IMG/VR virus record: IMGVR_UViG_3300037785_000022
Location: 1-35,942 of that record
Origin: a virus
Taxonomy: Duplodnaviria > Caudoviricetes
DNA: 35,942 nucleotides
Strand: one strand, 5' to 3'
The notes below the pieces were generated by a model, which saw only the letters and a program-made list of their open reading frames with translations, ran no database searches and had not been told where the DNA came from. The number at the start of each line of letters is the position of its first letter. The stretch's first letter is position 1. Both the position numbers and the translations under genes were made by a program. Shown here in pieces: positions 1-35,942 of the stretch.

Positions 1-138
1 CCAAATGACGTTTGCTACATCCGCACCGACCTTCACGAACGCCTCATGGCCGAGGCCGTAGCGTCGGCGGTCCAGACCGTGCTTGACGACGTGGGATACA
101 CCTATGAGCAGCTGGGCGAAGATGCCCGCGCCCTGATC
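1..138. repeat. Copy of 35605..35742 (contig-end redundancy, allele A)
   Basis: Identical over 1-101, mismatches at 102, 112 and 117, divergent after 138. Confidence 0.95.
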
Positions 139-330
139 CCCGACCCCTCAATCCTCCACGACCCACTCGTAGCAGAAGCCGTAGCGGCGGCGCTGGAGGA
201 AGCTGTGGACAAAATGGACATGGGTTGGAGTTACAACGCTGGAAACGCCATCCGCGCCCTGATCAAAGACCCCTCAATCCTCGCAAAGCGTGACGCGCGG
301 ATGAGGGCAGAGGAAGAGGAGGAAGGGTGA
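46..330 (+). CDS. 3' part of a modular early protein (allele A of the gene starting at 35509)
   Basis: Its N-terminal part matches ORF 35509..35772; it contains two AEAVAxA...RALIxDPSIL modules. Confidence 0.65.
   Translation: MAEAVASAVQTVLDDVGYTYEQLGEDARALIPDPSILHDPLVAEAVAAALEEAVDKMDMGWSYNAGNAIRALIKDPSILAKRDARMRAEEEEEG
184..310. repeat. Exact 127 bp copy of 35816..35942 (circularisation overlap)
   Basis: GCGGCGGCGCTGGAGG...GATGAGGGCAG is identical at both ends; 127 bp is a common assembler k-mer size. Confidence 0.95.
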
Positions 331-581
331 TGAAGCGCGACGATCTTGCGCCGTGGGCGCGCTGGATGCCGAGTTGGCTTCTGATGGTGGTCCTATTGGT
401 TTTAGCCACAATCAATATTCCAATTTTCGCCGCCAACGGCCTAAAGCACGGGCTGATAGAATGGTGGATCACGTTCATGTCGGAAACGTCAATCTTGCGA
501 GTGATGCTGCGCAACGAAAAAACCCCCGCGCCGGGGGCAAGTAAGCGCCGCGCGGCTGAGATAGAGAAGGGAGAAGGGTGA
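327..581 (+). CDS. Small membrane protein
   Basis: Hydrophobic stretch WLLMVVLLVLATINIPIFAA; start coupled to the upstream stop (GAAGGGTGATG). Confidence 0.6.
   Translation: MMKRDDLAPWARWMPSWLLMVVLLVLATINIPIFAANGLKHGLIEWWITFMSETSILRVMLRNEKTPAPGASKRRAAEIEKGEG
516..538 (-). terminator. Rho-independent terminator on the minus (late) strand
   Basis: Minus strand reads GCCCCC-GGCGC-GGGGGT followed by a T run. Confidence 0.65.
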
Positions 582-898
582 TGGGTGACACTTTCGCTGT
601 CGTTGTGCGCATGATGTGGATCGACTCTACCATCAACGACAAAGGCCAGATTAACCGGGCCGACATCATGCGCGCCTTCGCGGTGTCGGCTCCGCAGGCC
701 AACCTCGACCTAAAACGCTACATGGCCGCAAACGCGGGGCGCATCGCCTACGATGTGCGAGCGAAGACCTACGTTCAGATTGAGGGGTCGAAACCCCTAT
801 TCTGGGGCGGGGCGCGCGCGGCGGCAGACAAAATGGTTCGGCAGGTGGCCGAGGTGCTGAACCCGCCAACCGAAGCTGACGGGAAAGTAGAAGGGTGA
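581..898 (+). CDS. Stand-alone winged-helix protein resembling the N-terminal DNA-binding domain of BrxR/CapW WYL regulators
   Basis: RMMWIDSTINDKGQINRADIMRAFAVSAPQANLDLKRY...IAYDVRAKTYV fits the GxINRxDLxxxFxxSxPQAxxDLxxY...YDxxxKxY pattern; no WYL domain follows. Confidence 0.75.
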   Translation: MGDTFAVVVRMMWIDSTINDKGQINRADIMRAFAVSAPQANLDLKRYMAANAGRIAYDVRAKTYVQIEGSKPLFWGGARAAADKMVRQVAEVLNPPTEADGKVEG

Positions 899-1044
899 TG
901 CGCCCCGGAAAGTATGACCCAGCCCGGTCCTCCGTGCCCGCGTGGTGGCGGCTCGGGATCAGGGGCGCAGATGGTGTCTGGCGCATGACATGGCCGATTG
1001 CCCGACGACTCAGGAGAGCCGCTAAGGAAAGCCCCCGGCGATGA
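898..1044 (+). CDS. 48 aa basic, Trp-rich hypothetical peptide (not in ORF track)
   Basis: MRPGKYDPARSSVPAWWRLGIRG...SPRR; TGATG-coupled with the same junction motif as the upstream genes. Confidence 0.45.
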   Translation: MRPGKYDPARSSVPAWWRLGIRGADGVWRMTWPIARRLRRAAKESPRR

Positions 1045-1055
1045 AGCCGAGGGCC
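1026..1055 (-). terminator. Probable terminator at the end of the late transcript
   Basis: Minus strand GCCCTCGGC-TTCATC-GCCGGGGGC-TTTCC, at the point where plus and minus genes converge. Confidence 0.55.
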
Positions 1056-1101
1056 AGTAAGCGCCGCGCGGATACAGGGCGGTGAAATCAGCAAGACGGC
1101 G

Positions 1102-1407
1102 CTATGAGATAGTATGCTGCGGGCCGCGATAGGTGCAAGAGATTTGACGCTCCATCAGCAGCCCGCCCCAGCCCGACTTGACCATGCGCTCCTGCTCAAT
1201 AGCCCAAGCCGCAGGGCCATGCCGAACACACTCCTCGCGGCTTGCCCACGGGCCAATGCGCGACAGACCGCAAGCCTCATGGCGGGGCATCTGAGCGTCG
1301 GGTATGCAGATCATGCGCTCGGCCCACCAGTATCGGTTTGTCTCCTGCGCGCTAGACACAACGGGCGTTGTGCATAGCAGAACGGTGAATGCTAAACACA
1401 AGCGCAT
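1102..1407 (-). CDS. Secreted Cys-containing hypothetical protein
   Basis: Signal-peptide-like MRLCLAFTVLLCTTPVVSSA; four Cys in the mature part. Confidence 0.55.
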   Translation of the reverse strand: MRLCLAFTVLLCTTPVVSSAQETNRYWWAERMICIPDAQMPRHEACGLSRIGPWASREECVRHGPAAWAIEQERMVKSGWGGLLMERQISCTYRGPQHTIS

Positions 1408-1498
1408 CAGTCCGGCCTCGTGAACACGGCGAGGATGATGCGTTGAAGCCACGGCCTGACCTTGTATCTGCGGAGATAGTATCGGGCCATCTGGCGGT

Positions 1499-1744
1499 TC
1501 ATGGGATCAGCCCCTCTTGAGCAGAGCAGACTGCGGCAAAGGTAGCGTAGAGACGGGTGATTTGGTCGATGGTGGTCTGCGTATCGTTCCTTGACCGCGT
1601 AGGGAGCGCGTAGCCGAGGGTTTCACAGATCGCTACCTCAGTCTCGGAAGCCCGCATCATCGAATCGCCGCAACCGCTCATCAGCCCGATCAGCGCGAGC
1701 GCGAATGTCCAGCGCGCGCTCTGTGTCAGCCTTCTCTGCCTCAT
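1499..1744 (-). CDS. o-spanin (Rz1-like lipoprotein)
   Basis: Basic N-terminus, hydrophobic core and lipobox-like LMSG|C; overlaps the upstream spanin in another frame; last gene of the lysis cassette. Confidence 0.7.
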   Translation of the reverse strand: MRQRRLTQSARWTFALALIGLMSGCGDSMMRASETEVAICETLGYALPTRSRNDTQTTIDQITRLYATFAAVCSAQEGLIP

Positions 1745-1847
1745 CTTCAGCTTCCTTTCTCCCGGACCGTTTCTGCACTTGCCCGAAGCCGAGAATGCCG
1801 AGAACTAGCGCCACCAGCCCGCCCAGGATCACAGCTAGATCACTCAT
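1638..1847 (-). CDS. i-spanin (Rz-like)
   Basis: N-terminal TM helix followed by a charged helical domain; lysis-cassette position. Confidence 0.7.
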   Translation of the reverse strand: MSDLAVILGGLVALVLGILGFGQVQKRSGRKEAEDEAEKADTERALDIRARADRADERLRRFDDAGFRD

Positions 1848-2077
1848 TCCGGCCTCCCGGCGTATGCGCGTTCAAGTTTCGCCCGGATGCCGATCAGACC
1901 AAATCCAAGATAGATGAGTGCTGCGGGCGAGGCGTCGGCTGATCCAGCGAACATCGCAAGCAATCGGCCCATCTCGGTTAGCGCAAAGCTATCGGGCATG
2001 GCCATGATTGCAGCGCCAGTCAGGACCGCCAGAACACCGGCCCACCACGTCAGGCTGAGAGGGCGAAAGTAACTCAT
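1844..2077 (-). CDS. Putative holin
   Basis: 77 aa with two hydrophobic helices, directly after the endolysin. Confidence 0.65.
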   Translation of the reverse strand: MSYFRPLSLTWWAGVLAVLTGAAIMAMPDSFALTEMGRLLAMFAGSADASPAALIYLGFGLIGIRAKLERAYAGRPE

Positions 2078-2661
2078 GCGTCACCCCGCAAGGCTAAGAG
2101 GATGCGGCGAAACAGTGCAGAAAGCCCAGAGGGGCGCTGAGAGGGTGCCGGAGCGGCAGGTTGCGGCTTCGGGCGTGTCGCTACCGTATTGGGCCGAGGT
2201 GCCGTCACAGGACCAAATCTGAGCCACTCACCCACCTTGAAGCAAGGGCAGCCCTTGGCGTCGGTGTAGTCGTTGTGGCCTTCGATGTGCTTGATCGCCG
2301 GATACCGCTCGCACAGGTCGGTAATCAGGTCGCGCAGTGCCTTGTCCTGCTCGGACGTGAAGTGGTCGGCAAAGTCATCCGTCGCCAGCCCCCACCGCCC
2401 ATCCGGCCAGCGCCCGCCGATCAAGCAAATGCCGACGCTGCCGGTGTTGTGGCCCTTCACATGCGCGCCGGTTTTGTTCAGATGCCGCCCGGTTGTGACA
2501 GCCCCGTCGCGGTCTACCAAATAATGATAGCCAATTTCCCGAAAGCCGCGCTCTCGATGCCAGCGGTCAATCTCGTCGCGCTTTGCTTTGACCCCCTGAC
2601 CAGCCATCCAATCAGGCGGCGTGGCCGAGGCGTGGACGATCAGGGTGTCAAAGTTTCGCAT
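2074..2661 (-). CDS. Endolysin, N-acetylmuramoyl-L-alanine amidase (T7 lysozyme-like Amidase_2)
   Basis: LIVHASAT, IGYHYLVDRDG, GAHVKGHN, IEGHND and KGCPCF motifs; Pro-rich linker and amphipathic C-terminal tail. Confidence 0.92.
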   Translation of the reverse strand: MRNFDTLIVHASATPPDWMAGQGVKAKRDEIDRWHRERGFREIGYHYLVDRDGAVTTGRHLNKTGAHVKGHNTGSVGICLIGGRWPDGRWGLATDDFADHFTSEQDKALRDLITDLCERYPAIKHIEGHNDYTDAKGCPCFKVGEWLRFGPVTAPRPNTVATRPKPQPAAPAPSQRPSGLSALFRRILLALRGDA

Positions 2662-2891
2662 CACTGACCTACCTTGGCGATCAGGGCTTTGATGTCGTCG
2701 CGTATCTCAGCAAGCATCTTGTTGGTGTCTTCGCGCGCTTCTTTCGAAGCTTGGATGTCTTCCTTGCGCTGGTTCCAGAGCCGCTTGATCTCTTTGGTGT
2801 TGTCCATAGCCCTCGCCTCCAGCCTGATTAGCCAAGCTCCAAGTGCCACAAAGCCTACCACCACCGGCCAAAATTGAAGGACAAGTTCCAC
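2661..2891 (-). CDS. Small membrane protein with coiled coil (lysis-associated)
   Basis: GTG start, one TM helix and a coiled coil; lies upstream of the endolysin. Confidence 0.65.
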   Translation of the reverse strand: MELVLQFWPVVVGFVALGAWLIRLEARAMDNTKEIKRLWNQRKEDIQASKEAREDTNKMLAEIRDDIKALIAKVGQ

Positions 2892-2892
2892 G

Positions 2893-3369
2893 TCAAATCT
2901 CCATCGGTATCGCTTGCAGCCCCATCGCCGCCACAGCATCTGGTCCCTTCATGCCGATCACCGCAACGAGGTTCGTGCTGTCAGCCTGTGGCACGGGGTT
3001 GTCAGGCATTTCGCCCGTCTCGGGGTCAAGCTGTGCAGGTTGCCAGATGACCAGACGGTCTTGCGCCCTACGAGCGCCCGTGAGGTTCACCACATACGGC
3101 GGGCCATACTCCCCCGTCTGCTCGTCTAGAGTGCCCACGTCCTGCGGAGGACGCTCTACAGGCCCCATCGTGGTGGCCGTGGCAATCCAGTCGGCGGAGG
3201 CGTTGAAGCTGCTAACGTGGAAGATGTTGCCTTGGGCGTCCTGATACTGCGCGCCAAAAGAGGCTTCCCATTCCTGCGGGGTGTAGCCATTGATCCAGCC
3301 CAGAGCGACCGCGAGGTTGCGGGTGTCGTCTAGGTGAGCGGCGGGAGTGGCGATGGTGAGGCGGGTCAT
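2893..3369 (-). CDS. Hypothetical protein, possibly a fibre-associated or assembly factor
   Basis: 158 aa ORF coupled to the fibre gene. Confidence 0.7.
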   Translation of the reverse strand: MTRLTIATPAAHLDDTRNLAVALGWINGYTPQEWEASFGAQYQDAQGNIFHVSSFNASADWIATATTMGPVERPPQDVGTLDEQTGEYGPPYVVNLTGARRAQDRLVIWQPAQLDPETGEMPDNPVPQADSTNLVAVIGMKGPDAVAAMGLQAIPMEI

Positions 3370-5231
3370 GCGAGGGTCACTCCACTGCGGTTGGCGAGAT
3401 AGGTTTCGGTGTTGGAAAGTTCCCCAGCATCAGGCGGATCAAGACGAATGATGAGGCCAAACAAGTTTAGAGGGCTGTAATTAATGAAACCCGTTCCACC
3501 AAATTCAGGCGCGTTCCAAGCACCAAGATCAATTTCTTTATTTAGATCAATAATCGCACTGCTTATATTAGTCGCCGCAGTAGCGACTTGAGACCCATTT
3601 CGGCGGAGATATGCATTAGATGCATCGCTATAGCCAGTCAAAACATTTGGGGCGGTAATGTCTGGGCTAGCGTTAATTAAATTGTCTGTTGCTGCGCCAA
3701 CGTCAGCAAAATTCCATCTGTTTCCAGAGGCACTGAAAACAGAAAGCGTTGCAACTTCTCCGCCAGCCCCACTTGAGTAAAATCCGTTAGACACACCGAA
3801 AACAACGCACGTCGCCGCTGCCCCATCGGAACTGCTTGCTCCAGCAGAAGCCCAAGCGGTTTGTGTGGCAGCCCAATTTGTGTTGGCAGACTGCATAACG
3901 TCATCCACCCCATCAAACGACAGGTAGTCTAGGCTATCAACGCCAGCCTCGGTGATGTCGTATTCGGACGAAACGCGCTGGTAATTTGATGCAGAGGAGG
4001 CTTCTTCGATTTGTGCGCCCCAGAGGTAGATGCCGGAGGTGCCGTCAGCCGTCACTGCGCGAGAATTATCTGCGTCTACGACCGCATAAACTCCGCCAAA
4101 GCTAAGAGTTTGGGCTGAGATATTCACAATAGAACAACGATACCACCCGTTCCCGACAGACTCTATGTTGGCAGTATACCCAGCGGAAACCGTGCCCACA
4201 GTCCCCGTTGAAAGATCAAAATACGCCGCTGCTGTCCCGCTCCCGATAGGGTCTATAAGTAGGAAATTTTTCCCAGCGGCTTTTGCGTAAACGCTTCTTA
4301 CATATAGATTAGACGCAAGAGACTCAGTTTGGTAAACCCAGCGATTATTGCCAGACGACAGCGGGTAAAGTAAGTCGGCAGTAGTGGCCCCATCGGGTGC
4401 TGTTGTGGCGTTGGCCGTGACGGAGACGCCGCCCTTAACCCAAACCGCATTATCAAACTCCTCAGTCCGCTCCAGCAGGTTCCTCCGCCCCCCTTCAGGC
4501 ACACGGGCGAGGGTCGGGCGAGAGGCTGCGGTCCCCTGAGTGGCGTGGTTGCCGGGGAGTTCCTTAAACGTAACGTTGTCATACTCGTAAACGGAATTTG
4601 CGGCATTGGCCAAGCATCTAACCTGAACAGTTGTCCTGTCGCACAACCAAACAAAAGAAAAAGTCCCTGAAGAAATAGACCCTGAAGGAAATCCAAAACC
4701 TGCGGCACCCAACTGAATTTGCGCTCCGCTTGTTCCCGATATGTAAAAAATATCGCCAGAGACAAGATAGTGTTTGCCAACAGTCAAGCCGGACAGGCTT
4801 TGATAGGCATAAGGAAAGCTGGTCGACCCATCACCGGCAACACGCATCCTGCCCGAAGAATAAGTTGCGGTGGCACTGTTCGCCTCCGTCCAACCACTAA
4901 TATCACTGTCAAACGTCCCGTTAGTGACCAGCTCACTCCCCAGCCCCGTAAAGCTGCCACCCGAATACCCAGCCCCCTGAGACTTATCGAGCAAGAACCC
5001 ACAGGCTTGGCCATAGTCACAAGGCGTCAGGTCGGTAGTGGACAGGAACGCGGTGCTGGTCGAAGGCTCATACCAGACGCCTTCCTCGCCAGAAGCAAAG
5101 AGGGACGCAGGGTCAAAGGCAGGAGCGCCCCCAGCATCATACACCTGCACCGACCCAAGGTAGGCCGTGCTGATAGCCGTAGAGCCGAGGTAGAGCGCCG
5201 CGAGTGCCGTAGTGCCGAGGTTCAGAGCCAT
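3366..5231 (-). CDS. Receptor-binding/fibre protein with beta-sandwich (LamG/CBM-like) modules
   Basis: PASLFASGEEGVWY..DKS..GNHATQ..RP..LSFDGVDD scaffold interrupted by ELVTNGTFDSDISGW and RRNLLERTEEFDNAVW..GNGWYRC..WGAQIE modules. Confidence 0.75.
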   Translation of the reverse strand: MALNLGTTALAALYLGSTAISTAYLGSVQVYDAGGAPAFDPASLFASGEEGVWYEPSTSTAFLSTTDLTPCDYGQACGFLLDKSQGAGYSGGSFTGLGSELVTNGTFDSDISGWTEANSATATYSSGRMRVAGDGSTSFPYAYQSLSGLTVGKHYLVSGDIFYISGTSGAQIQLGAAGFGFPSGSISSGTFSFVWLCDRTTVQVRCLANAANSVYEYDNVTFKELPGNHATQGTAASRPTLARVPEGGRRNLLERTEEFDNAVWVKGGVSVTANATTAPDGATTADLLYPLSSGNNRWVYQTESLASNLYVRSVYAKAAGKNFLLIDPIGSGTAAAYFDLSTGTVGTVSAGYTANIESVGNGWYRCSIVNISAQTLSFGGVYAVVDADNSRAVTADGTSGIYLWGAQIEEASSASNYQRVSSEYDITEAGVDSLDYLSFDGVDDVMQSANTNWAATQTAWASAGASSSDGAAATCVVFGVSNGFYSSGAGGEVATLSVFSASGNRWNFADVGAATDNLINASPDITAPNVLTGYSDASNAYLRRNGSQVATAATNISSAIIDLNKEIDLGAWNAPEFGGTGFINYSPLNLFGLIIRLDPPDAGELSNTETYLANRSGVTLA

Positions 5232-5233
5232 GT

Positions 5234-5599
5234 TTACCCCGTGATAACGTAGAGCGTGGCAGCGTCAGGGGTGATCGCGTCATACTCAGCCTGAGTGAGC
5301 GAGATGACGTTGGTGATAGCATCCGCACCAGTCACGCCGGTTACATCGCTTTCGACCATCAGTGCGATGTCAGCGGGCTGGGTAGCAGTGTCAGCCAATG
5401 CGCCCTGTGCAGCCGTGGCATAGTCAGTCGGGTCAAATGCCTTCACAGCCGCAAGGTTCGTGACCTCGCTGTCCATAAGCGCACCAGCCGCCGTGACATT
5501 GGCCGTGTCGGTTACATCAGCACCAGCCTCAATGCCGTTGACCTTGGTGATCGCCGCGTCAATCTGAGCGCCGGTGAATGAGGAGTTGTAGTCAGCCAT
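5234..5599 (-). CDS. Small fibre/structural protein
   Basis: KVNGIEAGADVTDTANVTAAGALMDSE fibre-type motif; LTQAEYDAI..LYVI C-terminus. Confidence 0.7.
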   Translation of the reverse strand: MADYNSSFTGAQIDAAITKVNGIEAGADVTDTANVTAAGALMDSEVTNLAAVKAFDPTDYATAAQGALADTATQPADIALMVESDVTGVTGADAITNVISLTQAEYDAITPDAATLYVITG

Positions 5600-5602
5600 C
5601 GG

Positions 5603-5734
5603 TTACTCCCTGACTTTGAATGTGTCGCCGTTGGCGTCGATCAGGCTGTCAGACCCAGAGGGGATAAACAGCACATAGACAATCTCTATGAGTTGCCGAC
5701 GCCTGCGCCTCAGAATGGCGGCGAGAATGCCCAT
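5603..5734 (-). CDS. 43 aa hypothetical peptide (not in ORF track)
   Basis: MGILAAILRRRRRQLIEIVYVLFIPSGSDSLIDANGDTFKVRE fills the gap between its neighbours exactly. Confidence 0.6.
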   Translation of the reverse strand: MGILAAILRRRRRQLIEIVYVLFIPSGSDSLIDANGDTFKVRE

Positions 5735-5737
5735 CGG

Positions 5738-6091
5738 TCAGCCCCTCCAGCCCCGGAACGCCAGCCGCACGTTGATGCTGTCAGACGTGCCGCCGCTGAT
5801 CGCTGGCCGGATATACACCGCAGCCGTCGAGAACTCGGCAAAGCCCGCAGCCGTGACGGAAATCGCGTTGCCAGACACATCATTGAGCGCCGCCCAGGTG
5901 GTGCCGTCATTGGACACCTGAAGCGCAACCGTCGCGCCGCCAAACGTGCCGTCAACCTGCACACAGCCAATCGCGCCGTATTCCTCGGGGATAGCGTATT
6001 CGGTGATGGTGTCAGCCGTTGCCGCGCCGAGCCAGTTGACAATGCGCGCCGTGCTGATCGGGCCGTCAGTCGAAGGGGTGATCGTCGCCAT
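5738..6091 (-). CDS. Small beta-rich virion protein
   Basis: QVDGTFGGATVALQVSNDGTTW motif; GGAG RBS. Confidence 0.7.
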   Translation of the reverse strand: MATITPSTDGPISTARIVNWLGAATADTITEYAIPEEYGAIGCVQVDGTFGGATVALQVSNDGTTWAALNDVSGNAISVTAAGFAEFSTAAVYIRPAISGGTSDSINVRLAFRGWRG

Positions 6092-6177
6092 CGGATTACT
6101 CCATGTTCAAGGGCGTTGCGTTGGCCCGATATTGCTGAGAAAATAGCACATCACGCATAACCTTGAAAGGACGCGAG

Positions 6178-6357
6178 ATGACCGCAGAAGAAATCGCCTT
6201 GCTCAAGCAAAGGCTGAATGCACCGCACCGCATCCAAAGCAAGCGGGTGCTATACGACACCTGCCGGAAAGCCGCCGCGCTGATTGAGGCGCTGGAAGCC
6301 AAGCCGAAGCGGGGAAGGCCGCCGAAGGTGAAAGACGAAACCGTCATCGCGGAGTAA
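6178..6357 (+). CDS. Small basic antisense-oriented protein with AT-hook-like KRGRPPK
   Basis: AAGGA RBS 6 nt before the ATG; convergent with 6344..8506. Confidence 0.6.
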   Translation: MTAEEIALLKQRLNAPHRIQSKRVLYDTCRKAAALIEALEAKPKRGRPPKVKDETVIAE

Positions 6358-8506
6358 ACCTCCGCACATCGGCGGGTGCCATGCCAGTTTCACGGCCAAG
6401 AGCGCCCGCCGCAGGAATGCCGCCAAGCCCTCCGACATACCCGATATTCGTGCCACGGCGCAGCATTTGCGTCGGCAGATCACGCACAAGCGCCATTTGG
6501 TCAAGGTATGCGCGAAGCTGGGCAAGGCTGTCAGGCGCACGTTGCTGGGCTACAAACGGTGCAAGTTCGTTGGCAATCTCTTGCGCCATCTCGGTTGACG
6601 CAGGCCCGCCAGCCGCAGCAAATCGAGCCGCCTCAGCTTGCAGCCCGGTTTGCCCAGACCCGATGCGGTCCAGAATGCCCATCTCGGCCTCTTCAGAAAG
6701 CTGCCTCATGCCAAATTGGCGAGGCGCTGTCGGAGAGCCGCCACCAACCGCGCGAATGGCAAGCGGTTCAACCGCTTCATTGATGCGTTCAATAAAGCCA
6801 TCAGCCTGATCGCCAAGAACAAGGCGGATTTTATCGCGGCCCTCGCGGCTGGTGAGGCTGCGCAACGCCCGCACGGCTTCATTCGCTTCTTCGCTGCCGG
6901 GGTTCATGGGGCGAGACACGCGGGCCATGATGTCGTCAATGTATTGACGCATACCAGAGCGCACGTTTGCCAACTCGCCTTCCGTCAAACCCTCAAGGCC
7001 CATCTGCACATCTTCACGGCGCATAGGCGAAAGCACGTCATATCCGAAATCCAGCGCCTCGCGCTCGCCAATGACTTCCGCAGCCCGCGACCTTGCGGAT
7101 GCGTATTGCGGGACAAGCTGATCCGCCGTGGTGCGAATGTCTCGAACCTGCCGCATCAACGTAGACACGTCTTCCGGCTCGGCCCCCATCGTGCGGGCAC
7201 GAGACTGAATAGCCCGCGTGATGTAGTCAATCTGCTGCACGTTGGGCAATTCCTGCACGCCGACGACATTGCCCTGCGCGTCAGTTTCAAAGCGAAGCTG
7301 CTGACCCGGCGGCACACCTTCGCGGCGCATCAGAACATTCGCGCGGTTCAAAACGTCAGGGTCAACGCGGTCGAGCAGGTTCAAAAGCCGGTCGCCCTCC
7401 GGCGTTCCGTAGTCAATCGGCTGAGAATACGCATCCGCATAGAGGTCGCGGCGCTCTGCTGCCGTGTCCTGCATCATTTCGCGCTGCTGCAATCGCACGC
7501 CGGAAGGCTCGCCTAGCGTCTCGTCAAGCGTCCGCGTCAGGTTGCGCGCCGCCTCAGTCGCCTGCTGCCCGATCATGCCCATGGCCTCGGAGCGGCCAGC
7601 GCCCGGAACAGAAACGCCAAGGTCAAGCAGACCACGCATTTCGGGCGATGTTTCAGCCAAGGAACGAGGGATCGTCGGCGTTGGGATAGGCGGGCCACCT
7701 TGTTCAAACTGCCGGAAGCTGGAAGCCACGCGAGCAGCCGAAGGCGAAATGCCAAGAGCCTCGGCAATTCGGTTCATTGGGGTTTGCCCAGCGGTGGCCC
7801 CAAGCGCCCCGCCAATAGCAGCGCCAGCAATAGGCGCAGCGCCGCCCAAAGCGCCGCCGAGAGCCGCGCCTGTGCCTGCGCGCTGCAACCCGGTCTGCAT
7901 ACGAGCCTCGGGCGTCTCACCGGCCCCGTAGCCGCTCACAAAGCCCTCAAGACCGCCAAGACCCACGCCTAAGCCCGCGCCCTGCGCCGCCGCGCGACCA
8001 ACCGACATGCCCTGCGCAGGGATGGTCGCAGCAGCCATGGGCAAAGTAGTTCCAATACCGACGCCAAGCTGCGTTGCCAGCGCCTCAATGGGTCGAGCTT
8101 GCTGCATCGCCTCTGCCGAAAACCGTTGTGCGGCTTGAGCCTCGGGGCCGAACAACGCGCCCGTCAATTCGTCCGCATATTCACCGACAAACGGGACGCC
8201 TTGAATTGCAGACGCTGCGCGGGTTGCCACCGGCCTTGCTGCGACCTCTTGCTCGGCAATCGCTTGGCGAGAAGCCTGCCCCGGTGCCATGCCCTGCGAC
8301 CGAATTTCATTGATGCGCTCGGGGTCAGACGTGGAGAACCCGCTGGACACATAGCTTTCACGCCCGCTTGGATCGCGGATAATCACACCGCTTTCGCCCG
8401 CGTCCGGTCGGCTTGCCCTGACCGCATCGTAAGCCTGCTGCGCGCTTTCAGCGCGCACCGTGCCGCTGCGACCGTCCATCGTGAAAACGCGGTATTCTTG
8501 TGCCAT
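6344..8506 (-). CDS. Large internal virion/DNA ejection protein
   Basis: 720 aa, Ala/Gly-rich hydrophobic segments then a helical region; podovirus ejectosome position. Confidence 0.7.
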   Translation of the reverse strand: MAQEYRVFTMDGRSGTVRAESAQQAYDAVRASRPDAGESGVIIRDPSGRESYVSSGFSTSDPERINEIRSQGMAPGQASRQAIAEQEVAARPVATRAASAIQGVPFVGEYADELTGALFGPEAQAAQRFSAEAMQQARPIEALATQLGVGIGTTLPMAAATIPAQGMSVGRAAAQGAGLGVGLGGLEGFVSGYGAGETPEARMQTGLQRAGTGAALGGALGGAAPIAGAAIGGALGATAGQTPMNRIAEALGISPSAARVASSFRQFEQGGPPIPTPTIPRSLAETSPEMRGLLDLGVSVPGAGRSEAMGMIGQQATEAARNLTRTLDETLGEPSGVRLQQREMMQDTAAERRDLYADAYSQPIDYGTPEGDRLLNLLDRVDPDVLNRANVLMRREGVPPGQQLRFETDAQGNVVGVQELPNVQQIDYITRAIQSRARTMGAEPEDVSTLMRQVRDIRTTADQLVPQYASARSRAAEVIGEREALDFGYDVLSPMRREDVQMGLEGLTEGELANVRSGMRQYIDDIMARVSRPMNPGSEEANEAVRALRSLTSREGRDKIRLVLGDQADGFIERINEAVEPLAIRAVGGGSPTAPRQFGMRQLSEEAEMGILDRIGSGQTGLQAEAARFAAAGGPASTEMAQEIANELAPFVAQQRAPDSLAQLRAYLDQMALVRDLPTQMLRRGTNIGYVGGLGGIPAAGALGRETGMAPADVRRFTPR

Positions 8507-8509
8507 GGA

Positions 8510-9715
8510 TCAATCCCAAGTTACGGTCGGAACATTGCCGCCCTGTTGCGAACGGCCCGCGCGAGCCATCGCGTCTTGCGCAATTCGCTGCATACGTTGC
8601 AAGGCGCGGTAGGTGCCAATCGGGTTACGCGGATCGAGTTGACCTTGCGCCGCCGAGAACGCCTCACGCTCTGCATCGCTTAGAGCGCCAGCCGTCACAT
8701 TTTGCAGCGTGTCAATCAGCGTATCAACGCGCAGCGTTTCAAGCGCGCCCGCGAAACTTTGATACTCGGGGCTTTCCAAAGCGCCCGACACCAACCGGCC
8801 AGCGCGAGTTGTTAGCGCCGGGTTGAACACAGGATTGCCGTCATCATCAAAGCCACGCACCAAGAAGTTCATGGCCGCGTCAATTTCCGGCGTTACGACA
8901 GTTTCAGCCCGCTGCGCCTGCTGCTCGATTTGCTGCTGTTCTTCGGCTTGCGCGGCCTGACCCGCTGCCAGAGCCTCACGCGCCAAGCGGTTTTCGTCCA
9001 GCAAAAACTCAAGGTCGCGCGTCTGCCCGCCGGGAATAGACAAACGCGCCCTCATTTGCTGCATAAGCGCATCACGCTCTGCATTAAGCTGCGCAAGCGG
9101 ATCGGCTGGCATCGGCTCGCCGCCCGTCTGCACAATCTCAGGCTCGCCGTCATAAGGCTGGGGAACGGCAGAACCCGGCTCATATACCACGCCCGTCGGC
9201 GGTGCGCCTATATCGCCCTGTGGGCCGCTGGGAAGCCCTTGCGGCACAACCCCGCCCGTGAAGTCACCCGGCGGCTGCATGGGCATCTCAGCGCCTCCTG
9301 CGGGCATTGCTCCGCCTTGGCCGAGTGTCCCCATCAGCATGTCGCGCATTTGCGTCATGGCAGGCGAGACAGGCATCCCATACGACTGCGCCAAGGCAAT
9401 CTGCTGCTCGATCTGCGCCAAGGCTTGCAGCGCGCCGACTTGGTTCTGAAAGATGCCCTGATCCCGCAGCCGCTCACGCTCGCGCGCGCTTTCAAAGCCG
9501 CCCATCGCCTGCGCAAAGTAGTTGCTGTCACGGCCCTCAAGCGATGCAGCCGCGTCACGCAAAGCCGCGAAACCCAACATCGTCCGCTGCGCCCGCGAGA
9601 GGTTGGCAAACGGGTCTGTCGGCTGGCCCGCGTTGGGGTCGCCCGCGCCGAAGAAATTGCCGATGCGCCCGAACAGGCCGGGGCGTTGCCCTTGGGGGTC
9701 AGGGTTCATGCTCAT
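8510..9715 (-). CDS. Internal virion/ejection protein
   Basis: Gln/Ala/Pro-rich; GALSDAERE motif; gene order. Confidence 0.65.
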   Translation of the reverse strand: MSMNPDPQGQRPGLFGRIGNFFGAGDPNAGQPTDPFANLSRAQRTMLGFAALRDAAASLEGRDSNYFAQAMGGFESARERERLRDQGIFQNQVGALQALAQIEQQIALAQSYGMPVSPAMTQMRDMLMGTLGQGGAMPAGGAEMPMQPPGDFTGGVVPQGLPSGPQGDIGAPPTGVVYEPGSAVPQPYDGEPEIVQTGGEPMPADPLAQLNAERDALMQQMRARLSIPGGQTRDLEFLLDENRLAREALAAGQAAQAEEQQQIEQQAQRAETVVTPEIDAAMNFLVRGFDDDGNPVFNPALTTRAGRLVSGALESPEYQSFAGALETLRVDTLIDTLQNVTAGALSDAEREAFSAAQGQLDPRNPIGTYRALQRMQRIAQDAMARAGRSQQGGNVPTVTWD

Positions 9716-10698
9716 GCCAAACGCTCCTGCAAGCCTGCGTAATCCACCATCTTGAACCCGTGCGGACCGACCGCGACCAAGTCGGGGTGAACGCGCTCAA
9801 GTTCGTCGGCAATAACGCCCTCAGTCGGATGACCCGGCGCAAGCTTCTGGCCCAGTTCGTTCCATTCCCACTGGTAGAACGTCACGTCGCCGCGCTGGCC
9901 AACCTTGCGGATGTTGCGCTTCAAACGGCGGTCGGACAAAGCCCCTAGTGCCGCAATGCCCTGCCCCGCAGCGCCGACAGCGCCAAGAATGCCAGCAAAG
10001 CCCGGCCTGCTGCTTTGCGTCGTGGAGGACGACATCGGGATTTGCGCGCCGCCAGCCGCAGCACTAAGCGCGCCAAGCTGCTGCAACGGCAGGTTCTGCT
10101 CGCGCAGGAATTCCTGATACAGCGCGTCAAGTTCGGCTTGATCGGTCATCTGTTCCAATCCGCCGAGCTGCATCATGCCCTGCGCGCCAGACAGCGCCGC
10201 CTGCTGGCCCATGCCAAGCTGCGCCATCGTCTGCGCTTGAGCCTGATTGTAGCCCTGCTGCATCAGGTTGGCGACCATCTCCTGCTGGCCGAGGTCAAAC
10301 GCCGCTTGCCGCTCCGCCTCGTAAACACCGCGCCGCTCGTTGCCAAATGCACCAGCCCGCGTGATGTCTGCCATCTCGCCAGTCCGCGCAATGTCACGCT
10401 CGCGCTGAGATCGAGCCAAGGCCGCGTCAATCACGTTCTGTTGGAACGGGTTAAAGTTTGCCTGCGTCATCGCCGCATAGTCTTGCGGCGTCATGTTCGC
10501 AATGTCGGCAACCTGCTGAAACTGCGTCTGCGCGCCCATAGACAGGGGCGACACGCCAGCCGTGAAGTCACCGCCGTATGGCGTGAAGTCTTGCCCAGCA
10601 AACTCGGTAGCCGCCGGGAAGACGTTTTGCGTCAGAAAATCCTCGTAGAACTGAGGGATTTCCTGCGTCGTCGTTTGGGTGCTGCGTCCGCTGCCCAT
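9712..10698 (-). CDS. Ejection/pilot-like protein with C-terminal intramolecular chaperone (peptidase S74-like) domain
   Basis: MGSGRSTQTTTQ start, Gln-rich body, Gly/Ala hydrophobic stretch, then SDRRLKRNI..GVIADEL..VDY. Confidence 0.75.
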   Translation of the reverse strand: MGSGRSTQTTTQEIPQFYEDFLTQNVFPAATEFAGQDFTPYGGDFTAGVSPLSMGAQTQFQQVADIANMTPQDYAAMTQANFNPFQQNVIDAALARSQRERDIARTGEMADITRAGAFGNERRGVYEAERQAAFDLGQQEMVANLMQQGYNQAQAQTMAQLGMGQQAALSGAQGMMQLGGLEQMTDQAELDALYQEFLREQNLPLQQLGALSAAAGGAQIPMSSSTTQSSRPGFAGILGAVGAAGQGIAALGALSDRRLKRNIRKVGQRGDVTFYQWEWNELGQKLAPGHPTEGVIADELERVHPDLVAVGPHGFKMVDYAGLQERLA

Positions 10699-10701
10699 CT
10701 C

Positions 10702-11151
10702 TTAAATCTCCATCTCGTATGTCCGAGAAATTTCGCGGAAGCCAAAACGCGGGGCGAACTTTGACCAGCCAAGCCGACCGTCAGCCTCAATAGAAGAGCA
10801 ACCCGCAATCCGGGCCGCGCGCTTCATCGCCTCTATGCCGTGGTCCATCCATTCGGACATGCCAGAACCCCCATTCAACAGGATGCGCCAAACGCGCCTG
10901 CGAGGGTGCTGGGCAATCTCGGTCACGATAACCGCCCGCAGCTTGTCCTCGATCCTGATAGTCCAAAGCATCATTTTGCCCGCTATCAGGTCTTCGTATA
11001 TGTCCGCCATCCCAGTGTTGCGCTCAATTCGCTTCTGAGCCAACCGGATCAACGGTGCCGCCTCGTTCCAAATCGCGCTCACTTCCTCTGCGCGGATTGG
11101 CACAATAACCGGCGTTGCTGCGAACATACTATGTTTCGGCGCATATGTCAC
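10702..11151 (-). CDS. GNAT-fold-like tail assembly protein
   Basis: ARIAGCSSIEADGRLGW..GF motif, typical of this position in podoviruses. Confidence 0.6.
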   Translation of the reverse strand: MTYAPKHSMFAATPVIVPIRAEEVSAIWNEAAPLIRLAQKRIERNTGMADIYEDLIAGKMMLWTIRIEDKLRAVIVTEIAQHPRRRVWRILLNGGSGMSEWMDHGIEAMKRAARIAGCSSIEADGRLGWSKFAPRFGFREISRTYEMEI

Positions 11152-11801
11152 CCGTGCAGCCTCACAATGCTAATCGTGGACGCAGGCGCAGAAGGGGCGA
11201 ATGCCGTGGCCGCAGCCGCATCCAGAAAGCCTGCCGTATTGTCTACCGCCCACATGGCCTCAAGGTAGTCGCCTGCGCTCACCTCAAACGCAGCCGTGCG
11301 GCTGGTGACAACAGAAGCGCCGTTGTTGTGCAGCGTGTTAATCATCGTTTGGCCGGTCGCATCTACGCCATTCAGGCGCGGCCAGAAGTAAAACTTCACG
11401 TCAGACGCCGTTGACGATGAAATCTGTGCGGAAAAGCTGACCTGATAATATCCAGCCTCGGCAAAGACGATCCGCGAGGCAGGCGTGCCGTTGGTGATGC
11501 CCTCAGACAGCGTTGACGTATAGGTCAGAGCATAGGCCGTATTCGCCGCCGCCGCCGTCACGTCGCTGGTGATTTCGCCGTTGTAATGCCCATCCTCCAG
11601 CACGATCTGGCGGAAGACCCCGTCCTTGGACACCACCGGGTAGCCGTTCACGTCATCCCAGAGAATGATGCCGTTTTCCGAAGGCGTGTCCTGATCGGTC
11701 AGGAAGTTGAGCCGCACAAGGCCGCGCAGGAGCGCCCGCGTTAGCTGCTGCGCCCATACCCGAAGGTCAGGGCCGACAGGGGGCAGTGACGGCGCGCTCA
11801 T
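11148..11801 (-). CDS. Tail-associated structural protein with C1q-like beta C-terminus
   Basis: AGYYQVSFSAQ..AGDYLE pattern; follows the tail tube gene. Confidence 0.65.
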   Translation of the reverse strand: MSAPSLPPVGPDLRVWAQQLTRALLRGLVRLNFLTDQDTPSENGIILWDDVNGYPVVSKDGVFRQIVLEDGHYNGEITSDVTAAAANTAYALTYTSTLSEGITNGTPASRIVFAEAGYYQVSFSAQISSSTASDVKFYFWPRLNGVDATGQTMINTLHNNGASVVTSRTAAFEVSAGDYLEAMWAVDNTAGFLDAAAATAFAPSAPASTISIVRLHG

Positions 11802-13276
11802 CGCCGCCCCGCTTGCGTTACCTCAATGCGAGGGATGCCAAACCGCCACGCGCCGAGAGTGTCAGCCGTCACCCGCATCCGAGCCTGACGACCGCTGAAC
11901 CGCACGCTGGTCGGGTTGCTCATGGTGTAGGGGCCGTGAGACGTTTCCGCCGCGTTGGGATACAGCCGCGTCTTGAACGTCAGCGTCACGTCGCCTTGCG
12001 TCAGTTCGTCGGGGATTAGACGGTGCGCGTTGAACGTGAATTCACCGCCGCCAAAGTTGGCAGGGCCGCTTTCTGCAAACACCTCGGCACCGCCATAGTT
12101 GAACCCGGTTTCGTGGTCGTAAACGTCGCCGGTCGCGTCAGCCCAGATCGGGGTGCGGAACACGCCACGGTCAACGCCAGCCGTGCGGGACAGGTTGCCG
12201 ATCAGCCAATGCCCCTCGGCAAAGTCATAGGCAACGTATCGGTCAATTTCATTGCTGGCCGACGAACAGTAGAACCACCATACCTCTGAGTTCTGGCCGT
12301 TGGACACCGCCCAAGTCTTGCTGATCTGCGCCGTGTTGATGTCCTCGAACACGCGGTCAAAAACCTCGCACGCCAATTCACGCACGCTGGACCCGTCAAA
12401 GGTGAAGAACCCGCGTTGGCCCATCCAGAACACGCCCGCGTCAGTCGTGGCCGCAGCCTTGCGCGAGACAGCGCCGCAAGCCGTGCCGACGCGCTCGAAC
12501 TGATAGACGAACGGCGGGCCGACATAGACCGCCCGGTGCGCGTCAATATCCGTCAACACAAGCGCCTGACCCGTGGTCCGCACCGCCTGCATGATTTGAC
12601 CGTTGGTCTGTAGGATTTGGCTGCCAGCCTGATTGGTCGCGGCAGGCGTCCAAGTCGTGTTGTCCTCTTGGTCGGACCACTGCACCTTGCGGGGATCATT
12701 GCCAGCGCCCAGCGCAAACAGAAACCGCTCTTCGGTCACAAGCAGGCCGCTGCACCCGGTCGGGGAGTTGGTGATCTGCACCGCATCGGAAGCGGTGTTT
12801 AGCTGCCACTCGTAAAGCTTGCCGTCAGCCGTGGAGCAGGCAACCAGATACTCGCCCCAGTTGTCCAGCGACCACGTTGTCGCCTCGGCATAGTTGCCCG
12901 TGTCAGGCCGGATCGTGCCGTAGAAGCCAAGGCCATAGAAACCGCCGCCGTAGCCCGTGTTGACCGTCGCGTCGAGGTCGCCAGCCGTCAGGCCCGCAGG
13001 CGTGATGTCAGTCGTCACACCCGCAGCCGTTGCCACGATCAGCTTGTCAAACGTGCCGCCCGCAATCCGCCGGTTGTTACTGTTGTCTTCCCATGCGTGC
13101 ATCCCGCGCGGGGCGTCGGTGAACATATCCGCGATGCGCTCGCGCCAGCCCAGCACCGGGCGCAGAGAGCCTTGCCGCCAGCGCACAAGGTTGCCATCCC
13201 GCCACCGGCCTGCGCCCTCTAGGTCAGTGCCGTTGCGGTAGAAGCCCGGAGGGATTTGCAGAGGGACTAGGGGCAT
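11798..13276 (-). CDS. Tail nozzle/DNA stabilisation protein (P22 gp10 / T7 tubular B analogue)
   Basis: ~490 aa beta-propeller-like sequence (VQWSDQED, FWMGQRGFF, EVWWFY); gene order. Confidence 0.75.
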   Translation of the reverse strand: MPLVPLQIPPGFYRNGTDLEGAGRWRDGNLVRWRQGSLRPVLGWRERIADMFTDAPRGMHAWEDNSNNRRIAGGTFDKLIVATAAGVTTDITPAGLTAGDLDATVNTGYGGGFYGLGFYGTIRPDTGNYAEATTWSLDNWGEYLVACSTADGKLYEWQLNTASDAVQITNSPTGCSGLLVTEERFLFALGAGNDPRKVQWSDQEDNTTWTPAATNQAGSQILQTNGQIMQAVRTTGQALVLTDIDAHRAVYVGPPFVYQFERVGTACGAVSRKAAATTDAGVFWMGQRGFFTFDGSSVRELACEVFDRVFEDINTAQISKTWAVSNGQNSEVWWFYCSSASNEIDRYVAYDFAEGHWLIGNLSRTAGVDRGVFRTPIWADATGDVYDHETGFNYGGAEVFAESGPANFGGGEFTFNAHRLIPDELTQGDVTLTFKTRLYPNAAETSHGPYTMSNPTSVRFSGRQARMRVTADTLGAWRFGIPRIEVTQAGRR

Positions 13277-14016
13277 TAGCGCAATTCCGCCCAATCACTA
13301 AATCCCCCACCAGATAGGCGATAATAGTGGTTGTTTGGTATGATAGCCGATCCTTGGCCGAAAAACGAACCCGAAACGGATTTAATAACCGTAATCCAAC
13401 TTGAACCATCAGAAGAAACTTGGAAATTGGATGTGCCATTCGTAAACAAATATGCCATTATTGGCTTACCTGTTGTGTTTTGATAACTCACTCCAACAGA
13501 CCTAGAAGCAGAAACATCTTGCCACGTTTGCCCAACGCCGATTTGCTGCTCAACGTCACCAAAAAATGCATCAAAACCGGCTTTTGCCTTTGCCGCGCTG
13601 ATAAGGCTCTCAGTTGTATCCGTTCCGGTTTCCCAAGTCGCAGTATCCTGCGTCGGGATTGTGTAGCCCACAACATCGCCGTCAGCGTTCCATTGCGCAA
13701 GCTGCCCATCCGTGCCAGACGTGCCGGTGACAATCTCGGTGTCAGCGCCTGTCAGCGCCGTAATGCCGTCCAGCAGGTTTAATTCAGTCGCCGTAGCCGT
13801 CAGCGCGTTGTAATCTGTCAGCGTCCACGTCACGCCGTCCAGCAGGTTCAATTCCGCCGTGCTGACAGTCGCCCCGTCAAGAATGGCAAACTCAGTCTGC
13901 GACACCCCGCCGAGAAGCGTGTCAAGCGCCGTCCAGTTGGCATTGAGGCTTGTGCCCCATGTGTCTTCGCTTGCGCCGACAGTGGGCAAGTTCCAGCTAT
14001 AGTTCGTCGTCGCCAT
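13276..14016 (-). CDS. Short tail fibre/spike
   Basis: TTNYSWNLPTVG..TWG..LN N-terminus, TAELNLLDG repeats and GVGQTWQDV..YQNTTGKPI..WAELR C-terminal domain. Confidence 0.75.
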   Translation of the reverse strand: MATTNYSWNLPTVGASEDTWGTSLNANWTALDTLLGGVSQTEFAILDGATVSTAELNLLDGVTWTLTDYNALTATATELNLLDGITALTGADTEIVTGTSGTDGQLAQWNADGDVVGYTIPTQDTATWETGTDTTESLISAAKAKAGFDAFFGDVEQQIGVGQTWQDVSASRSVGVSYQNTTGKPIMAYLFTNGTSNFQVSSDGSSWITVIKSVSGSFFGQGSAIIPNNHYYRLSGGGFSDWAELR

Positions 14017-14019
14017 GTC

Positions 14020-14640
14020 TTACCCCATCATCCGCGCGCGCATCCGCAGAGACGATGACCCCACAGATGCCCGGTCGCTTTCCAATCGAATGTTCTCCAT
14101 CGCCTGCTGCATCAGGCCAGACCACGTCGCCAGCTTTTCCTGATCGTCCAGATACGGCGCAGCCTCCATCAAGGCCCCGTAGAGATACAGGTCAGGCGCA
14201 GCCTCAAGCAGCCAGTTCGTCGTCACGCTATCCGACAGCGCGGTGATCTTGCTGTAATAGGTCAGTTCGCCCGTGTAGCTGCTATCCGGCGCAGGGACGT
14301 GCTGGAACTGCGTGCCGACCACAGTGAACAGCTTGGGCTTGCCTGCCGAGACGTAGCCCACCTTTTCCTCGGCGGCTTGGTCGGGCGTCACATACTCCAG
14401 CGTCACAACCGGCGTGGCGTTGATCTGGTAGCGCACCGTTTGCAGCCAATCGGCAGGCACGTCCTCGTATTCGGCGTCAATCGTTACCGTCGCGCGCTTC
14501 ATCATGCGATAGTCGCGGATGCGGCGGTTAAACTTGGCCTCGGCCAGCGAAATGAAAGACGGGATAACCGCCGTCAGGTCATCCCGCAAAAGCCAATCAG
14601 CAATGGCCGACTTCAATTCGCTGTAGGTCGTGATGCTCAC
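14020..14640 (-). CDS. Head-tail adaptor (tail tubular A-like)
   Basis: TYSELKSAIADWLLRDDL..FISLAE..NWLL..PDLYLYGAL.EA.PYL motif. Confidence 0.8.
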   Translation of the reverse strand: MSITTYSELKSAIADWLLRDDLTAVIPSFISLAEAKFNRRIRDYRMMKRATVTIDAEYEDVPADWLQTVRYQINATPVVTLEYVTPDQAAEEKVGYVSAGKPKLFTVVGTQFQHVPAPDSSYTGELTYYSKITALSDSVTTNWLLEAAPDLYLYGALMEAAPYLDDQEKLATWSGLMQQAMENIRLESDRASVGSSSLRMRARMMG

Positions 14641-14945
14641 TAGACAGCCCCTTCACGCGTCCGAAACACTCGGTTGTCAGCGTCGTTAAGCCACTTCTTC
14701 ATCGCCTTGGGGTCGTCTGCAATGCCCCGGCGCTTGAGGTCATAATACACCGAAAGCGGGATCGACGCCACACGGGCCATGTCGCCCCACTTGGTCCGCT
14801 TGTCCGTCGCGTTGCGGGCGCGGACGTTGCTCTCGTCCACCTGAACGCGCTGCTCGGTCTCAATGACGAATTCGCCGTTTGGCAGCATGTGCCAATAGCG
14901 CGTAATGCCGGTCAGCGGGTCGGTGTCAAAGATGCGTTTGGTCAT
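14640..14945 (-). CDS. Conserved post-capsid hypothetical protein
   Basis: VASIP..KKWLNDADNRVFRT motif. Confidence 0.75.
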   Translation of the reverse strand: MTKRIFDTDPLTGITRYWHMLPNGEFVIETEQRVQVDESNVRARNATDKRTKWGDMARVASIPLSVYYDLKRRGIADDPKAMKKWLNDADNRVFRTREGAV

Positions 14946-15478
14946 TCAACGTGGCTCCATGTCCTGCCAGTTCTAACACCCCTGACGCAGTTCGTGCTAA
15001 CGCCTAGCTCTCTGCCCAATGCGGCGTTGCCAAGAGGGCTTGACCGAATATACCTTACTTGGGCTTCCGTTAAAAGAGACTTGCCGTTTTGCGTGCCGAG
15101 AGGTGCGACCGTTCGCTTCCTGCCCTTAGCAATCATGTCGTCTGTATTGTCTTTGTGCGTGCCCACAGACAAGTGATCTGGGTTTACACATGCTCGGTTG
15201 TCGCAAGAGTGCATGACAACAAAACCTTTTGGTATTGGGCCATGATGCATTTCATAAGACAATCTGTGAACAGATCTTGTGCCTTCTGATTTTTTGCCAA
15301 CGCTAATCAAGCCATACCCAGACGGGCTTTTGCCGCCCACCCAGAGCCAGCATCCGTCAGTCTTTTCAACGCGCGTCCAAAATCTGTCTTCTATAGGCCC
15401 TCGAGCGCGCATCCACGGGTTCTTTACTTTTTCCGCACGAAGTTTTGCGTGTCTCTGCTCGTTTTGCTCTCTTTTCAT
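14942..15478 (-). CDS. HNH homing endonuclease
   Basis: RFWTRV..CWLW..GYG..HRLSY..VMHSCDNRACVNPDHL..GTHKDN plus a C-terminal HTH; lower GC than neighbours. Confidence 0.92.
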   Translation of the reverse strand: MKREQNEQRHAKLRAEKVKNPWMRARGPIEDRFWTRVEKTDGCWLWVGGKSPSGYGLISVGKKSEGTRSVHRLSYEMHHGPIPKGFVVMHSCDNRACVNPDHLSVGTHKDNTDDMIAKGRKRTVAPLGTQNGKSLLTEAQVRYIRSSPLGNAALGRELGVSTNCVRGVRTGRTWSHVE

Positions 15479-15480
15479 AA

Positions 15481-15534
15481 ATAAGCCTCCAAGGTTTCCC
15501 CCGGAGGCTTATCCCTGACACTATCGTGTGTCAA
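15481..15534 (-). promoter_or_regulatory. RBS-sequestering hairpin plus candidate promoter/operator of the HNH gene
   Basis: ATAAGCCTCC/GGAGGCTTAT stem with GAAA loop; TTGACA-17-TAAGCC; TGACAC-N6-GTGTCA palindrome. Confidence 0.6.
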
Positions 15535-15538
15535 ATCG

Positions 15539-16492
15539 TTATGCGCTCGTGGTCAAGTCGTAGCAAGCTCCATGCGCTTCTTCGTTCATGACCTTCAGGC
15601 CGAATTCGGAAATTACCATCCGCTTCTCTGCATCGCCGGTCTTGGCGAGTTCGATCTGCTGGATCGGGCGCAGGTAGCAGACCGATGCGTATTCCGGGTC
15701 CAGAACGAAAGCGTCACGCTCGCGCTGGAAGCGGTTGGGCACAAAGGTCAGGGTGCCGAAGTCCGAGACGTAAACGTCAGCCGCACCGATGATGGTGGTC
15801 GGGCTGTCCGTGGCTGCAACGCGGGTTTCAGCGATACCGGCAAAGCCCGATGCAACGGTCTTGTTGTAGGGACCGGTCATCACGATCGACGGGTTGCCGC
15901 CTGCCGTCCATGCCTGCTGCATGACCGACTTCAGCATGGCCTCGGTGAAGGCGCGCTGCGTGCCGTCAGTGCGTGCGTCAGTGCCGTCGCCGGTAGCAAC
16001 GGTGGCATCGCCAGCTTCGCTGATGTTCGACACGATCCACGAGGGCAGACCAGCGGTCTCGGGGGCCGTGGTCGAGTTGCCTGCAACGCGAGCGTTGTTG
16101 TCCAGCAGCGTGGCCTCGATGTCGCGCTTGAGTTCCTTGCCGCGCTTGGCAAGCTGGTAGGCCAGTTCGCTGTCGCGGCCTGCCTTGTCCACAAACTCAA
16201 GACGATCTTCCAGCACCAGCGTGCGGCGGCGAATGTGGGTGTAGTTGCCCAGACGGGTCGTCGCTGCGGTGGTGTCGAAGGTCGCCACATCGTCGCCCGA
16301 CAAAACGGCAGTGGTCGAGGTCGCCGCGAGGCTGTCGGTCTGCCACTCGAAGAAAGCGTTGGACACGCTCTCCGAACCGACGTTCGACATGAACGGCGTT
16401 TCTTCCGGCGAGATGTTTGCGATGACGTTGGAGAGTTCCTCGCGGATGCCCTTGGCACCATACGTCTGGAACGTGTTGGTAACGATAGCCAT
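15539..16492 (-). CDS. Major capsid protein (DUF5309/SU10-like, HK97 fold)
   Basis: REELSNVIANISPEETPF..EWQTDSL..NYTHI..ELKRDIE..LAKTGDAEK..EFGL. Confidence 0.9.
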   Translation of the reverse strand: MAIVTNTFQTYGAKGIREELSNVIANISPEETPFMSNVGSESVSNAFFEWQTDSLAATSTTAVLSGDDVATFDTTAATTRLGNYTHIRRRTLVLEDRLEFVDKAGRDSELAYQLAKRGKELKRDIEATLLDNNARVAGNSTTAPETAGLPSWIVSNISEAGDATVATGDGTDARTDGTQRAFTEAMLKSVMQQAWTAGGNPSIVMTGPYNKTVASGFAGIAETRVAATDSPTTIIGAADVYVSDFGTLTFVPNRFQRERDAFVLDPEYASVCYLRPIQQIELAKTGDAEKRMVISEFGLKVMNEEAHGACYDLTTSA

Positions 16493-16501
16493 GATTTTAC
16501 C

Positions 16502-17473
16502 TCATAGAAGAGATTTGATGACGTTAGCCGCGTCTGTGACACGACCGGTTTGCTTTAGGCGGTTCTGCGCCTTCTCTACATCTCCGCGCCGACGAGGTTG
16601 TGTGCCTCGGGAACCCGCCTTCATCGGCTTTGGACCCGGCTTTGCCTTGCCCTTGGCTTCTGAAATCTTGGCGCGTCCCTTTTCGAACAGCATGGCGTTT
16701 CGGGCTAGTGCGACGACACCCGCGTGGGTAATGCCGTTCACGTCTTGCTCCGAAAATCCCTTGGTGAGCAGGAATTCCCGAATTTCTGCGGCCTCTTTCT
16801 TGGCCGTCTCGGGGTTTTTCCACTCCGGGATCATCTCGGGCAGTCGGGCCTGTTCTGCCTCTACCTGCTTTGCCATTTGCTCTTGCATCTGACGCTGCCG
16901 GATTTGGCCTAGGCGCTGTTGCTCCGCTTCCACAGCCTGAATTTGTTGTTCACGCTGCTGTTTGACTTCCCGCCATTTACGCTCCAGCTTGATCGCCTCG
17001 GTCGGGTTCTGCTCATACAGTTTGTCCCAATCAGGCTCGGCTTGAAGCTGCTGCTGAAGCTGCTCTCGCATACGCGGCAGAAGTTCCGCGTATTGTGCGC
17101 GTTCTGCGGAAATCTCTTGCTCAAGGGCTTCCACCTGCTTGCGGCGTTCAGCGACCTCTTGCGATTTCCGCGTGTAGTCGGACTGCCGAGAATAGCCTGC
17201 CAGCAATTCGTCGAGGGTAACTTCAATCTCTTCGCCGTTGACCTTTACGGTGTAAACGTCTGGCGTTTCTTCGAGTTCCTCGGCGTCATCGCCTTCGGTG
17301 TCTTCCAGTTCGTCCGCTTCGACCTCGTAACCTTCCGGCTCTTCGGTCTCGGTCGCTTCTTCGACCGGCGCATCCTCACCCGTGGCATTGTCCTCAAGGG
17401 GTGCCATCATGGCCCGGATAGCATCTTGTGCGCTTTGCAGATCGTTCCCCAAGGGGTTGTCGTTGTCTGCCAT
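16502..17473 (-). CDS. Scaffolding protein
   Basis: Acidic N-terminus, YTVKVNGEEIEVTLDEL..YSRQSDYTRKSQ and coiled coil; precedes the capsid gene. Confidence 0.85.
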   Translation of the reverse strand: MADNDNPLGNDLQSAQDAIRAMMAPLEDNATGEDAPVEEATETEEPEGYEVEADELEDTEGDDAEELEETPDVYTVKVNGEEIEVTLDELLAGYSRQSDYTRKSQEVAERRKQVEALEQEISAERAQYAELLPRMREQLQQQLQAEPDWDKLYEQNPTEAIKLERKWREVKQQREQQIQAVEAEQQRLGQIRQRQMQEQMAKQVEAEQARLPEMIPEWKNPETAKKEAAEIREFLLTKGFSEQDVNGITHAGVVALARNAMLFEKGRAKISEAKGKAKPGPKPMKAGSRGTQPRRRGDVEKAQNRLKQTGRVTDAANVIKSLL

Positions 17474-17490
17474 TGCTTAGGCTCCATATA

Positions 17491-17739
17491 TCACTTTGCG
17501 CCCTTTTCCGCAATAATTCCCGCATCAACCCAGATGCGGAGGCGGCGGCGGAGCGCAGTCACGCCGTAAAGTTCAGCTTGAAGGCGCATGACCTCTTCAA
17601 CATCGCCCAATTCACTGGACGCCAAGCCGTCAAAAACCTGCTGTTCAACCTCTGCAAAAACACGTTGCAAGGTTTCATCGCGCAAAAGCCGGTCAGCCTC
17701 ACGAGCGTCGTTGATTTGCTGTTCCTTGGTCTTCGCCAC
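17491..17739 (-). CDS. Small conserved protein between portal and scaffold
   Basis: GTG start with GGAGG RBS; helical sequence. Confidence 0.75.
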   Translation of the reverse strand: MAKTKEQQINDAREADRLLRDETLQRVFAEVEQQVFDGLASSELGDVEEVMRLQAELYGVTALRRRLRIWVDAGIIAEKGAK

Positions 17740-19822
17740 GCACGGCCTCCTTCACCATATCGGCTTCTGCTTTCATCACTTGCGTTGCCAATTCGCGCGA
17801 ACGCTTGAGTTGCTCGGCAGTGACCTGCATTTCCTGCTTAGCTTGCAATTCCAGAACCTTGAGCGCGGCGTCAATCTCGGTCTCTTCGCGCTTGCGAGCA
17901 ATCTCGGCCTGCTTGGTCTGCACATCGGCCTGAATTTGCATGATCTGCGCCTGAATGAGCATCTGGTTAACGTCAGGCTCTTCCGGCTGCGGCGGAGGCG
18001 GCTGGAAGTCGGCAGGATCAGACCAGAACTGCGAGGTGTCCTTGAACCCGGCAAGGTTCGTCATCTCGGCCAGCGTGTTATACAGCTTCCGCAGGTCGGT
18101 CAGCGGGTTGATCGGCCCAAGCTGCGCCAGAGCCTCTTTCTGCATGTTGCCGATCTGCGTGAGCATCGCCATGCGCGCCTGATCGGTGCCACGGCCAAGA
18201 GCGACGTTGACCATCACGTCCATGCCGCTATCCCAGCCGCGCGGGTCAAGCTGCACAAACTCGTTCGTCAGGCGCACCATCCGGGCTTGGTCTTGGTGCT
18301 GCACCACAAGCCGCAGGATGCCTTTGAACAGGTCTTTCATGCCGGTCTCGGCAAACAGGCGGGCAATCATCTCTGTGTGCTGCTGTGCGGCCATCACAGT
18401 GGCGTTCACGCCCGTTGCGGTGGAGTTGGTCAGCGCGTCGGGGTCGAGGCCCTGAGAGGCCGCAGAAATGCCCGTGCGGCTTTCCTTGATGCGGTCCATG
18501 TATTCCAGAACCGGGAAAGAGGCTTGGCCGACAAAGGGCATCGTGAGCGGCTGCACAGCGTTAGGCTGGCGCATACGGATGATTGCGCCATTCTCGGTGT
18601 TCATCACGTCTTCGATAGAAGCTTGGCCCTCAACAACCGCCATGCGCGGGTTGATCGACTGCGCGAGGCTGTCCAGCGTGTTGCGCATGACAACCGACTT
18701 GATGCGCTGAATGTCCATCACGGTGTCAGCGATAGACATGCCGAAGAAGTCATGCGGTTCGGGGTCAGGGCAGAACGCCGCGAAAGGCGCGTGGTCGCAC
18801 GGCTCATCGCTCAGGATTTTGTTGCCGACGCCAGCAACGCAGACCTTGCGCAACTCGGCCACACCGTCGCCGTCACGATCCACGCGGATGTAAGCCTCGA
18901 TGTAGCTGACCTTGCGCATGGCAGGGTCGGAGCGGTCGCCGCGATTGTCCACCAGCGCCGGGTTGCGAGTGTATCGCTCGACGTTGGTGTCTAGTTCGTC
19001 GGTGTCGGTCGCCAGCTTGGACACTTCGTCGTAGTCGTAGCCCATCGCCACGAGGTCCGAGACAGTCACAACGCGGCGGTGGCCGACGAAATCGGCATCG
19101 TTGATCGACTTGGCGCGGCGGTCAATCAGGAACTCTTCGGGCGGGAGAGCCTCAATCTTCACGCGGCCTTTCGGCAGGCGGCGGGTAACACGCACGTCAT
19201 GCAGGACCGGCACGGGAATGCCCATCTCCGCTGCACCCGGCGGCAGGATTTCTGGGGCCTCATAGCTGCGCTGCATGTCGATCTGCACAAGCGGGTCTGC
19301 CGAGAGGGTGGCGAGCGCGGCGTCGTCAAGGCCGGTCATCTCGCTAGTCTCGGTGTCGAAGCTTTCGTCCCAGTAGAACTTGATGATGCCAGCCTTGCGG
19401 ATCAGCGCATCCTTAAACGCGCTGTGCAGGACCATGAACCCGTCATTGTCGCGGTTGAAGATGTAGTTAACATACTCGGTCGCCTGCTCGGCCATCGGCA
19501 CGTCTTCGGGGTTGCGCGGGTTGAACTCCACCACATAGTCCGAGGCGGTAAAGATGCGCATGAGGCTGGGGAGGATAGCCTGCACCGTGTCCCGCACGTC
19601 ATAGCTGACGACCTGCGAGCGGCCATCTTCCTCGTCACCGAAGGGCAGGCCGCGATAGTATTCCGTAGCCTTGGCGCGGATGGGCGAGACCACGTTGTCG
19701 ATAAAGTCTACCGCGTCGTCAATCTCATTGCCGACGATGCCTTGCAGTTCGTCTTCATCCATCCAGTCGGGATTGATGAGCGCGTTGACCTCGTTGGTCA
19801 GATCGTTGTCATCGGGATACAT
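17699..19822 (-). CDS. Portal protein (P22-like, with C-terminal helical barrel)
   Basis: YYRG..GRSQVVS.DV.DTV..LPSLMRIF..FKDAL..K.G..P.PH.F.G.S; Gln-rich tail. Start moved to MYPDDND. Confidence 0.9.
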   Translation of the reverse strand: MYPDDNDLTNEVNALINPDWMDEDELQGIVGNEIDDAVDFIDNVVSPIRAKATEYYRGLPFGDEEDGRSQVVSYDVRDTVQAILPSLMRIFTASDYVVEFNPRNPEDVPMAEQATEYVNYIFNRDNDGFMVLHSAFKDALIRKAGIIKFYWDESFDTETSEMTGLDDAALATLSADPLVQIDMQRSYEAPEILPPGAAEMGIPVPVLHDVRVTRRLPKGRVKIEALPPEEFLIDRRAKSINDADFVGHRRVVTVSDLVAMGYDYDEVSKLATDTDELDTNVERYTRNPALVDNRGDRSDPAMRKVSYIEAYIRVDRDGDGVAELRKVCVAGVGNKILSDEPCDHAPFAAFCPDPEPHDFFGMSIADTVMDIQRIKSVVMRNTLDSLAQSINPRMAVVEGQASIEDVMNTENGAIIRMRQPNAVQPLTMPFVGQASFPVLEYMDRIKESRTGISAASQGLDPDALTNSTATGVNATVMAAQQHTEMIARLFAETGMKDLFKGILRLVVQHQDQARMVRLTNEFVQLDPRGWDSGMDVMVNVALGRGTDQARMAMLTQIGNMQKEALAQLGPINPLTDLRKLYNTLAEMTNLAGFKDTSQFWSDPADFQPPPPQPEEPDVNQMLIQAQIMQIQADVQTKQAEIARKREETEIDAALKVLELQAKQEMQVTAEQLKRSRELATQVMKAEADMVKEAVRGEDQGTANQRRS

Positions 19823-19878
19823 CGGTGATACTCCTGTGGTCGCGCTGGCGTTCACAGCCACCAACGGAGGCAATCCAT

Positions 19879-20040
19879 ATGGATGATTTGCAACGCGAAA
19901 AAATACTTGGCTTGCTGTGGGAGTGCATGGCTTTGGCTGCTAACGGCGAAGACATCCCAATGTCTGCGCAGCTAAAAGCTGATGAGATTGAGGAAGAAAT
20001 CAACAAACTCATCTTTGAACCTGCCGAAGATAGTTGTTAA
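19879..20040 (+). CDS. 53 aa acidic antisense-oriented protein
   Basis: GGAGG RBS; candidate promoter TTGTCA-17-TACTCC at 19806-19834; 3' end overlaps 20009..21400. Confidence 0.65.
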   Translation: MDDLQREKILGLLWECMALAANGEDIPMSAQLKADEIEEEINKLIFEPAEDSC

Positions 20041-21400
20041 CGTCATCAATCATTTGTTCGTCCACAACCTGCCGGATTGATGGCGTCATCATAAATGCAC
20101 GCTGATCGCTGCTTGTTCTTGCGCCAGCCTCTCTACGGGCGTTGAAAAAATCACGCCAAATGATTTCGCCCGGCACTTGTGAGGGCAAACTTCCAACGTA
20201 TTCACCTTCAATTCTTGCGCCGTATGTCTCATGAACATCGCGCGGCGTTGGGGTAACGCCAGAAGACAAATTTACTTGGCCAAATGTTAAACCGGTGTCA
20301 AATGGCTGCGCGTCCAAAAGCCTTGAATCTGTGATGGCGAGGCGAGCGGCCCCAACATCTGGAAAGCCGTTGTCCCGATATGCAGCTCGATCCATTTCCT
20401 GCCAAAGCAATCTACGGTTAGAACCAGTCATGTTGCCCACATATTCTTGAGCGTTTGGCGACAAAATCCCCGGCCATTCTGGGTCCACGGTGTCACGAAT
20501 GCGCGCATCATACCTTTGCACCATTTCTGGCGACATTTCATTTGCGCGCGACGGACGTATTTGGCCCATAATCGCATCAGACATCATGCGAGAAAAATCG
20601 CCAGCCTGCGCCCCCATTGCCGTATAGGCGAGCGTCGGTTCTTGACCGTATTCATCAGCAATTCGCTCAAGAGCGGTCGCTTTTGTTCGCATGGCGTCAG
20701 GTTCAGATGCCCAAATCCCGCCCGGAGAGCGCATAAAATCAGCACCGCCTTGAAGCGAAACGGGCGCTGACAACTCTTCACCCATGATTGAAGAAAGCAG
20801 CCCGCCTGCGCGAGTTCTGTCGCCGTAAGCAGGAGCCAAAACGCGACCATACAAATCTTCAATAGACACGGTTTGCTGAGGCAGCAAATCTGGGCCACCA
20901 GAAGCAACTCCAAACTCCATTTCCGCCACTGGGCGCTGAAGCTTTACGTTTGACGCTGGGTGGTAAAGGTTTGGGTCTCTAACCCTTCCCCCCATTCCGA
21001 CACTGCCAGCGGGGCGAGAAGCGGCCATACCACCGCCCATGGTCATAAGGGCGGCATCCATAACGTCCATCGGCGTAGCGCCGGGGGCCATTGCCCGTTC
21101 AATCGTCTCGTAGCCCTCACGGGCCATCTGAGCGCCCGTGCCGAGAGGATCAGACAGCAACCCGCTGGCGAAGTCCTGCACACCCGCGCCGAAACGCTCA
21201 CCGGGCGTAACGATGTCGTCGTCGTAGCCGATGATATTGTCGAGCAGGTTATACATCATGCCGCGACGGCCAGCGCCTTGAGCTGGGGCGTTGGCTTGGT
21301 TGTATTGATTGACAAGGAAGTCCGTGCGCTCGGGGTCTAGCTGCAACTCGGCAAGAGCGGCGAGGAACTGGTCGCGGGGGAGGTTCAGCAGCGGTTCCAT
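20009..21400 (-). CDS. 463 aa hypothetical protein, apparently two-part
   Basis: Long ORF coupled to the upstream gene; base composition shifts near 20990. Confidence 0.8.
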   Translation of the reverse strand: MEPLLNLPRDQFLAALAELQLDPERTDFLVNQYNQANAPAQGAGRRGMMYNLLDNIIGYDDDIVTPGERFGAGVQDFASGLLSDPLGTGAQMAREGYETIERAMAPGATPMDVMDAALMTMGGGMAASRPAGSVGMGGRVRDPNLYHPASNVKLQRPVAEMEFGVASGGPDLLPQQTVSIEDLYGRVLAPAYGDRTRAGGLLSSIMGEELSAPVSLQGGADFMRSPGGIWASEPDAMRTKATALERIADEYGQEPTLAYTAMGAQAGDFSRMMSDAIMGQIRPSRANEMSPEMVQRYDARIRDTVDPEWPGILSPNAQEYVGNMTGSNRRLLWQEMDRAAYRDNGFPDVGAARLAITDSRLLDAQPFDTGLTFGQVNLSSGVTPTPRDVHETYGARIEGEYVGSLPSQVPGEIIWRDFFNARREAGARTSSDQRAFMMTPSIRQVVDEQMIDDVNNYLRQVQR

Positions 21401-22335
21401 TAGCGGCCCAGCAGCCCCTGCGATTGAAGCGCGCGGCGCTGCATATCCACGAAATTCCGCACCGCAGAAGCGCGAGCCGGGTCAGGGCCAAGACCCATGC
21501 CCGCGGGGCGTGGCGTCGAAAGCGTGCTGGCGTTAGGCGTGAAGCCCTGCAGCGGCGGAACGCGGCCACTGCCACGGCTGATACCGGGGCGAACCATGCC
21601 AACGTCAGACATGCCTACGTCAACGTAAGGCCGCGGCGCTGCAACCTGACCGCCGAATTGCGTGGGCTGCATCGGTGCGGTTGTCATGCCCATCGGTGCA
21701 GGAACGCCGGGCGTGAAATAGTCAGGGCTTGCCGACATGGGCGCAGGGCGGCCACGGGGCGCATACATGGGCTGCGGCATCGAAGACGGCTGCGCGGCGG
21801 GACGATACGCCGTGCTGGGCGTCGAGACAGGCGGAGGAGCCATGACCGAAGGCGCGTTGCCCATCTGCGCGCGCACCTCCTCAAGCGTCATCTGGGGCTG
21901 CATCTGACGCGATTGAAAGCCAGCGGGGCGAATGCCTGCGCGGTTCATCAAAGCCGACAGCAAGCCACCCTGAAACGTGTTGCCCGATGCGCCCTGACCG
22001 CCGCCGTTAAGCATATCAGCCAGAACGCCGGTTCGCGCGCCGCTTGTCCCCATGACGCCGAACGGGCGGGTTCGCAGCATGTTGCCCAGAAGGCCACCGG
22101 CAACGCCCTGCCGCACGGGGCGAGCCTCATTCAGCGCGCCAAAGCCACGCGAAACCCGATCTTCGCCCGAAAAGCTGCCGAGATTGCCCCCACCACCGCG
22201 CCGGTTGTCTTGGATGCTGTAGCTGTTGAAGCCTCGGTCATTGATGCCGCTCGTAGCCGCGTCAAATGAGCGATACGACACACGGTCGTCGGTCGTGCTT
22301 AGATCGCCGTCATAATCTACGCTGTAACGAGCCAT
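21400..22335 (-). CDS. 311 aa low-complexity Gly/Pro/Met/Arg-rich protein
   Basis: AAGGGG RBS; TAATG coupling to the next gene. Confidence 0.75.
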   Translation of the reverse strand: MARYSVDYDGDLSTTDDRVSYRSFDAATSGINDRGFNSYSIQDNRRGGGGNLGSFSGEDRVSRGFGALNEARPVRQGVAGGLLGNMLRTRPFGVMGTSGARTGVLADMLNGGGQGASGNTFQGGLLSALMNRAGIRPAGFQSRQMQPQMTLEEVRAQMGNAPSVMAPPPVSTPSTAYRPAAQPSSMPQPMYAPRGRPAPMSASPDYFTPGVPAPMGMTTAPMQPTQFGGQVAAPRPYVDVGMSDVGMVRPGISRGSGRVPPLQGFTPNASTLSTPRPAGMGLGPDPARASAVRNFVDMQRRALQSQGLLGR

Positions 22336-22343
22336 GTGCGCCC

Positions 22344-22390
22344 CTTTGCAATTTGCAGCTAACCTAACAGATGCTGCAAACTTTGCAAAG
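22344..22390. promoter_or_regulatory. Long imperfect inverted repeat upstream of the orphan genes
   Basis: CTTTGCAATTTGCAGC-N13-GCTGCAAACTTTGCAAAG. Confidence 0.5.
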
Positions 22391-22468
22391 TGCCATGCTA
22401 CAAGCCCAGCTTGGTAGTTTGTGTGCCGCCCTCGTCATAAGTGTTGAGCATGTATCCGATCAATTGCA

Positions 22469-22717
22469 TCACACAACGCACTCGTTCATCAATTTATCAC
22501 GCATGCAAGCGAGACATCCGAGAAATTTTTTACGCTCGTGATCTGTTTGCGGCCTGCGCTCCACAACCGCAGGTTTGCACAACGCCAAAAGACAAGCCGC
22601 GCGATATTCCGCGTAATCTGTTTGCAGGAATGCGCTTTTTCGATGCACCATCTCCAAAAGCGTTGCGGCATCCGAAAGGCTCATGCCGTTCATGTAATCC
22701 AAGTTGATTGCGGTCAT
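22469..22717 (-). CDS. Hypothetical protein
   Basis: ATGA-coupled to terL; lower GC. Confidence 0.55.
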   Translation of the reverse strand: MTAINLDYMNGMSLSDAATLLEMVHRKSAFLQTDYAEYRAACLLALCKPAVVERRPQTDHERKKFLGCLACMRDKLMNECVV

Positions 22718-24054
22718 ACGACCCCCTTAATGTTTCGGCGCAGCGGCTTTCCCCAATCGGATCGACCGCCATAAGCCAGCGACGTGAAGTCCACGGCCAA
22801 GGTCAGGCACACCGCGTCAGCGCGGTCTGGCGACTTCACGCCGCGCTTTTTCATGCTTTCCTTGCTCTCGACCTGCACCTTGCCGTTGCTGGTGTAGGTG
22901 TAGCGCGGGCCGCTGAGTTCGAGGAATAGCTGGTCGTCCTTGGGAAGCCGCACATCCCGCCCCGCCAGCCAGTCGCGGGTCTTGAACCACAGTTCGCTGC
23001 GAAGGTTCAGGTAGGTCTCGGCAACAGAAGGCCGCTCAGAGACGTTCAGGCCGCGCACAGGCAGGCCAATCTCCCGCAGGCGGTCCACTACCCCCGCGCC
23101 AATGCCGATGCTGTCCACGATGATCTCAACGGGCTGGTGACGCGGCAGGGTCGCTTCCCATTCCAGCTTTACCGCGCCCGCAAGCTGCATCAGGTCCAGC
23201 TTGTTCCAGACCTTGAGCGGGTGAACCACAGAACCTTGGCGCTTGGCAAGCACGCTGCTGTCGTCGCCGTGACGCGCCACGTCCAGCCCCCAGACGACAG
23301 GCGCGGTGTCCGAGGTCTCGATTTCGTTCTTCATCGCGTGGTCAATCAGGTCCACGCCGATAACCGCGTCGTCCTCTGCCGCCTCAAAGCTGCAATAATA
23401 TTCCTGAGCAACTTTACTATCAGACATGCCATCGTCCCGCTCTTGCTGAATTTGGGCCGGTGAAACGATGCCCGTGTCCTCAACAGTCAGGCGCTCGCAA
23501 AACCATTCGTCGCTGTCTGTCGCGCGTTGAAACGTCTTGTATCCGTGATTGCGACCGCGCGGCGTGTAGATAAACAGTGCCCAGCCGCCGTTCTCCAATA
23601 GGATCGGGCGGATGTAGTCCCAAGCCTCTGGATGCGCGATAGACCACTCCGAAAACACCACGCCAATCGGGTTTGAACCCACGAGGCTGTCATAGTTGTC
23701 CGAGCCTGCCATTTGCCAGATGGAGCCGTTGACGGTCTCGATCAGCATCTCCTGACCGTTTTCGCGCTTGCGCACGGCTGGCGGCAGGAACTGGTCAATG
23801 ATGCGACGGCCCTCGCGGTCAATGCCGTTCCACACTGCGCGGCGGGCCTGTAGCTGCTCGGGGAAGAGGTGCCAGTAGGTGCCGACACGCTTGAACATGT
23901 CGCGGGCCGTGAGGTTCAGCGCGCAGCTATCCTTGCCAGCCCGGCGATGCCAGACAGCGCAGCCGCGTTGGAACTGCTTGCCGTGGCCGAAGCTGTTGTA
24001 GAGGTTCCGCTGGTGCGCCCGAGGCGTCCAGTCATTCGGGATCGTGATAGCCAT
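22714..24054 (-). CDS. terL: Terminase large subunit
   Basis: Walker A-like WHRRAGKD, VVFSEW Walker B variant, FIYTPRGRNH coupling motif, nuclease GLDVARHGDD..SPDRADA. Confidence 0.95.
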   Translation of the reverse strand: MAITIPNDWTPRAHQRNLYNSFGHGKQFQRGCAVWHRRAGKDSCALNLTARDMFKRVGTYWHLFPEQLQARRAVWNGIDREGRRIIDQFLPPAVRKRENGQEMLIETVNGSIWQMAGSDNYDSLVGSNPIGVVFSEWSIAHPEAWDYIRPILLENGGWALFIYTPRGRNHGYKTFQRATDSDEWFCERLTVEDTGIVSPAQIQQERDDGMSDSKVAQEYYCSFEAAEDDAVIGVDLIDHAMKNEIETSDTAPVVWGLDVARHGDDSSVLAKRQGSVVHPLKVWNKLDLMQLAGAVKLEWEATLPRHQPVEIIVDSIGIGAGVVDRLREIGLPVRGLNVSERPSVAETYLNLRSELWFKTRDWLAGRDVRLPKDDQLFLELSGPRYTYTSNGKVQVESKESMKKRGVKSPDRADAVCLTLAVDFTSLAYGGRSDWGKPLRRNIKGVV

Positions 24055-24451
24055 CAATCACGCTAATGCTGACGCCGCCTTGATGCTCGACGGTTTGCTT
24101 GTCGCCGTAGGATGCGCGGTTCCACTTGCCGATCAGCCGCAAGCGCGTGTCAATCCTGATGCGTCGGTCTGCCGGATCAAGTTGGTCGTTATCCGCAATG
24201 GTCAGGCATTCCTCCGCAAGCGTGTGCGTGCCTTCTTCCCGTGCGCGGGGAATTGCCTCATCAAGGTCGGGATATTTCTTGCGCCATCTAAGCACGGTTG
24301 CATGGCTTGGCATGTCGTCGTTGCGGCAGATGGACAGCAAAGAACGGCCTTGTGAAAGGCGCTCTAGGATAGCGTCGTGAATTTCTTGCGTGTATCCGTC
24401 TTCTGGCACTTTGGCCTTTGCGGGTTTGCGCTTGTTACTTCCGCTTGCCAC
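24032..24451 (-). CDS. terS: Terminase small subunit, Sf6 gp1-like
   Basis: YTQEIHDAILERLSQGRSLLSIC..MPSHATVLRW..IDTRLRLIGKW..YGDK; start uncertain (GTG at 24451 or 24409). Confidence 0.88.
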   Translation of the reverse strand: MASGSNKRKPAKAKVPEDGYTQEIHDAILERLSQGRSLLSICRNDDMPSHATVLRWRKKYPDLDEAIPRAREEGTHTLAEECLTIADNDQLDPADRRIRIDTRLRLIGKWNRASYGDKQTVEHQGGVSISVIDGYHDPE

Positions 24452-24453
24452 CT

Positions 24454-24756
24454 TTACGGCCTTTCGATTTGCAGGGCATGTAATCTCTCCGCGATGCTTG
24501 TATGTTTCTCGATGAAGATATCCGGCGCAGGCAACTCTGCCCATGCAGCGATAAGACCCATGTCGTAGATGCCATTCCAGTCCGGAACGTATACAACAAC
24601 CTTTCGATACAGTCCGTCGCCGACCGGCTCAAAGTTTACCTTGCGGGAACCTGTGTTCACGCCGATTTCGTATTCCTTGAATATATTGAGAGCAAGGACG
24701 AGCTTCATGTCGTCCGGGATGGGTCCAGTGTTCCACTTGAGTTCATCGCAGGGCAT
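24454..24756 (-). CDS. Hypothetical protein
   Basis: GGAGG RBS before MPCDELKWNTG. Confidence 0.65.
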   Translation of the reverse strand: MPCDELKWNTGPIPDDMKLVLALNIFKEYEIGVNTGSRKVNFEPVGDGLYRKVVVYVPDWNGIYDMGLIAAWAELPAPDIFIEKHTSIAERLHALQIERP

Positions 24757-24818
24757 GGATGCCTCCGTGTGCCTTGTTGCGTGTGGTGGGAATATAATCG
24801 ATTGCGGCCCCACGGTCT

Positions 24819-24922
24819 AGGTGCGCAGGCGTCAGGCAAGGAAGGTCGCCTGTGGGCCTGACCCTGCGCTGCGGTGTTTAGGGGCGAAATGTTGACTGCG
24901 ACCTCCCCGCGAACATCCGCTA
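24819..24922 (-). ncRNA. Candidate structured RNA, copy E1 (two hairpins with complementary loops)
   Basis: Aligns to 25912..26017 with compensatory changes; strand is tentative. Confidence 0.6.
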
Positions 24923-25093
24923 CGCGCCGGACTTGACCAGCCGGTCACGCTCTGCCTCTGCCGCATCAAGCGATGCGCAAAGGTCTTTGATAAGCGTTTC
25001 AATGTCTTTTCTCGGGTCGTTTCGCTTTCCCAAAGATGTTCTCACATATCGGGCCATTTGCGTTGACCCGTCACTGTATGATTTATTGATCAC
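24920..25093 (-). CDS. 57 aa hypothetical protein (not in ORF track)
   Basis: GTG INKSYSDG..DAAEAERDRLVKSGA; coupled to the upstream stop. Confidence 0.55.
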   Translation of the reverse strand: MINKSYSDGSTQMARYVRTSLGKRNDPRKDIETLIKDLCASLDAAEAERDRLVKSGA

Positions 25094-25257
25094 TGTCGTT
25101 GCCCTTGCCTTTGCAGCCGGATCAGGTCGGCCTCCTGCTCGATCACGTCATGCACCAGTCGGGCCGGGTGGCCCTTGGCTATCTCGATCCTGATCCACTG
25201 TTGCAGGCTCATGCGGACGGCCTGTGCGCTGGCGTCGGGGGTCGTGTCGTGGGTCAT
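25090..25257 (-). CDS. MTHDTT-family small protein, paralogue 2
   Basis: Clear full-length similarity to 26588..26788. Confidence 0.7.
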   Translation of the reverse strand: MTHDTTPDASAQAVRMSLQQWIRIEIAKGHPARLVHDVIEQEADLIRLQRQGQRQ

Positions 25258-25511
25258 TGGTTTACCGGGTCTTTTGGCAGTGGCATCCAGTGTGTTGGCT
25301 GATCGTTTTCTGTATAGTGTGATTTGCTGTTCCACCGTGTCCAGATCGGATTCCGGTGATTTTCCCACCACCAAATATCAATTTTCGTCAACTCATAATC
25401 CGACTTCATCCAGCCCAAAATATAAGTGCCGTCCTTTGGGGCTGTTTCTATCGGCATCCAACCGTTTGCGTCAGGTGTGTGGTCGTGGGTCATCTGAACG
25501 CGCTGGGGCAT
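25254..25511 (-). CDS. DUF551-like protein
   Basis: WMPIETAPKDGT.IL..PTHWMPLP motif. Confidence 0.8.
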   Translation of the reverse strand: MPQRVQMTHDHTPDANGWMPIETAPKDGTYILGWMKSDYELTKIDIWWWENHRNPIWTRWNSKSHYTENDQPTHWMPLPKDPVNQ

Positions 25512-25639
25512 CAGTCGTTCCTCCATCCGAAAAGCCACGCCCCAACGGTGAGGATGCCCATCACCGTGATCAGGAACGCGCCGACGGCCAGCCCCGCGAT
25601 GATCGCCCAGCCGACGATCTCGAAAATCTGGTTCGCCAT
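25511..25639 (-). CDS. 42 aa membrane peptide (not in ORF track)
   Basis: MANQIFEIVGWAIIAGLAVGAFLITVMGILTVGAWLFGWRND; GGAGG RBS; coupled to the next gene. Confidence 0.6.
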   Translation of the reverse strand: MANQIFEIVGWAIIAGLAVGAFLITVMGILTVGAWLFGWRND

Positions 25640-25659
25640 CACCCGTCCCTCCCCGGCAT

Positions 25660-25877
25660 CTGGTCTGGTTTTGCATCAATTCACGGAGAATGTCAGAAAA
25701 CTCCGGCTTTGTTTCATCCCGTGCCCATGCGTATAGCGTTTCGCGTGTAAGCCCTAGAACGCAAGCAAGACCCGCAACCGATGGGATGGGGTCGTCGAAA
25801 GCCTCGTGATCTGCAATGTAGTTTCTCGCCTTTTGCAGTATCTCGGGCTTGTAGTCTGTGGGTTTACCTCCAGCCAT
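25660..25877 (-). pseudogene. Truncated second terminase small subunit (P22 gp3-like DNA-packaging protein)
   Basis: MAGGKPTDYKPEIL..IPSVAGLACVLGLTRETLYAWA..EFSDIL; resemblance ends at ~aa 72, after which the frame runs out of frame through another gene. Confidence 0.75.
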
Positions 25878-25911
25878 ATGCGTTATTCTATCACGTTTCT
25901 TGCATTGAACA

Positions 25912-26017
25912 AGGTGCGCAGCCTTGCCGACAGGAAGAGGTCGCCTTGAGATCAGCTATCTGCGCGTGGCGTTTCGGGCAGAACTGTTTGTTGCGACCGA
26001 CCCGGCAACGTCCACTA
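25912..26017 (-). ncRNA. Candidate structured RNA, copy E2
   Basis: Homologous to 24819..24922; a U-G pair in GCUGA/UCGGC favours the minus strand. Confidence 0.6.
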
Positions 26018-26057
26018 GCCGCTGGCGTTTACCGGCCAGTCACGGTGACTCTGTAGA

Positions 26058-26264
26058 TCAACTGTATCTTGATGTGACGATATACATGTGTTCTGGCGTC
26101 ACCGCTTGATATTCGTCCCACCCCATAATGCGCCTGCTGTTGGCTGGCGGAAGTATCCAGTTTTTGCCGACTTGGCCGTGTGGGTGTTCTTCCGTTTTGC
26201 CGAGAAGGTATGCAATTTCGTTCTTGGCGTCTTTTGCTCGCTGTCTTTCAAGAAACGTGTCCAT
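26058..26264 (-). CDS. Hypothetical protein
   Basis: GAGGT RBS before MDTFLERQRAK. Confidence 0.55.
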   Translation of the reverse strand: MDTFLERQRAKDAKNEIAYLLGKTEEHPHGQVGKNWILPPANSRRIMGWDEYQAVTPEHMYIVTSRYS

Positions 26265-26587
26265 TTTGACCTCGTTTGCGGCCACACCGGATAGGGCTTG
26301 CGTCACGTCCCCGATATGGCCTTCCGCCTTGCGTAGCGGTTTGCAGGGCGTCCCCTGACGCGGCGTGACGGGCCTATCTCACCCCCTGACCTCAAAGCCG
26401 GGCGAGGATGGTTGCCCACTGTCGCCCGGTTCTGTTGCGTGCTTGCTTAAACCTGCGAGCGCCGCGAATATAATGCCAGCGCACGTTTTGACTGTGGCGC
26501 AGTTCGGTAGCGCGCGACCAACTCTGCGGAAAACCGTGACACTTTTTTTCGAGTGTTGATGTTGCGGTGTGCGCTGGCAGGATCAAT

Positions 26588-26788
26588 TTACTTGGCCTTC
26601 CCTTGGCCGTCAACGGCTTGTTCCCACTCCTGCCCCTCGCGTTGGAGCCGGATCATCGTGGCCTCCTGCTCGATGATGCTGTTGACCAGACCGGCGGGGT
26701 GGCCCTGGGCGATCTGGGCGCGCATCCAGAGGCGCAGGCTTTCGCGGATGGCTAGGGCGCTGGCGTCGAGCGTGGTGTCGTGGGTCAT
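26588..26788 (-). CDS. MTHDTT-family small protein, paralogue 1
   Basis: GGAGG RBS; similar to 25090..25257. Confidence 0.7.
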   Translation of the reverse strand: MTHDTTLDASALAIRESLRLWMRAQIAQGHPAGLVNSIIEQEATMIRLQREGQEWEQAVDGQGKAK

Positions 26789-27414
26789 GCCAGCCTCCAC
26801 ATCTTCGCTTTGCCGCTTCCGCATTTGACCTCGCCGATCTCCTTGACCTTGCCATTGAGGGCGAGGCGTTGAAGCGACTTGCGGGCGGCTTCAGAGGTGA
26901 TGCCGGAGGCTGCTGCAATGTCGCGGCTGGTGCCGGGCTGCTTGGAGAGAAAGCCCAGAACGATGTCGCGGGTTTGCTCCATCTTGCGCGTGTTGACGTG
27001 GTTTTTGTTGCGCGGAACGTGCTTTGCGCCCGGAACCGCCTGCCACATCTTTTTGCCAAACGCGCCGTCGCCGCCGAAGTCTACCGCGCGGCCCTCGTCC
27101 TTGAGCCGGTTTAGCCTGACCCTGACCTGCGCCTTGGTGATGCCGGTTTTCTCTGCCAGTTCGGCAACGCTGATCTTGTCGGCCATGTGCTTGAGAATGC
27201 GGTCGTCGGCTTTGCGCCTTTGGTCATCTGAGTTTATCAAAACCTGCTTGTGGCGGGCCTCTGCCGCTCGGGCGTTGTATTCCTCGCGCTTGCCCATCTC
27301 TGGCAGGGACGGCTTGTGGCCCTCTTTCTCGGCGAGACGCGCCCAGCGCAAGGCCAAGAGGTTCTCGGCGCGGGACGGGATGATTGCCTTGTCGTGAATG
27401 GTGATAGCGTTCAT
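26785..27414 (-). CDS. Protein with two winged-helix domains (candidate late regulator)
   Basis: ISVAELAEKTGITKAQVRVRLNRLKDEG and TSRDIAAASGITSEAARKSLQRLALNG. Confidence 0.75.
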   Translation of the reverse strand: MNAITIHDKAIIPSRAENLLALRWARLAEKEGHKPSLPEMGKREEYNARAAEARHKQVLINSDDQRRKADDRILKHMADKISVAELAEKTGITKAQVRVRLNRLKDEGRAVDFGGDGAFGKKMWQAVPGAKHVPRNKNHVNTRKMEQTRDIVLGFLSKQPGTSRDIAAASGITSEAARKSLQRLALNGKVKEIGEVKCGSGKAKMWRLA

Positions 27415-27689
27415 TTTCCGCGCCCCCGCTGTTTCCTTTGCAACTCCATACGCATTGCTATCATGGCTTCACCGTAAGCCTTTTCAGCATCTCCCATCAC
27501 GTCTTTCGCTGCGTCGGCGCAAAACACTTCACCGCTTGGCGCAGAGATTGGGAAATAACACGCCTCACCAGTCTCGGCATTAACAACCGCAACACCCCAA
27601 ACCTCAAACGGATGCGCGATCTGTTCGTTCATGTCGTGGATGTGCGGAAGGATGCCTTCCTTCGCCTCCTGCTCCCATTCGTAAATCAT
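27411..27689 (-). CDS. Hypothetical protein
   Basis: Coupled to neighbours at both ends. Confidence 0.65.
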   Translation of the reverse strand: MIYEWEQEAKEGILPHIHDMNEQIAHPFEVWGVAVVNAETGEACYFPISAPSGEVFCADAAKDVMGDAEKAYGEAMIAMRMELQRKQRGRGK

Positions 27690-28123
27690 GCGCGCACCTC
27701 TGGGGCGAATGGGATTTGGTCGTCCACGTCACCCGCGCCGCCCGTGCTGGCCCCATAGGCGCTGCCTGTGCCGTATGCGGTGGGGTTTGGCTGGTATCCG
27801 TCGGCGGTGTCCTCGCGCTGCTGACCGCCGCCCATGAATGTAAGGTCGTTGACCGCGATGCCCATGTAAACCTTGCCGTTGTATTCACGCGCTGTCGGGC
27901 GGCCCTGAAGCGTCAGCTTGCTGCCCTTGGTGATGTAGTTTTGCAGGCTCTCGGCGCGCTTGCCGAAGATGCTGGCGTCATACCACTTCGTGTCCCGCTT
28001 GTTGCCGTTGCGGTCCTTCCCCTGATCGACTGCCAGCGAGAAGCTAAGGATCGGGTCGCCGGATTGAGTGCGGCGCAATTCGGCGTCTTTACCTACCGTG
28101 CCTGCGATGATGAGCATTTCCAT
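27686..28123 (-). CDS. ssb: Single-stranded DNA-binding protein
   Basis: GTVGKDAELR..FSLAV..ITKGSKLTLQG OB fold; DDQIPF tail. Confidence 0.93.
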   Translation of the reverse strand: MEMLIIAGTVGKDAELRRTQSGDPILSFSLAVDQGKDRNGNKRDTKWYDASIFGKRAESLQNYITKGSKLTLQGRPTAREYNGKVYMGIAVNDLTFMGGGQQREDTADGYQPNPTAYGTGSAYGASTGGAGDVDDQIPFAPEVRA

Positions 28124-28124
28124 G

Positions 28125-28415
28125 TCAGTTTCCTTCCTTGATGCGTTGGCGGGCTGCTCGCTCGCCGTGCCAGATTGTCGTGTGGTCCTTGCGCCGTAGC
28201 AGGCGCGCGATCTGCGGGTAGCTGAGTTCGGTTTCCTCGCGCATCCGCAGCATCGCCTCTTGTCGGGGCCATGCGTATTTGCGGCGCTTGCTGGGGCTGA
28301 GAAGGTCAGACACCGTCAGACCGTGGCCCTCTGCTACCTCGCGGATGATCTCCTGCGCGGGCTTGCTGCGACGCGAAAACGTGATGCGAGTGGGCATGTC
28401 GTGAACGCTGGTCAT
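28125..28415 (-). CDS. Stand-alone DnaA C-terminal (domain IV) HTH protein
   Basis: VAEGHGLTVSDLLS..R..AWPRQEAM..SYPQIA..RKDHTTIWHG. Confidence 0.88.
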   Translation of the reverse strand: MTSVHDMPTRITFSRRSKPAQEIIREVAEGHGLTVSDLLSPSKRRKYAWPRQEAMLRMREETELSYPQIARLLRRKDHTTIWHGERAARQRIKEGN

Positions 28416-29014
28416 GCCCTGCCTCCTATTTCAAAGCTGGGCATATCCCGGCGCTTACGCTCTTGGTTAGCTCTTCTCAACTGCCTCGCGGCTTCATGCT
28501 TTTCTTTTCGCCACTGCTCACGCTTCAACGCAATGCCTTCATCTTGAGTGCTATCCTTGTCAGCAAAAAACAAGCCAGACCGATACGGCTTTAGCTCTTC
28601 GTCTGTCACTCCGAACCGCTCTTGCATGTCAAGGCAACGGCGGCCCCACAAAAAGTCATCGCCAACAGACTCACCGGCACGAATTCGCTTCGCCGCTATT
28701 TCCTCTGAGTCAGGCTTCCACTCACTTTGCGATGAAACTGGCCTCACGCCCGACTTGCGTATTGCCTTGGCGGCGTCCTTCATTTCTCCTTGCGTCGGCC
28801 AAGCCCTAGTCTTGGCATCTTCTGCCAACTGGTCAATGAACTCATCCCACCAATCCCGATATCCTTGCGACGGAGCAATGCGGTTGAGGGTGTGCAGCAA
28901 TGCGCTCATCTCATCACGCTGCGCCTGCGGCTTGTCTTTCAACCCCTGCGGCATTGATCTCCGATCAAGGTAACGCTGCAAACCTTCCGCCAGCCATTTT
29001 TGCCGTTCGTTCAT
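28412..29014 (-). CDS. Hypothetical replication-module protein
   Basis: 200 aa, coupled downstream of the initiator (the usual helicase-loader position); function not recognised. Confidence 0.7.
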   Translation of the reverse strand: MNERQKWLAEGLQRYLDRRSMPQGLKDKPQAQRDEMSALLHTLNRIAPSQGYRDWWDEFIDQLAEDAKTRAWPTQGEMKDAAKAIRKSGVRPVSSQSEWKPDSEEIAAKRIRAGESVGDDFLWGRRCLDMQERFGVTDEELKPYRSGLFFADKDSTQDEGIALKREQWRKEKHEAARQLRRANQERKRRDMPSFEIGGRA

Positions 29015-29706
29015 TGATTGCCCTCCTTCAATATGTCCATGAGGCTGATTGTGTTGCTTGGAGAAGGCTGCAAACGCCTTTCAATCCACGGAACTGGGTC
29101 TGTCACACCCGCCTTGTTGCAAGCTGAGAAGGCGTCGAACACCGCCTGATCTCCTGATGCTTTCCGCCACTTGCCGACTAACGCCCTAGCCTGCCGCTCA
29201 GGGACCGCGTGCCTGCCAAGAAATGCCACGCCACGATCAAACAAAACCTTTGCGAAATCGACGGCATCGCCGTCCTCTTCGTTAGAAGAGGTATCTGTAT
29301 CTGTATATGTATCTGTATGGTTGAACGCCTGTTGAACGCCCGTTGCCTTGTTGCTTTGATTTTGTTGCCTTTTTTTGGCGCTTGCTTTCCCTGCCGCGAT
29401 TGCATTTTTCAAGTCGTGCGAACGATCTGAAATTTCAATCTCGGCTCGATGGTTGGACAACATGCCGCCTTGGCGCGTGATCTTGCCAAGCGCCACCAGC
29501 TTGTCGAGCGTCTTGGTGAAGGTCTTTTCCCGCATCCCGCAGTATGTTGCCAGCCGCAGAGTGTTGTCCTCTATCGGGCCGCTTTCCTCATACATCCGGC
29601 ACAGAAGCATGGTGTAAAGGCCAACCTCTTGGGCCGACATACCGCGCACTCCGTCCATGAAGTCGGAGGGATAGAACCTGAAAAATGGTATTCTGCTTTT
29701 GGGCAT
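29011..29706 (-). CDS. Replication initiator, DUF1376/YdaU family
   Basis: PFFRFYPSDF..MSAQEVGLYTMLL..Y; internal repeats. Start set at MPKSR. Confidence 0.85.
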   Translation of the reverse strand: MPKSRIPFFRFYPSDFMDGVRGMSAQEVGLYTMLLCRMYEESGPIEDNTLRLATYCGMREKTFTKTLDKLVALGKITRQGGMLSNHRAEIEISDRSHDLKNAIAAGKASAKKRQQNQSNKATGVQQAFNHTDTYTDTDTSSNEEDGDAVDFAKVLFDRGVAFLGRHAVPERQARALVGKWRKASGDQAVFDAFSACNKAGVTDPVPWIERRLQPSPSNTISLMDILKEGNQ

Positions 29707-29783
29707 TGCCCCGCCTTTTCTTGGCAGGGACTTGCGCGGCATGGCCCCCCATGCTAGCTTTGCCCTGCGTTTCCTCACCACGC

Positions 29784-29812
29784 ACCATAGCCGCACCCAC
29801 GGCATTTTGCAA
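29784..29812 (-). promoter_or_regulatory. Sigma70-like promoter for the replication genes
   Basis: TTGCAA-17-TATGGT. Confidence 0.5.
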
Positions 29813-29841
29813 GCGCCTCGACTTCGGTCGGGGCGTTTCGC

Positions 29842-30123
29842 TTATGTGGCACCTATCGCTTTCAAAGCGGCTTCTGGGCTGTTGACGACAATCGCCTGCC
29901 CCTTCCATGCCCCGTGCCAATCTTCCTGCATCGGGGTCAGCTTCTGCGCGCTCGGGGCTTTGCCGCCGTCCTTCACCTCGATCAGGTAGTTCACCCCGCG
30001 CCAGCCGACGCACAGATCAGGGCAACCCATGCCGACGCGGTGAAGGTGCATAACAGTCGCGCCTACGCCCCGTAGGGCCGCAACAACGGCGCGCTGGTTG
30101 TCGTCTACCTTCGCGGCTCTCAT
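29842..30123 (-). CDS. VRR-NUC-like PD-(D/E)xK nuclease
   Basis: GCPDL.VG..LIEVK..LTPMQ..W. Confidence 0.85.
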   Translation of the reverse strand: MRAAKVDDNQRAVVAALRGVGATVMHLHRVGMGCPDLCVGWRGVNYLIEVKDGGKAPSAQKLTPMQEDWHGAWKGQAIVVNSPEAALKAIGAT

Positions 30124-30566
30124 TTATCGCTCTCCCATTTTGCAAGTTCAGGGTCGGTCAGATACACGCCTTCGCCGCGATAGTGCTGAGACATGGCGTC
30201 CATGTATTCCGTCATTTCCTTAGTCGTCATCGTGCTGGTCACGGCCAAGATGCCCCGCTCAAACACGCGGCATTTCTGCTCATAAGTCAGCCGCTCCGAT
30301 ACCTGCCGCCAGACCCAAGCCCACGCCGGGTCGCGCATCTTGATCGGAACGCCCCATGTCATGTGACACTCGCCTTTGACCTGAGCGGCGGTTCTGTCGC
30401 CGTAGTGCTTGGCAATCTCGCCATACCAGCGATGCAAAAGCGCATTGGCAGAAAGCGACCGCTTGCCGCCCTCTTTCCATGTGATCGTGAGGGGGCGAGG
30501 GAGGCCGACGATTAGATCGGCCACCTTTTTCGCCTCCTCTGCCGTGATGACGTGGCGGGTTATCAC
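30120..30566 (-). CDS. ninB: NinB-like recombination protein
   Basis: RSLSANALLHRW..IA..TSTMTTKEM..YMD. Confidence 0.8.
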   Translation of the reverse strand: MITRHVITAEEAKKVADLIVGLPRPLTITWKEGGKRSLSANALLHRWYGEIAKHYGDRTAAQVKGECHMTWGVPIKMRDPAWAWVWRQVSERLTYEQKCRVFERGILAVTSTMTTKEMTEYMDAMSQHYRGEGVYLTDPELAKWESDK

Positions 30567-30805
30567 GACATCCCCAGAGCGATGAGGTAAGTTTCCAGCA
30601 CCGTCTCCTGCTCGGCGCGGTCATCCGGCGACATCTTACGCAGCCGCACAACCTCGCGCATGATTGCCGTGTCGTAGCCTCGGCCTTTGGCTTCCGCATA
30701 GACATCCTTGATCTGGTCTTGGATTACCGCCTTTTCCTCGGTCAGGCTTTCGATGCGCTCAATGAACGATGCCAGTTCTTCGCCGTGTGGGTTCGCTGTC
30801 GTCAT
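30563..30805 (-). CDS. DUF2312/GapR-like nucleoid-associated protein
   Basis: LASFIERIE.L.EEK..IKDVYAEAKGRGYD..MR.VVRLRK..E..LE.Y..ALGM. Confidence 0.92.
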   Translation of the reverse strand: MTTANPHGEELASFIERIESLTEEKAVIQDQIKDVYAEAKGRGYDTAIMREVVRLRKMSPDDRAEQETVLETYLIALGMS

Positions 30806-30814
30806 GTCTCTCTC

Positions 30815-31024
30815 CTATTTGGCGTTGCGGGCTGCAATCATGGCGTCGGCCATACGATAAGCCTCTTTCGCAAAAACGCTTTCCGGCGCTTGTTCGTCAT
30901 TTGCCATAAGGCCGCAAAGAGCCTGCCCCGCAAACCAGTCGCGCAAGGACATGCCGGGCGCATATGGCGTTGCAGTCGTCTCAATGGGAAACGCAGGCCC
31001 GCCGTCTTCGATTTTGTCTGTCAT
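30815..31024 (-). CDS. Conserved phage hypothetical protein
   Basis: DGGPAFP..GMSLRDWFAGQAL..AY.MADAM motif; AAGGAG RBS. Confidence 0.8.
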   Translation of the reverse strand: MTDKIEDGGPAFPIETTATPYAPGMSLRDWFAGQALCGLMANDEQAPESVFAKEAYRMADAMIAARNAK

Positions 31025-31034
31025 GTCTGTCTCC

Positions 31035-31529
31035 TTATGCGCTGCGCATGGTGATGGTGGATGCGCCGATGCGGATTTCCGCGCCCGGCACGTCTTCGCC
31101 CGCGTCAAGCTGGGCCTTGATCGCTTTCTTGTCCGGCACACGCTTGATCTGGCAAAGCTGCGTCGGCAGGGCCTCTTCGTCGGTGATGTAAACCGATGCC
31201 GAGCCGTTGCGCCGTGTCAGGGTCGCACAGGCGCGCTCTGCCTTGCCTACACCCGCCGCATCCATGACGGCCAGCATCGCGGCCTTGTTCGCGTCTACGC
31301 GGGTCTCCATGCGGCTCCTGCGGGCCTTCAACGCAGCCTCGTGTGCCTTGAGCGCGTCGATCAGGTGCAGGTCGTTCTGCGTGTTCCAGATCAGCCGGTC
31401 GAGAATGTCGCCCGCATCCGTCTCGCCGGATAGCGTATCCCAGAAGGTTGCGTCGTCAAAGTCATCGCCAAGAATGTCGCGGATCATGTCAGCGACTGCG
31501 GCGATGGTGGCGGTGTCAATGCGCTTCAT
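31035..31529 (-). CDS. Siphovirus Gp157-like protein
   Basis: Coiled coil plus PDKKAIKAQL.AGEDVPGA; adjacent to ERF. Confidence 0.85.
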   Translation of the reverse strand: MKRIDTATIAAVADMIRDILGDDFDDATFWDTLSGETDAGDILDRLIWNTQNDLHLIDALKAHEAALKARRSRMETRVDANKAAMLAVMDAAGVGKAERACATLTRRNGSASVYITDEEALPTQLCQIKRVPDKKAIKAQLDAGEDVPGAEIRIGASTITMRSA

Positions 31530-32185
31530 GCCATCGTCCCCTTAAATGCAGCGTCAAACGTGTCATCGCCCTTCACGGCGGCGTCATGTGCGGCGTCGGT
31601 CTCGATCTCGGCCTTCCGCGCATCCTTGGCTTGGATCACGGCAGGCACGGCCTTCACGTCGCCCGGCAGGTCCATCCAGATTGCCTTGAGCGCGTCCAGC
31701 GTCTCGGCGTTGCCCAGCGCCCCGGTGGCGGCGTCTACGGCTTCCTTGGCCGGGTTTTGCGGCTTGGGCGCGGGCTTCTGGCGAGCGGGCGGCGGTGCGG
31801 CGGCTGCGGCGTTTCCATCGTCGTCGGTATCCGGTGCGATACCCGTTAAGCTTTCAAGCCCAATGCGCTTTGCATACGTGGTCGCAGACTTCATGCCTTG
31901 CATGTTGTTTTTGTCTACAATCAAAGGCACATCGCAATGAATGTGAGTGTCGGTTGCGCCGTGAGACAACGTAGTTCTCATCATCATTCCATCGCTGTCG
32001 CGGATCATGCTGTGATACATCGCAATGCCTTGATCCGACAAAGCAGGCACAACAACGGAAACAACATCAGCCAAGTCAGCGTAGCGGCTGCGGTATGCGG
32101 GATTTACTGATCCTTTAGTAACGCGCCCCATGTTCATCTGTGCGGCACAAAGTGCCATGTAGATATTTTTGTGTTCAGCCGTCAT
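31526..32185 (-). CDS. erf: ERF-family ssDNA annealing protein
   Basis: NPAYRSRYADL..QGMKSATTYAKR..L..GIA..DDDGN. Confidence 0.92.
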   Translation of the reverse strand: MTAEHKNIYMALCAAQMNMGRVTKGSVNPAYRSRYADLADVVSVVVPALSDQGIAMYHSMIRDSDGMMMRTTLSHGATDTHIHCDVPLIVDKNNMQGMKSATTYAKRIGLESLTGIAPDTDDDGNAAAAAPPPARQKPAPKPQNPAKEAVDAATGALGNAETLDALKAIWMDLPGDVKAVPAVIQAKDARKAEIETDAAHDAAVKGDDTFDAAFKGTMA

Positions 32186-32840
32186 TGTCTTGATCCTTTT
32201 TTACGAAGTGAAAGCCGCCGGTGTGGCTATACTTGCCAGCAAGAACTTTTCGTATGTTCTCACGATAAACCCCCAATTGCAGCGCAGCCTGAGTTATTGA
32301 TGGGAAAGTTTCTCCCGTTGTTGTGCAAAATACTTTACACGACGAGTAATCAACGCCTCTTGTTTTAACGCCTATTAAGTTCAGGTGATTGATCACTGTT
32401 TGCGTGCTTACGTTAAACATTTTGCCGATCTGTTGAGCGGTGTTGTCTTTGTAAAGCTGGGTAAGCACGTCATCATCGCAAAACGACTTGAACGATTTGC
32501 TATTTTTGCCAGAAGGTCTTTTTTTTCCTTTTAACGACGCTGATATTTTGTCGCCCCACCACCTGTGCGGGACGTTTACCCCTTTACCACCGAGAGCAAC
32601 ATTTGCATGGCAAAGCCCCATGCGCTTAAAGTTTGCAATGGCGTCAGACTCAAAAAACATGGCCTCATCTGCTGTGTCGTGATTTGAAATCACAAAAGCG
32701 GAAAAGCCATCCTTGGCAAACCTACGCCACAGCTTAGACCTGTTTCCGGTTACATGCAGACGCTTGCCAGAGCCTTTCCCGACATAGAAAACGCCATGTG
32801 TTTCGTTTTCATGGGCATAGACGTAATGCATCATTTGCAT
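32175..32840 (-). CDS. GIY-YIG homing endonuclease with NUMOD-type DNA-binding modules
   Basis: YVYAH..FYVGKG..R..E..N.GG.G; KISASLKGK; TGETFPSITQAA..HTGGFHF; low GC. Confidence 0.85.
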   Translation of the reverse strand: MQMMHYVYAHENETHGVFYVGKGSGKRLHVTGNRSKLWRRFAKDGFSAFVISNHDTADEAMFFESDAIANFKRMGLCHANVALGGKGVNVPHRWWGDKISASLKGKKRPSGKNSKSFKSFCDDDVLTQLYKDNTAQQIGKMFNVSTQTVINHLNLIGVKTRGVDYSSCKVFCTTTGETFPSITQAALQLGVYRENIRKVLAGKYSHTGGFHFVKKDQDNDG

Positions 32841-32882
32841 TGCTCCTTATGCTCTATCATCGTGTCCTCCGTTGCTTATAGG

Positions 32883-32914
32883 TTGCATCATAGCCATGCC
32901 TTAGCTATTGTCAA
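32883..32914. promoter_or_regulatory. Overlapping divergent sigma70-like promoters
   Basis: Leftward TTGACA-16-TATGAT (32914-32887); rightward TTGCAT-17-TATTGT (32883-32911). Confidence 0.7.
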
Positions 32915-32941
32915 CGCCAGAGAAAGCCAATGGAGGGCCAA

Positions 32942-33109
32942 ATGAAACGCGACAAGACACTGCGCATCCCTGTCGATGCCGACACCAAAGCCAAGCTGGA
33001 AGCCGCCGCTGCGCATCTCGGGCAGGCGTTTGCCCCGTGGGCTCGGATGGTGCTGATTGAGCGCGCGCGGGAAATGGGGATCGAGGCGAAGGGCAGGGCC
33101 GATGACTGA
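32942..33109 (+). CDS. Ribbon-helix-helix regulator, 55 aa (not in ORF track)
   Basis: MKRDKTLRIPVDADTKAKLEAAAAHLGQAFAPWARMVLIERAREMG; GGAGG RBS. Confidence 0.75.
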   Translation: MKRDKTLRIPVDADTKAKLEAAAAHLGQAFAPWARMVLIERAREMGIEAKGRADD

Positions 33110-33278
33110 CGCGGAAACCGTCGCCCGCTTCGAAGCCCTATGGCGCGCTGGCATGAAAACGCCGCAAGGCGCAGACATGTGGGCGATCCTTCAGCAGGTG
33201 GCCGAGGAAAGCGGAAAGCCCGTGGGCGTGGTGCGCAAGCTGATGCTTGACAGCACGTTTTGCGGCGGCGCGGGCTAG
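33102..33278 (+). CDS. Hypothetical protein
   Basis: MTDAETVARFEALW; overlaps the RHH stop. Confidence 0.6.
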   Translation: MTDAETVARFEALWRAGMKTPQGADMWAILQQVAEESGKPVGVVRKLMLDSTFCGGAG

Positions 33279-33607
33279 TCGCGCAGCATGGCCTCGATGA
33301 TCGGCAGGAAACCGTAGTCCGGGCCATGCTTTGCCACCCATGACCGCTTGGCGGCATGGTATCCGTCAGGGCCTTGATGGCAGGCGTAGCAGAGCGAGAT
33401 GGTGCGGAAATCGTTTCGCGGCTTCTTATCGCCGGTGACATGATGCGCTTGGGAGGGTGGCGGCGCACCACACGCAACGCACGGCAACGCCTTCACCCGC
33501 GCCATATGCTCAAGCCCGCGCTGGCGTTCGTCGCTGGCCATATACGCGGCCCGCTTGTCGCTGCGAGGCTTGAGCCGGGTTTTTCGTTGCAGCGGTGTCC
33601 GCTTCAC
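33275..33607 (-). CDS. Ref/DUF968-like Zn-binding HNH nuclease
   Basis: Basic N-terminus; LPCVACG..AHH..LCYACH..H. Confidence 0.8.
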   Translation of the reverse strand: MKRTPLQRKTRLKPRSDKRAAYMASDERQRGLEHMARVKALPCVACGAPPPSQAHHVTGDKKPRNDFRTISLCYACHQGPDGYHAAKRSWVAKHGPDYGFLPIIEAMLRD

Positions 33608-33798
33608 TGACGCGCCGCCTCGCGCTCGGCTCGCATGAGGTCGTGCAGCGCGTCGTCAACGCGCCTCTGCGCCCGTGCCTGCGCTTGGGTGTCCTTGCCC
33701 ATCTTGGTGCGGCGAAGGCTGTCCACGGCGGCTGCATGGCGTCTGTGGGCCATTGCGAGGCGGATGCCTGCGTTCAAGGTGTCGTTGCGGCTTACCAT
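33604..33798 (-). CDS. Hypothetical protein
   Basis: AAGGAG RBS; coupled to neighbours. Confidence 0.6.
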   Translation of the reverse strand: MVSRNDTLNAGIRLAMAHRRHAAAVDSLRRTKMGKDTQAQARAQRRVDDALHDLMRAEREAARQ

Positions 33799-33893
33799 GG
33801 CGGTTCATCTCCTTCATGCGTCGGCTTCCACACCGGATCGTCGGCTATGCCGAGGGTGTCCAGAAAGCAAAGCAAAGAATAAGGCAGGGCCAT
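33792..33893 (-). CDS. 33 aa peptide (not in ORF track)
   Basis: MALPYSLLCFLDTLGIADDPVWKPTHEGDEPPW fills the gap. Confidence 0.45.
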   Translation of the reverse strand: MALPYSLLCFLDTLGIADDPVWKPTHEGDEPPW

Positions 33894-34058
33894 TCACTCT
33901 ACCTTCGGCTGTTCGGCGTGGATGCCCATTGCGGCGGCTTCTTTCAGCGCGGCGGAGCGGACAAAGCCAGAGACGGTCAGGCCAATTTTCTTGGCTGCGA
34001 TTTCAACGGCGACACGATCTGCGTCGCCCCAACGGATGTGCATGGGAGTGTTTTTCAT
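33894..34058 (-). CDS. Ribbon-helix-helix regulator (DUF1778-like)
   Basis: MKNTPMHIRW..VEIAAKKIGLTVSGFVRSAALKEA; AGGAG RBS. Confidence 0.8.
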   Translation of the reverse strand: MKNTPMHIRWGDADRVAVEIAAKKIGLTVSGFVRSAALKEAAAMGIHAEQPKVE

Positions 34059-34084
34059 TGTCATCTCCTGTTTTGACTTCCCGC

Positions 34085-34113
34085 ACATTACGCACACACT
34101 AAGCGTATTGCAA
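34085..34113 (-). promoter_or_regulatory. Sigma70-like leftward promoter overlapped by GCACA/TGTGC repeats
   Basis: TTGCAA-17-TAATGT; TGCAAGTGT occurs twice (34109 and 34149). Confidence 0.6.
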
Positions 34114-34200
34114 GTGTGCTTTTTGTGTTGACGTTTGCCCGCCTTGTGTGCAAGTGTCTAGTCATCGCAACGGGCAATGCCAACCCGAAGGGAAGACGAC

Positions 34201-34383
34201 ATGAACACCATCAACTACGTCCGCGCCGAGATGGCCGCGCACGACATTGCCAGCCTCTGCGCCATGATGCGCGCATATCGGATCGCGCGCGACACCGCGT
34301 CTCAGGAATACACCATGGGGCTGCTGGCCGAGTGTCTCGACAAATTGAACGAGGCGCTGGTCGGGAAGGAGGGCGAGGAATGA
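34201..34383 (+). CDS. Hypothetical early protein
   Basis: First gene of the rightward array. Confidence 0.65.
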   Translation: MNTINYVRAEMAAHDIASLCAMMRAYRIARDTASQEYTMGLLAECLDKLNEALVGKEGEE

Positions 34384-34616
34384 TCGGCCCCACCGACGGG
34401 AACCTCGACGCCCTACGCCGCCGCGAGGAGGAGCGCGAGGCATACGAGGCGCGGTTCATCGACTGCCCTGAGTGCGAAGGCACGGGCGAGATCGAGGTGC
34501 CGCTGGGCTTTCACACCGGCAACCCTGACACGGACGACTGGGACGTGGCCGACTGCGAAGAGTGCGGCGGCACGGGCGAGATTGAAGCGGAGGAAGAGGA
34601 TGCGCTTTACGACTGA
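34380..34616 (+). CDS. Acidic DnaJ-type zinc-finger mini-protein
   Basis: CPECEGTG and CEECGGTG. Confidence 0.75.
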   Translation: MIGPTDGNLDALRRREEEREAYEARFIDCPECEGTGEIEVPLGFHTGNPDTDDWDVADCEECGGTGEIEAEEEDALYD

Positions 34617-34822
34617 CGACATTCTCGGCGGCATCTGCATTGCCATCATGGTTTTCGGCCTGCCGTGGATCGCGGCAATCGCGCAGGCGGTGATGCAATG
34701 ACCTGCTGCGAACATCATGGGATAAATTGCAACCAAGGGCGCACCTGCCCGAACCGCATCAAGCGGGCGCTGTGGCCCGCGATCAAGGAAACGCTGGCAC
34801 GGCTGGCGAAGGAAGGTGTGAA

Positions 34823-35161
34823 ATGACGCGACTAAGAGCACTGAAGAAACTGGCCGAAAAGGTGGAGGCGGGAGAATGGGGGCAAAACGCAGCGTGGAAA
34901 ATTTTTGGGATAGGGGTTACCGGGCGTGTAGAACGCGCGTTCAACGGCTCCCTAGACGCCGCCAAGGCCCTGCATGATGCACTGCTACCTGACGCACCCG
35001 CTCAACTAACAGACATGCGCCCTTATGGGGGCAGCGGCGGATGGCTGGTGTCAATCAGTTGGAACAAAGACAAACACCAAGCCGGTAACGAAAACTTGGC
35101 ACGAGCATGGCTCTTGGCAATCCTGCGCGCCCTCATTGAAAAGGAGAAGACCGATGACTGA
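34823..35161 (+). CDS. Hypothetical early protein
   Basis: SLDAAKALHDALLP..ARAWLLAILRALI motif. Confidence 0.7.
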   Translation: MTRLRALKKLAEKVEAGEWGQNAAWKIFGIGVTGRVERAFNGSLDAAKALHDALLPDAPAQLTDMRPYGGSGGWLVSISWNKDKHQAGNENLARAWLLAILRALIEKEKTDD

Positions 35162-35519
35162 CACGACGACAGAGGCGGTGGAGCGGCTGGCAAATAACAT
35201 TTACGCGGCCCCCATGACCTATTGTGCAGATGCCCGCGAAACCCTCCTCGCCCTCACCGCCCGTGTGGCGGAGTGTGATGCCGACAAAGCATTGCTATTT
35301 CAGTGCGAGGACTGGTTAGAGCGCGCCGACAAGGCCCGACTTGAAGCAGTTGCAGAGCGTGACACCCTCAATGCCCGTGTGGCGGAGTTGGAGGCGGCGC
35401 TTATGGAAGTCTTGGCGTTCCATGCTCAGGTCGCCCACGGCAGCGTAAACCTCACAAGCCTCAGTCTGACAATGAACCGCGCGGAAACCGCCCTACAGGA
35501 GAAGACCGATGACCAGTGA
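35154..35519 (+). CDS. Coiled-coil early protein with internal ARVAE repeat
   Basis: AGGAG RBS; bounded by identical 17 bp junctions. Confidence 0.7.
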   Translation: MTDTTTEAVERLANNIYAAPMTYCADARETLLALTARVAECDADKALLFQCEDWLERADKARLEAVAERDTLNARVAELEAALMEVLAFHAQVAHGSVNLTSLSLTMNRAETALQEKTDDQ

Positions 35520-35772
35520 GACACAGAACACCGCGCCGGAAAGGATTTGGCTTGACGTAAAATCTGAAAGCGAAGCTTGGACAGGGAACGAAAACCTTTC
35601 ATTCCCAAATGACGTTTGCTACATCCGCACCGACCTTCACGAACGCCTCATGGCCGAGGCCGTAGCGTCGGCGGTCCAGACCGTGCTTGACGACGTGGGA
35701 TACACTTATGAGCAGTTGGGTGAAGATGCCCGCGCCCTGATCGCTGAATATGGAGGCAAGAGCGATGTCTGA
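35509..35772 (+). CDS. Modular early protein (allele B)
   Basis: APERIWL..YIRTDL motif. Confidence 0.7.
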   Translation: MTSETQNTAPERIWLDVKSESEAWTGNENLSFPNDVCYIRTDLHERLMAEAVASAVQTVLDDVGYTYEQLGEDARALIAEYGGKSDV

Positions 35773-35942
35773 CACCGACGATATGATTTCCCGCGCAGAG
35801 GCCGAGGCTATGGTGGCGGCGGCGCTGGAGGAAGCTGTGGACAAAATGGACATGGGTTGGAGTTACAACGCTGGAAACGCCATCCGCGCCCTGATCAAAG
35901 ACCCCTCAATCCTCGCAAAGCGTGACGCGCGGATGAGGGCAG
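35765..35942 (+). CDS. Early protein MSDTDDMISR.., completed across the junction by 311..330
   Basis: GGAGG RBS; same frame as the C-terminal half of ORF 46..330. Confidence 0.65.
   Translation, partial: MSDTDDMISRAEAEAMVAAALEEAVDKMDMGWSYNAGNAIRALIKDPSILAKRDARMRA

What the first reader, a model, noticed from the sequence alone, without database searches (positions are those of the whole stretch)
24819..26017. Twice-present, covarying two-hairpin RNA element with complementary loops in the pre-terminase region
Seen in sequence: 24819-24922 (E1) and 25912-26017 (E2) align over ~105 nt with single-base indels, which argues against coding. On the minus strand, hairpin 1 is GCGG-A-UGUU/AACA-CCGC in E1 and GUGG-A-CGUU/AACG-CCAC in E2, two compensatory pairs with the same bulged A. 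Its inner stem is GGGG/CCCC versus CGGG/CCCG. Hairpin 2 has the invariant outer stem GCGCAG/CUGCGC and an inner stem that differs completely but still pairs (GUCAGGC/GCCUGAC versus GCUGA/UCGGC). The invariant loop GGUCGC of hairpin 1 is complementary to the invariant loop GCGACC of hairpin 2, allowing a kissing loop or pseudoknot. Unpaired AACA-N-UUC, UUCCU and the 3' ACCU are also conserved. Each copy abuts a candidate promoter facing a terS: TAGACC-17-TATATT for E1 (one gene lies between it and terS) and TTGTTC-16-TAGAAT for E2. I do not recognise the RNA family. Inference: it could be a late-transcription antiterminator or switch, a ribozyme, or a packaging-linked RNA that oligomerises by loop-loop pairing as phi29 pRNA does.
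Basis: partly seen in the sequence, partly recalled or inferred. Interest (0 to 1): 0.9.

Follow-up and report, generated by a model that had tools for sequence, protein, structure and literature searches.

The report
Pseudoknotted phage RNA at operon ends
Many unrelated uncultured phages carry one copy of a conserved, folded non-coding RNA that starts at a gene's stop codon, usually just ahead of the DNA-packaging genes; it matches no catalogued family and likely acts on the host's transcription machinery to control read-through, which is untested.

Summary
A 3-bp central pseudoknot is swapped compensatorily between E1 and E2. I found 41 distinct members in 11 lineages, with significant covariation and G-U pairs favouring the gene strand. 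Rfam has no match. The kissing loop covaries but occurs in only 18 of 38 aligned members, so it is an accessory. The two copies are not a functional pair: 34 of 34 other records hold one, and the window joins two related phages at 25665-25680, breaking the first terS. The element starts at an upstream stop codon (30 of 34), often has a promoter-like site right after it (19 of 41), and is not always beside terS. Nine carrier genomes share no protein throughout, so any partner is probably host-encoded. This argues against a pRNA. Best guess: a put-like read-through RNA (about 35%), though it fails the put profile test. No expression data exist.

The parts
24818..24949 (-). E1, whole RNA element (P0, central pseudoknot, P1, P2)
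   Evidence: R1 136 bits, R2 94 bits
24926..24949 (-). E1 hairpin P0: bulged A, 5-bp stem, 8-nt loop; most conserved part of the family
24923..24925 (-). E1 central pseudoknot, 5' strand (GCG)
24909..24911 (-). E1 central pseudoknot, 3' strand (CGC, in the P1 internal loop)
   Evidence: coordinates counted from the P1 start
24871..24920 (-).
24898..24903 (-). E1 kissing strand A (GGUCGC)
24823..24869 (-).
24791..24819 (-). sigma70-like promoter match directly after E1 (TAGACC-17-TATATT)
   Evidence: consensus match only
24032..24544 (-). ORF holding the intact terS (Sf6-type) downstream of E1
   Evidence: PF20901 E=4e-30; phrog_1482
25911..26044 (-). E2, whole RNA element
   Evidence: R1 136 bits, R2 99 bits
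26021..26044 (-). E2 hairpin P0
26018..26020 (-). E2 central pseudoknot, 5' strand (GGC); partner GCC at 26004-26006
25966..26015 (-). E2 hairpin P1, kissing strand A at 25993-25998
25916..25965 (-). E2 hairpin P2, kissing strand B at 25939-25944
25885..25912 (-). weak promoter-like match after E2 (TTGTTC-16-TAGAAT), 7 nt before the terS ATG
   Evidence: score 7.5; not reported
25665..25877 (-). truncated GP3-type terS: 91% identical to the L019 terS over 79 aligned residues, diverging after about residue 70
25665..25680 (.). junction between two related phage genomes (recombinant or assembly chimera); explains the two copies
   Evidence: contigs on both sides run on into other sequence and none listed bridges it
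26474..26580 (-). module X: a separate structured non-coding element with a covarying 11-bp closing helix, upstream of 6 of 41 members
26585..26613 (-). sigma70-like promoter match in front of module X (TTGACG-17-TAAATT)
26785..27414 (-). winged-helix gene; homologues end at the UGA of P0 in several long-subtype members

Best explanation
This is a conserved 107-135-nt non-coding phage RNA, made of hairpin P0, a 3-bp central pseudoknot, hairpins P1 and P2 and an optional kissing loop, that starts at the stop codon of an upstream gene and likely binds the host transcription complex to control read-through into the next transcription unit, in the manner of HK022 put RNA. Shown: the fold and its covariation, the strand, one copy per genome, the start at a stop codon, varied neighbours on both sides, and no phage protein common to all carriers. 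Inferred: that it is transcribed as part of the upstream message, that it folds as the last ribosome terminates, that its partner is host RNA polymerase, and that the outcome is suppression of pausing or termination.
For: An ORF of at least 50 codons stops within -16..+27 of the element start in 30 of 34 members with enough upstream sequence, against 12% at random places. HK022 and phiEt88 putR likewise begin about 15-20 nt after the stop of the upstream (cro-position) gene. No six-frame ORF has BLASTP relatives in more than 4 of 9 larger carrier records (70-100% complete), yet P0 is nearly invariant, which points to a host partner or none. In 11 of 38 members a gene with a ribosome-binding site starts 9-33 nt after P2 with no good promoter match (hand count), so read-through must occur there. 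In L369 and four others a terminator-like signal directly follows, as a U-rich pause follows putL. P0 has the geometry of putR stem I (5 bp, 8-nt loop), with 14 of 26 identities for the commonest P0; 58 of 6225 same-geometry background hairpins reach that. No N, Q or NusG-like hit among 63 window ORFs.
Against: A put-only covariance model hits none of 37 member loci at the element, and R1 and R2 do not hit putL or putR. The GCC that resembles put's G43-C44 core is paired in the central pseudoknot here. The P0-P1 linker is mostly 5-7 nt against 1-3 in put. The shared descriptor was written after seeing both families, and its first version missed 7 of 8 puts. A promoter-like site follows the RNA in 19 of 41 members, and polymerase starting there could not be modified by an upstream RNA. 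L317 encodes a protein antiterminator right after the element (phrog_6386, E=5e-6). There is no transcript evidence.
Confidence: 0.35

Rival explanations
1. Decay barrier or 3'-UTR-derived small RNA. The compact pseudoknot would stop host ribonucleases, protecting the upstream message or releasing a stable RNA whose pyrimidine-rich P2 loop pairs with ribosome-binding sites in trans.
For: Start at a stop codon; downstream promoter in 19 of 41; a run of 4 or more pyrimidines in the P2 loop in 37 of 38; one lineage has a loop holding CUCCCA, a word that occurs 7 times in the AbcR paper PMC5461406 (search listing only; its role is recalled); a terminator gives a natural 3' end in L369.
Against: No terminator-like 3' end directly at or after P2 in 36 of 41; no Rfam sRNA match; the P2 loop pairs with downstream ribosome-binding sites no better than its own shuffles (-5.79 vs -5.79 kcal/mol).
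Confidence: 0.25
2. A new self-cleaving ribozyme that would cut the read-through transcript at the operon boundary.
For: Compact fold with one or two pseudoknots; invariant unpaired bases in P0; no shared phage protein; position between transcription units.
Against: No match to any Rfam ribozyme even at E<=10 or E<=5; no hammerhead, twister, pistol or HDV core seen by eye (recalled consensus); the P0 stem sequence itself is conserved, which suits a binding site better.
Confidence: 0.15
3. A non-canonical terminator or insulator that would shield the downstream promoter from upstream transcription.
For: Lies between a stop codon and a promoter in about half of members; P2 is followed by a U-run in 4 of 41.
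Against: No U-tract in most members; 11 of 38 have a promoter-less gene directly after; a simple terminator would not need an invariant P0 or a pseudoknot.
Confidence: 0.12
4. A cis translational switch: the P2 loop would cover the ribosome-binding site of the next gene in read-through transcripts.
For: Pyrimidine-rich loop; some members show 5-6 complementary bases to the next site (L227, L272, L293).
Against: Own pairings are no better than permuted ones (p=0.76; better in 18 of 38); the loop stays the same when the downstream gene changes.
Confidence: 0.05
5. A packaging RNA that would multimerise by loop-loop pairing like phi29 pRNA, or a DNA-level site (cos, pac, ssDNA origin).
For: Usually near terS; 6-7-bp complementary loops in 18 of 38; GGCGACCT matches 8 of the 12 bases of the lambda cohesive end (sequence seen in PMC12315714).
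Against: The loop pairing is absent in 20 of 38; packaging modules differ; L369 lies among replication genes; the cos-like word mutates with its pairing partner; 38 G-U against 4 A-C cells favour a single strand read as RNA.
Confidence: 0.05

Closest known systems
HK022 put RNAs (putL, putR), RNA-only antiterminators (PMC9378689; introduction and passages read)
   Same: Cis position after a stop codon (putR), no phage protein partner, a 5-bp/8-nt first hairpin with a similar loop, a bulged second stem, and a U-rich signal downstream in some members.
   Different: Three hairpins and a central pseudoknot instead of two stems joined by 1 nt; 107-135 nt against about 70; lacks put's invariant words; reciprocal covariance-model searches are negative; sits at the end of an operon, often before a promoter.
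phi29 pRNA (recalled, no call)
   Same: Two complementary loops in one subtype; usually near packaging genes.
   Different: Loop pairing is optional; carriers have two-subunit terminases of several types; some members are far from packaging genes.
AbcR and cuckoo-type anti-Shine-Dalgarno sRNAs of Alphaproteobacteria (listing seen; motifs recalled)
   Same: Pyrimidine-rich hairpin loop; probable alphaproteobacterial host.
   Different: One such loop only, of variable sequence; no own terminator in most; no Rfam match.
H5 plus pseudoknot of alphaproteobacterial two-piece tmRNA (RF01849)
   Same: A stop codon in or at a hairpin.
   Different: R2 gives no significant hit on 12 tmRNA loci and no likeness is visible by eye.

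Membership tests
put RNA | Match to a profile of known put sequences | tested here: not met
   R3 (10 put sequences) hits none of 37 member loci at the element; R1 and R2 miss putL and putR
put RNA | Two stem-loops joined by a single G, about 70 nt | tested here: not met
   Three hairpins; P0-P1 linker 5-9 nt (34 matching members) against 1-3
put RNA | Stem II core GGCG/CAAU with non-canonical pairs | tested here: inconclusive
   A similar GCC/AA motif is present, but GCC pairs with the linker in 41 of 41 (3 bp in 36, 2 bp in 5)
put RNA | Needs no phage protein | tested here: inconclusive
   No ORF shared by more than 4 of 9 carrier records by BLASTP; remote homologues and incomplete records are not excluded
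put RNA | Suppresses terminators through the beta' zinc-binding domain | not testable with these tools
   Needs transcription assays
phi29 pRNA | Obligatory complementary loops | tested here: not met
   Short subtype: own loop complementarity 3.2 nt against 3.0 for mismatched pairs
phi29 pRNA | Tied to one packaging motor type | tested here: not met
   GP3-type terS, Sf6-type terS, HNH, or no packaging gene nearby
Any Rfam 15 family | Score at or above the gathering threshold | tested here: not met
   0 hits in the window; none at the element at E<=10 or in 20 homologue loci at E<=5
Self-cleaving ribozymes | Self-cleavage | not testable with these tools
   Needs an in vitro assay; no Rfam ribozyme match
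alpha tmRNA H5/pseudoknot copy | Likeness to the tmRNA 3' domain | tested here: not met

The most novel reading that the evidence does not exclude
A second, structurally independent class of RNA-only transcription antiterminator, or else a new self-cleaving ribozyme class, built on a hairpin plus a 3-bp pseudoknot and shared as a portable operon-boundary device by otherwise unrelated alphaproteobacterial phages.
Probability: 0.45. Interest if true: 0.85.

Novelty: new variant of a known kind. Interest (0 to 1): 0.66.

Why it matters
RNA-only antiterminators are known from few phages, mainly the HK022 put group (own knowledge; PMC9378689). A differently folded RNA doing this in alphaproteobacterial phages would show how small phages without N or Q time their gene expression, and would give a compact part for expression control. 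If it self-cleaves instead, it is a new ribozyme class. Either way the family is small, well aligned and cheap to test in vitro, and its conserved core (P0 and the central pseudoknot) is now defined.

Tried and rejected
No tRNA or tmRNA gene in the window. BLASTN of E1 and of the L291 5' part against 50,697 phage records gave chance matches only, and tblastn of the upstream winged-helix protein gave none, so no cultured carrier is known. A loose hairpin-2 pattern returned 120 loci, none a member by my pattern and profile checks. Among 80 terL-relative loci only L149 and L152 held the element. A strict long-subtype pattern gave 2 chance hits in genome contigs. The P0 pattern matched 4 of 401 genomes sampled from the class of an alphaproteobacterial MAG, against 3 for the control, and those four scored 12-22 bits: not found in those searched. 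Of 26 new loci from the last viral scan, 6 were members (3 distinct) and 20 were not. No RNA holder was listed; this says nothing about expression. Stop-codon read-through was rejected by eye: the stop lies at +2 in 10 members, at +13 in 7 and elsewhere in others, so no frame is conserved. Cis pairing with the next ribosome-binding site was rejected. The lambda cos likeness and the tmRNA lead were rejected. My first put descriptor was mis-specified and was corrected. The best non-put R3 hit (L364/L384, 14 bits, E=0.18) lies on the opposite strand, within a stretch I read as coding, and is taken as chance. One search printed nothing and was redone. Literature: ten searches showed no description of this RNA. 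For PMC10690425 (candidate structured RNAs from IMG/VR) I read passages and searched four supplementary files without a hit, but both zip files and three further files could not be read, so the family may be among its unnamed candidates.

Full report
Setting. The window is a 35,942-base virus record of a tailed phage, with portal, capsid, terL and terS on the minus strand. Rfam has no hit at gathering level in the window and none at the element at E<=10.

The observation. E1 and E2 align as described and fold into the two reported hairpins on the minus strand. Pattern scans of viral and metagenome contigs and a profile search of terL-relative loci gave 15 further distinct long members, which I aligned with E1 and E2 (A6). 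On A6, 98.7% of 622 cells pair and 13 of 37 pairs change on both sides; 0 of 500 shuffles reach this and slid controls pair 36-47%. My tree-aware G-test gives 6 of 37 pairs at E<0.05, and no non-structure pair below E=0.49. G-U cells outnumber A-C cells 38 to 4, which fixes the strand as that of the phage genes. The loop-loop helix has two compensatory changes (L242, L260), each one event with p about 0.008 and E about 0.3, and a seventh pair flips from A-U to U-A in L272.

The element is larger. A third hairpin, P0, lies 5' of the reported part. A P0-only pattern found 34 loci, and all 34 score with the model R1; 30 are shorter variants at 29-57 bits. A looser scan added 3 distinct members among 26 new loci. 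In all there are 41 distinct members, 25 clusters at 90% identity and 11 at 80%. On the model-fitted 38-sequence alignment 95.2% of cells pair and 25 of 31 pairs change on both sides; 15 of 31 are significant in the tree-aware test. That alignment leans towards the structure, and P0 conservation is partly built in because P0 was the search pattern. The three bases after P0 pair with the three 'unpaired' bases in P1 in all 41 members (3 bp in 36, 2 bp in 5): GCG/CGC in E1 and GGC/GCC in E2. The informative double swap is a single event in the E1 lineage (4 sequences). This H-type pseudoknot and P0 are the conserved core. The kissing loop is 6-7 bp in the 17 long members and in L294, which uses a different sequence. 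In the 21 short members (L294 included) complementarity averages 3.2 nt, against 3.0 for mismatched pairs.

Why two copies. Each of 34 other records holds one match, including 4 of 4 that are at least 90% complete. The terS after E2 is 91% identical to the L019 terS over 79 aligned residues and diverges after about residue 70. In run X1 (kind not on record, possibly the source sample, so not independent), contigs reaching 25665-25680 from either side run on into other sequence and none of the listed pieces bridges it (only 8 of 23 pieces were shown). A small gene upstream is also duplicated (25100-25257 and 26631-26788, 74% identical). The window therefore joins the early half of one phage to the late half of a relative, as a recombinant or an assembly chimera; I cannot tell which.

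Context. An ORF of at least 50 codons stops within -16..+27 of the element start in 30 of 34 members with 300 nt upstream, against 12% at random; 7 members were left out because their locus ends too near. The upstream gene varies: a winged-helix-like gene, an HNH-AP2 endonuclease, RtcB, an HD-domain protein, a PD-(D/E)XK nuclease. A promoter-like match scoring 8 or more follows in 19 of 41, against 4% at random and 1 of 37 upstream. Downstream genes include GP3- and Sf6-type terS, HNH and ParB-methylase, but also a SNF2-like gene (L264), genes ahead of a capsid protein (L301), an antiterminator-like protein (L317) and replication genes behind a terminator (L369). No six-frame ORF has relatives in more than 4 of 9 larger carrier records.

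How it may work. Shown: fold, strand, single copy, start at a stop codon, independence from both neighbours. Inferred: it is the first untranslated RNA at the end of an operon, and its invariant P0 binds a host factor. I rank a put-like effect on elongating polymerase first (0.35). putR has the same placement, P0 resembles putR stem I (14 of 26; 58 of 6225 background hairpins do as well, the elements themselves included), and 11 of 38 members need read-through to express the next gene (hand count). Against this, the put-only model finds none of 37 member loci, the shared descriptor (8 of 8 puts, 34 of 41 members, not E1; 40 hits in 789 kb) is post hoc, and a downstream promoter would bypass the RNA in about half the members. 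A decay barrier or released sRNA (0.25), a ribozyme (0.15) and a terminator (0.12) remain open. Cis masking of the next ribosome-binding site failed its test (p=0.76). A pRNA or DNA site is unlikely.

Comparison and novelty. It is not a put, pRNA, tmRNA or Rfam member by the tests listed. Papers: PMC9378689, introduction and passages read; PMC12315714, PMC10690425 and PMC5737381, passages only; others, search listings only. Ten searches showed no description. The alignment archives of PMC10690425 could not be read, so an unnamed catalogue entry is possible. Look-ups by sequence and place in this scan's own findings returned nothing.

Verdict. A real, apparently undescribed family of pseudoknotted phage RNAs at operon ends, with a well-supported structure and an unproven function. 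Interest 0.66.

Noticed in passing
window 26474-26580 (-); L006, L012, L016, L019, L231, L262: Module X: a second structured non-coding element with a covarying 11-bp closing helix and an invariant inner hairpin (z -1.7 to -3.4 in 6 folded copies), directly behind a promoter-like site. Read on the other strand, part of it looks like a tRNA D-arm (recalled likeness). No Rfam hit at gathering level.
   Followed up: partly
L019:1429-1956: An HNH-AP2 endonuclease gene sits just before the element, with a 10-nt duplication that leaves P0 intact and supplies the gene's stop codon.
   Followed up: partly
window 24920/25423 in run X1: One contig joins 24920 to 25423 with 30 letters on the short side, which would be a variant keeping P1-P2 but lacking P0. 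Single contig; may be another genome or an artefact.
   Followed up: no
L301:1235-1500: A degenerate tRNA (33 bits) and further tRNA-like remnants lie between a terminator and the element, ahead of structural genes.
   Followed up: partly
L296, L298, L300, L307, L339, just after the element: Inverted repeats overlap the downstream promoter-like sites and look like operators.
   Followed up: no
L317:785-1393 (-): A phage gene matching phrog_6386 'transcription antiterminator' (E=5e-6; no Pfam hit) starts 17 nt after the element.
   Followed up: partly
window 14942-15478 and 32175-32840: Free-standing HNH and homing-endonuclease genes, after the capsid gene and in the early region.
   Followed up: no
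window 25926-26032: In run X1 summed contig depth over E2 is about 140, against 6-14 on its flanks, so many related phages in that run share this element.
   Followed up: no
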